Both the position numbers and the translations under genes were made by a program. A DNA stretch of 64,000 nucleotides, taken from NCBI GenBank assembly GCA_000146045.2, contig BK006938.2:992001-1056000 (forward strand), given 5' to 3'. The notes beneath the pieces are model-generated. The model worked only from the letters and a program-made list of their open reading frames with translations. It had not been told where the DNA came from and made no database searches. This DNA comes from TPA_inf: Saccharomyces (Eukaryota). Below, one piece after another: positions 1 through 64,000 of the stretch (positions are counted from its first letter, which is position 1; every line of letters starts with the position of its first letter).

Positions 1-349
1 TTTGATAAGGTGTATACGGAATCATAGATGGGTGTCCGTAAAATGACCAACCAGATGGATTGGCTTGGTTTTGGGTCATCATGCACTGCTGTGGGTACGG
101 CCCATTCTGTGGAGGTGGTACTGAAGCAGGTTGAGGAGAGGCATGATGGGGGTTCTCTGGAACAGCTGATGAAGCAGGTGTTGTTGTCTGTTGAGAGTTA
201 GCCTTAGTGGAAGCCTTCTCACATTCTTCTGTTTTGGAAGCTGAAACGTCTAACGGATCTTGATTTGTGTGGACTTCCTTAGAAGTAACCGAAGCACAGG
301 CGCTACCATGAGAAATGGGTGAATGTTGAGATAATTGTTGGGATTCCAT
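1..349 (-). CDS. TYA: Ty1 TYA (Gag) N-terminal fragment. The ATG lies inside the LTR, as in Ty1. The ORF runs off the window edge.
   Basis: The reverse-complement translation from position 349 downward gives [116 protein letters not shown]. Confidence 0.85.
299..308 (-). other. Ty1 minus-strand primer-binding site (complementary to the initiator tRNA-Met 3' end).
   Basis: The + strand reads GGCGCTACCA, so the minus strand reads TGGTAGCGCC, directly abutting the LTR end. Confidence 0.85.
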
Positions 350-642
350 TGTTGATAAAGGCTATAATATTAGGTATACAGAATATACTAGAAGTTCTCC
401 TCAAGGATTTAGGAATCCATAAAAGGGAATCTGCAATTCTACACAATTCTATAAATATTATTATCATCGTTTTATATGTTAATATTCATTGATCCTATTA
501 CATTATCAATCCTTGCGTTTCAGCTTCCACTAATTTAGATGACTATTTCTCATCATTTGCGTCATCTTCTAACACCGTATATGATAATATACTAGTAACG
601 TAAATACTAGTTAGTAGATGATAGTTGATTTTTATTCCAACA
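309..642 (-). repeat. Ty1 delta (5' LTR), 334 bp.
   Basis: The TGTTGG terminus is at 642 on the minus strand and TCTCA is at 309. The length is exactly 334 bp. The internal sequence matches the canonical delta. Confidence 0.9.
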
Positions 643-745
643 AGTTATATTATCAATATATTATCATATACGGTGTTAAGATGATGACATAAGTTATGAG
701 AAGCTATCATCGAAGTTAGAGGAAGCTGAAGTGCAAGAATTGTTT
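643..745 (+). repeat. Truncated solo delta fragment in the orientation opposite to the adjacent Ty1. It is probably a pre-existing LTR that the Ty1 inserted next to or into.
   Basis: AGTTATATTATCAATATATTATCATATACGGTGTTAAGATGATGACATAAGTTATGAGAAGCT...GGAAGCTGAAGTGCAAGAATTG matches delta positions ~35-140. Similarity is lost after ~745. Confidence 0.7.
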
Positions 746-831
746 CATATGTGATTTATGAACATTTAGCATGATTTATTGTCATATTGAGGTATGGTAT
801 GTCGATGATAAAACAAATCCAACAATTGTGA

Positions 832-902
832 GCGCAAGTGGTTTAGTGGTAAAATCCAACGTTGCCATCGTTGGGCCCCCGGTTCGATTCCGGGCTTGCG
901 CA
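832..902 (+). tRNA. tG(GCC): tRNA-Gly (anticodon GCC), 71 nt, followed by a T7 Pol III terminator.
   Basis: The sequence GCGCAAGTGGTTTAGTGGTAAAATCCAACGTTGCCATCGTTGGGCCCCCGGTTCGATTCCGGGCTTGCGCA has the A box and the B box (GGTTCGATTCC). TTTTTTT follows at 903-909. Confidence 0.95.
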
Positions 903-1133
903 CTTTTTTAGCAACTATTAGCGATCAATATGAAGGGTTTAGAGACTAGGTGCCTGCCTCGCCTACTCAGCATTCGTTCAGTCAATATTTTATATCACCG
1001 TTAATAATGATTAAGCAGTTTTTTTTGTTAATAAATCCGGTCATCGGGCTAACTAATCTTCAAGAACAACTAGACGGTCATCCCCTTTTGCTTCATAACT
1101 TCTCCTTATAATATAAAAACTTACAAAACGACC

Positions 1134-1952
1134 ATGATATTCAATCTACCTGTTAGTGTGCTGCTTTATTTTTCTTTGATATGGGCAATGGAGCCTAGTT
1201 TCGTAAGAGGTAAGAACGTCGTCAACTTAATTACTTTCAAAGATTCAAATGGCAAGCTGCACAAGCGGTTAGCACCAGAGGAAATACCGCCCCGGCTACA
1301 TAATTCTCAAGTAAATTCTTATCCATTAGGATATAAGGGAATGCGTGACTTTTCAAGACCCGCAGTGAATTTAGATGATATTTTAGGGACACAGCAAAGA
1401 AAGCAGCAAGAGTTTTTGGCTGAATTGTCTCCTTTATCCTTAGAATCAAAGTTGTCATTAGTGAACGAGGTCCAAATATTTGCAAGCTATGTGCGAAATG
1501 ATGTTGAAACATATAACAAAGTAAGTGACCCCAACGAAGATTTGATTATTATTGCACCAACGAACAGGGCTGTCTCTCAGCTTACTTTAAAACCGTGGCA
1601 ATTTCCGAATAATATTGATAAGCTTGAAAGTGATGGTGCCACCGAGAAGGAACTTGATACGGCAATACAAGAGAATATCTCCAAATTTGTGAGATCTCAT
1701 ATTGTAGTGTACAATGATGATAAAAATTCCTACAAGAAGGTGAGTCCAGGATGTACGCTCCTGCAGAGTATTGACTTCACAGAAAGCAAGAAAAGCGATT
1801 CGGAAACTGGTGGTGATATTTTACTCAAAAAAGAAGGAGAAGTATATTATGTAGCTTCCTCCAGAGACGAGAAATTTCATGCCGTCGAGAGCATTGAAAA
1901 TGGAAGCAATGGTGTTATTTTGATGGTTGATTTCACCCTGGTGGGTCCTTAG
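1134..1952 (+). CDS. YDR262W: YDR262W-like secreted/vacuolar protein of unknown function (272 aa).
   Basis: The ORF of 272 aa starts with a hydrophobic N-terminal signal peptide (MIFNLPVSVLLYFSLIWA). Its position between tG(GCC) and DIN7 fits the chrIV synteny. Confidence 0.8.
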   Translation: MIFNLPVSVLLYFSLIWAMEPSFVRGKNVVNLITFKDSNGKLHKRLAPEEIPPRLHNSQVNSYPLGYKGMRDFSRPAVNLDDILGTQQRKQQEFLAELSPLSLESKLSLVNEVQIFASYVRNDVETYNKVSDPNEDLIIIAPTNRAVSQLTLKPWQFPNNIDKLESDGATEKELDTAIQENISKFVRSHIVVYNDDKNSYKKVSPGCTLLQSIDFTESKKSDSETGGDILLKKEGEVYYVASSRDEKFHAVESIENGSNGVILMVDFTLVGP

Positions 1953-2241
1953 TTATGTGTTGCTTATGGTTTTGACTTCCTTGACCCCATACAAATTGCG
2001 TTCTTTATTTTTTTTGGTTATAATTTATTAATAATGGCGAGTAGGATCGGCCTATCTTTATGGAGTTTACAACATAATATATACATTGGTATCAATTTGT
2101 TTTATAGTTATATTTTCTCTAGTATGTGAACGATAATTTTGTTTTACGAATCCTTATATTAATGCTTAGCTGGGGCCGGTGGAATAAGAATACAACTATG
2201 AAAATATTACAACAATACCTTCGAACATATATATACACCAC

Positions 2242-3534
2242 TTAGAAAATTGATGGTACGGTGCCTGAGATCGCTGCTGGTGAGGTCATATAAATAGAGG
2301 ATGCGTTTTTGTTATCAAGAGAATTCTCCCTCTCCGATAACACGTCCTGCGTATCCACTAGCGGTTGCTCCACTTTCTTATTGAATGAGTTGGATTCACC
2401 CCCAAGTAGACCTACTTTAAACAGCTTTCTTGCTTTTAATTTTCTTTCTCTATTAATAAGTTTAGAAGCCATATCTACAGGGTGCAACTCCCCTTTTGCT
2501 ATCATTTCATGAACTTTGTGATCAATATTTTTAGTATTAATGACATCTTTTCGTACCCCTGATCCCCTTTCAACAACGGAACCAATACATTTCATAATTT
2601 TAATAATTTCAGCGTGGGAATTTGTGACTGCTTTAGGAATATTATTTAAAGTTGTAATCTGATTTGATAGAGGACAAAACACTCTTTGGTATTGAAACGC
2701 ATAATTGGCGAACTCAACCTGCTGCTTGAACGCCTTACTGAAACAAAGTTTTTCTGTCCGTTCTATTTGTATAAGGATGTCTTTCATTTCAGAATACCGT
2801 TTCACAATCTTCATAGCAGTGACTACACCCACTTTCCAAATTCCGCTAGTGTAATCACACCCTGCTAAACAAACTAGATTACGAAATTGTTGTTCACTTA
2901 ATTCTCCTAGAGGGAAATTTTCAGGTAAAGCTGAAAAATCGTCTTTTGAGATTTCTAAAGCTTTTCCCTGATCATTTAACTTTGTTATGAGTGTTTTACA
3001 ACCAAAGACCAACAAATCAGAATCTTCTGATATGATACCCTGTATAAGGCCCATTTTTTCCAAGTAAACCATTTGCGGATCTGCTTCAAATGGTGCAACA
3101 ATGTAGGGAATTGAATGTAGTTTGCAATAATCAATAATACATTTCGCCATTTCTGGTGTGATGTCAACACTTTTTTGAAAATATTCCATTGCATTATATC
3201 TGTTGCCGGCTGACCACAATTTCTTTGCAATCATTTCGTTTTCTAACCTTTTCTTTCTTCTTCTAGTTTCTGTATGATTTTTCACAAAAAGGGAATCACC
3301 ATCAAAAACTATATATGGCTTGATCTTAAGGCGTTTTAGGAGTTGCAGCCTTTTAATGAAAAATTGCAAGTATTTGTTTGTTGGCTTATTCATCACAAGT
3401 TCAAAAGCACACGCACAAGAAGCCCTGTGTAGCCACGCATAACCATCAATGGCTAATGTTTGATACATGTATTTTTTCAGGGACACCTGTTTTTGAATTC
3501 TCTTTAATTGAGGCAGTAAGCCAGGTATTCCCAT
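2242..3534 (-). CDS. DIN7: DIN7, an XPG/Rad2-family 5' nuclease (430 aa).
   Basis: The N-terminus reads MGIPGLLP... and the XPG N and I domains are present. The length is 430 aa. Confidence 0.85.
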   Translation of the reverse strand: MGIPGLLPQLKRIQKQVSLKKYMYQTLAIDGYAWLHRASCACAFELVMNKPTNKYLQFFIKRLQLLKRLKIKPYIVFDGDSLFVKNHTETRRRKKRLENEMIAKKLWSAGNRYNAMEYFQKSVDITPEMAKCIIDYCKLHSIPYIVAPFEADPQMVYLEKMGLIQGIISEDSDLLVFGCKTLITKLNDQGKALEISKDDFSALPENFPLGELSEQQFRNLVCLAGCDYTSGIWKVGVVTAMKIVKRYSEMKDILIQIERTEKLCFSKAFKQQVEFANYAFQYQRVFCPLSNQITTLNNIPKAVTNSHAEIIKIMKCIGSVVERGSGVRKDVINTKNIDHKVHEMIAKGELHPVDMASKLINRERKLKARKLFKVGLLGGESNSFNKKVEQPLVDTQDVLSERENSLDNKNASSIYMTSPAAISGTVPSIF

Positions 3535-4028
3535 TCCTATCGAATAATAATGTTCTTGTTGTTAATTTTGATGATCGTTTTCTCTTACTCGCTAAACAAT
3601 ATCTCTTTCCATATTAAGCCCATAAATATGATTACTTTTCTCGAATTACCACGAACGACATAGAGTGCCACATATCCCTTTTGTGCAACTATTATCCTTT
3701 AACGTGTCACGGAACGCGTCAAAATGGTAATATGTAAACAAAGGAAAGTGAAATCAAAACAAAACTAGGGCAGCTTCCAGTAATTTCCCAAAACAAACAT
3801 ATGTATATTATATATATATGTGCTTTGAAATGAATGTTACAAATGTGGCTATCTTCATTTTTTCAGCTAAACATTTATTAACCACCTCATGAGCTTTCCT
3901 AATAGTCCTTGATTCAGCCAATCACTTATAAGAAGCACTGCAGCTTGAGGCATAAACTTTTCTATACTCACAGTTGTTTGATAAAAGGCTAAAATATACA
4001 GTTTCTCCTAATGAAAACAACAAAATTT

Positions 4029-6323
4029 TCATACCATATCATTTCCTTGTTCAACATCCTTATTTGGCAATTTGTAAAGCTTAAAATAGTCAACTTCTAT
4101 CCCGTTGAGCAAAGCTTTAGAGCCCGAAGGAGGATACAAAATTCGCCTCCACAAAGGCGCATTTATATCGCTTGTAAGCCAAAAGTCTTTAACATTTCTT
4201 TTCCAACCGTAATTTGTTGGTATTCTTGATGTAATCGAATACACATTATGTCCGGTGCTATCCTTGATGCCAATGGTTTCTTTTATAACCGCTAACCACT
4301 GATCCATACCAGTCACCGCGTAACAAACGCCAAAACAAGTGCGTGGTTTCCTTATCGTTGAGCCTGGGACTGGTGCTAGTACAGTATCATTACTCTCCTC
4401 ACCCGGATCAATCGACGGCGCAAATCCTTCTGGAGTAGTATTGAAGTTTTCATTGAAAGATAACCCATCGGGGCCAATGGACTTACTCTCTTTCATCAAA
4501 ACATTGAATTCTGTATTGGTCATTCCTTTACATATTTGAAAGGCTTGGACGAAGATCAAACTTGCAACCCAAATAGATTGGAGTAAAGCCCATAATAATA
4601 TCAGAAAGACAAATCTATCATATATTAATCCCGAACAGAGATCTGAAGCGCCTAGGATGAAACATTTGCCATTTTTCTGGGATGTATCTTCGTGTGCATC
4701 TTCAAGTTCATCAAAATATTCCAGGCAAAGTGCAAGAAATGTGAAAATACCACTTTCCATTAATGTAATAAAAAATATAAATGCTTTGTGATTTTTGAGT
4801 CCGACATCATTAAAGATCCAAGGGCAGTAATGATCAAATCTTGCAACCACAGCATTGTTTAAGGGCGAAAATTTGCTTCTTAGAGGTTTTCTAATCCAAG
4901 TTTCGATACAAAAGTTCTTCGTATCAAATTTACCGATTTCGAGCAAGTTCGAGATTGTTTGTCGCACGTTCTCATGATCAGTTTCTTCTGGCAAACATCC
5001 TGGGTCCATAATAACAAGCTGCCCAAAAAGGTAAAATACAGAAACAAGTATTACCAGCATTAGGATGTTAGTATATTGTTCATCAGAAAATGTTCGAGGC
5101 ATAACTTTGAAAAACCAAACGATAGTCACCCAAAGTAAAGTGCCAAAAAAAACACCGGATAACAAAGGTGACCTTAACAAGGTAACGTTGTGGACACCCA
5201 TTCGTCCATATGACGGCAGAACGAATTTGTTCAAGCCTTTGTTAGTGGCAATGGCCAATAAAAAAAGGACAATGATTACAAACAAAGGGTTAATATGAGA
5301 GAAAAGAGCAAATGCGATTCCTAGAAATAGAAATGGCGTTATGAATGTAACGAGCTTAGCATGTTGACTTTTTTTGAACCATTTTTTAATGGGATAACCA
5401 TGGTAGTCGAATCCAGAATGTGTTAGAGCCTCTCTAAGTGAGTACACAGTGTTCATTTCTTGAGCAATAGCAAAGCAATCTTTTCCGGTATCCGTTTTTT
5501 GGAAAAAATCTGCACCATCTTGAATCAAGTATTTTAGTACATGTGGTTGCCCTTTTACAGTGCCCCAGTGCAGTGGGGTGAATCCTTCTGTATCTGCGAT
5601 CTTTATGCTGGCACCAAATTTCAACAATTCTGCTACAGTTAGGGAATCTCCCTGGTAAGCAGCCCATAGTAGTGAAGTTCTGCCCTTTGGGTCTCGGCAA
5701 TCTATATCTAAAAGACCTTTGCTGACAACGTTGAATAAAACGTATAGAACTAGCATTATATTTGAGCTGTTCACAGATAAGTGTAGTAGATTGAAACCTT
5801 GGTCATCGGTCATGGTGGGATCAGCTCCATGCTTAAGCAAAAAATCGACAATGTACACGTACCCATACCTTGCAGCCCAATGTAATGGTGTGGCATGCAA
5901 AGCACCAGCCCTTGCATTGACATCAGCGCCTTGTGAAACTAGAAAATCCACTACAGAAAGTCTGTTATTAATACTTGCCCAATGCAAACCAGTGATATGT
6001 TCCGTAGAGTCACCGTCGTTATTAACTTCGAGCAACTTTCCATGTATCATTTCTTTGACAGTCGCTAGATCACCTCTTTGGCAAGCGGTATGGTAGCGAG
6101 TTAACAGAGGATCTTCTTCGGCCTCATCATTATGATTCACCTGCTCGTTCCCGCTTTCCTCTTCATTTCCTGATCGGATAGCCTTTAATGATGCCAACGA
6201 AGTAATTTCGTTAGAATCACCCAGACTAATATCTTCCTGTGAGTCGTTATTGCTAGGATCAACCGTTTGCTCTTCATTCGTCAAGGTCGACGCCCGTGGC
6301 ACATTCTCTAATTCGTTCACCAT
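4029..6323 (-). CDS. AKR1: AKR1, an ankyrin-repeat DHHC palmitoyltransferase (764 aa, counted from the second Met of the track ORF).
   Basis: Ankyrin repeats are present (GLHWASINN..., [10 protein letters not shown]...). Multiple transmembrane segments and the DHYC variant of the DHHC motif ([12 protein letters not shown]) are present. Confidence 0.9.
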
Positions 6324-6863
6324 CAATTAGCTACTCTGAACAAAGAAGTGTTTTTTTATCTAGACGAAACGGAAATGATATATTCTACTTCGTGGTTTGT
6401 AATCTACTAATCGACCGTATATATTCCTCGCTTGCACTTGTGTCTGTACATTACTTCGTTTTATAGATCGTTCAATATGAGGGTGTAATAAGAAAGTACG
6501 AAACAATGGGCTGGCTTTATCACCCGGAGTGTAGGGTACGGATGTTTGTGATCAGAGTAACCCAATGCTAAAAGTCGTTCGGAGGAATAAGCAGCAAAAC
6601 GTGAATTGATAATATTATAGGAGCCAAAGTTCTAACAATGATAACGTCTCAACAGCTACATGAGCTGTCCATATGTGCATCTTCTTGCAAGTAATCAGCC
6701 GGTTTTATCACAATTTTTACCCACCGTGATAATCTGAGAGGGCGAAGTAGGTATTAGCCGTTTACATTAGAAAAATAAGGTAGTGGTAATAAAGCACACT
6801 ACACATCGAAGAAAGAAACAGACACTACTACATCGGTGGGGGGTCATACAATAGAGGACCAAA

Positions 6864-7877
6864 ATGAAGAATGATAATAAGTTGCAAAAGGAAGCACTTA
6901 TGCGACTATCGCAGCTAAGATTTCCATTTGCCGATGCTCCAAGTATAGTACAAGCGCATCAAAAAGATGAACAAATCCAGGGCCTTTTGATTATGAAAGT
7001 GACTGAATTGTGCAAATTGATAAAGAGTCAATTGTTTGTTAACTCTTACCCTAAGGAACTGTCCATATTTGCCAAGCTCCTGTATTTGCTCTTTACTACA
7101 GGAAGACGTGGTAGAACGTTAGGTGAGGAATATGTTGACTTGACATACACTAATAGGAAGGGTACCAGACTTGCAGGACGGCTCAAAATGATTGTATTCG
7201 CTTTCGCTTATCCTTTATGTCCATATTTCATCACCAAACTATACAAGAAAATAATGAAGAACAACAAGGAAAGTAAAATTGAAGATACTGAAAGTGTTGC
7301 CGCGTTTTGTAAGGGCCTTTTAGATTTCATTTTAGACGTACACATGACCCTCTTTTATTTCAAAGGAGCTTTTTACAGTATTTCCAAAAGGATTTTTGGT
7401 ATGAGATATGTTTTTAAACATATATTGTCAAAAAATGAGGCCAATTTTAGAGAAGAGGGCTCACAAAAGTACAAAGTATTAGGTTATATCCTATTAGCTC
7501 AAAATGTTATGAAATGGTACCCTGTCCTAACCTCTACGCTCGGGTCCTGGATTTATGGGAGAAAAAGGACCAATGATTCAATTACTAGGTCGTCTGTTGG
7601 TCTACAGGAGCGTTCAGAACATGAATCTATAGAAGGCATACCGAAGGAATCGCAGCTGACTCATATAAATTTGTCAGATAAAAACCAATTGCCATTTATT
7701 CCAGAAGCCTCGAGAAAATGCATCCTATGTCTCATGAACATGAGTGATCCTAGCTGCGCGCCATGTGGACATCTATTTTGTTGGAGTTGTCTTATGAGCT
7801 GGTGTAAAGAGAGGCCAGAATGCCCCTTGTGCAGACAACACTGTCAACCACAGGAAATTCTGGTCCTGCGGCAATAG
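6864..7877 (+). CDS. PEX10: PEX10, a peroxisomal RING E3 (337 aa).
   Basis: A C-terminal C3HC4 RING is present (CILCLMNMSDPSCAPCGHLFCWSCLMSWCKERPECPLCR). The length is 337 aa. Confidence 0.88.
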   Translation: MKNDNKLQKEALMRLSQLRFPFADAPSIVQAHQKDEQIQGLLIMKVTELCKLIKSQLFVNSYPKELSIFAKLLYLLFTTGRRGRTLGEEYVDLTYTNRKGTRLAGRLKMIVFAFAYPLCPYFITKLYKKIMKNNKESKIEDTESVAAFCKGLLDFILDVHMTLFYFKGAFYSISKRIFGMRYVFKHILSKNEANFREEGSQKYKVLGYILLAQNVMKWYPVLTSTLGSWIYGRKRTNDSITRSSVGLQERSEHESIEGIPKESQLTHINLSDKNQLPFIPEASRKCILCLMNMSDPSCAPCGHLFCWSCLMSWCKERPECPLCRQHCQPQEILVLRQ

Positions 7878-8103
7878 AGGAACTAATCAATAATTTGACT
7901 ACTCTTTTAGCATTGTCCACAGGCCTTTTTCAGAAATAACGCAGACGTCTGAGCAGGAGAAGTAAAACGCGAAGGGGAAATAATGCTTTTTAGTCTTGTA
8001 ATTATATTAATTAATTAAATAAGTTTTTCTTTATCGGAATTTTATTTAAGACTTTCATTTCTCTAATGCTATTGTCAGTTACAGGTTAGAAATATATTTC
8101 CAA

Positions 8104-10023
8104 CTATACACCAATGTGGAATAACAGCTGCTTTTGTTTGCCTTTCTTTTTATTTCCTCCACTAGTTGTGTTCAATTCCCTCAAATTATCGTGCACGTTA
8201 GTATCTTGTGTGCTTGACTTTTTACCCCACTGCTTAGGATCAGCAATTTGGGGTCTGTTCAGACCTGGAATTTGCACCTTTGGCTTTGGTGGAGGTAGTT
8301 GAGGTAGGTTGAGACTTTTCAATTTATCTTTGCTATTATTTAGAGAAGTAGAAGAGGAACCCTTTTTACTTTCCAAATAGGTTGGAGAGAAGGCGACTGT
8401 ATTAGTGGAAGTTCGATAACTAACTGATTGAGGTGTAGTTCTTTTAATGTTTTGCACGGGTCTCAGAGTGTTTTTTTTTACGGTGGTTGCAAAGGGATCA
8501 TACGACGCTGAAGGACTTTTCAGGGTTGGAAGATTTTTGATATTCCTAACGCCTAATGCTGCACCAGCGCTGCCCCCATCGTTTGTTCCACCCCAATGGC
8601 CCCTGCCTATTGACATTGAAAGGGAAGAATCACTAGATAAAGAAGGTAGTGAAGTTTGTCGTGCAAGGGTTTGCTCTCTTTGTTCATATATGGCGTTCAG
8701 ATTATTGTATTTGGAGGAGTTTTTGGGAAAGGTTTCAGCTAAGTTATGAATCAATAAATATACATCCGCATTTGGTTTTGTGAATAACAATTTATATGAT
8801 TCCAATAATTTTTCAGCACTTAAGCGACCTTTAGAATAATCTTCGTTATAAGAAGAAAACTTATTGAAGTCTTCTTTGGAATTTTCCAGATAGTATTTTG
8901 CTCTTTCTGCCAATCTTAGTCTACTTTCCTCGGGAGAACTAGCAGATCTCACATCAGTTCTAGAGCCGGATGATGAACCCGGTAGGGAAGATATAGATGG
9001 AAGGTCGTAATCATCTCTTTCCCTGATCACTCTAGATGGAGCCGAGATAAAAGTAGAAAGTTCTGACTGGAAAAACTTTGGCTTTCCCTTCAGGATATTA
9101 CCATGCTCCTGCAAAATGTGGGCTTGTAACTCCAACTCGTCTTTAAATACGACAAACTTGTTATCTAAGCAAGTTTGGACGGTGCAAACGTAATGCGAAT
9201 GTTTAAAGTGGTCAAAAAGCTGATTATAATCCTTAAAGTATTGAGGAGAAGCGGGGTTCATCTTATCACAAATATGGCACTTTTCATGCTGATTTCTCAT
9301 GTGAATGTACAATTCGTCGTCTGAATAAAATCGTTTTCCGGAACAGAAGGCACACATAGGGTGGCCTTTGAATCCTTCTGAATTACCCTTAGTTTGATGG
9401 TTGCGTAATTGATTTTGGGTGAATATTTCAAGCTCACAAGGGAATGCATGCTTATGGGTTGCACATATTAAACAGATCATTCTGTTATGTTCAGATTTCA
9501 AGTGTTCATTATATTTCTTGAAACTACCAAAGTCACAAACTTGTTCATCCTTCGATAGGGGACAAAAAAATTTTAAAAGATTTAGTGTTTCGGTAGCAAC
9601 CTCTTCGCTAGTGAAATTTATTCCATATTTTTCATTTTTTTCGCAAAAGTTATATTTATCTGAAATATCACCATCTATGCGATCGGTAAACATGACTTCT
9701 TCATTCTCCGTTCTGCAAATCAAACAGCTTTTCTTGTTGTACAAAGCTCGTTGTCTGAAACCACAGATATGGCATGTCTTATGATGGCATGGTGTTAGAG
9801 ATACGTATGTTAACTTGCGCGCACAAATTACACATAATTCATTTTCTTCATCAGTATCATCTGCGCTTGAAGTGGTGAGGTTGGGTTCAGCAGAAAGGTT
9901 ATTTTTCTTTTGCTTTCTTCTGAAATTCTTCCTGTCGTTGTGAGGTTTTGTATTATTTTGGGGCCCTTGAGTACGACGGAAGTTACGTGTCGGAGTAACG
10001 TTTTCTTTCACTGATTCGCTCAT
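8104..10023 (-). CDS. HEL2: HEL2, a RING-type E3 ubiquitin ligase (639 aa).
   Basis: An N-terminal RING is present (CVICARKL...CHHKTCHIC...CLICR) with multiple C2H2-like zinc fingers. The length is 639 aa. Confidence 0.85.
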   Translation of the reverse strand: MSESVKENVTPTRNFRRTQGPQNNTKPHNDRKNFRRKQKKNNLSAEPNLTTSSADDTDEENELCVICARKLTYVSLTPCHHKTCHICGFRQRALYNKKSCLICRTENEEVMFTDRIDGDISDKYNFCEKNEKYGINFTSEEVATETLNLLKFFCPLSKDEQVCDFGSFKKYNEHLKSEHNRMICLICATHKHAFPCELEIFTQNQLRNHQTKGNSEGFKGHPMCAFCSGKRFYSDDELYIHMRNQHEKCHICDKMNPASPQYFKDYNQLFDHFKHSHYVCTVQTCLDNKFVVFKDELELQAHILQEHGNILKGKPKFFQSELSTFISAPSRVIRERDDYDLPSISSLPGSSSGSRTDVRSASSPEESRLRLAERAKYYLENSKEDFNKFSSYNEDYSKGRLSAEKLLESYKLLFTKPNADVYLLIHNLAETFPKNSSKYNNLNAIYEQREQTLARQTSLPSLSSDSSLSMSIGRGHWGGTNDGGSAGAALGVRNIKNLPTLKSPSASYDPFATTVKKNTLRPVQNIKRTTPQSVSYRTSTNTVAFSPTYLESKKGSSSTSLNNSKDKLKSLNLPQLPPPKPKVQIPGLNRPQIADPKQWGKKSSTQDTNVHDNLRELNTTSGGNKKKGKQKQLLFHIGV

Positions 10024-10509
10024 CCTAATTCTTGAAAAGAAGTATAGCCACTATTTTTTCGACGAAAGAGACTGTATCAAAATGCACTTTATGGATCTTT
10101 TTCAGCTAGGTATGCGCTCGACGATTTGTTGAATATGGCTGAGTGGGCAGTCGTTCAGATGCCCTTTTCAAAATCTTAAGAGAAAATCAGAAAATATAGC
10201 TATTATTAAGAGTGACCGCGAGTATGAAACTTTCAGTGTAACCTTTCTTTATTCGAGATAATGCTTAATTACAAGTCTTCCGAATATCTAATTTTTTTTT
10301 TTTTCATTTTTAAATTTCAGTTTTTACCGCATGCTTTTAATGCAGGGATATGTATAACGAGGTCACTCCGTCACACATGACAGAATTGCGTTATAGTGAT
10401 ACAAAGGTTTATGTAACTAGGTAGAAAAATCGTCATTAAGTTTATTTTTAGAATTCAGATCGATCACTGTGTTAATATGAGTTCCTGAATTGTACTCTTG
10501 CTTCTACAT

Positions 10510-11502
10510 CTACGCTGCTTTTTCTAGAGACCAGAAATTTACGATCCCGTCGTCACCGCCTGTTGCAAGTATAGTTTTACCATTTAACTCCAACCACTTC
10601 ACAACGTTGATTTCATAAACTCCATGACATAATGCACGTTTAGCAAAAACTTTCCATTCTCCGTCTACTTCTTCATAGACCGCTAGTACTCCATCCGCTC
10701 CTACACTAGCAATGAGGCCATTAAAGCCCCATGCAACATTGTATACCTGTCTTTTGTGTACATCCGGGAGAATAGCTTCACAAACCCATTCTTGTTGATC
10801 ATCCTCGTCGTCACCCATGTATTTCCATACCCGTACAGTGGAATCGTCGCTTCCACTGCACAGTCTAAACACGCCCTCAGTCTTGTCAAAATCAGAAGAC
10901 CAAACAGTTCCTTCATGGCCATTTAAGACAGCAACACATTCCCAGTCATCGTCATAGTCTTTCCATATCCTGACGGTGTCATCATAAGAACTTGAAGCCA
11001 GTAATGCTTCAGATGGATGCCATATAACATGTTTAACGTCTTGTGAATGTTCTTGCAAAACACTAATACACTCATATTCCTCGCCACTTTCATCTGTTTC
11101 CCATATCCACACGCTTTTATCTCTGGAACAGGTTGCTAGGTAATATCCATCATTCGACCACGCTACACCTTTTACTTCATTTTCGTGACCTTCGATAATA
11201 GCTAGCAGGTCCATCTCGAAAGTTCTGTCAGCAGATTCTTCCTTAGCCCAGATAGATACAGTGGAATCAAAAGAGCCAGCCGCTAACAGCGAAGTGTGAG
11301 GTCTCCACGCCACAGATCGAATCGCCTTTTTATGAGCAGTCTCATCTAGCACATCAATTAACGTAAAATCGTCATATTTCACGCTAACTAGCTTAATTTT
11401 TCGATCAGTTGAACCTGTTGCTAATATACCTTGAGAAAAGTCAAAAGACCATATCTTTTCCTTGTAAAGTTTCAAAGACTTAATCAGATTGATAGACGCC
11501 AT
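10510..11502 (-). CDS. CIA1: CIA1, a WD40 cytosolic Fe-S assembly protein (330 aa from the MASINLIK start).
   Basis: WD40 repeats run throughout. The track ORF begins MVMASINLIK. The annotated start is taken at the second Met. Confidence 0.85.
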   Translation of the reverse strand: MASINLIKSLKLYKEKIWSFDFSQGILATGSTDRKIKLVSVKYDDFTLIDVLDETAHKKAIRSVAWRPHTSLLAAGSFDSTVSIWAKEESADRTFEMDLLAIIEGHENEVKGVAWSNDGYYLATCSRDKSVWIWETDESGEEYECISVLQEHSQDVKHVIWHPSEALLASSSYDDTVRIWKDYDDDWECVAVLNGHEGTVWSSDFDKTEGVFRLCSGSDDSTVRVWKYMGDDEDDQQEWVCEAILPDVHKRQVYNVAWGFNGLIASVGADGVLAVYEEVDGEWKVFAKRALCHGVYEINVVKWLELNGKTILATGGDDGIVNFWSLEKAA

Positions 11503-12003
11503 TACCAAATAAGTAAACCAATTGAACTATTAAAATGTCGTGGTATAGCCCGATTTTGATTTGTGATATCTACAAATCTAGTATTTATTCGCAATTAATG
11601 AGGCAAAGACGATACAATATTCGATGTGAGATTTTTCAAAACACGGCCCGCTGAGAGCAGAAAGTTTTAGATGACCTATTTGAAGGCAATCACGATGGTA
11701 TTTTTCAAGAAAATAAATAGTAGTAACACTGCTATGCACATCAGAGTCAGATTCCTTAAATTCAAACGTTTCTACAATTAGTATGACCTTTTCTTGAAGA
11801 TCTTTTTCTCCTTATAAAGGCAACACAAAACAAGATAGAAGTGCAAAGGTATTTTTTGTTTTTCACGTGATAAAATCGGCTTCGAGAAAGTAGAAAAGGG
11901 TATTATGATTTATTACAGGCTACCTGCACCATCTCAAAGGTTTTACGTTACTAAGGAGTGAATCAGGTTTTGATAAATATTTACACTATCTTTTACAAGG
12001 AAG

Positions 12004-13143
12004 ATGTCGAATAAGCAGGCGGTTCTGAAGTTAATCAGTAAAAGGTGGATAAGCACAGTGCAACGTGCCGATTTTAAGCTGAATTCCGAAGCGCTTCATA
12101 GTAATGCTACGGTATTTAGTATGATTCAGCCAACTGGGTGTTTCCACCTTGGTAATTATCTAGGTGCTACACGTGTTTGGACAGACTTATGTGAATTAAA
12201 ACAACCTGGCCAGGAATTGATATTTGGAGTTGCTGATTTACACGCTATCACTGTTCCAAAGCCAGATGGAGAAATGTTTAGAAAATTTCGCCATGAGGCA
12301 GTAGCAAGTATACTGGCTGTCGGTGTAGATCCAGAAAAGGCTTCGGTGATCTACCAATCCGCCATCCCTCAACACAGTGAATTACACTGGTTGCTTTCTA
12401 CTCTTGCCTCGATGGGATTACTTAACCGCATGACGCAATGGAAATCAAAATCGAATATCAAACAATCAACTAATGGGGATTATCTGGTTAACGATTCTGA
12501 CGTGGGAAAAGTTAGACTGGGCTTATTTTCGTATCCTGTTTTACAGGCAGCGGATATTCTACTTTATAAATCTACACACGTTCCTGTTGGCGATGATCAA
12601 TCGCAGCATTTGGAACTAACAAGACACCTTGCTGAAAAGTTTAACAAAATGTACAAGAAAAATTTTTTTCCTAAACCTGTAACTATGTTGGCACAAACGA
12701 AAAAAGTTTTGAGCTTAAGCACGCCTGAAAAGAAAATGTCCAAGAGTGATCCGAATCACGACTCTGTAATTTTTTTGAATGATGAGCCTAAGGCAATTCA
12801 GAAAAAGATTAGAAAAGCTTTAACAGATTCCATTTCTGATAGGTTCTACTACGACCCTGTAGAAAGACCAGGCGTATCGAATTTAATTAACATTGTCAGT
12901 GGCATTCAAAGAAAATCGATTGAAGATGTCGTAGAAGATGTATCTCGTTTCAATAACTATAGGGATTTCAAAGATTATGTTTCAGAAGTGATAATTGAGG
13001 AATTGAAAGGCCCAAGAACAGAATTTGAGAAATATATCAACGAACCGACCTATTTGCATAGTGTCGTTGAATCTGGCATGCGCAAAGCGAGAGAAAAAGC
13101 AGCAAAAAACCTGGCCGACATTCATAAAATAATGGGCTTCTGA
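12004..13143 (+). CDS. MSW1: MSW1, a mitochondrial tryptophanyl-tRNA synthetase (379 aa).
   Basis: Class I aaRS motifs are present: CFHLGNYLG (HIGH-like) and KMSKS. Confidence 0.9.
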   Translation: MSNKQAVLKLISKRWISTVQRADFKLNSEALHSNATVFSMIQPTGCFHLGNYLGATRVWTDLCELKQPGQELIFGVADLHAITVPKPDGEMFRKFRHEAVASILAVGVDPEKASVIYQSAIPQHSELHWLLSTLASMGLLNRMTQWKSKSNIKQSTNGDYLVNDSDVGKVRLGLFSYPVLQAADILLYKSTHVPVGDDQSQHLELTRHLAEKFNKMYKKNFFPKPVTMLAQTKKVLSLSTPEKKMSKSDPNHDSVIFLNDEPKAIQKKIRKALTDSISDRFYYDPVERPGVSNLINIVSGIQRKSIEDVVEDVSRFNNYRDFKDYVSEVIIEELKGPRTEFEKYINEPTYLHSVVESGMRKAREKAAKNLADIHKIMGF

Positions 13144-13385
13144 CTGTCCCCGGCTTTAGGCTGCTGCAAACGCAATGTAAATAATAATACAGTTTAACTT
13201 GTACGTATCTTTGTTATTTCAGAATATGCAAGATTCCTCACTCGGCAGATCTCATCAATAAACGTTAGTATCTTGAAAAATACGCAGATGTTGGTACAGT
13301 CTCTTGCAGAGGGCCAGCACCGTTAGAATGTTGTGTTGCCACCGTCTGGCTCGAAAACAGGTCGATCTGTGTAAGTATTGTCCTG

Positions 13386-13439
13386 GGTGCAGTTATTTGT
13401 AGTAGCGATTTTCGCGGGCAGTGGAAAAGAACGGGTGCA
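13386..13439 (-). promoter_or_regulatory. Two Aft1-type iron-responsive elements (TGCACCC) in the CCC2 promoter.
   Basis: GGGTGCA at 13386-13392 and at 13433-13439 are the reverse complements of TGCACCCA and TGCACCCG. They lie ~290 and ~240 bp upstream of the CCC2 ATG. Confidence 0.55.
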
Positions 13440-13674
13440 GTGCGGCGATGAGTGCAATTAGCTGCCGAAGGGTTTGCACCGGTGATTCCGAGACCTTTTG
13501 CACACACTTGTATATATTTAGGGAAGTCACGGTAACTAATGGATTTCTTCTCAAATTTGAGACATATGGATTAGACTTTAATTCTGCCTGGTACTAAGCT
13601 ACTTTTCAAAGGTATTTGAGATATTTCGTAAATTTTGCGGCCAAGGAGTTGAGGTGTTTAATACTTAAAACGAA

Positions 13675-16600
13675 ATGAGAGAAGTGATACTTGCTGTACA
13701 TGGAATGACATGCAGCGCCTGTACTAATACAATCAATACGCAGTTACGAGCTTTAAAGGGTGTAACAAAATGTGATATTAGTTTAGTGACTAATGAGTGC
13801 CAGGTGACATACGATAACGAGGTTACCGCCGATTCTATTAAGGAAATTATAGAGGATTGTGGATTTGACTGTGAGATACTAAGAGATTCTGAAATTACAG
13901 CCATAAGTACGAAGGAAGGACTACTGAGTGTACAAGGTATGACCTGTGGGTCTTGTGTTTCTACAGTCACCAAACAAGTGGAAGGCATTGAGGGTGTTGA
14001 ATCGGTAGTCGTTTCCTTGGTAACGGAAGAGTGCCATGTTATTTATGAACCGTCCAAGACAACGCTAGAAACCGCCAGAGAAATGATTGAAGACTGTGGA
14101 TTTGACTCAAATATTATTATGGATGGCAACGGGAATGCAGACATGACCGAAAAAACGGTGATCTTGAAAGTAACTAAGGCTTTCGAGGACGAATCCCCAC
14201 TCATACTTTCTTCAGTAAGCGAAAGGTTTCAATTTTTGTTAGACCTAGGTGTAAAATCGATAGAAATTTCTGATGATATGCACACACTCACCATAAAATA
14301 CTGTTGTAACGAACTCGGCATTAGAGATTTATTGAGGCACCTTGAGAGGACCGGATATAAATTCACTGTATTTTCCAATTTAGATAATACTACCCAGTTA
14401 AGGCTTCTCTCTAAAGAGGACGAGATAAGATTCTGGAAAAAAAACAGCATAAAATCCACCCTTTTGGCTATAATATGTATGCTATTGTATATGATTGTCC
14501 CTATGATGTGGCCAACAATTGTTCAGGACCGCATATTCCCTTACAAAGAAACCTCCTTTGTTAGAGGTCTGTTCTACAGAGATATTTTGGGTGTAATATT
14601 GGCAAGCTATATTCAGTTCAGCGTTGGTTTTTACTTTTACAAGGCAGCATGGGCATCTTTAAAGCACGGTTCAGGAACCATGGATACACTAGTTTGTGTT
14701 TCCACTACTTGTGCATACACATTTTCTGTGTTTTCTTTAGTTCACAATATGTTCCATCCCTCAAGTACTGGCAAACTCCCAAGGATCGTTTTCGACACAT
14801 CAATCATGATCATTTCATATATTTCCATCGGGAAATATTTGGAAACTTTAGCTAAATCACAAACATCAACCGCACTTTCTAAATTAATTCAGCTCACTCC
14901 ATCGGTGTGTTCAATTATATCTGACGTGGAGCGGAATGAAACCAAGGAAATTCCCATAGAATTATTGCAAGTGAACGATATAGTGGAGATTAAACCAGGG
15001 ATGAAAATTCCTGCTGATGGCATCATAACAAGAGGTGAATCTGAAATTGACGAGTCGTTAATGACAGGCGAATCCATTTTGGTGCCCAAGAAAACTGGTT
15101 TTCCGGTTATTGCTGGTTCTGTTAATGGACCTGGACATTTCTACTTCAGAACTACTACCGTTGGGGAGGAAACTAAATTAGCAAATATTATCAAGGTAAT
15201 GAAAGAAGCACAATTGAGTAAAGCTCCCATTCAGGGGTATGCAGATTATTTAGCCTCTATTTTTGTTCCGGGGATCCTAATTTTGGCAGTATTGACTTTC
15301 TTTATTTGGTGTTTTATTTTAAACATCTCGGCTAATCCTCCCGTCGCTTTCACCGCAAATACTAAGGCTGATAATTTTTTTATTTGCTTACAAACTGCTA
15401 CTTCTGTTGTCATCGTCGCATGCCCATGTGCATTGGGACTTGCCACGCCGACTGCTATAATGGTGGGTACAGGGGTTGGAGCTCAGAATGGTGTCTTAAT
15501 AAAGGGCGGAGAAGTATTGGAAAAATTCAATAGTATTACTACTTTTGTTTTTGATAAAACAGGTACCTTAACTACAGGTTTTATGGTTGTGAAAAAGTTC
15601 CTTAAAGATTCAAATTGGGTTGGAAACGTGGATGAAGACGAAGTTCTCGCCTGTATAAAAGCAACGGAATCCATTAGTGACCATCCAGTTTCGAAAGCAA
15701 TTATACGTTATTGTGATGGTTTGAACTGTAATAAGGCTTTAAATGCCGTTGTTTTAGAAAGCGAATACGTGCTTGGAAAGGGAATAGTCTCAAAGTGTCA
15801 AGTTAATGGAAATACTTATGATATTTGTATTGGGAACGAGGCGCTGATTTTGGAGGATGCATTAAAAAAATCCGGATTTATTAACAGTAATGTCGACCAA
15901 GGAAACACTGTATCATACGTATCAGTAAACGGGCATGTGTTTGGCTTGTTCGAGATTAATGATGAAGTTAAACATGATTCTTACGCAACAGTTCAGTATC
16001 TACAAAGAAATGGATATGAAACGTATATGATTACTGGCGATAATAACTCAGCAGCAAAAAGAGTCGCTAGAGAAGTAGGTATAAGCTTCGAAAATGTTTA
16101 CAGCGATGTGTCACCCACAGGCAAATGTGATCTCGTGAAAAAAATTCAAGATAAAGAAGGTAATAACAAGGTTGCTGTTGTTGGCGATGGCATTAACGAC
16201 GCTCCCGCTTTAGCACTGAGTGATCTAGGTATTGCCATTTCAACAGGTACGGAGATTGCTATTGAAGCAGCTGATATTGTTATACTGTGCGGTAATGATC
16301 TGAATACTAATAGTTTGAGAGGACTGGCCAACGCCATCGATATTTCACTAAAAACGTTCAAAAGAATAAAGCTGAATTTGTTCTGGGCACTTTGCTATAA
16401 TATATTCATGATTCCGATTGCTATGGGTGTGCTCATTCCTTGGGGCATAACTCTTCCTCCAATGCTCGCCGGTTTAGCGATGGCATTCAGCTCGGTCAGT
16501 GTCGTTCTAAGTTCATTGATGTTGAAGAAGTGGACTCCACCGGATATTGAATCACATGGGATTTCAGATTTCAAGTCCAAATTTTCGATTGGGAATTTTT

Positions 16601-16689
16601 GGTCAAGGCTTTTTTCTACGCGGGCTATTGCAGGTGAGCAAGACATAGAATCACAGGCCGGACTAATGTCAAACGAAGAAGTCTTGTAA
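13675..16689 (+). CDS. CCC2: CCC2, a Cu(+)-transporting P1B-type ATPase (1004 aa).
   Basis: Two N-terminal metal-binding motifs are present (GMTCSAC, GMTCGSC). The CPC transduction motif, DKTGTLT phosphorylation site and GDGINDAP are present. Confidence 0.95.
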   Translation: MREVILAVHGMTCSACTNTINTQLRALKGVTKCDISLVTNECQVTYDNEVTADSIKEIIEDCGFDCEILRDSEITAISTKEGLLSVQGMTCGSCVSTVTKQVEGIEGVESVVVSLVTEECHVIYEPSKTTLETAREMIEDCGFDSNIIMDGNGNADMTEKTVILKVTKAFEDESPLILSSVSERFQFLLDLGVKSIEISDDMHTLTIKYCCNELGIRDLLRHLERTGYKFTVFSNLDNTTQLRLLSKEDEIRFWKKNSIKSTLLAIICMLLYMIVPMMWPTIVQDRIFPYKETSFVRGLFYRDILGVILASYIQFSVGFYFYKAAWASLKHGSGTMDTLVCVSTTCAYTFSVFSLVHNMFHPSSTGKLPRIVFDTSIMIISYISIGKYLETLAKSQTSTALSKLIQLTPSVCSIISDVERNETKEIPIELLQVNDIVEIKPGMKIPADGIITRGESEIDESLMTGESILVPKKTGFPVIAGSVNGPGHFYFRTTTVGEETKLANIIKVMKEAQLSKAPIQGYADYLASIFVPGILILAVLTFFIWCFILNISANPPVAFTANTKADNFFICLQTATSVVIVACPCALGLATPTAIMVGTGVGAQNGVLIKGGEVLEKFNSITTFVFDKTGTLTTGFMVVKKFLKDSNWVGNVDEDEVLACIKATESISDHPVSKAIIRYCDGLNCNKALNAVVLESEYVLGKGIVSKCQVNGNTYDICIGNEALILEDALKKSGFINSNVDQGNTVSYVSVNGHVFGLFEINDEVKHDSYATVQYLQRNGYETYMITGDNNSAAKRVAREVGISFENVYSDVSPTGKCDLVKKIQDKEGNNKVAVVGDGINDAPALALSDLGIAISTGTEIAIEAADIVILCGNDLNTNSLRGLANAIDISLKTFKRIKLNLFWALCYNIFMIPIAMGVLIPWGITLPPMLAGLAMAFSSVSVVLSSLMLKKWTPPDIESHGISDFKSKFSIGNFWSRLFSTRAIAGEQDIESQAGLMSNEEVL

Positions 16690-17009
16690 ATAACAGGTAA
16701 GTCTAATTTATTTAAAAAAATCCACGAGCATATAGATTTATAACAATAATAATAATTAATATTCATCAATTTTTTAGTAAATTCATATATTTTACTCCTA
16801 CTCTATGTATTTTCAGTAAGTCTACTAGTCGTATTACCCGTCGGTTTCAAGGGATATTATGGAGGTAATAAGGATTTTTTTACCGATTTAAAAACCCATT
16901 ATATCCCTCTTAGAAAAATTTTAGTATTCTTAGATAAGTTGCTAGATTTACCAATATCAAAGGGAAGACTGCAGGACAACACAAAAACACAAGAAAAGGA
17001 GGACAAAAA

Positions 17010-17834
17010 ATGCAGGTTAAATCGATTAAAATGAGATGGGAGTCTGGTGGTGTTAATTACTGCTATCTATTGTCCGACAGTAAAAATAAAAAATCGTGGC
17101 TAATCGATCCAGCAGAGCCTCCTGAGGTTCTGCCAGAGTTGACTGAGGATGAGAAAATAAGTGTTGAAGCAATTGTTAATACACATCACCATTATGACCA
17201 TGCAGATGGTAACGCTGATATCTTGAAGTATTTAAAAGAGAAAAATCCAACTTCAAAAGTTGAGGTTATAGGAGGGTCAAAGGACTGCCCAAAGGTTACG
17301 ATAATTCCGGAGAATTTGAAAAAGTTACACCTAGGTGACTTAGAGATTACTTGTATTAGGACGCCCTGCCATACCAGAGACTCTATCTGTTATTATGTGA
17401 AAGATCCAACAACAGATGAGCGCTGCATTTTTACTGGCGATACACTATTTACCGCTGGTTGCGGTAGGTTTTTTGAGGGTACAGGCGAAGAAATGGATAT
17501 AGCTCTGAACAATTCTATCTTAGAAACTGTGGGCAGGCAGAACTGGAGTAAAACGAGGGTTTATCCAGGACACGAATACACAAGTGATAATGTAAAGTTT
17601 GTTCGTAAGATTTACCCGCAAGTTGGTGAAAATAAAGCATTGGATGAGTTAGAACAATTCTGCTCCAAGCATGAAGTCACAGCAGGGCGGTTCACTTTGA
17701 AAGATGAGGTAGAATTTAATCCATTCATGAGATTAGAAGATCCAAAGGTCCAAAAAGCTGCCGGAGATACGAATAATTCATGGGACAGAGCTCAAATTAT
17801 GGATAAATTGAGAGCTATGAAAAACCGTATGTAG
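17010..17834 (+). CDS. GLO2: GLO2, a glyoxalase II metallo-beta-lactamase (274 aa).
   Basis: The motif HHHYDHADG (THxHxDH) and a downstream His are present. The length is 274 aa. Confidence 0.88.
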   Translation: MQVKSIKMRWESGGVNYCYLLSDSKNKKSWLIDPAEPPEVLPELTEDEKISVEAIVNTHHHYDHADGNADILKYLKEKNPTSKVEVIGGSKDCPKVTIIPENLKKLHLGDLEITCIRTPCHTRDSICYYVKDPTTDERCIFTGDTLFTAGCGRFFEGTGEEMDIALNNSILETVGRQNWSKTRVYPGHEYTSDNVKFVRKIYPQVGENKALDELEQFCSKHEVTAGRFTLKDEVEFNPFMRLEDPKVQKAAGDTNNSWDRAQIMDKLRAMKNRM

Positions 17835-18041
17835 GAAAGCCAACAGAGTATAATATACTTAAAAATATTCTTTTAGCATACCCTTTTATTTCAATGTATA
17901 AGAGTTTTTGGAACGCTACTTTATAACATTCAGGTCTGTTCACTAGAACTCTTGTAGTTGTGCCGTCATAAAAATTAGTCTTCGCGTGGCTGAAAGAAAA
18001 GTTCCAATAATACGGGCGGCTCGAGTAGAGTAATCATTGCC

Positions 18042-18050
18042 GTCACAAAA
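18042..18050 (+). promoter_or_regulatory. Middle sporulation element (Ndt80 site) upstream of DON1.
   Basis: GTCACAAAA matches gNCRCAAAW exactly. It lies 126 bp upstream of the DON1 ATG. Confidence 0.55.
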
Positions 18051-18175
18051 CCATTTTCGGGTAGAAATAAAGCAATGGATATTTGAGCTCCAGAATTAAA
18101 ATGGCTTTCCTTTTGCGGTTTACTATCTACTTGACTTTGGCTGGTATTTAAACACAAGTAAGAGAAGCATCAAAC

Positions 18176-19273
18176 ATGGGAAAGAAAAATAGAAAGGGAA
18201 AAGAAAATAATGCTGCTAAAACCTCTTTTCTAAAAGTAGAGAATATTAAAAACACTAATTCGGGATTGGAGCTTCCATCGCAAGACTATACAAACGTTGA
18301 AGAAAAAGAAAGTAGCCCGAAAACTGACTTTCCATTAATTACAAAGGAACATGTAAACACGAAAACTGACAGCAATATTCTCGATTATCCCACCATAGGC
18401 GATTTAGTTTCCTCAGTAGAGAAATTATGTGTCTTGAAAGAATTGAAGATAGCATTTCCAGAAGTAGATGATACATTAATTAAAGCCATTTTAATTGCCT
18501 CCCAAGGGGTTTTGGAGCCGGCATTCAATTCTTTACTCTACTACTCAAGTCCGGAGGAAAACACTGACTTTGCATTACCAATGAAGCCGATAAGTGTGGA
18601 AGACTATAGTAAAATAAATGTGTCTGAGATTTTGCAACGTGAAATATTCGATGATATTGAAGACGAATTTTCTGGTCAAGGAATAAATGGCTCCATGGTA
18701 ATTTCAAAAATTGAATCAGAACTAAGTTCTTTGGCCGAACACATTGGCAACATTAGCACCCCCGGATCGAATAGAGAAGTCGCCGAATCGACTAGGAACG
18801 TGGCTGTTGCAGAGGGCCATAATACAATTTTATCAAACGAAGATAGTATACTCAAGGGAAAAGAGAAGGGAAAAGAGGAGGAAAAGGAGAAGGGAGAAGA
18901 AAAGGGAGTTAACAGCTTAAAAGGCGCCGCTGTGAAAGTTGTTGCGAAGTCATTGAAGAATAATCGCATTCCCGTCACTGTGAAGAGAAATGAGCCTTCA
19001 AACAATTTATTTGACGTTTTAAACTGCGACGAAAGCGAGGAAGAAGAAGAGCAAGATGTCGAAACCAATACGTCGAATCAAGAAAGGAAGAACCAGGGCG
19101 GTAATACTGAAGTGCCGGAGGCTCAGCGTGACAGTGCAGATAGGTTACCTGCCAAGGACGACGGTGGATACAAATCTGCCTTTGGCACTGATAGTTGTGG
19201 TCTATTTGCAGCTGACGCTAAAGATGAAAAAAAGCAGGTTCATCCATCTAGACAAGAATTAAGTTTTACGTAG
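18176..19273 (+). CDS. DON1: DON1, a meiosis-specific prospore-membrane protein (365 aa).
   Basis: The 365-aa ORF has an acidic, K/E-rich C-terminus. It sits at the syntenic position between GLO2 and BSC2. Confidence 0.75.
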   Translation: MGKKNRKGKENNAAKTSFLKVENIKNTNSGLELPSQDYTNVEEKESSPKTDFPLITKEHVNTKTDSNILDYPTIGDLVSSVEKLCVLKELKIAFPEVDDTLIKAILIASQGVLEPAFNSLLYYSSPEENTDFALPMKPISVEDYSKINVSEILQREIFDDIEDEFSGQGINGSMVISKIESELSSLAEHIGNISTPGSNREVAESTRNVAVAEGHNTILSNEDSILKGKEKGKEEEKEKGEEKGVNSLKGAAVKVVAKSLKNNRIPVTVKRNEPSNNLFDVLNCDESEEEEEQDVETNTSNQERKNQGGNTEVPEAQRDSADRLPAKDDGGYKSAFGTDSCGLFAADAKDEKKQVHPSRQELSFT

Positions 19274-20251
19274 TGTATAGCGGTAATGTTTATTAACTCT
19301 TTCGGCAAAGTGCGTTTGGGCTCGCAATGAACAGACACCACCATTGCTTCTTCTGCGCTTATTTGCCTTTGTTGTATATCTAGTTCTCAAAATGGAGTCA
19401 TTCATCAGTCGATGTGTGGGCGGAAATGACGTTCATCTAGCAATGGCACACTAGTTTTTACTCAACAATTCAAACTCAATGGAAAGCCAGGAAGTTAGCG
19501 CCGGGAAACTTCAGGACAATATAAAAACAGGACTAACGGAAGAAAATAATGTGGGCCTTTTTGAGCAACGCTGACGGTAAGTAGTTTCCTACGATCGTAC
19601 AATCCCGGAAAATTGTAGTGGTGCAAGAAGGGAAAAGAATGATGGCGAAAAATGCACGCGCGTAAATAATGATTTGTCGAGTCCTATTGACCACAAAACC
19701 CGCGGAAACCTAGTTAGCCCAAAAGGAAATGGATAGCATATGAAAAACGAAACGAAACGTCCTTTTGCACGGCAGAAAGAGCTTAGTAGGACCCGGGACA
19801 AATGCAAGTTAGATTCCTTGATTCCCGAATGCTCGGTCTTGCGTTTCGCCGTGGCTGCATGGAAGGTCATCGTACGGGTACGGGCAGTCTGGCTGAGTGG
19901 TGCCGCCAAAGTGCAATAGCTGTCAGTAGGGCGTGAGGAATGTAAAAGGCAAGAAAACATGTACGAGGGAAGAGAAGGGGGCAAAAGAAAGATAATAGGA
20001 ACGGTGTAGATGAACTAGAAAAGGTTCAAGAGATGATAAACGTGAAGGGAGTGTCATATCTACCGACATAAAGATAGAGATCTTTTTTTTTCCTTTATTT
20101 TTTTTTTTGATTTTTTTTTTTGATTTTCTTGATATTAGTTTTTAGAAGTCCTTTGACGGGGCAGCCGGAGAATATATACCAACGGCATTCTATTGTCTTT
20201 TTTTCTTCCTTCCTTGCCAGGCATCTGCATCCATTATTGCCTTTAGTTACA

Positions 20252-20959
20252 ATGTTTTTTTTCCCGAAGCTTAGAAAACTTATAGGTTCAACTGTGATCG
20301 ATCACGATACCAAGAACTCATCAGGAAAGGAAGAGATCATGTCAAATAGCCGATTAGCACTTGTTATTATCAACCACGCCTTTGATAAGGTACTATCTTT
20401 GACGTGGCACTGCGGGATATTATCCGAAATAAGATCAGGACTGATGTTAATGTTTGGCATTTTCCAGTTGATGTGCTCTTTGGGTGTCATCGTATTGCTG
20501 TTGCCTATTATCATACTGGACGCGATCGATCTATTCCTCTACATGTGCAGGTTGCTTGATTACGGTTGCAAGTTATTCCACTACAATAGATCATCATTAC
20601 CGGTGGCAGATGGAAAAGAAAAGACCAGTGGTCCCATAAGCGGAAAGGAGGAAATAGTTATTGATGAGGAGATAATTAATATGCTAAATGAATCCTCAGA
20701 ATCATTGATCAATCATACTACAGCTGGTCTGGAATATGATATTAGTTCAGGTAGTGTTAACAAAAGTAGGCGTTTGAATTCAACTAGTACAGTTACATTT
20801 GTGAAGCAGAATAAACTTGTTAATGAAAGGAGGGAAGACGCCTACTACGAGGAAGAGGATGATGATTTCCTATCAAATCCGAATTATGATAAGATATCAT
20901 TGATCGAAAAATCATTCACGAGTCGTTTTGAAGTGGCTTGTGAGCAGAAAGCTGCTTAA
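20252..20959 (+). CDS. BSC2: BSC2 (235 aa). The track ORF extends 44 codons further upstream in frame to the ATG at 20120.
   Basis: The ORF ends ...EVACEQKAA. The annotated-length start is the Met of MFFFPKLRK. The upstream extension is T-tract-derived, Phe-rich sequence. Confidence 0.7.
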   Translation: MFFFPKLRKLIGSTVIDHDTKNSSGKEEIMSNSRLALVIINHAFDKVLSLTWHCGILSEIRSGLMLMFGIFQLMCSLGVIVLLLPIIILDAIDLFLYMCRLLDYGCKLFHYNRSSLPVADGKEKTSGPISGKEEIVIDEEIINMLNESSESLINHTTAGLEYDISSGSVNKSRRLNSTSTVTFVKQNKLVNERREDAYYEEEDDDFLSNPNYDKISLIEKSFTSRFEVACEQKAA

Positions 20960-21475
20960 ATTGATAATCAAGGTCAAGGCAACGCAACGCCACTGCTAAG
21001 AACACTTATTGCTACAGAAAGGAAACTAAAAATAATTATAAGGCTAGAGAGAAATAAAAACAAAATAAGAGAGATAATATGGGTAAGGGTCTGCCACCCA
21101 TCTGATAAAAGGCTGTTCTATCTTTTGGAACTCTACAACACAGGTAAACGGATGATACTGGCTATATTTATATAGATAAACAAACTTGCAGGACAGATAG
21201 TTAAGCGTCTATATCATGTGTATTTTAAGCGAAGAAAAAAGTACAAAAATGATAAAAGGCAAAAAAGATGAGAAGTTTTTTTTGTGATAAAATTAATTAT
21301 TAAAAAATACACACGTAGTTAAAATTAACAGCGGGGGAGGAAACCTTAAGAGAAAGAGAAACAAAAAAAAAGAAAGGAAACAAATAAAAATGAGGGTGAC
21401 CCGAACATGTTGATACCGTTTCCTAATACTGCTTCCTTATTTCATTTGATAGTTACTTTCGTTTATTGAATGAGC

Positions 21476-21643
21476 TTAATCTTGTAGGACAATGTACAAG
21501 GCATATAGCATACCTGGGAACCAAGCCAAAATGGTCAAAATGATATCCACTATACAGTCAGTACCCCACCCACGGGCTAGAAAAACGGCGACTGGTGGTA
21601 AGAAAAGGGATAATATAATGTTAATGATCTTGGCAGAATCCAT
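21476..21643 (-). CDS. PMP3: PMP3, a 55-aa plasma-membrane proteolipid.
   Basis: The reverse-complement translation is MDSAKIINIILSLFLPPVAVFLARGWGTDCIVDIILTILAWFPGMLYALYIVLQD*. This ORF is below the 60-aa track cutoff. Confidence 0.9.
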   Translation of the reverse strand: MDSAKIINIILSLFLPPVAVFLARGWGTDCIVDIILTILAWFPGMLYALYIVLQD

Positions 21644-21817
21644 TGTTGTATTGTGCTGTGCTGTTTAGTTCAAAATGTATAATCAATTGTATTATACTGG
21701 CGAAAAACAACAACCGATAGTAAATTTTCTTCTTTTTTTCCTTTCCCTCTTCCAAAACAAAAACACTCACTTCCTCTTTTGTATTTATAGAGGCGCCCAT
21801 CGCAAAATAACCAGGAC

Positions 21818-21901
21818 CCCCTTTTGAGGGCGTGGTTAAAGGGCACCCAGAGCCCACACCCATTGCATCTTCCGCTATTAGGGGACTGCGGAAGTGAGGG
21901 G
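21818..21901 (+). promoter_or_regulatory. Cluster of three STRE cores (CCCCT/AGGGG) in the PMP3 upstream region.
   Basis: CCCCT is at 21818-21822. AGGGG is at 21880-21884 and 21897-21901. These lie 175-258 bp upstream of the PMP3 ATG, in an unusually GC-rich stretch. Confidence 0.4.
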
Positions 21902-22400
21902 AGCAGTAAATAGTGATCTTTGTAATTTTCTGCAAAATCCCTCTCGCTGTCTCGGGTTTTTCGATTCAGAGGACCTTCCCCCCCCCATGTTCCGAGATCG
22001 GTTTTGGTGGTTAGAAGGCCGGAGGAAAGACATTTACCGCTTGCGCGCGGCTTCTTCTGTATGCTGTGCTCAACTACCAAGAGAAGGATTACGCGCACGG
22101 ATACGTTGGATGTCTGCGATTGGTGATGCTAAGAACTAAAGGTATTTCGTCATCGTATGGTTTGATCTTCGCTACCCTTGACTCTTTACTGCGATAACGG
22201 TACCACGTTCCCATAAAATTCTTATTACTAAATCTCTATAAAGCTGCAACAGCTAGTTTGTATATATAAATCATTGGCGCTTCTTCCTCAATTCCTTGGG
22301 AATTTGGAGCTCCTCTATTAAAACTGATGTCCATGGGATAGTATTGATACAATCGAAGAGTCTCCAAAAAAACCATCGGGAAGGTTTCTTTTTAGTATCT

Positions 22401-23702
22401 TCAGGATACTGAATCCGGCTGCCAATCCAATCCTAATCTTTGGTAAACTTGTGCCTGACATTGCGACCATATCGTAGCCTTTTCTTCTTTAGATAAGCTG
22501 ACTTTGTTTTTTCCCTGTTGATTTGTTGCGGCGCTTGATCTCATCATCAATTCATCAAGGTTATTATTGGGGTTTTTCAACTGAATGTTCTTCAATAAAG
22601 CCTTTTTCAGAAGCGATTTTGTTTCTGTGCTGTTTTTCCGCGGTATTATGCTTGGTGGGGGCATGTCCGGTCTTTTTAAGTTGGACTGTTGTAACTTCCA
22701 TTTCTTATATTCGGAGCATCTTTGTTTGAAATCAAACCTGCATTGTGCCTCTACTGCTATATTTAAGAGGTAATTTTCGATGATATTTCTCCATTCCGGT
22801 TTCGACAAATTCATGACGGCTTCATTTCTACCAGTTATATGCTCATGTCTTTTTCTAGCGGTCGCTACTGTATATTTGGCGCTGGTTAGTTTGAATTCAT
22901 AATCTAAGTTAGCCTCCATGTACAGATCCGAATGGACTAACGTTGCGATTATGGTCTCATCGCTAGAATATAGTGGTAATAATTGTAACCTAAACTGGGG
23001 CATATTATCACCCACCGTTATTACTTCCGGTAGTTGATTACCCCATTCGGGCCTTAACTTCTCGACTATCAATAACGATCTTATATCGTTTAAATCCCAA
23101 TCCAATAACTCTCTCTTGGTAAACTTGGGACGCCCGTTACAGAGAATGTTGGATGGGTCTGCTAATAGAATATCTGGCGAATACATGTCATAAAACGTTT
23201 TGGGTAATGCTTCATCCAGGCTCACTCTCGTGATTAACTTGTGGTTAGGAAATTCGGAGAACGAAGAGTCATTAGTTAGTTGCGTGTGCACAGTAGAGGG
23301 GGCAGAAAATATACTTGATTGATAAGACGAGGCATTATCCGAAAGTAAACTCCCACTTTCAGCCACGCTTGATCTCCTGCTCGCTGAATGCATACTGCTT
23401 GAATGATGTGACCTTCTGCTAGGTGAGGAGGCCAATAATCTTTTTTTAATCTCATCTCTAGCTCTATCAGTGTACTCCGGAGGAGCATTCACAAAGTTCT
23501 CTCTTCTCGAAGAAGTCGTGGATTGAGAGCTACTCATTGATAGTGGCAAACTTTGAAAAGAAGCATTATCACTGCCACTCATCGTGTTTTCCGGAATGGC
23601 CTGTAGGGAGCTTGCAAACCCATGATTACTGTTAGTCGATTCTAATGGACGTCGTTGTAAAACTTGGTTTTTCGAAGTTGCTGGTGGTGGTGAAACAAAC
23701 AT
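22401..23702 (-). CDS. MTH1: MTH1, a glucose-signalling regulator (433 aa).
   Basis: The 433-aa ORF has an S-rich N-terminus. It matches MTH1/STD1 family sequence by recall. Confidence 0.85.
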
Positions 23703-25206
23703 TCCTTTGAGTGTGTGTACTCTATGCGTTCGAATAAAATTCTCTTTGTATTGCTGCTTGTGGTTTCGCTATTGAGAACTTTCAATATACGTTAAAAAAT
23801 ACTTGGAGTGAAATGAACAAATCTTTTTGTATGTTTCCTTAAGTTATTAAAAAACTCCATGCTGTTTTTTAATAAAAAAAGAAGCAGTTACAGGCGCATT
23901 ACAAAGTTTGAGAAGAAAGGAAAAATGTCATTTGGTTATATAAATTTTTTTTCTTAATGGAGATTGAGGCAGCAATAAAATGTGGGATGAAAAAAAAAAA
24001 AAAAGGCACTTGAATAAGGGGTAGAATGGCAGATATTCCATGTCTACGGTAGTTTCACTGGAGAAATGGACTCGTATTTTCTCTCACGATGAATTTTTCC
24101 ACAAAATTATAAGATGAGGAAATGTGTGGGGCAGTCATCCTAACAAAACTCGCACGGACTCCATTTCCCCGGACCTTTTTCCCGCTTGTTCTAGGGAATA
24201 ATTTCGGAATAATTTTAGGGACTTCATAGTATGACTGGGTTTCAAGGAACGGAAAAACTGGTTAGTACCGCGTTATTCTGCCATTTGCTGATCGTTTTAG
24301 TGGAGGAGCGGAGGAGGGGGCGGGGTGATAACTTTTTTTCCGCTTTACAATAGAGAAAAGTCCAAGTAAGTCTCGGCGTGAGATGGCCTTGATGTTATTA
24401 GTACCGGCGGCTCCCTAATAGTTTACTAATACGCATACCTTATGTCATATTTTTCCATCAAATATTGATCAGTAGAAAACCTTGGCAATGTACATAGAGC
24501 TACACTTTTTTGGATATGGAGTATTAGAGAAAACTGGGTTTGGTGGGCGAAGAGAGATGTTCCCTACCTCCTCAAGAGTCTTCAACTATGAATTTCACAC
24601 CATATCCTTATCTAAACGAACTATGGGGTGGTCAGCTAACGCAAGTATTGAATTCTTTCTCTTAAAGTACCCCTAAGTTGAAGAATTCATTTTAATCTTC
24701 CTTGCTTTGTCCCCCCCCCCTAGAAGCATAGTTTTGTCTTAACGCTGTAACGGTCTTGTATGCTTATTTTGGTGGTAGGGATCGGTTTGCACCTTGGAAA
24801 TGCTATGTTTACTTTATTAAAAAAATAATTAGTTTTCCTCCAAAACGTAAACAAATATAAGTTTGAGAGACAAAGAAAAGAATGAAAGAGTCTTATATAT
24901 ATATAAGTTAGCTGGTAGCATAACCATTTTTCTCGACTTATTTATAAAACATTCGACATACTTCCATATTTCAAGCATTAATATGAGACCTAGAATTTTT
25001 TCAAGCTAACTTATGTACATTGTAGTTATATGATGAGGAAAAATGTACACAACAGCTTGTGCTGTTTATTCCCATCGTATGTTGCGGTAATGCAAACAGC
25101 AATAGAAAAAAAATTGATATAAGAAGAATATGACTAGTAGCATCACAGTGAAACAGTAACGGTAAATGAATCAGCATGTGAATTTTTCTAGAAAATAAAA
25201 AAGAAA

Positions 25207-25278
25207 CTCCGAAGCGGGGAGTCGAACCCCGGTCTCCACGGTGAGAACGTGATGTGATAGCCGTTACACTACATCGGA
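25207..25278 (-). tRNA. tE(CUC): tRNA-Glu (anticodon CUC), 72 nt. A T-rich Pol III terminator lies just 3' of it (lower coordinates).
   Basis: The minus strand reads TCCGATGTAGTGTAACGGCTATCACATCACGTTCTCACCGTGGAGACCGGGGTTCGACTCCCCGCTTCGGAG. The anticodon loop is TTCTCAC (CUC). The B box is GGTTCGACTCC. Confidence 0.92.
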
Positions 25279-25688
25279 TTGTACCTTGGTGATAGTTTGA
25301 CCTAAAAGAAACGTTCATTATGTAATGAAGAAAGCCAATTATTCGGTCGCAAATCAAGGTTCTGTTAGGGAATATGATTTTCTTTGACTCTCAATGAGTT
25401 CTCTTATGACTATTTAGGGGCTAAATTATTTGTTATGGCAATATTATTAGGTAGGAAAGATACGACTTTACTGAAATTGTTGGAAATACAAAAAGGAGCA
25501 GATCATTCCACATAATGATATCATTATTCCCTCTTTCATTTAAAAAATCACCGTTTTTATTTTATTAATTATCAGTCTCTGCATTTTCAGATTCTGTTAA
25601 ATTTGATAAATGTTTTTCGCCGTTTATAAAGTATTTTTGCATCATGTATGATAATGTATTAGTAATATGAAAACTGGTGTTATTAATA

Positions 25689-26516
25689 ATCAGTGGTCAG
25701 GATGTAGTATTAGTTTGGAATAAAAGCAAATCTCCTCATGCTATATAAGAGGAATATAGAAAATACAGGCCAGTTGTTCTTATTAAACATGAACATAATA
25801 GTGGGTCTAGCAGTTACTATACATTTAAATTGGCGACTACTATTATTCGTACATTCGACTATAGCAGTATTTCCAATTAATGGATCTTTAACTCAGCTAT
25901 TATACTGTTTGAGTTCCTCGTTTAACATTTCCCTGTCCAACAGGGACTTAAAAGTATGTAGGGTTTGCATTAATATACAGTAGAGACACTTAAATTGTTA
26001 CTATAGTAACTCAAGTTACTATTCGTGAGAATATTGACTTATTATTCTTCATGAATAGTCGATTAGTAATCAAATGAAGTAATCAGATGTGCAATGCGTC
26101 TTTAATGTTTCAGACTGGAGAATGATACGTAGCTACATAATAATCTGGGTACAGTAAACTCAATGATCTATTACCTGAATGATTAATCTGATGCTTGCAA
26201 TATAACAATTCATCTCGTGACATTAACCATAAGAATTACTCTCATCATTGCTATATCGGCAAGGTTTAATATGTCCAGTCGGAGTGTATTTTATATCTCT
26301 TTCTTTTAGAATAAGAATATCTGCTTTTATTCTTAATCAATACTACAACCTAACTACTAACTATCAACACTGTTAATTACGATTCGCTCCAACAAATTTG
26401 GTTTTGTGGATTCTTAAATTCTCGAGAAAAACTTCTAATATATCTTGTATACCAGATACTGTAGCCTTTAGCAACGATAGAATACGAACAGTTCTCTTAA
26501 AATTCGCCTATTTCTC
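25689..26516. repeat. Block of degenerate Ty LTR-derived sequence upstream of tE(CUC). It includes a delta-like U5 segment on the + strand at ~26418-26516.
   Basis: The region is AT-rich and devoid of ORFs. A minus-strand unit reads TGTTGATAGTTAGTAG... at 26377 and runs to ...TTATTCCAAAC near 25720. A + strand segment TCTCGAGAAAAACTTCTAATATATCTTGTATACC...CTATTTCTCA resembles delta CCTCGAGGAGAACTTCTAGTATATCTACATACC...CCATTTCTCA. Confidence 0.5.
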
Positions 26517-27367
26517 ATACCGTTGCAGATATAACTAAAGTATTGACATTCAGTGACATCTGGCGCTGATATCATTATTTAACACACGTATGTTTGCGTG
26601 GCATTGTCATTTTTAAGAGCAGAGAAAGAAACAATGAGCTACTTGAGTGTGACAAGTTGAAAAGTCCACCAATTTCACGTTGAATTAGGATTCATATATG
26701 AAATTCTAGTCATTAATTAGAATTGTAAGTTTCTGAGCTTTTTTTTCCTAGTAAATTAAACTTGTCTAATACATCCAGTTGTGATGTATTCTATATCTCA
26801 GTTCTACAGTAGCACGAAGTTTCCCGGCCTCTCTATTCAATAAATTCAGCTATCGCTGATTATCAACAGCAGCAACGAATAAAGCATAAAAGAACAGAAA
26901 AATTCTTCTACAAATTTATTCTGTAAAGATTCAGCTTCTTTCGTGAATTTCTAAGTTCATGAGGGGAATTTAAGTATGGCGTTTCTTCGTAGCGCCATTG
27001 TCTTGAGCCAAAATGGAACTCTAAAAATTTTCACGACATTTTACTAGTCAGTAAAGTGAGCATATACATATAAGAAGAAATTTCAAAAGGTAAAAAATGG
27101 AGCAACTTCCAGCTCATTATCTTTTCAATGTTGTCGATGCCATAGTTGGATTATGAAATCTCATATTCATAACCACAACGCGTTTTTTTCCTTTTAAGGC
27201 ACTACAGACTCCATTCTCACAAGTTTGTCAAAAGCACGAGCGCGATGAGAATTAAAGTCAGATCTGGTTAATGATTCTGGTACAACAGCAGAAACAAATC
27301 GAGTACAAATTTAATCTTATTCTGTCGCAATAGTTGACTTTCTTTTCTGGCCTCTCGAACAAAAAGC

Positions 27368-28420
27368 ATGACCGTTTCCAACATTGGGGGGGAAGAACGA
27401 CTAATAATTTTACCAGACGATTATGAAACTTCGAAAACTATAAACACTTTTACACTGCCGCCACCTTCCAATATTACATCCAAACCTCGTATCGAGCTCT
27501 TCGAAAATATTAATGGAAAACTTTACGAAATAAGATCTTTTCAATTCGGCAAAGGGCCCTCGTATTCACATGAGGAAGATTTGGCAAATGATAAATATCA
27601 CTATACTAAGGAAAATCACCCGATCAAATCAACTTTCATTGTAAATACGTCTGATCCCACCGATGGTTATGTTTTTAACTCAAGCAAAATACACTTTTGT
27701 TCTTTATACGATATTGCTTTTAGTTTGATTGGATTTTACTATAGAAACAGTGTTTCAGCAGATGAACAAGATTACTCCAATTCAAGTGATACTGGTGAAA
27801 ACCAAAAAAGCAACAGCAAAACCAATGAGAAATTTCTTACGGTGCGTGATTACCATGATTTCTTAACGGATAACCATGACAAGAATTGGGAAAACATTTC
27901 TTTAAGTCGTCTCAAGAGTGGCTTAGCAAAAGTTAGTGAAACCATTGAGGAAGCTGGTGACGTCTATTACAAGATCACATCTGCAATGATAACACAATTT
28001 TTGTTAGGCAAGGTATCAAAAATTGTAGAAAACTTTCCTCCAAGTATCCCTACACTTAAAAATGCCCCAACGGAAATAAAACAGTGCTACAAGGTAGTTA
28101 TGGCTACAAATCTTTTAGTTTCCCTGATTCCAAGGGCGGCCTACCATAATTTACTTACCTTTTCACCTACAATGGATAGTGGTTGCCTAAATCCGGATAT
28201 AAAAGCTAGCTTCATAGAACTCGAAAACTACGAGACTACGAACGAATTACAGAATGCTGAAAGAGAATTACTGATGAAAAGTGCCATGAATGTAGGCCTA
28301 AATTCGAATGGCAGGGTTTCATTGCCAGTGAAAAAAGTTACCAAAAAAATAGTTCAAAATAAAAAACCAAAAGTAGCCATAGGAAAAGGGGCCATTGATG
28401 GATTTTTTAAACGTAAGTAG
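27368..28420 (+). CDS. RNH202: RNH202, RNase H2 subunit B (350 aa).
   Basis: The length is 350 aa and the position is syntenic. Confidence 0.75.
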   Translation: MTVSNIGGEERLIILPDDYETSKTINTFTLPPPSNITSKPRIELFENINGKLYEIRSFQFGKGPSYSHEEDLANDKYHYTKENHPIKSTFIVNTSDPTDGYVFNSSKIHFCSLYDIAFSLIGFYYRNSVSADEQDYSNSSDTGENQKSNSKTNEKFLTVRDYHDFLTDNHDKNWENISLSRLKSGLAKVSETIEEAGDVYYKITSAMITQFLLGKVSKIVENFPPSIPTLKNAPTEIKQCYKVVMATNLLVSLIPRAAYHNLLTFSPTMDSGCLNPDIKASFIELENYETTNELQNAERELLMKSAMNVGLNSNGRVSLPVKKVTKKIVQNKKPKVAIGKGAIDGFFKRK

Positions 28421-28746
28421 CTAGTATCATAATTAAACAGCAATTTGAATGCTATAACTCGGTGGTGATGACCTCAGTGCGAGATAATTACACAATATTG
28501 TCACTACCAACGAATGGGCTACCTTTTTTTTCCTTTCTCGAATTCAAGAAAAAATTAACAACTTTTCCCTCGATGATGTTAACAAATGTCTGAATATAAA
28601 GGAATAGGAAACGGTTGCTAGATTGTATTTACCTTACCAACTTTCAAGTTTTTTTTCTAACTTCCTAACTTTCAGTCTCGATACATTAATCAACAGGACG
28701 TAGTGATTGCAAAATTGTTCAGAATATACATTAGATTAAAAGACAA

Positions 28747-29664
28747 ATGGCCAAAGACATTGAGATATCCGCATCCGAGTCAAAATTTATCTTAGAAGCA
28801 CTGAGACAGAATTATAGGTTGGACGGCCGCTCCTTTGATCAATTTCGTGACGTGGAAATAACGTTTGGTAAAGAATTTGGTGATGTTAGCGTAAAAATGG
28901 GCAACACCAAAGTTCACTGCAGGATTAGTTGTCAAATAGCACAACCATACGAAGACAGGCCATTTGAAGGATTATTTGTAATATCTACAGAAATATCTCC
29001 TATGGCTGGTTCTCAATTTGAAAATGGAAATATCACGGGGGAAGATGAAGTTTTATGTTCAAGAATAATTGAAAAATCTGTTAGGCGGTCGGGCGCATTG
29101 GACGTGGAAGGACTATGTATCGTTGCTGGCAGTAAATGCTGGGCTGTGAGAGCTGATGTACATTTCCTGGATTGTGATGGTGGATTTATTGACGCTTCGT
29201 GTATTGCCGTCATGGCAGGATTGATGCATTTTAAGAAACCAGATATAACTGTCCATGGCGAGCAGATCATTGTTCATCCTGTTAATGAAAGAGAGCCAGT
29301 TCCACTAGGTATACTGCATATTCCAATATGTGTAACTTTTTCTTTCTTCAATCCTCAAGACACCGAGGAAAACATAAAAGGTGAGACTAACTCAGAAATT
29401 TCCATCATTGATGCAACATTGAAAGAGGAACTACTGCGAGATGGTGTATTGACGGTTACGCTAAACAAAAACCGTGAAGTGGTACAAGTTTCCAAAGCGG
29501 GTGGTTTACCAATGGATGCGTTGACGCTAATGAAATGTTGTCACGAGGCTTACAGCATTATTGAGAAAATAACTGATCAAATACTGCAGCTTTTAAAGGA
29601 GGATTCAGAAAAGAGAAACAAGTATGCAGCCATGCTTACATCTGAAAATGCCCGCGAGATCTAA
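28747..29664 (+). CDS. RRP45: RRP45, an exosome RNase PH-like subunit (305 aa).
   Basis: An RNase PH-fold protein of 305 aa. Confidence 0.8.
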   Translation: MAKDIEISASESKFILEALRQNYRLDGRSFDQFRDVEITFGKEFGDVSVKMGNTKVHCRISCQIAQPYEDRPFEGLFVISTEISPMAGSQFENGNITGEDEVLCSRIIEKSVRRSGALDVEGLCIVAGSKCWAVRADVHFLDCDGGFIDASCIAVMAGLMHFKKPDITVHGEQIIVHPVNEREPVPLGILHIPICVTFSFFNPQDTEENIKGETNSEISIIDATLKEELLRDGVLTVTLNKNREVVQVSKAGGLPMDALTLMKCCHEAYSIIEKITDQILQLLKEDSEKRNKYAAMLTSENAREI

Positions 29665-30006
29665 TATTAACGAAAAAACTGAAATAAAAGCAACGCTTAT
29701 ACATATACATGCATGCATTAATATATGTATATATATCGGTACGTATAGATTGTAAAATTACACTTACTACTAAAGGCAGTATGAAAGACGCCCGCAGTTT
29801 TTTTCCTACTGTTTTCTTGACTGCGGTGTTCAAAAACATAAAAATCATTAAATTACTATAAAACAAACGCATACTGCGAAGAAAAAAGGCTCGGCTATAA
29901 ATGCATATGAGAAAATATTATCTTTTGCCTCCCTGCTTAATTTCTGAAGGCATGTACTATCCAAAAGAAAAATCTTGAAAGAAAACAAATCCCATTATTC
30001 TTATTA

Positions 30007-30321
30007 TTAAAACAAAAACTTCGTCATCGTCATCACATAAAAAAGACCTACCATTGTCAAACTGTACAACAGCAACACAATAATAATGACGATGATGAGT
30101 TCCTCGAGAAACCCTAGAACGGCGTTATAACACTGTTTGAGGGTATTACTTTTTCCACTACTCTCGTGGCGCGGAAGACCTGCTTCCAAATCTACTGTGT
30201 AATCAATACACTTAACCTCCTCTCTCTCCCCTTGTGCGTCAGAAAACTCTGCCTGTCTTATTTCCTTCTCCTGTTGTCCTATTTTCAGTACATCATCGAT
30301 GCACCTCGAGGTATCTTCCAT
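30007..30321 (-). CDS. PHM6: PHM6, a phosphate-metabolism membrane protein (104 aa).
   Basis: The 104-aa ORF has a C-terminal transmembrane segment. It lies in the PHO-regulated neighbourhood of the synteny block. Confidence 0.7.
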   Translation of the reverse strand: MEDTSRCIDDVLKIGQQEKEIRQAEFSDAQGEREEVKCIDYTVDLEAGLPRHESSGKSNTLKQCYNAVLGFLEELIIVIIIVLLLYSLTMVGLFYVMTMTKFLF

Positions 30322-30594
30322 CTTGGTGTCAGGTTGAAAAACAATTGCTGTCGTTTTTTTTTAGTTCAACAAGTTTGGTATGGCAGTTGACAAAAATTCT
30401 ATTTGGGCTGCAATGAATCAAAGTGTACAAACATCTGGTGAAATCGTTCAAGTTTTATACTGAATAGAAAACAAAAGATAAGGTTCTGCGCATCGCAAAT
30501 AATAAATTACTAGCGCGCCATACAAGAGACGAGTCTATTTTTTTCCGCCAGACGACACAAAAAAGAACCCGTGCAAATATTATATCCCACCTCC

Positions 30595-30600
30595 CACGTG
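30595..30600. promoter_or_regulatory. Pho4-type E-box (CACGTG; the high-affinity CACGTGG form on the minus strand) in the PHM6 promoter.
   Basis: The + strand reads CCCACGTGTC. It lies ~275 bp upstream of the PHM6 ATG. Confidence 0.5.
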
Positions 30601-31136
30601 TCAGCGAAGCTCGGAACTGCGTAACATTATAGGGCAGAACATCCAAATGGAAAAAGTAATAACACTATTTGCGATGTTAGTGGCCATCCTGCGTCGTTCG
30701 GATAGGTTAGGACGGGCTGATGAATATACGGGTGTAATAAAAATGACACCACGTTATCAGGGTTTTCATGACAGTGCAAACTAATATATGTCATATTATT
30801 TTAAGTGGGCTCATTTATTTACATGTTTATTTTTTATTGTAATTTGCGTATGTATCATTACACGCTAATGCACATTTGCACGTTCTAATAATGAAGGTCG
30901 TCCGTCATAAGCAATTAGGAAATGAGAAATCTTGATTTTATCGCTAAAAAACGCTTTCTCTTGTGGCAGGAGCAGATCTCTTACATATGTAGTTATTTAG
31001 TCGCTTCTAAGAGCCAGATCAGGTGCGTGGATTCATATAATATCCCTTTTTCAATAACAACGTTATAAGGAAACGTTGGGTAAAAGAATATTAATTACTG
31101 AGTGGAACTTTTTCTCATTGTTCTGTGTATATACAA

Positions 31137-31477
31137 TGTTGTATCTCAAAATGAGATATGTCAGTATGACAATACGTCATCCTAAACGTTCATAAAACAC
31201 ATATGAAACAACCTTATAACAAAACGAACAACATGAGATAAAACACGGCCTTCCCTAGCTGAACTACCCAAACGTATAAATGCTTGAACAATCAGTTTAG
31301 ATCCGAGATTCCGCGCTTCCACCACTTAGTATGATTCATATTTTATATAATACATAAGATAAGTAACATTCCGTGAATTAATCTGATAAACCGTTTTGAC
31401 AACTGGTTACTTCCCTAAGACTGTTTATATCAGGATTGTCAAGACACTCCGGTATTACTCGAGCCCGTAATACAACA
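31137..31477 (+). repeat. Solo Ty3 LTR (sigma), 341 bp, with an intact 5-bp target-site duplication TACAA/TACAA.
   Basis: The sequence runs TGTTGTATCTCAAAATGAGATATGTCAGTATGACAATACG...CGAGCCCGTAATACAACA. The flanks are tacaa at 31132-31136 and tacaa at 31478-31482. Confidence 0.93.
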
Positions 31478-31510
31478 TACAAAAGTAACTCTTATTTACA
31501 AAAAAATCTC

Positions 31511-32755
31511 TTACTTTGTAGCATCTAGATCATCATTCGTGGGTTCTGAGCAGTAGGAAGAATATTTCTGGTAGAAATGATAAATTTCAAAGCACAGTTC
31601 GAAAGCAATCAGGTATATAATTATCCATTCCAAAAAAGTGCTGTTTCTCTCGTTTAAAAGAGAGATGAGGGCTCGACACTCGTCCGTAGAATAGTCCAGC
31701 TTGCTGTTCAGAATATTTATTCTTGGGCCTATGTCCAAATACCTCGAAACATTTTTAAAAATCTCTTCCAATTGAGGTTCACTCCAATAAAGATCAGGGG
31801 TCTCAATTAGTTCTGAATAGAGGTTCAACTTTCCTCTAATTAGAAAAAGGCGGCCTATTGACTTTAATGCATCACTTGACCTTAGATTTAACTTTGTTCC
31901 CTTAGAAATATTTTCTGTTATTGTTCTGGTCTTTGATATATGTTTTTCCATTGCTTCTTCTAGGACTGCCAAGTTGGTGCTTCTCGATAGCCCACTTGAG
32001 AATGCCGCCTTATCTAGCATTCCTTGATCAGAATCCAAGGAGTTAATTATTATCAAATCTCCAGAAAGAAAGCTTTCGCATGCAATTCTCGGTGTTACCT
32101 TATTATCCAAACTGGAAAGCTTATCAAAATCTTGTTCCCCTTCTATTTCCACATAATCCATGTCCTCAGTCTCAAAGTCTTCTCCGTTCAGTGGATTTAA
32201 ACTCGCTGCTTTAACTATAGGCACTATGCAGTTTCGAACACTAGATTCACTGAAGCCCCAGCTTACAATAGATCCATTTTGACCTAAAATCATTACGTCA
32301 CCTTTATTGCCATTATCCTGATAACTAAATGACACGATTTCATCAGGTATCAAATTTGTCGGTTGTAATCCTTGCATAGTAAGCAATTTCATGCATCTTT
32401 TGAGATCATAACCCTCTCCGGTGGTAATGGTGATACAACTCTTCACTTTTAAGTGATCTTTACTTAAAGAATCCTCCAGAATATCACGTCCATTCTCCTG
32501 CTTTCTGTGGTTTGGCACAAAACTTCGTCTCAAATAGCGAGTAGAATTCTTCGGGTTTTTAAGCATCTTCATTGTCTTGATATTCGTATCCACTGACTTG
32601 TGTTCCCTATTGGTCTTCTTCTCTGTAGCTAGTTTACCTTTCCAACGGCCATCTTGCACTTCTAAATTCTGTATTGATAAACTAGTTCCTAACCGTCTAA
32701 TTTGGAATCGTGATACGAAACCGAATGTGCTAGTCAAACTTCTGAATGAAAGCAT
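31511..32755 (-). CDS. YDR282C: YDR282C (MRX10-like) mitochondrial protein (414 aa).
   Basis: The 414-aa ORF sits at the syntenic position before GCN2. Confidence 0.75.
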   Translation of the reverse strand: MLSFRSLTSTFGFVSRFQIRRLGTSLSIQNLEVQDGRWKGKLATEKKTNREHKSVDTNIKTMKMLKNPKNSTRYLRRSFVPNHRKQENGRDILEDSLSKDHLKVKSCITITTGEGYDLKRCMKLLTMQGLQPTNLIPDEIVSFSYQDNGNKGDVMILGQNGSIVSWGFSESSVRNCIVPIVKAASLNPLNGEDFETEDMDYVEIEGEQDFDKLSSLDNKVTPRIACESFLSGDLIIINSLDSDQGMLDKAAFSSGLSRSTNLAVLEEAMEKHISKTRTITENISKGTKLNLRSSDALKSIGRLFLIRGKLNLYSELIETPDLYWSEPQLEEIFKNVSRYLDIGPRINILNSKLDYSTDECRALISLLNERNSTFLEWIIIYLIAFELCFEIYHFYQKYSSYCSEPTNDDLDATK

Positions 32756-33069
32756 TCTTCACGCCATATTATGATCATTTATTAAATGTCTCCCGTAGGA
32801 GCTAGAGGAGCCTCACACAACATACGCACACATTTATATTCACCGAAAAATTAAATACAAAATGGAAAGTAGAGAAAGGAGAGAAGAAGTAGACCATCTC
32901 ATTAAACCTACATTTGTCTTTAGTATCAGGAATATGTATAAGAAAGGTGACCTACCCCCTTTACAACGGTGAATTAGATGAATCAGCTAGCCTAAATATA
33001 GTATCTAAGACATTGTATATACTTTACCTTTAACTGATGCGTTATAGCGCCGCACAGATCTTTAAAGGC

Positions 33070-38049
<4,980 letters not shown>

Positions 38050-38549
38050 TTATACATAGTATGTGTTAAGGGGAACGGAAAATTATTGAAAAAAAAAATC
38101 AATGCTTATAAAATCTTAAAAGACAACGAGGCTTTCCAACAATGTAAAGATTGAAAATTTAGTGTATTTAATGTCCTTTTGTAATGAAAATAACTTCTTG
38201 TAAGAAAGAAGATAGAGATAAATGTAAAAGTAAATTTGCTTAAAAAGATTCTAGGCTGTTTATAGATTGATTACACCAGGTTCTTATCTCAAAAATCAGC
38301 TACTCAACTGCTTCCTAAGAAACTACCTACATCACTATAGTCCAACTTAAAACAAATAATAAACTTCTAAGGCTTTCGTGTAAAGTGATGTTGGGATTGT
38401 CCGATGAAATAACAAGCAGGCCCTTGCACGTCAAGATTAATTTGAATAAAGAAGTAACATGTCATCTTTATGTAATCGCTGTTATTCCATACAGAACAAT
38501 AAATACGTATATTTCGTATGTCATGTGGAGTATATATTCTTTTTTATTC

Positions 38550-39419
38550 TTACATACCTTCATCGGACAAAGGATGTAATTCCTCATCCGGGATCCTCTG
38601 ATGGGTGACTGCTTCCTCCAGGGTGACATCTGAATCGTCCATCAATGGTTTGAACGGAAGAGGATCATCAATGGGTGGGAAGATTCTTCTGTAGAAAAAG
38701 TGTGCCATTATATAACCCAACATAGACCCTAAAATTACATCGACGAAATGATGTCTGTAATCTTGAGTTCTGGATAGAGCAATTAGTGCAGCTCCTAACA
38801 GTGGTAGAAAGGCCACCATTTTTCTCCATAAAGGCATCAACGGTGATTCAGTCAAAAGTTGCCCACATAGCCAGAAGTACAAATAACCCAGTCCTGCAAA
38901 GCTTTCACTTGAATGACCTGACGGAGTTGTCCTAAACCCATCCAACAGACGTTCGTGATTCTTAGTCGTACACACATCTTTTGCAGTAAATAAAGTGTCC
39001 AATGGCAAGCCTTCAACAGGTTGGCAACGATCTAGAAAATCTGGTCTTAGTCTTCCAATCCAATTCTTGATGAAGTTTGTAAAGAAACTCGTACTGAACC
39101 AAGCGAGTGATAAACCAAGGAGAGATGTGTACAAAATAAAAATCAAATGTCTTCTATCGGCCAAAATGGAACCAATTATCAATATGGTTAAAGATGGCAC
39201 GACAAAACTATAAACAAACAACATGTTGTTATTTACACGTTCAGTTGTCGCATAAGGATGCGATATAGTGAGATCGTTAATGTAAAACTGACGTTCGAAC
39301 GGTTGTTGGTAATACACTGGGTAGTTAAGAAGTATCATGATAATGAGCAAAAAGACATCTTCTAATCTCCATTTCGCCCCTATGTTGAAAGGCGTTTTAA
39401 TAAACGAAACTCTGTTCAT
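38550..39419 (-). CDS. DPP1: DPP1, a diacylglycerol pyrophosphate phosphatase of the PAP2 family (289 aa).
   Basis: PAP2 motifs are present: KNWIGRLRPDF, PSGHSS, SRTQDYRHHFVDV. There are six transmembrane segments. Confidence 0.9.
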   Translation of the reverse strand: MNRVSFIKTPFNIGAKWRLEDVFLLIIMILLNYPVYYQQPFERQFYINDLTISHPYATTERVNNNMLFVYSFVVPSLTILIIGSILADRRHLIFILYTSLLGLSLAWFSTSFFTNFIKNWIGRLRPDFLDRCQPVEGLPLDTLFTAKDVCTTKNHERLLDGFRTTPSGHSSESFAGLGYLYFWLCGQLLTESPLMPLWRKMVAFLPLLGAALIALSRTQDYRHHFVDVILGSMLGYIMAHFFYRRIFPPIDDPLPFKPLMDDSDVTLEEAVTHQRIPDEELHPLSDEGM

Positions 39420-39860
39420 TTTGGTCGTTTGCTATGATTTAATTCTGATTCTTTGCCTTTAACAATTGATAACGTGCCCTTTATTGAACTGCTAACTACT
39501 CGAAAAATTGGACACAATTCAGTTTATAGCAGGTGTCCTTTAAGTGATGTTTGCTGATTTCCGAACTGCGCGTATGTTAGTGGACCCTAGATAACAGTTT
39601 ATTCCCTAACGTTTCTAGATAATATATGACAAAAATATACAACCGATCGACAAATTATTTCTAAAATACAAAAAAGTTAGTCGTGAGGTTATCCAACGTT
39701 GGGTTTCTATCTATATATAAAAGCTAATCACCAAACAATTGAGAATCAACGCCGATAACATGATGTACAATTATAGCAGTATACGCCAGGCGTGCTGCAT
39801 TTATTCTTTACCCTGTCATCGTTGACGAATACTTTTTTTTAAAGGGATCGCACTCTAACC

Positions 39861-39871
39861 ACCTGAAAGGT
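39861..39871 (+). promoter_or_regulatory. ZRE-like Zap1 site in the DPP1 promoter (10/11 match).
   Basis: ACCTGAAAGGT compared with ACCTTNAAGGT. It lies ~440 bp upstream of the DPP1 ATG. Confidence 0.4.
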
Positions 39872-40413
39872 ACTATCTGAAAAAGTGTTGACTAAAAACA
39901 GAAGCGCCTTAATAATAGTGCACTACTGGAAAACTATATTTAATGTAAAAAAGAAACTACATTGAATGAAATCGAAAAGTATAATTTCTCTCCGTACCTG
40001 TGACTGATACAATGTAACGATGTAGACTAAGAATAAGATTCTCACTTAAAAGCTGCTATTTCAACTGATTATCTGCAGAGTATGCGATCACAAGACAGAT
40101 CACAACTGTGTTTATCGGACATAATGCTATATTTTTGCTGCGCCAGAAATCGAGTACTAGTTTTTAAATATTTGTTCTAAACGGTCAAACTTTTCGTAAA
40201 AAATGCTATAAGCCGTGTTGTCCCTTTATGAAGAGCTGCTTCTTCACTTGTAAATAGCGAACAAATAAAGAAAACAATCTGCTACCTCTTTGTTAAAGTT
40301 GACCGCCTTGAAGAGAACTGCAAGTCTCTGAAAGTTTTAGCTGAATATTGTCACCTCTTTTAGGATTAACAGTAAGCATATTTTTTTCTTTGAGATTCGG
40401 AAGTAAAATACCC

Positions 40414-40423
40414 TCGGCGGCTA
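40414..40423 (+). promoter_or_regulatory. URS1 (Ume6 site) immediately upstream of ZIP1.
   Basis: TCGGCGGCTA is an exact URS1 core. It lies 13 bp before the ZIP1 ATG. Confidence 0.65.
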
Positions 40424-40435
40424 AATTTTTAGAGA

Positions 40436-43063
40436 ATGTCAAACTTTTTTAGAGATAGTTCAATGGGATTCAAGCCTCGACCAAACATCTTCGCTAAGCT
40501 GAGAGTCAGAGATGTAGATTCAGATTCTTCCGCTAATACTGTTGTCGAGAATTCATCCAACTGTTTAGACGTGGGTTCTTCTATAGAGGGAGATGATACC
40601 TTCAAAAAACCCCACAAAACTTCTACCGAACAAGAACTGATTACAAGTATGAGCCTTAGTCAGAGAAACCATGGTTATTCTGATGATATGGAAATAGGTT
40701 CACCAAAAAAAACAACATCAACAGACCAATACAACAGAATTTTAAAAAATGATGTTGCCGCAATTGAAAATGATACTGATGAAGATTTTGAAATTACAGA
40801 AGTAAGAGAAGTGAGTGAAGGAGTAGCAAAAGAAACGAAAGAAAGTCATGGGGATCCTAACGATTCTGAGACAACTCTCAAGGATAGTAAAATGCATGAA
40901 TATACTATGACAAATGGAAAGGCTCCTTTGCACACGTCCATCAATAATTCTAGTACATCTTCAAATGATGTCCTGTTAGAAGCCTTCACAAACACTCAAA
41001 GAATATGTTCAAATTTAAAGCAAGAGCTACAAAAGCAGCAACAGGATAATGCAAAGTTGAAAGTTCGACTACAGTCGTATGCTTCCAATTCTGATAAGAT
41101 CAATGAAAAAGTCGGAAAATATAAATCTTGTTTAGAAACTCTTCAAGAAAGGATTGCAACGTTGACGAGCCATAAGAATAATCAAGAAACTAAATTGAAA
41201 GATTTAAGACAAAACCACCAACTATATCAGAGAAGGATAAGCGGATTTAAGACAAGTATTGAAAACTTGAACAAAACAATAAATGATTTAGGGAAGAACA
41301 AAAAGGAGGCGGATGCAGAATTAATGAAAAAAGGTAAAGAGATTGAATACCTGAAAAGAGAACTAGATGATTGTTCAGGTCAGTTGAGCGAAGAAAAAAT
41401 CAAAAACAGTTCCTTAATACAGGAAATGGGAAAAAATAGAGAAGAAATGATTAAATCAATTGAGAATTTCTTTTCAGAAGATAAAGCACACCATTTACTG
41501 CAATTTAACAAATTCGAAGAAAGAGTTCATGATTTGTTTGAAAAAAAATTACAAAAGCACTTCGATGTGGCAAAAGATACCCTTAACGTAGGCTTGAGGA
41601 ACACCACTGTAGAGTTGAGTAGTAATACAGAGACCATGCTAAAGCAGCAATATGAAGATATCAAAGAAAATCTTGAACAAAAAATGTCATCCAGTAAGGA
41701 TGAAATGGCAAAAACAATAAATGAGCTGAGTGTAACGCAAAAAGGACTTATAATGGGAGTACAAGAAGAACTATTAACGTCATCAGGGAATATTCAAACT
41801 GCTTTGGTAAGTGAAATGAATAACACAAGGCAAGAGCTTCTTGATGATGCGTCTCAAACAGCCAAAAATTACGCGAGTTTGGAAAACTTGGTGAAGGCAT
41901 ATAAGGCAGAAATAGTTCAGTCGAATGAGTATGAAGAAAGGATAAAACATTTGGAGAGTGAAAGGTCAACTTTGTCTTCACAAAAAAATCAGATTATTAG
42001 CTCTCTTGGTACTAAAGAAGCACAATATGAAGATTTGGTCAAAAAGTTGGAGGCGAAGAATATCGAAATTTCACAAATTTCTGGCAAAGAACAAAGTTTA
42101 ACTGAAAAAAATGAAAACCTTTCTAATGAACTGAAAAAAGTCCAGGATCAACTAGAAAAACTCAACAATTTGAACATCACAACAAAATCAAATTACGAAA
42201 ATAAAATATCTTCTCAGAATGAAATTGTGAAGGCTTTAGTTTCCGAAAACGACACTCTGAAGCAAAGAATTCAACAGCTAGTAGAAATCAAAGAAAATGA
42301 ACAGAAGGATCATACAACCAAACTGGAGGCTTTCCAAAAGAACAATGAGCAGCTACAAAAGCTAAACGTCGAAGTAGTACAACTGAAGGCTCATGAATTG
42401 GAGCTTGAAGAGCAGAATAGGCACTTAAAAAATTGTTTAGAAAAAAAGGAAACTGGTGTTGAAGAATCACTAAGCGATGTAAAAACCCTAAAACAGCAAG
42501 TGATAGTTCTGAAATCGGAGAAGCAAGATATAACAGCTGAAAAGTTAGAACTTCAAGATAACCTCGAAAGTTTGGAAGAAGTCACCAAAAATTTACAGCA
42601 AAAGGTGCAATCGCAAAAGAGGGAATTAGAACAGAAGATTAAAGAGCTAGAAGAGATAAAAAACCATAAACGGAACGAGCCTAGTAAAAAAGGTACACAA
42701 AATTTTACTAAACCATCAGATTCACCCAAAAAAAATGCTACGACGTCCAACTTATTTCCTAATAACTCTGCTGCCATTCACTCTCCTATGAAAAAGTGTC
42801 CTAAGGTGGATCATATAAGTAAGTCAAGAATTAATTCATCCAAAGAAACATCCAAATTTAACGATGAGTTCGATCTTTCTTCATCATCAAATGACGACCT
42901 AGAGTTAACCAACCCTTCCCCAATCCAAATTAAACCAGTGAGAGGAAAAATCAAGAAGGGTTCAAATTGCATGAAACCTCCAATTTCTTCAAGAAAAAAA
43001 TTACTACTAGTAGAAGACGAAGACCAGTCATTAAAAATAAGCAAGAAAAGGAGAAGGAAATAG
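40436..43063 (+). CDS. ZIP1: ZIP1, the synaptonemal complex transverse filament protein (875 aa).
   Basis: A long central coiled-coil (heptad-rich E/K/Q/L) is present. The C-terminus is basic and the length is 875 aa. Confidence 0.9.
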
Positions 43064-43230
43064 AGGATAATGGAAAATTTGAAATCGTTTTGTGCGAATA
43101 CATTTCATTTTGTTCCCTGCGTAAGAAGTATGCATAGTAAAATTAGCGTAGATATAGTTTTTTGAGGTATATACTTATTCATAGCTTATAAATATTTACA
43201 GTGTTGTAACTCTAGTAAAAACAAAAGAGG

Positions 43231-43575
43231 TCATCTAGATTGCATTCTCCTTATTTTATCACTGATATCGTCTTCTTCAAGAAAGTGCAGGATCTTGGTG
43301 CACGACTTAGGATCACCAACTTTCTCAATATGAAGTACTGGTATGTCGAAGCAATATTCCTTCCACCATTTTGCGTTTCTTCGGTCAGTTATGTTGACTA
43401 TCTCTAGTGAAACTGCTTTATTATGAAATTCCTTTCTTTCAAATACATCATCTATCACTTCCTTTGCTTGATCGCATAACCCACAATTAGGCTTTGAGAA
43501 GAAAGTTAATTTCACTCCAGCATCATGTAACAATACCCTCGAAGTATGTATAGAACAGCGGAACGCTCTCAACAT
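43231..43575 (-). CDS. YDR286C: YDR286C, a glutaredoxin-like thioredoxin-fold protein (114 aa).
   Basis: The motif CGLCD lies near the N-terminus. The length is 114 aa. Confidence 0.75.
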
Positions 43576-43994
43576 GGTGATATGTTCCTTAAGTTTTATG
43601 TCTTACTGAATAATTACGAATTTCTGTTATGAATTAAACGAAACTTTACAATGCATCAACTCCGAACTCTCTACGGAAAGGTAACAACTTGCGCACATCA
43701 TAGACCCATAAAGCGAAAAAAAGGGAAGTCAATCACAGTTATATTGACATTCCAAAGCCAGTAACTAAAAAACTACAAAAATGGATTCTCACAGTCATAT
43801 TAAGTGACCTCTTATTATTTCCCTTAAAACGGTAATTCTTAATAAAGAACGTCAGTGTTCCGAGTGATAACGCCGTGAAGCACCCTGCTTCATTACATAT
43901 GAAATCGTGGGGAGAAAAAATCGTGAAAACAATATAGAGAATAAGTGAAGTTGAAGCTCCACAAGCCCTTGTAAAGTAAACTTAGATTGAAGCG

Positions 43995-44873
43995 ATGGTA
44001 TTAACGAGGCAAGTACTAGAGGAAGTGGAGAACACATTTATTGAATTACTTAGGAGTAAAATAGGACCTCTCGTAAAATCGCACGCAGGAACAAACTTTT
44101 GTTCATATGATGATAAAGCAAATGGCGTAGATTTGGTAACTGCTTTAGACAAACAAATTGAATCTATAATCAAGGAAAATTTAACGGCCAAGTATCCCAG
44201 TTTCAAATTTATCGGAGAAGAAACTTATGTAAAAGGTGTCACGAAAATAACTAACGGCCCTACATTTATTGTTGATCCCATCGATGGTACTACTAATTTT
44301 ATTCACGGTTACCCCTATAGTTGTACATCTCTAGGTTTAGCTGAAATGGGGAAGCCGGTTGTTGGTGTGGTTTTCAATCCTCACTTAAACCAACTATTCC
44401 ATGCTTCCAAAGGCAATGGAGCTTTCTTAAATGATCAGGAGATAAAGGTTTCAAAAAGGCCATTGATTTTGCAAAAATCCTTAATTGCTTTAGAAGGAGG
44501 TTCGGAAAGAACTGAAGGTTCCCAAGGAAACTTTGATAAGAAAATGAATACTTATAAAAACTTACTAAGTGAGTCCGGCGCCTTTGTTCACGGGTTCAGA
44601 AGTGCAGGAAGTGCTGCCATGAACATATGCTACGTAGCGAGCGGCATGCTTGATGCTTATTGGGAAGGTGGCTGCTGGGCTTGGGATGTTTGTGCCGGTT
44701 GGTGTATTCTTGAGGAAGCAGGAGGAATAATGGTTGGCGGAAATTGTGGAGAATGGAACATTCCATTAGACAGAAGATGTTACTTGGCTATTAGAGGTGG
44801 ATGTGAGTCGATGGAGCAGAAGCGATTTGCAGAATCGTTTTGGCCTCACGTTGCGGGTGAGTTAGAATACTAA
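43995..44873 (+). CDS. INM2: INM2, an inositol monophosphatase (292 aa).
   Basis: IMPase motifs are present: FIGEE, VDPIDGTTNFIHG, WDVCAG. Confidence 0.88.
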   Translation: MVLTRQVLEEVENTFIELLRSKIGPLVKSHAGTNFCSYDDKANGVDLVTALDKQIESIIKENLTAKYPSFKFIGEETYVKGVTKITNGPTFIVDPIDGTTNFIHGYPYSCTSLGLAEMGKPVVGVVFNPHLNQLFHASKGNGAFLNDQEIKVSKRPLILQKSLIALEGGSERTEGSQGNFDKKMNTYKNLLSESGAFVHGFRSAGSAAMNICYVASGMLDAYWEGGCWAWDVCAGWCILEEAGGIMVGGNCGEWNIPLDRRCYLAIRGGCESMEQKRFAESFWPHVAGELEY

Positions 44874-45194
44874 ATGCCCCCCTCAGGTGTCGTTAAATAA
44901 GCTACATCTAAGAAAAGTTTATATAGTACTTCACGCAATTCCTACTAGTATTTTTTTCCAGTACAGGACGATATCTTGAAGCAGCAACTTGATTTCACAG
45001 GTCACTTAGTGTGGGCTTCTGACTCAAGAATAGCAAGTATTACATGCATGCGGCCCTCTCCTTTAACAGCGCGATATACGTGAAGAAAAATTTCAATGAA
45101 GAGTAATGCGCTTATTATCAACTTCGATTGAAGGGGTCCTATATCAGTATGCTACAAGGGAAGGTTGTTCGATAAACATAAGCTTCTCATTAGC

Positions 45195-46106
45195 ATGAGT
45201 TCTATAGATAATGACAGCGATGTGGATTTAACAGAAGATTTAGCCGTGGCCAAGATCGTTAAAGAGAATCCTGTAGCTAGAAAAATGGTTAGGTATATTT
45301 TATCGAGAGGAGAATCTCAAAATTCGATCATAACAAGAAACAAGTTACAATCTGTTATACATGAAGCTGCTCGCGAGGAAAACATAGCAAAACCGTCTTT
45401 TAGTAAAATGTTTATGGACATAAATGCTATACTGTATAACGTATATGGGTTTGAATTACAAGGATTGCCGTCAAAAAATAATATGAACGCTGGCGGTAAT
45501 GGAAGCAATAGCAATACAAATAAATCAATGCCTGAGCCACTGGGACATAGAGCCCAGAAATTTATCTTGCTAAACAATGTCCCGCACTCAAAAAATTTTG
45601 ACGATTTCAAGATTTTACAAAGCGCTCACACTTATGAAGAGCTAATAGTTACCGGAGAGTATATTGGTGACGATATAGCTTCAGGAACTTCCAATACCTT
45701 AGAAAGCAAGTTGAGTACAGATCGAGATCTTGTTTACAAGGGTGTTTTGAGCGTCATTTTATGCATTGTTTTCTTCTCTAAGAATAACATATTACATCAG
45801 GAATTGATCAAATTTCTAGAGACATTTGGCATTCCAAGCGATGGTTCAAAGATTGCTATACTGAACATTACTATTGAAGATTTGATAAAAAGTTTAGAAA
45901 AGCGCGAATATATAGTCAGATTGGAGGAGAAATCCGATACCGACGGGGAAGTGATATCATACAGGATAGGTAGAAGAACTCAGGCTGAGCTTGGACTAGA
46001 GTCTCTTGAAAAATTGGTGCAAGAAATCATGGGCCTTGAAAAGGAGCAGACTAAAAGTTTGCACGATGATATAATAAAAAGCATTGGCGATTCATATTCT
46101 ATATAG
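45195..46106 (+). CDS. NSE3: NSE3, the MAGE-domain subunit of the Smc5/6 complex (303 aa from the second Met; the track ORF starts 10 codons earlier).
   Basis: A MAGE-like ORF at the syntenic position. Confidence 0.7.
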
Positions 46107-46279
46107 CATTGCATAGGTGTCCATGTAGTTTAGGTGCGCATCTTTTTTGTCGAGGAAATAGTGAAGATGAATACGAAATAAACTATGGGCAAATAGTTAC
46201 GAAAAAAGACTGGACTTAAACGGGTTACTATATATTTGTATAAGTTATCTCCTTGTTTTCTTTTTACTCAACCATCATA

Positions 46280-46649
46280 TTAATTTGCAAGCTTACTTAA
46301 CAAGTCTTGTATACTAGAAGAAACCCCTCCGGAATTCTCAACACCTTCGTCGGTTTGGGCGCCGACGTGGCCTTCTATATCTAACTCATAATGTCCATCC
46401 TCACTGTTGAAAGTACCATCTTCACTCGTCTTCGAATCAAGATGAACCTTTTTTTCCGGTATGTCATTAGCGTCATCATGACCTATCATATCATGTGTTC
46501 GTTTCATACCAAATTGATTGTCACTAGGATTATGAGTAGAGTTTTTATGTTCGCTATCTGTCTTTTCTACAACTTCATTCTTCTTATCTGTGGTGCTAAT
46601 ATTAGTAACGCCATAATTGCTGTCATTGGATCTATCATCGTAATTTTTG

Positions 46650-46680
<31 letters not shown>

Positions 46681-47509
46681 TATCACCATCATCGTCATCG
46701 TCATCTCCATCCCCCACTTCATACGTAGGAATAATATTGTCTTCATCAACGTTTTTATTTAATCTGGATGGGTCTTTAGCAGATAAAACGAATTCTATTT
46801 CACTTAACATATTCTGTTCCTCATCTAGATGCCTTTTTTCATCGTCCAGTGTGCTTTGCAGTTTATGGATACCGCTTTCTCTTTTTAGAATTGATTCATT
46901 TATTATATCTTTAGCCATGTTCCCAATCTTACTTATTGTTTTAAAATTTTCCTCGTAAACTGAGCTGGATGGATCCAATTCATCTGATGATTTGTCAAAT
47001 CTCATTTTCATCGCGCAAACATTATGGTGCATTTTCACTAATTTTTCATAGTCCTTAGCAAAATCTTTCAATTTCTGGGGTAACACCAACGCTTCCACTG
47101 GTGAGCTCTCGGTTTTAAGACTTCTTTCTATGTCATTGACTACCTGCTTGGAAAATATATTTCTTTCTTTTAGTATATTCACAACTCTTGACAACTTCTT
47201 TTTTAGGTCCCTCGGAAACTCTTGATTAATTCTTCCCAATACTTCTGCTGCCACCTTTCCAAAGGAATCTTGAAATTGAATAATTTTTTGACCTTTAGCC
47301 TGTTGAACAACATGATTCATTAAGTAAAGACCCAATAACTTCCTTCTTGTGTTTACACTAGGCCTTAACATGTATTCTTTCCACATTTCTGCCACTTTGG
47401 GAGCATCTCTATACTGTAGAAGCAACCACTTTGAGGCACTGGAAATAGATTCTTGGGAATCTTCCAACGTATTTAATTTGGTTGTGAATTGCTCAGAAGA
47501 GAAAGGCAT
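46280..47509 (-). CDS. RTT103: RTT103, a CID-domain Pol II termination factor (409 aa).
   Basis: An N-terminal CID-like domain is present. An acidic poly-Asp tract is encoded by an (ATC)n repeat. Confidence 0.8.
46650..46703. repeat. (TCA/ATC)n trinucleotide microsatellite: 10 perfect units followed by imperfect units.
   Basis: tcatcatcatcatcatcatcatcatcatca at 46650-46679 continues as an imperfect run to ~46703. It encodes the DDDDDGDNDDDDDDDDDD tract in RTT103. Confidence 0.9.
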
Positions 47510-47727
47510 ACCGTCTATTTTAATCTTGGATTATTGCTTTCTTCAAATTTTCTACCTCTTCGTTAAAACCTTCTTCGCTTGTACTTATATTATTATGTTG
47601 GCTTTTCAAGTTTATATATTTTTAAAGGAAAAAAATAACTTTTTCATTTTTCGTTATAAAACAGAACCGTTATACATATTGAGATGGTTAAGGTCGTAGA
47701 AAAGAAATGTTCATTTGAGAAGGAAAA

Positions 47728-50700
47728 ATGGAGGAAGGACCTATCAAAAAGAAACTGAAGTCAGCAGGTCAAGGGAGTGGAAAGACCGATGCCTTTAGAA
47801 ATTTTGAACAATTTTTTTTCCGCCTTAATACTCTTTACACCTTTTTGATTTGCAGAAAGCATGTTGTGCCTACATTTAAAACACTTTGTGGACCTATAGA
47901 AACTGCTTTGAAAAGAACTGTGACGAAAGAAGACCTAGCCATGGTTATGGCGCTAATGCCAAGAGAATGTGTTTTCAAGTATATTGATGAGAACCAAATT
48001 TATACTGAAACTAAGATTTTTGACTTCAATAATGGCGGCTTTCAGCAGAAGGAAAATGACATATTTGAACTGAAGGACGTTGATGACCAAAATCAGACTC
48101 AAAAATCTACTCAGTTACTTATATTTGAATTTATAGACGGTACAATGCAACGCTCATGGTCTGCAAGTGATAGATTTTCTCAAATAAAGATACCAACATA
48201 TACTACGGAGGAAATGAAAAAGATGATTTCTAAAAGGGAAGCTCTCTTTAAATCCAGACTACGGGAATTTATCCTGGAAAAGGAAAAGGCTAACCTTGAC
48301 CCATTTTCTGAGTTAACAAATCTAGCGCAGAAATATATTCCAAGGGAGAGAGATTATGAGGATCCTATTGAGGCAATGATGAAGGCGAAGCAAGAAAGTA
48401 ATGAGATGAGCATTCCCAATTATTCCAATAATTCAGTGATAACAACAATTCCTCAAATGATTGAGAAATTAAAAAGTACTGAATTCTACGCTTCTCAGAT
48501 AAAGCATTGTTTTACAATACCATCAAGAACAGCGAAGTATAAAGGTCTCTGTTTTGAGCTTGCACCGGAAGTATATCAGGGTATGGAACACGAAAATTTC
48601 TACAGCCATCAAGCAGATGCGATAAACAGTCTTCATCAAGGCGAAAACGTCATTATTACAACATCGACCTCTTCAGGTAAATCCCTTATTTACCAACTAG
48701 CAGCTATCGATCTTCTTTTAAAGGATCCTGAATCAACGTTTATGTATATATTTCCAACAAAGGCCCTGGCACAAGATCAAAAAAGAGCATTCAAGGTAAT
48801 ACTTTCAAAGATCCCCGAGCTAAAGAATGCCGTGGTTGATACGTATGACGGCGATACGGAGCCAGAGGAAAGAGCTTATATTCGTAAAAATGCTAGAGTT
48901 ATTTTTACCAATCCTGACATGATACATACCAGCATTTTACCTAATCATGCAAATTGGAGACATTTTTTGTACCATCTAAAGTTAGTGGTGGTCGATGAAT
49001 TGCATATATATAAGGGTTTATTTGGATCGCACGTGGCATTAGTGATGAGACGTTTACTAAGACTGTGCCACTGTTTTTACGAAAATAGTGGTTTACAATT
49101 TATTTCATGTTCTGCAACTTTAAAGTCTCCAGTACAACATATGAAGGACATGTTTGGAATTAATGAGGTTACGCTAATACACGAGGATGGCTCACCTACA
49201 GGTGCTAAGCATCTAGTGGTGTGGAATCCTCCAATTTTACCTCAACACGAACGTAAACGAGAAAATTTCATTAGAGAGAGTGCAAAGATATTGGTACAAT
49301 TGATATTGAACAACGTAAGAACCATAGCATTTTGCTACGTTCGTCGTGTTTGTGAATTGTTGATGAAAGAAGTTCGCAATATTTTTATTGAAACTGGGCG
49401 TGAGGATCTGGTTACAGAAGTCATGTCTTACAGGGGTGGTTATTCTGCTTCCGACAGACGTAAAATAGAACGTGAGATGTTTCACGGAAATTTAAAGGCT
49501 GTCATATCTACCAATGCTCTAGAACTTGGTATTGATATCGGTGGACTAGACGCAGTCTTGATGTGCGGTTTCCCACTATCAATGGCGAATTTTCATCAAC
49601 AAAGTGGTAGAGCTGGAAGAAGAAATAATGATTCTTTAACCCTCGTGGTTGCAAGTGACTCGCCTGTTGATCAACATTATGTTGCTCATCCAGAATCCTT
49701 GCTGGAGGTTAATAATTTCGAATCTTATCAAGATTTGGTTCTTGATTTCAATAACATTTTGATACTGGAAGGACACATACAATGCGCTGCTTTCGAACTG
49801 CCAATAAATTTTGAACGTGACAAGCAATACTTTACTGAATCTCATCTTCGCAAAATCTGTGTTGAACGCTTACATCACAATCAAGATGGGTACCACGCCA
49901 GTAATAGATTTTTACCATGGCCGTCCAAGTGTGTATCTTTGAGAGGCGGAGAAGAAGATCAATTTGCCGTAGTGGATATAACAAATGGAAGAAATATAAT
50001 AATTGAGGAAATAGAAGCATCCAGGACTAGTTTTACTTTATATGATGGCGGTATATTCATTCACCAAGGCTATCCCTACCTTGTGAAGGAGTTTAATCCT
50101 GATGAAAGATATGCTAAAGTGCAAAGAGTAGATGTTGACTGGGTAACCAACCAAAGAGACTTTACAGATGTAGATCCACAGGAAATTGAACTTATACGCT
50201 CTTTAAGGAATAGTGATGTTCCTGTTTACTTTGGTAAGATCAAGACTACAATTATTGTATTTGGCTTTTTTAAAGTAGACAAGTACAAGAGGATCATCGA
50301 TGCCATCGAAACCCATAACCCTCCTGTAATAATCAATTCTAAAGGATTATGGATAGATATGCCAAAATATGCCTTAGAAATTTGCCAAAAGAAGCAATTA
50401 AATGTAGCAGGAGCTATTCACGGGGCGCAACATGCAATTATGGGTATGTTACCGCGATTTATAGTGGCGGGTGTGGATGAAATACAAACTGAATGCAAAG
50501 CTCCGGAAAAGGAATTTGCAGAACGTCAAACTAAACGAAAGCGACCAGCTAGATTAATATTCTATGATTCCAAGGGCGGTAAGTACGGGTCTGGCTTGTG
50601 TGTTAAAGCGTTTGAGCATATTGATGATATTATAGAGTCTAGTTTAAGAAGAATAGAAGAATGCCCATGCAGCGATGGATGTCCTGACTGTGTAGCGGCT

Positions 50701-50961
50701 TCTTTTTGTAAGGAAAACAGCCTGGTCCTGTCGAAACCTGGCGCCCAAGTCGTTTTGCATTGTATTCTAGGTCACTCGGAAGATAGTTTTATAGATCTTA
50801 TCAAAGATGGTCCAGAGCCAAATATGCCAGAGATAAAAGTAGAGACTGTTATTCCTGTGTCAGAGCATGTCAACTTTTCAGATGATTTTAAGATTATTGA
50901 CGTTAGAAGAGCTACGAAAGACGATACTCATACAAATGAAATCATTAAAAAAGAGATATGA
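47728..50961 (+). CDS. HRQ1: HRQ1, a RecQ4-like 3'-5' DNA helicase (1077 aa).
   Basis: The helicase motifs I (TSTSSGKS) and II (VVVDELH) and motif VI (QQSGRAGRR) are present. Confidence 0.9.
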   Translation: MEEGPIKKKLKSAGQGSGKTDAFRNFEQFFFRLNTLYTFLICRKHVVPTFKTLCGPIETALKRTVTKEDLAMVMALMPRECVFKYIDENQIYTETKIFDFNNGGFQQKENDIFELKDVDDQNQTQKSTQLLIFEFIDGTMQRSWSASDRFSQIKIPTYTTEEMKKMISKREALFKSRLREFILEKEKANLDPFSELTNLAQKYIPRERDYEDPIEAMMKAKQESNEMSIPNYSNNSVITTIPQMIEKLKSTEFYASQIKHCFTIPSRTAKYKGLCFELAPEVYQGMEHENFYSHQADAINSLHQGENVIITTSTSSGKSLIYQLAAIDLLLKDPESTFMYIFPTKALAQDQKRAFKVILSKIPELKNAVVDTYDGDTEPEERAYIRKNARVIFTNPDMIHTSILPNHANWRHFLYHLKLVVVDELHIYKGLFGSHVALVMRRLLRLCHCFYENSGLQFISCSATLKSPVQHMKDMFGINEVTLIHEDGSPTGAKHLVVWNPPILPQHERKRENFIRESAKILVQLILNNVRTIAFCYVRRVCELLMKEVRNIFIETGREDLVTEVMSYRGGYSASDRRKIEREMFHGNLKAVISTNALELGIDIGGLDAVLMCGFPLSMANFHQQSGRAGRRNNDSLTLVVASDSPVDQHYVAHPESLLEVNNFESYQDLVLDFNNILILEGHIQCAAFELPINFERDKQYFTESHLRKICVERLHHNQDGYHASNRFLPWPSKCVSLRGGEEDQFAVVDITNGRNIIIEEIEASRTSFTLYDGGIFIHQGYPYLVKEFNPDERYAKVQRVDVDWVTNQRDFTDVDPQEIELIRSLRNSDVPVYFGKIKTTIIVFGFFKVDKYKRIIDAIETHNPPVIINSKGLWIDMPKYALEICQKKQLNVAGAIHGAQHAIMGMLPRFIVAGVDEIQTECKAPEKEFAERQTKRKRPARLIFYDSKGGKYGSGLCVKAFEHIDDIIESSLRRIEECPCSDGCPDCVAASFCKENSLVLSKPGAQVVLHCILGHSEDSFIDLIKDGPEPNMPEIKVETVIPVSEHVNFSDDFKIIDVRRATKDDTHTNEIIKKEI

Positions 50962-51145
50962 GCACGCTATTTGTAGTTTGTAAACCGAATATAAATACTC
51001 TATTCTACTACTTGTAGATTCACTTGGTGGAAAGAAGTTACATCAACATTCTGTCACCTTGTTGATGCACAGAAAAAAAGACACTTTATTATTGTTGAAT
51101 AACATTGTCTGTGGTATATATATATATACTATGATATTACAGTTT

Positions 51146-53011
51146 TTAAGACATTAATGTATTAACAGCCCATTTTACGCTTAATGTCCTCAAATCGGTA
51201 TAGGTTTGTCCCACGCCAACGAATAAGATAGGAATCCCCGTAGCATAAACCATATTTACCATAGTACCCAGCATTTCACCAACTGTGTCACACTTGGAGA
51301 TAATAAAGAAGTCAAGATTTCTTCCCTTTCCGAAGGCATCATTAAAATTTTTGGCTTGCTGGACAGAATCAGTACCTACTAAAGCCTCTCCAACCATAAT
51401 GATTTTATCTGGCTTGGCTTGGTCAGCGAAAGACTTCAATGGCGACATTAAAGTAGGATCATTATGCCTTCTCCCGGCAGTATCCATTAACACTATATCG
51501 AAGTTTTGATCACGAGAATATTTGATGGCTTGCTTTGCAATTTTGGTTACCAAGTCAGATCCACCATAACCAGCTTCAAATAGTTCAACGTAGTCATTAC
51601 CAGTTTTACCCCTTTTGTTCTTGGAGCCACGAACGTGTGAATCATCCATTAGCTGTGCCAAATTTTCAACATGGACCCTTAGTTGCTCAACTGCACCAGA
51701 CCTAAACGTATCACAAGCAACAATTAAGACCTTGAAATTATTTTGCAGTAACCAAAACGCTAGCTTTGAAAGATTTGTTGACTTACCAACACCATTAACA
51801 CCAACTATAGAGAACACATAGGGATCACATTTACCTTCTTCATCCTTTTTGCTTCTTTTGCTCTGAATTTCACGGAGGAGATCAACGGATACACCAGGCG
51901 TTAATATTTGAGTTAATGCTTTTGTTAAAGATTCACGAGCAGTATTCTCAACACTGGTCCAATTTGCAGTTTTTGAGCCTACAAGATCATGTGAGACTTG
52001 CTGTGTTAAATAGTCTGCTGCCTCTGGTGCTACATTTTTGGTTATCAATTGTTGTGTTAACTTCTCTAATACAGATTTCAAATCACTTTCATTGATCGTT
52101 TTGTTACCTAGAACGTGTTTTTGAAGGAATCCAAAAGCTGTACTGACGTATCCAGAATTTTTAGCTTCGTTCCCACTAGTTATCTCGTCTTTATGAGAAG
52201 ACAAAAGATCATCAATTTCTTTGATTAAGAAATCGCCTCCTTCTGTTCTATCCCCAAAAGAATCTTTATTAATAGTGGAGTCTAGAGCTACTTGGCTACT
52301 ATTGTGGCTGTTGGATGATGAGAAATCTAATTTGGCTGCATCTTCATGATTCATTTCATCAAGCATGCCACCATCACGGCCCCACTTTCTCCCACTACCA
52401 ACATTTCCTGTAGATTGCTTCTTACCTTTTGTATCCCTCAATTTTTTCTTGGTATTTTTATTATGCGATTGGGGTACTGATCCATTTTTGGTAAAATTAT
52501 CTGGATTGATATGGTCTTGTTTTATTGACTCTTCATATTTTATCCTAAAATATTGCTCAAATTTCTTCAGGTCGTCTTCAATTCCCTGAAGAATATCGAC
52601 GTAGTTATGCTTGTTCTTTTCGTTTTGGCCCTGACGATTTTTTAGAATGGATTCACTTAAATGCAATGAGTTCCAGAGTTTTAACACCAGTGCAAGTGTT
52701 TGTTGAGTTTCTTGATTAAGCTCTAAAGTCTGCTCGGCAAAAGTCACTACGAAATACAATTCTGGTTGCTTATTCAAATAAAATAGTGCATTAAATGAAG
52801 GAGAATTTTTGTGTTCGCTGTTGATTGTTAAAAGATTGAAATCAAATCCGTCTGTATTTGCGTTTGCAACACTTTCTTTTCTAGTTACTGGGGAAGTAAT
52901 CAGCTGGGATATAAAGCTGTTAATTTGTATTTCAGAAAACTTTTTTCCTAAACAGTTATATTGGTAAAGTACTTGACCTTGAGGGGTAAAGACTGCTAAT
53001 TGGTCGAACAT
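51146..53011 (-). CDS. SRP101: SRP101, the signal recognition particle receptor alpha subunit (621 aa from the MFDQLAVF start).
   Basis: An SRP-type GTPase domain is present (GVNGVGKST, DTAGR). The N-terminus reads MFDQLAVFTPQG. Confidence 0.88.
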   Translation of the reverse strand: MFDQLAVFTPQGQVLYQYNCLGKKFSEIQINSFISQLITSPVTRKESVANANTDGFDFNLLTINSEHKNSPSFNALFYLNKQPELYFVVTFAEQTLELNQETQQTLALVLKLWNSLHLSESILKNRQGQNEKNKHNYVDILQGIEDDLKKFEQYFRIKYEESIKQDHINPDNFTKNGSVPQSHNKNTKKKLRDTKGKKQSTGNVGSGRKWGRDGGMLDEMNHEDAAKLDFSSSNSHNSSQVALDSTINKDSFGDRTEGGDFLIKEIDDLLSSHKDEITSGNEAKNSGYVSTAFGFLQKHVLGNKTINESDLKSVLEKLTQQLITKNVAPEAADYLTQQVSHDLVGSKTANWTSVENTARESLTKALTQILTPGVSVDLLREIQSKRSKKDEEGKCDPYVFSIVGVNGVGKSTNLSKLAFWLLQNNFKVLIVACDTFRSGAVEQLRVHVENLAQLMDDSHVRGSKNKRGKTGNDYVELFEAGYGGSDLVTKIAKQAIKYSRDQNFDIVLMDTAGRRHNDPTLMSPLKSFADQAKPDKIIMVGEALVGTDSVQQAKNFNDAFGKGRNLDFFIISKCDTVGEMLGTMVNMVYATGIPILFVGVGQTYTDLRTLSVKWAVNTLMS

Positions 53012-53639
53012 AATCAATGCACTTATTGAACCGTGAATCTCCTATTGAAAAAAACTACTTGATGAAGTAGCTGAATATTATTCAAACTGTGAGAATACCA
53101 CAAATCTTTGGCTACAGATTAAACGCTGACGAAAAATTGGTTTATTTATTTCTATCTACTTATTGTACGACCTCAAATGTTTACGCAGTAGTTTCTGAAG
53201 TACGAGCAAAATTGCTCGACGATGATTTCGTTATTGTTTCCGGAAAAATTACCCAGCGCATAAAAAGTAAGCTTTCAGTACTTCTCTTTGATGATATTTG
53301 TACAGCAAAAGGGTATTTAGTAACGGAATAAATTTAATATATAAGAGTATAAATAACAAAAGACAATATAAATTGAAAAGTTGTAAATATTGAAAAGAAG
53401 GCTGCATTATTGTTTTATGTATTTTTGGGAAAAAATATATGACTTAACGAGGTCGAATAAAAAAATTTGGATGATGCCTTACCGGAACGTGGATTAAAAG
53501 GAGAAGTACAAAATTCATGCAGTTGTTAATGTTCGCAGGAAATAAAAACAAAGGGAAGGGATACTGAGGGGTGAAGCACAATCCAAAGAACGAAAGTGAA
53601 AAACAAGAAAAACAGCAATGACGATATTGGTAGAAGAGA

Positions 53640-56600
53640 TTATACCCTCTTCATGAATGGATTTAATGCACGGACGGTTAAACATGGCAAAGCCATCCCC
53701 ACCTCAGCTCTCAATAGAATAGGAATCTTTTGCAATTCATGTATTTCTTGTATATAGTTATCATTTTCAATTCTGGTTTCAGTAGTAGAAATGAATTTTT
53801 CTAAAGCATTTTGCTTGTTGTCGCTTGCAGATGGTAGCCTTAAATTTGGTACTGTTAGATGCAAATCGCTGAGTTCCTTACTCAATGGATCGCTGATCAA
53901 TGGTTCAGATTCCGCTTCTTTATCTAGTTCAATATTCGCAATCTCAGCGGCTGTGGATCTGAATTTGTTCTTAATGGAATTTCTATAGGATTTTGGATTT
54001 TTTTCATCTGCTGGTATAAAAGTTGCACTATCTACGCCGGGCTGCCAATGCAATTCCAAGACACGATTGGTACCATCAAACTCAGCTTTGATCAAAGGTA
54101 GTTGATCTCCATGAACTCTCTTTTCAATACCAAATTCTGGAATAAATACATCAAAGGAGGACTCGTAAACTTGTAAGACAGTAGCCATTGTTAATAATTG
54201 TCCTGTAGTATTTCCCATGTCGTTGATTGTTTTACACAACAATAGATGAATTGCTTGTTCCTGTGCTTGATAAGCACAGTCCTTTTTAAAATTACAATAT
54301 TCGGAGGTAATCTTCAAAGCTTCCATATCTTCGGTGTATGGAGTATCGTGGATAACGGCCTTTAATTGCCTATGAACGACATGATCAGCGTATCTTCTCA
54401 TTGGCGCTGTGAAATGTGTGTAGATAGGTAGGTTCAAGGCATAATGCCCATATTGGTCCGGGTCTACTTTGCCAGCAATAAAGTATCTAGCTCTTGGCAT
54501 GGTTTTAAACAGTAAAATTTCAATTCCGACTCTAACATCGTCATCTTTAATTTTTAGCACCCCTTTGATTAATTCATCCGCCGTATTGGTATCAAAATTG
54601 TAACCAAAATTTTGAATTTTCTTTCTAAATGACGCCATCTTGGTTGCAATGGGTTGCATCTGCCTTCTCAAAAGAGCTAGATCACCAAGTTTGGTGTAAA
54701 TTTTCTCTGCAACAGTGGAGTTGACCTTTCTTTTAATCTCATTAATTACAACAAAGCCTAAAGTTCTATCCAGGATGTTCAAGTCAACCTTAACTTTTTC
54801 GTCATCCAAGCTTTCCAATAAGGACAGGGTGGGAAGTAATGTAGCTTCTGGATCATTTATTCTTCTAGCATAAAATGATCTAGCAATTTCCTGTACAGTA
54901 GAGAGGTAGCTAGTGGGACTTCCAGTAGATAATTTTTCGTCTAATTGTTCTAAAGACAAGATGTTTGAGGGGGAAATTGTAGATTCGCCTACCCAAGTAG
55001 ATTTAATCCTTAAAGTAGATGAGTCTAGAGTGTAAACAACCGACAGCGTGGCTGATTCCTTGCCAGGGGCCAACGACAGTTCGTCGTTGAACGATTGTGG
55101 TAATAAATTGACAAGTTTTTGTGGCATGAACACCGCAGAGGACCTCTTTCTCGCACGCCTATCAACAGAGGAGCCTTCTTCAATATGGCTGGTCACATCA
55201 ACAACATGACAACCCAGCTCTAGGGTACCATTTCCGTTATTCCTGACATGTAAGGCAAATTCAGACACCCATCCAAGCTCGGAAATTGCAAAGATATTGT
55301 ACTCATTAGTGTCCGTAAAATTCCTCCTATATTCTAGACTTTCAGCCGTTAATGGTAGCGGCTGAAAACTTGGTTTTTCTTTTTGCGGATTTTTTTGATC
55401 CAAATATTCATTCGAAAGAAAATTGTTATCCCTTAAAATGGAATCAATTTCAGTATCAGGATCGTGAATATCTCCAAGTTCGGAAACTAAAATACCAAAT
55501 GGATGCAAAGATGTGATTGGCCAACGTTTAATAGAGGCAACGAATAACTTTTCGGAGTATTTATCAGCGTTTTCAACAAAGTCCTTTGGAGCTAATTCTG
55601 TAGGAATTGCAATTAATGGCACCTTCTTATCAGTAGGCTTGAACCAAGCAATTTTTGGGCTTTGTGGTGGTTTGTTATTGTCGCTATTAGCTTGTTGGGA
55701 TGGTCTCAACAAACCTAATGTACCGCTAAATAACTGACCAGGGATACGGTCCAAAACAGCAACGACATGGCCTGCGTAAAGTGGCTTATATTTATCGTTG
55801 ATTTCTTCTTCTTCAACTAATAACAATGACTGACCTTCAACTTCAACATCGTCATTTTTCTTTTGAGTTGGACGTTGTTTCAATGAACTTCTTCTCCTTA
55901 CTCCTGATTTGGTAGGAGATGATAAGGAATCACTATCATTATTGATAGTAGATGACCTCTTTCTTCTGACGGATAAATCATCCTTGCTTAGCGAATCAGA
56001 CGAGGAGGGAGAAGATAGAAAATTGTTGCTTGTTGCAGCAGTAACAGATGCATCGTTGTGGTAATCGTCACTACTGTTCAAAGGAATTAGATCGTGTTGC
56101 ATAGAGGCATCCTTTCTCCTCTTCTTTTCTTCCTTTTCTTTCTTGGACTCCCAAACATCGTCCACAACTAATAGTTCTACCGCGACTAAATCACCTTCAA
56201 GTGCTCTATTACGATCTTTGGAGCCGCAAATGTAAATATCCGCATCAAGAGCGCCATCTGTAGAGACCCAGGCATCCGATCTATTCTTTTTATTAACTCT
56301 TAATATACCAGCTACTAGTCTCCCTTCTTGGATTAGCTCTGGAATGTTGGCTTGGGGAAGGTAGGGTGCAAATAGGGACTTACGTCCACCTCCGTTATTA
56401 TTACCTTGTGAACTGAAACTATGAACTGATGAATTAGAGGCACGATGTTTGTGTCCCTGCTGAAATATCGCAGGAGGTTCTAAGGTATTGAAGGAATTGT
56501 AATCCCTTGAATTAGATCCTCTGTGGCGGAATGGAGAAAGCTGCTGTTGAGGTTGCTGTGATTGGTTTCTCCAGTTGGAATTAATGCCTGGAGAATATTC

Positions 56601-57392
56601 ATTGTTTCTTGTCTTTGAACGGCGGTGCGTTGAAGAGGTTGCTATGAATTCATCGTCATTATCCCCGTGAGAGTTTGGAGGAAATTTGAAAGAGGGAGGT
56701 GATAGGTTTGAAGTTGCGCGACGATGGCCCTGATGAGCATTTGGTGGTGGTGGAAATTTAAAATCAGATTGTTCTGTAGTAGAATTTGAGCCACTATCAG
56801 CTTGAACAGAATCTATCTTCACAGTTACGCCTGCTTCACCCCCAGATATTCTTTTAGCTTGTTCTTCCGCAGCAGCCTTTTTCGCTTCATTTAGACCTAA
56901 AGAATGTCTTCTGGAATGGCCATATATGCTGGATTGTGAACTCGTCTTTCTGTGTGAGTTAGACCCAGGATTATTGCTATTGTTATTGTTATCATATGAA
57001 TTATGATAATATCCGGAGTTGTTCCTGGAGTGAGTTCTACTTCTGCTGCCACCTGCACTCATACCAGGTGAATTACCGTTTGAGTTGTAATGAGGGTGAG
57101 GCGGTTGAGGCGTGAAATGATTGTTAGAGCCAGAATTTCCTGACAGGTATTGTCCTGTCTGTTGTGCCAATTGCTGTTGCTGAGCCATCAACTGTTGCTG
57201 CTGTGCTTGAACTTGCTCCAACTGCTTCTGCAAAGTGAATTGTTCAATCATCAAATTTGTCAACTCACTTTGGGAACGTCTGTGTGCAACATGAATCTGC
57301 TTTGGGGCGTTTTTACCACCTCCTGTGGTTTGCACAAACATGTTATTTGGCTCTTGGGATCTATTGTTGTTAACGTTGCTATTTTTAGACAT
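53640..57392 (-). CDS. SSD1: SSD1, an RNase II-like (RNB domain) mRNA-binding protein (1250 aa).
   Basis: A Q/N/S-rich low-complexity N-terminus is followed by cold-shock and RNB domains. The length is 1250 aa. Confidence 0.9.
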   Translation of the reverse strand: MSKNSNVNNNRSQEPNNMFVQTTGGGKNAPKQIHVAHRRSQSELTNLMIEQFTLQKQLEQVQAQQQQLMAQQQQLAQQTGQYLSGNSGSNNHFTPQPPHPHYNSNGNSPGMSAGGSRSRTHSRNNSGYYHNSYDNNNNSNNPGSNSHRKTSSQSSIYGHSRRHSLGLNEAKKAAAEEQAKRISGGEAGVTVKIDSVQADSGSNSTTEQSDFKFPPPPNAHQGHRRATSNLSPPSFKFPPNSHGDNDDEFIATSSTHRRSKTRNNEYSPGINSNWRNQSQQPQQQLSPFRHRGSNSRDYNSFNTLEPPAIFQQGHKHRASNSSVHSFSSQGNNNGGGRKSLFAPYLPQANIPELIQEGRLVAGILRVNKKNRSDAWVSTDGALDADIYICGSKDRNRALEGDLVAVELLVVDDVWESKKEKEEKKRRKDASMQHDLIPLNSSDDYHNDASVTAATSNNFLSSPSSSDSLSKDDLSVRRKRSSTINNDSDSLSSPTKSGVRRRSSLKQRPTQKKNDDVEVEGQSLLLVEEEEINDKYKPLYAGHVVAVLDRIPGQLFSGTLGLLRPSQQANSDNNKPPQSPKIAWFKPTDKKVPLIAIPTELAPKDFVENADKYSEKLFVASIKRWPITSLHPFGILVSELGDIHDPDTEIDSILRDNNFLSNEYLDQKNPQKEKPSFQPLPLTAESLEYRRNFTDTNEYNIFAISELGWVSEFALHVRNNGNGTLELGCHVVDVTSHIEEGSSVDRRARKRSSAVFMPQKLVNLLPQSFNDELSLAPGKESATLSVVYTLDSSTLRIKSTWVGESTISPSNILSLEQLDEKLSTGSPTSYLSTVQEIARSFYARRINDPEATLLPTLSLLESLDDEKVKVDLNILDRTLGFVVINEIKRKVNSTVAEKIYTKLGDLALLRRQMQPIATKMASFRKKIQNFGYNFDTNTADELIKGVLKIKDDDVRVGIEILLFKTMPRARYFIAGKVDPDQYGHYALNLPIYTHFTAPMRRYADHVVHRQLKAVIHDTPYTEDMEALKITSEYCNFKKDCAYQAQEQAIHLLLCKTINDMGNTTGQLLTMATVLQVYESSFDVFIPEFGIEKRVHGDQLPLIKAEFDGTNRVLELHWQPGVDSATFIPADEKNPKSYRNSIKNKFRSTAAEIANIELDKEAESEPLISDPLSKELSDLHLTVPNLRLPSASDNKQNALEKFISTTETRIENDNYIQEIHELQKIPILLRAEVGMALPCLTVRALNPFMKRV

Positions 57393-58458
57393 AGTGTATA
57401 AAGATGGAATAATTGGGCCAAATCTTTGCGCTGAAAGGTTTTTGGTGTTCTGTTTTGCGATATTAAAGTGACAAAGAAAAAGATGGAACTTGGCAAATAC
57501 TATACGTTTATGAACCCTTGTCTTATTCTTCGTGCAGGCAACTTAGATTTCCCTTTGAAAAAAAGTTGTTTCTTTTAGAATAGTGGCTATGAAAAAAGTG
57601 CGCCTAATGCGGAAAAACGAGGCACCAGCTGTTCTAAAATAAGACCAAAATGTTTAGGGTACCAGAAAAATGGTATGGCGAAAATAAGCCTGGCAAGAAG
57701 ACTATGCAGATAACTTTGACTATTCCGGTTTTTAGGTTACCAAAGACAGAAGAAAGGATCGGTCCCAAAAAAAGGAAATAGCTTATAAGGGAAGTTGCAG
57801 AAAATGCGCTTGAGTAACAAAAAATGTTAGAACGTAGCAAATATTCTAAAAGGAATGACAGAAAAACTTCTTACCTTTCTAAAATATAATCTCTCCTATT
57901 TCTCAGCTAGGCTCAAAATTATAATTTAGAAATTATTGTTTGCACGGCAAAACTTCGTTCCTTTGCTGTTAGAAAATCAGTCGGTGTTGGACTCTTCGTC
58001 TTTTAAATTCTTGACAAGAGAAGAGTTTTTAAATGAAAAGAACTAACGAGAAAAAACCAGGGGAAGGAGGGAAAGAGCGAAAATACTCGTGATCTAAACT
58101 CTTTTAGGTTAGTTTTCGTTGGAGGCAGTGGTCTTAAGACGATGGTGAAAGAAAGGACTTATTTGTAGAAGGATTGTTTATTTAATCCTTGAACTAAACA
58201 AATGACAAACTCAGGTCTCTAGCGTTCCTGTTCGTGGCCTTTAATAACTTGATGGCAATGGTAGAAAGACACACCTGCGTTATATAAGTTTAGTTTTCCC
58301 TTCTTTTCCTTTCTCATCCCCTCGTGAAGCGACTCGGCCCCTTTGGTCAGAAAATTCAAGGTGATACAAGTCGTCGTCCGTGACATAGGATCAGGAATCA
58401 CAATCATCACATTGCACTCTCGTTCTTTAAATTATGTATGAGATTTGATTCTATATAG

Positions 58459-60228
58459 CTACTTGGTGGCGGTATCCTCTCCTGGACCCAACTTGTATAA
58501 TGCGTCTAGGAATCCCACAATCAATTTGTCTGCAACGCCAGCAGTTTTAACGCTCCCGGCGACACCATATAGAGCGCTAGTTCCGTCTGGGGATGGTTTA
58601 GAATTTGATTCGCTCTTCAACTCTTGCACGGTAGTACGTAAAATGTCGCAGATCTCATCCACAACATGAGCGCTCAATCTCGTGAAGGCCATGTGTAGTG
58701 CAACCGGCTTTTGTAGGGCATTGAAATGCCAGCCTTTCTTGGACAACCTGTCAGATAGTTCGTGTATGTTCAAGGTCTTTGAAGAAAATGAAATGACTGA
58801 ATATCTAGGGTTGCCCATTATATTCAGGTCTGGAATGTTTTCCTGGATGTATTTTTTAAACTTCATTGCTGCACCGACTATTTCTTGGCACGACTCAATG
58901 TACCCATTTTCACCCATGTTGACCATAGTGGCCCAACAACCTACGACAATAGCACCAGGCCTGGACCCTGCTAATGTAGGAGAGCCATATAACCCGCCAG
59001 TCCAAGCAGGATTTACGTAATACTGATGCATTCGTAAGTCGCTGTTTCTATACATTATAACTGACGAGCCTTTTGGTGCAAATCCATATTTATGAGTGTC
59101 ACATGATATTGAGGTGACTCCCGGGACTCTAAAGTCAAGTAATGGCAGATTTTTGTAACCAGCCTTTTCCATAAATGAAACAATAAAGGAACCTAGACAA
59201 CTGTCGACGTGTAAAGGAAGTTTATATTTTTGTGCTATTTTACCCAATCCTTCAATATCATCGGCAATACCATGAGGAAAGTTTGGAGCGGAACCGACCA
59301 GTAAAATTGTGTTCTTATTGATGAATTTTTTCACTTTTCCCAGGTCCACTTGATATGTCGTTGGATCTAGCTCCACGTGGCGTAGCTTCATGCCAAAGTA
59401 ATAAGCAGCTTTGTCAAACCCAGCATGTGCAGTTACGGGAGCAATTATTTCTGGTTCGGTGATTCCACGATGATGAAGGGCATACATTTTAGCGCTCAGA
59501 CATGCTAAAAGCAAGGATTCTGTACCACCTGAAGTTGTGGTACCACAACCTGTATCAGAAGGGGCATTAAACATTCTTAAAACCATAGAAACCACTTCGG
59601 ATTCCATTTTACGTACGGCAGGAAAGACATCGGGATGTAATTGATTGGCAACGCAATATTTTTCGTATGCGATTGTTTGTAAGTGGATCAAATCATCACC
59701 ACCGTGGTAAACGGCACCAGAGACCTTTCCTTCCTTCCATTGGGTATGTGGTATCAAGTCGTTCAATTTATTTAGCTCTTCAATAACATCATCCTGAGGT
59801 ATCCCATTGGATGGCAACTGTGGGAAATTCATTAACTGAGAGTCCGATCTAATTAGTTCGTCTTCGATCGATTGTTTGACCTTTGTGACTTCCTTTTCTA
59901 CGGTACCCCTCAAAAATGGTGAGTCCAATAACCAACGAAACAATCTTCTGGAACTATGCTCGTATGTTCTCACTGCTAACCTCACCGGCCCATAAACTTT
60001 CAACAGATAAAAAAAATTACTTATTAGCTTGTAACAAAAGATCACAAACAAATAATCCTTCAACATGTTGTACCATGGGGTATTTCTGAGGTAACCATGT
60101 ATGGCTATTTTTAATTCGTTGATGGTTAGAATCATAAACTGGGCAAAGTCGCCTTCTTCCCTTAGTAAATGAATTGGCATGCCATACCAACCATTAATTG
60201 ATACTGTTTTATTTGATACTCCACTCAT
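58459..60228 (-). CDS. DPL1: DPL1, a dihydrosphingosine-1-phosphate lyase (589 aa).
   Basis: A PLP-dependent decarboxylase fold with an N-terminal transmembrane segment. The length is 589 aa. Confidence 0.88.
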   Translation of the reverse strand: MSGVSNKTVSINGWYGMPIHLLREEGDFAQFMILTINELKIAIHGYLRNTPWYNMLKDYLFVIFCYKLISNFFYLLKVYGPVRLAVRTYEHSSRRLFRWLLDSPFLRGTVEKEVTKVKQSIEDELIRSDSQLMNFPQLPSNGIPQDDVIEELNKLNDLIPHTQWKEGKVSGAVYHGGDDLIHLQTIAYEKYCVANQLHPDVFPAVRKMESEVVSMVLRMFNAPSDTGCGTTTSGGTESLLLACLSAKMYALHHRGITEPEIIAPVTAHAGFDKAAYYFGMKLRHVELDPTTYQVDLGKVKKFINKNTILLVGSAPNFPHGIADDIEGLGKIAQKYKLPLHVDSCLGSFIVSFMEKAGYKNLPLLDFRVPGVTSISCDTHKYGFAPKGSSVIMYRNSDLRMHQYYVNPAWTGGLYGSPTLAGSRPGAIVVGCWATMVNMGENGYIESCQEIVGAAMKFKKYIQENIPDLNIMGNPRYSVISFSSKTLNIHELSDRLSKKGWHFNALQKPVALHMAFTRLSAHVVDEICDILRTTVQELKSESNSKPSPDGTSALYGVAGSVKTAGVADKLIVGFLDALYKLGPGEDTATK

Positions 60229-60622
60229 TGTATTAGATGGAAAAATCCCTTTACAGAAGCTAGCCTACTTGCTCGGTAAAGAGGATCTGGAATAGTTATA
60301 ACGGTTGGAGAGGCAAATTGAGGGTTTTATTTATATGTGTACTGAAAATATACCAATTTTTTCAATCAAAAAACCCCGATGCGGCCGGCCGGTATATATG
60401 GTAACTAACATGAAATAATGCACCAGAGTAGTTGATGAAATGTTTCTGAAGAATAAGGCGATAAACGATAGGCAACTGTGTAGATTTAAATATTTGGCCA
60501 ATCTCTATGTACTTTCTCTTTTTTTCCAGTGTCAAATACTTGTAGAAACAGTCTAATTCATTAAGAAAGTATATAAAATCTCTCTATATTATACAGGCTA
60601 CTTCTTTTAGGAAACGTCACAT

Positions 60623-62647
60623 TCATGTGTAATTAGGGGTATTGGATCTTGTTGATCTAAACCGTGTACCATTTGCGGCAGCTTTTTCCACCTGGACGTT
60701 GTTTTTGTTTTTTAAGTCGTACTGTCGGTTCATTAAGGTTATGTAATTCTTTAAGAATTTGTTTCTTGCTTTAAGCGACTGAAAATCATTCTGTAAACGT
60801 TCCAGCTCCTTCTTCAAGCTTTCTGTGGAAAATTTAGTCAGTGGACCATTAACTTCGTTTTCTAAAGACTTCATTGATTCTTGCAAAATTTTCAATGTTT
60901 GCGCGGACTCTGCGGCTTTTGAAGATTCTATTTGATATTTGGAACGTAGTTCATCATTGAGCTTTGATTTTTCCGCATTTGCTTGTTGGAGTTCCTTTAA
61001 CTTATTAAAAAGAGTCGCATTTTTGTCTATGTATTCCTTCAACTTGTCTGCTAAGGCAGATCCCTCTTCCAGATGATTTTCTGATGAAATAGTATTCGAG
61101 GGCAATTTGTTGAAATTCTCTAGTTCCTGCCTATTTTTCAGTAAGTGATTTATTTTATTTTGTAGCTTGGTAGATTCTGTCATCGCATGCTTCAACCTTT
61201 TTTCAGAGTCATTAATGGATTTTTCCACTTCTTGTTTTTTCTTGAATGTAAGACCAACAGAATTCTTTATTTCGTCCAACTGGTTCTGCCGTTGAGTTTC
61301 GTTTAATCGTTTCTCGTACAGTGGAACAGTGCCTTTGGCATACTCGTCCTGTATATCTCGCAATCTTATGACGGCTCTATGCATTAACTCTGTTTGGTAG
61401 GTTTTGATATCCAATGGTCCGTCCCAAAGGGGCAATTCTGTAGACGAATATTGCAATTTTGTTAATTGAGGCTGCCAAAACCCAGAATCGCTCGAATCTT
61501 TGGAGGCCTCATCTAACGTTATCAAATCCAAAACCGGTAAAATGTTATTGCAATCTTTCCCCTCTAAACAACACTTTACCAATTTAATATAATCAATCTC
61601 ACAGTTGTTCACCGGAGCATTCCTTGCTTGCAAAAAATATAGTAAGGAGGATTTGATCTCTTCATATTCTTGGCTATCATCGACATGACCGTTATTGCTC
61701 AAATGCGACGATTTAACACTTGAATTCTTGATTTCAGAATCTAACAAGTAATGATCTGGAGAATTTTGTACTAATAGCTTTATTATCGGAATATCCTTAT
61801 TGGCATTATTCCTCAGTACCTGCAAAGCGGGCAATTCAACTTCCAACATTGGATCAAAACTAATTATCATATCTATATCATAGTTAGCCAATAGGTATTG
61901 ATCGTGTTTGAGATGTTTGGTAGTGGCTAAAAACAGCCAGTCATCCGTATTTATTTTTCTTTTTTTCAGGTTTCTTTTCACTGAGTAATCATAGTCGTCC
62001 TTAGAATAACCTGTATAAGAGGTCGAATTGGAATTAGAGCTTGTGCTGCTTACAGAATTTGGTGTTCCATCTTTATTTATTGTGGAATCGACCGTAGGTA
62101 GATTAGGGAATTTGTGTTTCTCATTATAAAGAGATGTACCGGAAAGTCTCTTGGTTCTGAATTTCTTGCCTAATATTAAACCTTCTAGCAAATCTAATTC
62201 CTTTATGCTGTGTGCGATGATGGCACATTTTATAACTTCGTTTGGTGAGCCCTCTCTGTCTCTAAAGCATATCGAATTAATGAGCTGGTTGAGAACTTGA
62301 AACTTGTGGCTCCCAGCAATAGAGCTTTCCGTGGGCTCCATTCTCAAAAGCTGTCGAGGCATATAATGGTCCACTAGAAGGGAAGGATGATTGGCTATTG
62401 CTCTTATGTTTGAATCAAAGATATAGGTTAATTGCCTTTGTGATAGCGTTGGATACGGATGTGTTTCAGGGCCAGCAGGTAAGCCGGAAGGCTTGTTCAC
62501 TGCATCTGCCTGTGGTTCTCCTATTATGCTTGCTTTGAATGACTTGGCGTGCAGGGATATCAAAATTTCTGATAAATCCTTTTGAAATTGGGTTAGCGTT
62601 ACAGGTAAGTAATAGACTTTTAGTTTCTTAGAATTTTTCCTACTCAT
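60623..62647 (-). CDS. HDA2: HDA2, an HDA1 histone deacetylase complex subunit (674 aa from the MSRKNSKK start; the track ORF starts 12 codons earlier).
   Basis: A C-terminal coiled-coil is present. The position is syntenic and divergent from MHR1. Confidence 0.75.
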   Translation of the reverse strand: MSRKNSKKLKVYYLPVTLTQFQKDLSEILISLHAKSFKASIIGEPQADAVNKPSGLPAGPETHPYPTLSQRQLTYIFDSNIRAIANHPSLLVDHYMPRQLLRMEPTESSIAGSHKFQVLNQLINSICFRDREGSPNEVIKCAIIAHSIKELDLLEGLILGKKFRTKRLSGTSLYNEKHKFPNLPTVDSTINKDGTPNSVSSTSSNSNSTSYTGYSKDDYDYSVKRNLKKRKINTDDWLFLATTKHLKHDQYLLANYDIDMIISFDPMLEVELPALQVLRNNANKDIPIIKLLVQNSPDHYLLDSEIKNSSVKSSHLSNNGHVDDSQEYEEIKSSLLYFLQARNAPVNNCEIDYIKLVKCCLEGKDCNNILPVLDLITLDEASKDSSDSGFWQPQLTKLQYSSTELPLWDGPLDIKTYQTELMHRAVIRLRDIQDEYAKGTVPLYEKRLNETQRQNQLDEIKNSVGLTFKKKQEVEKSINDSEKRLKHAMTESTKLQNKINHLLKNRQELENFNKLPSNTISSENHLEEGSALADKLKEYIDKNATLFNKLKELQQANAEKSKLNDELRSKYQIESSKAAESAQTLKILQESMKSLENEVNGPLTKFSTESLKKELERLQNDFQSLKARNKFLKNYITLMNRQYDLKNKNNVQVEKAAANGTRFRSTRSNTPNYT

Positions 62648-63160
62648 GTCGATAGTATTGTATCTATTTTCTTTATTTTTCACACACTAATGAAGCCAAA
62701 TACTTTTACTACTACTTAAACGCCTTCAATCGTTCTCAATTCTGTCTTTTTAAAAAAAAAAATTTTTTGTTACCTCTCCTTTCTCGATGTTCTACTAGTT
62801 GTGGTTACTCTTCTGTGCCGCAATTATGTTATTTTAGTAGGACTGTATTTTTTTTTTTTCTTTTGTTGTCGCTTTTCTTATATATCTATATAACTATTTA
62901 TTTGGGCTGTAGAGAACTTTCTCAGGAAATATAAACTAGGAGACATTCGTGTAAGCAATGAACCATATACGCCACGGTTAAATTTCAGACGTGCATAAAG
63001 TTGATGATTCCTGTCAAGTTAACGACTCATTTTGTACGGTAGACGGGAAAAATACATTTCCTACAATATTCTCTTTTCCGATATTCAGATACTAAAGGAA
63101 AAAGTGAAAGTAAGGCTATATGATGAAATGTAGAGGAAACGGAAAGAGGAGATCCTGTGA

Positions 63161-63892
<732 letters not shown>

Positions 63893-64000
63893 AACGCTTC
63901 GTCATTAGATATACAAATGCAGGTAGAAAAAAAAACATATATAAGCTCATGTAAATAGTGCAATGCAAACCTTTCTGCCAAATCCCGTTCCACGGAAAAA

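Follow-up and report, generated by a model that had tools for sequence, protein, structure and literature searches.

The retrotransposon Ty3 is a textbook case of near-absolute integration specificity, and genuine endogenous exceptions can inform what its intasome reads. The locus analysed here raises this question, as a complete Ty3 LTR (sigma) lies beside MRX10 on chromosome IV, away from any tRNA gene. The positions below are those of the window, i.e. the whole 64-kb stretch of DNA that was analysed.

31137 to 31477, plus strand: solo Ty3 LTR (sigma) of 341 bp with termini TGTTGTAT...ATACAACA; this is SGD YDRWsigma5, or chrIV_s82+_TY3.
31132 to 31136, no strand: left copy of the target-site duplication (TSD) TACAA; the empty alleles carry a single TACAA.
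31478 to 31482, no strand: right copy of TACAA, seen from the sequence, the empty alleles, and the filled assemblies.
31511 to 32755, minus strand: MRX10 / YDR282C coding sequence, 414 aa, DUF155.
30007 to 30321, minus strand: 104-aa ORF between RRP45 and MRX10, named by position only, which we take to be PHM6 / YDR281C.

The sigma starts with TGTTGTATCTC... and ends with ...GTAATACAACA. Its length and exact termini are those of a Ty3 LTR (some 340 bp, bounded by the terminal inverted repeats TGTTGTAT...ATACAACA). The first-pass annotation had described a complete 341-bp sigma with a perfect TACAA duplication; both points were confirmed, and both TACAA copies are intact. The repeats are a true target-site duplication, because a 5-bp match is expected by chance only about once in 1000 and the empty alleles carry exactly one TACAA. 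One LTR between identical duplications is the structure of a solo LTR. The motif TGAAACA lies inside the sigma (31204 to 31210, plus strand), and TATAAA lies at 31275-31280. TGAAACA is a Ste12-type pheromone response element. We assume that the two motifs form a putative LTR promoter, pheromone-inducible and directed rightward, antisense to MRX10; the function of such motifs in sigma was reportedly treated by Van Arsdell et al. in 1987. The sequence is identical to chrIV_s82+_TY3 / YDRWsigma5 of Carr et al. 2012 (Files S2/S3/S6/S7), located at sacCer2 chrIV:1023134-1023474. It was classified there as a solo element of the "Active" clade; it is polymorphic, being carried by 13 of the 21 scored strains. 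Only a few SNPs separate it from other sigmas (s13, s359). Both the element and its frequency in the population have been published before.

Sigmas typically lie upstream of a tRNA gene, at a distance of 16-19 bp, or at another Pol III start; YDRWsigma5 was found at neither. ARAGORN, and Rfam at the gathering threshold, identified only two tRNAs in the window, tRNA-Gly (832-903) and tRNA-Glu (25207-25278); the nearest tRNA gene is 5.9 kb from the sigma. As a positive control, YDRCsigma4, a sigma fragment elsewhere in the window, stops 16 bp short of tRNA-Gly. Rfam at E<=10 found nothing tRNA-like in 30300-31700, and the empty allele likewise gave no RNA-family match. A B box (GGTTCGANNCC) suitably spaced downstream of the start was looked for as a mark of a Pol III gene, using the pattern GGTTCRANYCC. 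With up to two mismatches, there was no match from 25286 to 31668 and none within 190 bp of either sigma edge; matches without mismatch occurred in the window only at the two real tRNAs. The A box (TRGCNNAGTGG) was not found 10-25 bp downstream of the start in either direction (about 31100-31120, minus strand; 31495-31512, plus strand). Overall, the matches were at or below chance, both for the B box (98 observed, 121 expected) and for the A box (192 observed, 217 expected). The site has none of the sequence features of a type-2 Pol III gene or a tRNA relic (B box, A box, tRNA-like sequence or structure, descent from a tRNA in related species). The first-pass claim that no tRNA adjoins the sigma was borne out by ARAGORN, Rfam, and the B-box search, and the A/B-box check that it had proposed gave no B box near the sigma edges and no A box at the required positions.

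Several weaker strings were considered and rejected, among them the sole B-box-like string near the site.

31597 to 31607, plus strand: AGTTCGAAAGC, within MRX10 coding DNA (codons A-F-E-L) and 117-120 bp away from the TSD; judged a chance match.

An AGTTCGA heptamer is found within the ±200-bp flanks of YDRWsigma5. As a B box, AGTTCGAAAGC has three mismatches and is coding, and the relatives do not keep its GTTCGAA core at synonymous sites. Pairing it with TGGTAGAAATG at 31569 gives wrong spacing as well as coding, non-conserved sequence. The spacing is also wrong for TAGCATCTAGA at 31519 with GGGTTCTGAGC at 31541. The A-box-like string TTACTGAGTGG (about 31096, plus strand) would place the insertion downstream of itself, and TATATGAATCC (about 31034-31044, minus strand) has no GTTC core. 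TATATAC was dismissed as a TATA box or TFIIIB site, being the Ty3 cut position itself rather than 25 bp from the cut. The locus is also not the Pol III-bound ZOD1, which the literature places near YML089C/RPM2 on another chromosome. Literature retrieved under the names of the flanking genes, the element, and the intergenic region contained no Pol III occupancy; Qi et al. 2012 or Kim et al. 1998 may treat the element.

The history of the site was reconstructed from 20 S. cerevisiae NCBI assemblies, a small sample of those available; the SGRP alignment (Carr File S7) is mostly low-coverage N. The solo LTR is present in 16 assemblies, and the site is empty in the other four. The four empty alleles, among them those of GCA_029990705.1 and GCA_000977535.2, read ...GTGTATATACAAAAGTAAC..., with exactly one TACAA, and the filled allele is longer by 346 bp (341 + 5). 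At the insertion point, the two alleles differ only by the sigma and one TACAA; in the remaining intergenic region there are scattered SNPs, and three of the empty alleles differ in length by 1-2 bp. In every one of the 16 filled assemblies, the 341-bp LTR stands at the identical position with an identical TSD, accompanied by linked SNPs in the flanks (30660 and 31058); the sigma alleles differ by up to five SNPs. The insertion arose only once, and S. cerevisiae remains polymorphic for it. The orthologous site is also empty in S. paradoxus CBS432, a paradoxus-like strain, S. kudriavzevii, and S. eubayanus, where the alignment runs straight across the insertion point. The intergenic region of these relatives is 832-904 bp long, compared with 843 bp for S. 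cerevisiae without the insert. ARAGORN found no tRNA at the site in ten loci from relatives or empty alleles, nor in one filled S. cerevisiae assembly. The comparison of strains and relatives proposed in the first-pass annotation returned empty sites, and a tRNA in none of them. YDRWsigma5 is almost certainly a real Ty3 insertion at a site where no tRNA gene ever lay. It is a rare off-canonical integration rather than a tRNA-associated sigma whose tRNA has decayed, as there is no tRNA gene and no recognisable A/B-box promoter at the site in the pre-insertion allele or in the relatives.

The geometry of known Ty3 targets suggests what might have guided this event. Ty3 intasome binding and integration in vitro require TFIIIB, and TFIIIB alone is enough (PMC8632968). 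The Ty3-TFIIIB structure places the TSD at positions -6 to -2, with TFIIIB occupying -15 to -32 (PMC8632968). The corresponding offset to the right of the TSD contains one candidate.

31491 to 31508, minus strand: AT-rich stretch CTTATTTACAAAAAAATC, 15/18 A/T, at the TFIIIB offset if the unit is leftward; a candidate opportunistic TFIIIB site.

The 8-mer at the TATA position of these 18 bp is AAAAAAAT, and the stretch is not a good TATA box. A comparable AT-rich element at that offset is found at 9% of window positions and at 15-19% of local intergenic positions; the fitting geometry is therefore weak evidence. The directional hints disagree: the TSS-like TACAAA (cf. ttCAan) would direct a unit to the right, and the AT-rich stretch one to the left. 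No documentation of TFIIIC-independent TFIIIB binding in vivo was found in the literature examined.

Ty3 inserted once, through its integrase, between MRX10 and the putative PHM6 on chromosome IV, with 33 bp separating the site from the end of the MRX10 ORF. In the proposed mechanism, the cue might be TFIIIB (Brf1-TBP) bound opportunistically without a TFIIIC-defined gene and tethering the intasome; this is taken as the most likely cue since the intasome requires TFIIIB to bind and cut its target DNA. The candidate binding site would be the AT-rich, probably nucleosome-free DNA 3' of MRX10 (CTTATTTACAAAAAAATC, 31491-31508). The internal part of Ty3 would then have been lost, presumably by LTR-LTR recombination. 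That the solo LTR arose by such recombination is a reasonable inference, although none of the 20 S. cerevisiae assemblies has a full-length Ty3 at the site. The first-pass annotation had proposed the same origin, of which the intact TSD and the solo LTR are observed. The tethering step itself is a serious possibility that falls somewhat short of an even chance. A real non-tRNA insertion combined with the TFIIIB step is considered moderately probable as the best explanation overall. With rather low probability, the MRX10 3' end may hold a candidate TFIIIC-independent TFIIIB landing site or a weak Pol III start at 31491-31508, recorded once by Ty3.

Another explanation is that Ty3 inserted at the start of a non-tRNA Pol III unit that is unannotated but stably occupied. 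The high specificity of Ty3 for Pol III starts speaks for such a unit, and tRNA relics such as ZOD1 are known targets (PMC5911963). In one version the unit runs leftward for about 185 nt to a T6 run, which the first-pass annotation had put forward as a Pol III terminator.

30946 to 30951, minus strand: T6 run (A6 on the plus strand), candidate Pol III terminator, judged a chance occurrence.

The run is indeed present, 186 nt from the sigma edge; it is the first run of at least five T downstream of the site on the minus strand, and the AT-rich stretch would lie at the TFIIIB offset of the same leftward unit. However, T6+ runs occur at 1.37 per kb per strand, so that a first run 60-300 nt downstream is found at 23% of window positions, and the T6 run is absent from the S. 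paradoxus-like, S. kudriavzevii, and S. eubayanus sequences. Its value as a terminator was not upheld. The putative unit also has no A or B box and no Rfam match at E<=10. The folds of the putative transcripts were not unusual (z-scores 0.04 and 0.19), and the value of 0.04 counts against the unit. Furthermore, fragments of Ty1/Ty2/Ty4 LTRs are absent nearby, whereas they have accumulated at both genuine tRNA genes in the window (Carr GFF), and no literature report of the intergenic region as Pol III-bound was found. A stable Pol III unit is quite unlikely. The first-pass suggestion of a targeted non-tRNA Pol III start was right about the missing tRNA, but the boxes, Rfam, and the fold do not support a Pol III start.

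Untargeted, TFIIIB-independent integration into exposed flexible DNA, in the 3' nucleosome-depleted region of MRX10, is just as improbable. Essentially all of the ~10,000 in vivo Ty3 events mapped by Qi et al. in 2012 are said to lie at Pol III loci, which counts against it. The target does lie within a 10-bp palindrome, TGTATATACA, rich in TA and CA (pyrimidine-purine) steps, but the duplication is 3.5 bp off the palindrome centre. Retroviral-type integrases favour such flexible YR steps (PMC6673722), and the site has no detectable Pol III promoter element; nevertheless, no binding or integration occurs in vitro without TFIIIB (PMC8632968).

The remaining two explanations have a negligible probability. 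A tRNA gene that once lay 16-19 bp from the sigma and was later deleted or decayed, as the first-pass annotation had suggested, would follow the general rule that sigmas stand next to tRNA genes, and a tRNA-type B-box heptamer is indeed found within 200 bp of 14 of the 16 Ty3 elements (Carr flank files); the loss is refuted by the four empty S. cerevisiae alleles, which differ from the filled ones at the insertion point only by the insert, and by the four related genomes, which are colinear with flanks of the same length, all of them without a tRNA, and both TSD copies are intact. Arrival of the sigma by ectopic recombination or gene conversion might account for the up to five SNPs between sigma alleles, as from conversion between LTR copies, but the perfect 5-bp duplication of a single-copy sequence and the exact LTR termini are an integrase signature, and the empty site has no homology to sigma.

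Opportunistic TFIIIB tethering can also be compared with known systems. YDRWsigma5 shares the LTR family, the termini, the 5-bp duplication, and clustering in the "active" clade with canonical sigmas at tRNA genes such as YDRCsigma4. The canonical sigmas lie 16-19 bp from the mature tRNA 5' end, whereas YDRWsigma5 has no tRNA or other Pol III gene within 5.9 kb. ZOD1 and iYGR033c are likewise sites other than annotated tRNA genes that are marked by Ty3; their targeting is stated in the passages of PMC5911963 and PMC5356446 that refer to Qi et al. 2012 and Guffanti et al. 2006. These two loci descend from tRNA-Ile and tRNA-Arg genes and bind the Pol III machinery, and ZOD1 has a B box. The YDRWsigma5 site differs in having no box, no tRNA ancestry in the four related genomes, and no reported occupancy that was found. 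At SNR6, TATA-directed placement of TFIIIB and Ty3 integration were described (Chalker & Sandmeyer 1993, as outlined in a passage of PMC6673722); together with the TFIIIB-only reactions in vitro (PMC8632968), this indicates that TFIIIB alone on AT-rich or TATA DNA can direct Ty3. The likeness of YDRWsigma5 to SNR6 is one of geometry, an AT-rich stretch at the right distance from the duplication; however, TTATTTACAAAAAAAT is not a consensus TATA box, and SNR6 is a real gene with A and B boxes. [quoted passage not shown] They have strong B boxes, carry TFIIIC without TFIIIB, and are not Ty3 targets, whereas Ty3 did target the YDRWsigma5 site, which lacks a B box.

The insertion may also affect the adjacent gene, whose 3' end contains a short native flank.

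31483 to 31510, minus strand: stretch of 28 bp from the right TSD copy to the MRX10 stop codon, with conserved TTGTAAATA and an A7/T7 tract.

With the right TSD copy included, the native flank separating the sigma from the stop codon is 33 bp (31478-31510). The first-pass annotation had placed the sigma 34 bp past the YDR282C stop; the position is correct, and 34 results from counting edge to edge. TTGTAAATA is invariant or near-invariant across five Saccharomyces sequences. A conserved TGTATATA element at the MRX10 3' end is split by the insertion, and thus the earlier proposal that the LTR may supply the 3' UTR or terminator of YDR282C is plausible from the sequence. The left flank of the sigma is the distal upstream region of the putative PHM6 ORF, with conserved upstream blocks in the alignment with the relatives, including CACGTGGGA. 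The filled and empty alleles are a suitable pair for asking whether the LTR alters MRX10 3'-end formation.

In summary, YDRWsigma5 is a clean exception to Ty3 specificity: it is polymorphic, and its empty allele is kept both within the species and in the sister species, which rules out the explanation of a decayed tRNA. Since the element and its frequency were known before, the gain is a sharpened question rather than a new type of element. The natural allele pair is suited to asking whether TFIIIB sits on DNA without a TFIIIC-defined gene. If the reading as a TFIIIB landing site is true, YDRWsigma5 would be a natural marker of cryptic binding of the Pol III machinery outside tRNA-derived sequence.

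The focal sigma is a complete 341-bp Ty3 LTR with TACAA on both sides, as the first-pass annotation had described. It has every defining feature of a Ty3 LTR, and departs only from the typical placement rule. The neighbouring features and the other relevant elements of the window are as follows.

28747-29664, plus strand: RRP45, left of the sigma
30007-30321, minus strand: ORF of 104 aa left of the sigma, which we take from its position to be PHM6
31132-31136 and 31478-31482: two copies of the TACAA duplication, directly abutting the sigma
31137-31477, plus strand: focal sigma, Ty3 LTR of 341 bp, termini TGTTGTATCTC...GTAATACAACA
31204-31210 and 31275-31280: sigma promoter motifs TGAAACA and TATAAA, facing rightward
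31511-32755, minus strand: MRX10/YDR282C ORF, 414 aa, right of the sigma
743-815: YDRCsigma4, a 73-bp sigma fragment, fixed, 'inactive' clade
832-903: tRNA-Gly (ARAGORN, Rfam)
25207-25278, minus strand: tRNA-Glu(CUC) (ARAGORN, Rfam)

The MRX10 stop codon lies 33 bp from the sigma, and the gene after MRX10 is GCN2. An identical sequence was catalogued by Carr, Bensasson & Bergman (2012) as chrIV_s82+_TY3, which is SGD YDRWsigma5 (PMC3511429, supplementary Files S2, S3, S6, S7). It is a solo element of the 'Active' clade at sacCer2 chrIV:1023134-1023474, plus strand (PMC3511429). The reference row of their alignment equals the window sequence at every base. YDRWsigma5 was found in 13 of 21 scored SGRP strains (0.62) and is therefore polymorphic; it is among the young high-frequency insertions flagged as possible cases of drift, hitch-hiking or selection (PMC3511429). 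The observation is correct; the element is known and published, and is no new kind of feature.

ARAGORN and Rfam identified only two tRNA genes in the 64-kb window and none at the focal sigma. The closest is 5.9 kb away, which bears out the earlier remark that no tRNA adjoins the element. A permissive Rfam scan (E<=10) gave no tRNA-like match in 30300-31700. The control in the same window, YDRCsigma4, ends exactly 16 bp before tRNA-Gly(GCC), the canonical Ty3 spacing, whereas the focal sigma has no such neighbour. As a crude base rate from the flank files of Carr et al., a tRNA-type B-box heptamer lies within 200 bp of 14 of the 16 Ty3 elements; the exceptions are the focal sigma, with only a coding-sequence AGTTCGA, and the short fragment s91, with none. 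In their GFF annotation (window position = sacCer2 minus 991,997), the focal site carries no Ty1, Ty2 or Ty4 LTR fragments, which have accumulated at both tRNA genes of the window. Four Ty1/Ty4 fragments lie 0.3-1.2 kb upstream of tRNA-Glu(CUC) (window 25556-26517, sacCer2 chrIV:1017553-1018514; PMC3511429), and rightward of the focal sigma no LTR follows for more than 70 kb.

The first-pass annotation offered, as one of two explanations, that a tRNA was lost from this site, which is refuted by the empty alleles and the related genomes. Searching for exact matches to the MRX10 and PHM6 proteins yielded 20 S. cerevisiae assemblies. The sigma is present in 16 of them, at the identical position and with the same duplication; the other four (L016, L020, L024 and L025; L-numbers denote loci in other Saccharomyces assemblies) have the empty site ...TTCTGTGTATATACAAAAGTAACTC..., with exactly one TACAA. 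Filled and empty alleles differ in length by 346 bp (341 + 5). The orthologous intergenic region was compared in S. paradoxus CBS432 (L026), a paradoxus-like strain (L011), S. kudriavzevii (L013/L014), and S. eubayanus (L015). It aligns continuously through the insertion point in all four, measures 832-904 bp vs 843 bp in S. cerevisiae minus the insert, and contains no tRNA; the proposed check for a deleted tRNA at the relatives' empty site was thus negative. Since neither the S. cerevisiae empty sites nor the four relatives show a tRNA, the site had none ancestrally and has none in today's empty allele.

Flank SNPs common to the filled alleles (T at 30660, C at 31058) are absent from the empty ones, and this linkage indicates a single insertion event behind all of them. 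The A-tract beside the MRX10 stop codon (31500-31506) is length-polymorphic: A6 in the empty L016, L024 and L025, and A7 in the filled alleles and the empty L020. Compared with the window, the focal sigma alleles carry 0-5 SNPs, at sigma positions 109, 178, 217, 256 and 295 (31137-31477 vs L002, L007, L009, L010 and L023; maximum 5/341, 1.5%). The most different allele is L009, whose sigma is more diverged than its flanks (2 differences across the remaining ~850-bp intergenic region). These SNPs suggest several post-insertion substitutions or gene conversion from other sigmas. At least four of the five variable positions in L009 match the base of the other sigmas in the Carr sequences, and the reference-type allele has a non-consensus base at at least four. 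This pattern points to the S288C-type allele as the derived one, barring conversion of L009 by a different sigma copy. In both cases the insertion is of some age, although it still segregates.

Yeast 3'-end signals comprise a UAUAUA-type efficiency element and an A-rich positioning element. The relatives keep TTGTAAATA and TGTAT(AT)ATA immediately 3' of the MRX10 stop codon, which are presumably the MRX10 polyadenylation signals. Ty3 cut within this element, at TGTA|TATA; therefore, the MRX10 3' UTR of filled strains would either end within 33 nt or enter the sigma antisense. It is plausible that the sigma supplies the 3' UTR/terminator of YDR282C, as was first proposed. An LTR-initiated transcript, if any, would run antisense into the MRX10 3' end. 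In the region upstream of PHM6 (30480-30760), several blocks show little or no variation among four Saccharomyces species, among them CACGTGGGA, which we take to be a Pho4-type site, and AACCCTGATAACGTGG (30594-30602 and neighbouring blocks). The 90%-identity protein cluster of MRX10 is represented by a Gcn2p sequence and contains both 414-aa MRX10 and 1659-aa GCN2 entries, a database artefact apparently caused by the 2068-aa fused gene model XKU26988.1; it masked the match of S. cerevisiae MRX10 to itself in the homology search.

The other explanation first offered, a non-tRNA Pol III start site, is not borne out by boxes, Rfam or folds, and sequence alone would not decide it. With no mismatches, the B-box pattern GGTTCRANYCC matches only the two real tRNAs in the window; with up to two mismatches, it has no match from 25286 to 31668, and the 98 matches in the whole window fall short of the 121 expected from shuffling. 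A-box-like strings are about as frequent as chance predicts (192; expectation, 217), and the positions 10-25 bp from the duplication edges hold none. The sole B-box-like string nearby, AGTTCGAAAGC at 31597-31607, was rejected: it lies in MRX10, where it encodes A-F-E-L, and the other species do not keep its GTTCGAA core at synonymous sites. Rfam on the empty allele across the junction gave no match near any threshold. Neither hypothetical transcript is more stably folded than its shuffled versions: z = 0.04 for the leftward one ending at the T6 run and z = 0.19 for the rightward one. The T6 run noted at 30946-30951 is present, but as a putative terminator it says little: T6+ runs occur at 1.37 per kb per strand, for 23% of window positions the first such run comes 60-300 nt downstream, and the relatives do not conserve this one. 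Another Pol III gene at this site is without sequence support.

The Ty3 intasome neither binds nor integrates at tDNA without TFIIIB, and TFIIIB alone is enough (PMC8632968). In the cryo-EM complex, strand transfer at -6 and -2 gives a duplication from -6 to -2, with TFIIIB on -15 to -32 (PMC8632968); ETC sites, bound by TFIIIC only, are not Ty3 targets (PMC5911963). The TFIIIB offset was measured out on both sides of the duplication in the empty site. On the right lie 18 bp, CTTATTTACAAAAAAATC (31491-31508), of which 15 are A/T, with the 8-mer AAAAAAAT at the TATA position; on the left lies AACTTTTTCTCATTGTTC (13/18 A/T). The right-hand stretch would fit a left-facing TFIIIB complex just past the MRX10 stop codon. 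This fit is compatible rather than compelling, because comparable AT-richness is found at 9% of positions window-wide and at 15-19% of those in the local intergenic DNA. With the base that follows it, the duplication reads TACAAA, similar to the Pol III start motif ttCAan/TCAACA (PMC6673722); the two features are not mutually reinforcing, since the motif points the opposite way. The target lies inside a perfect 10-bp palindrome, TGTATATACA (31126-31135), part of an MRX10 3'-flank element that S. paradoxus and S. kudriavzevii also conserve, S. eubayanus only in part.

The best reading is that TFIIIB, opportunistically bound on exposed AT-rich DNA, may have been captured in a rare Ty3 integration. 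A stable cryptic Pol III unit at the site, and truly untargeted integration into the flexible palindrome TGTATATACA, are lesser alternatives. A ZOD1-like relic was rejected, as the focal site lacks both the boxes and any tRNA ancestry. For Ty3 targeting in the absence of a Pol III gene, the locus offers a neat natural test case.
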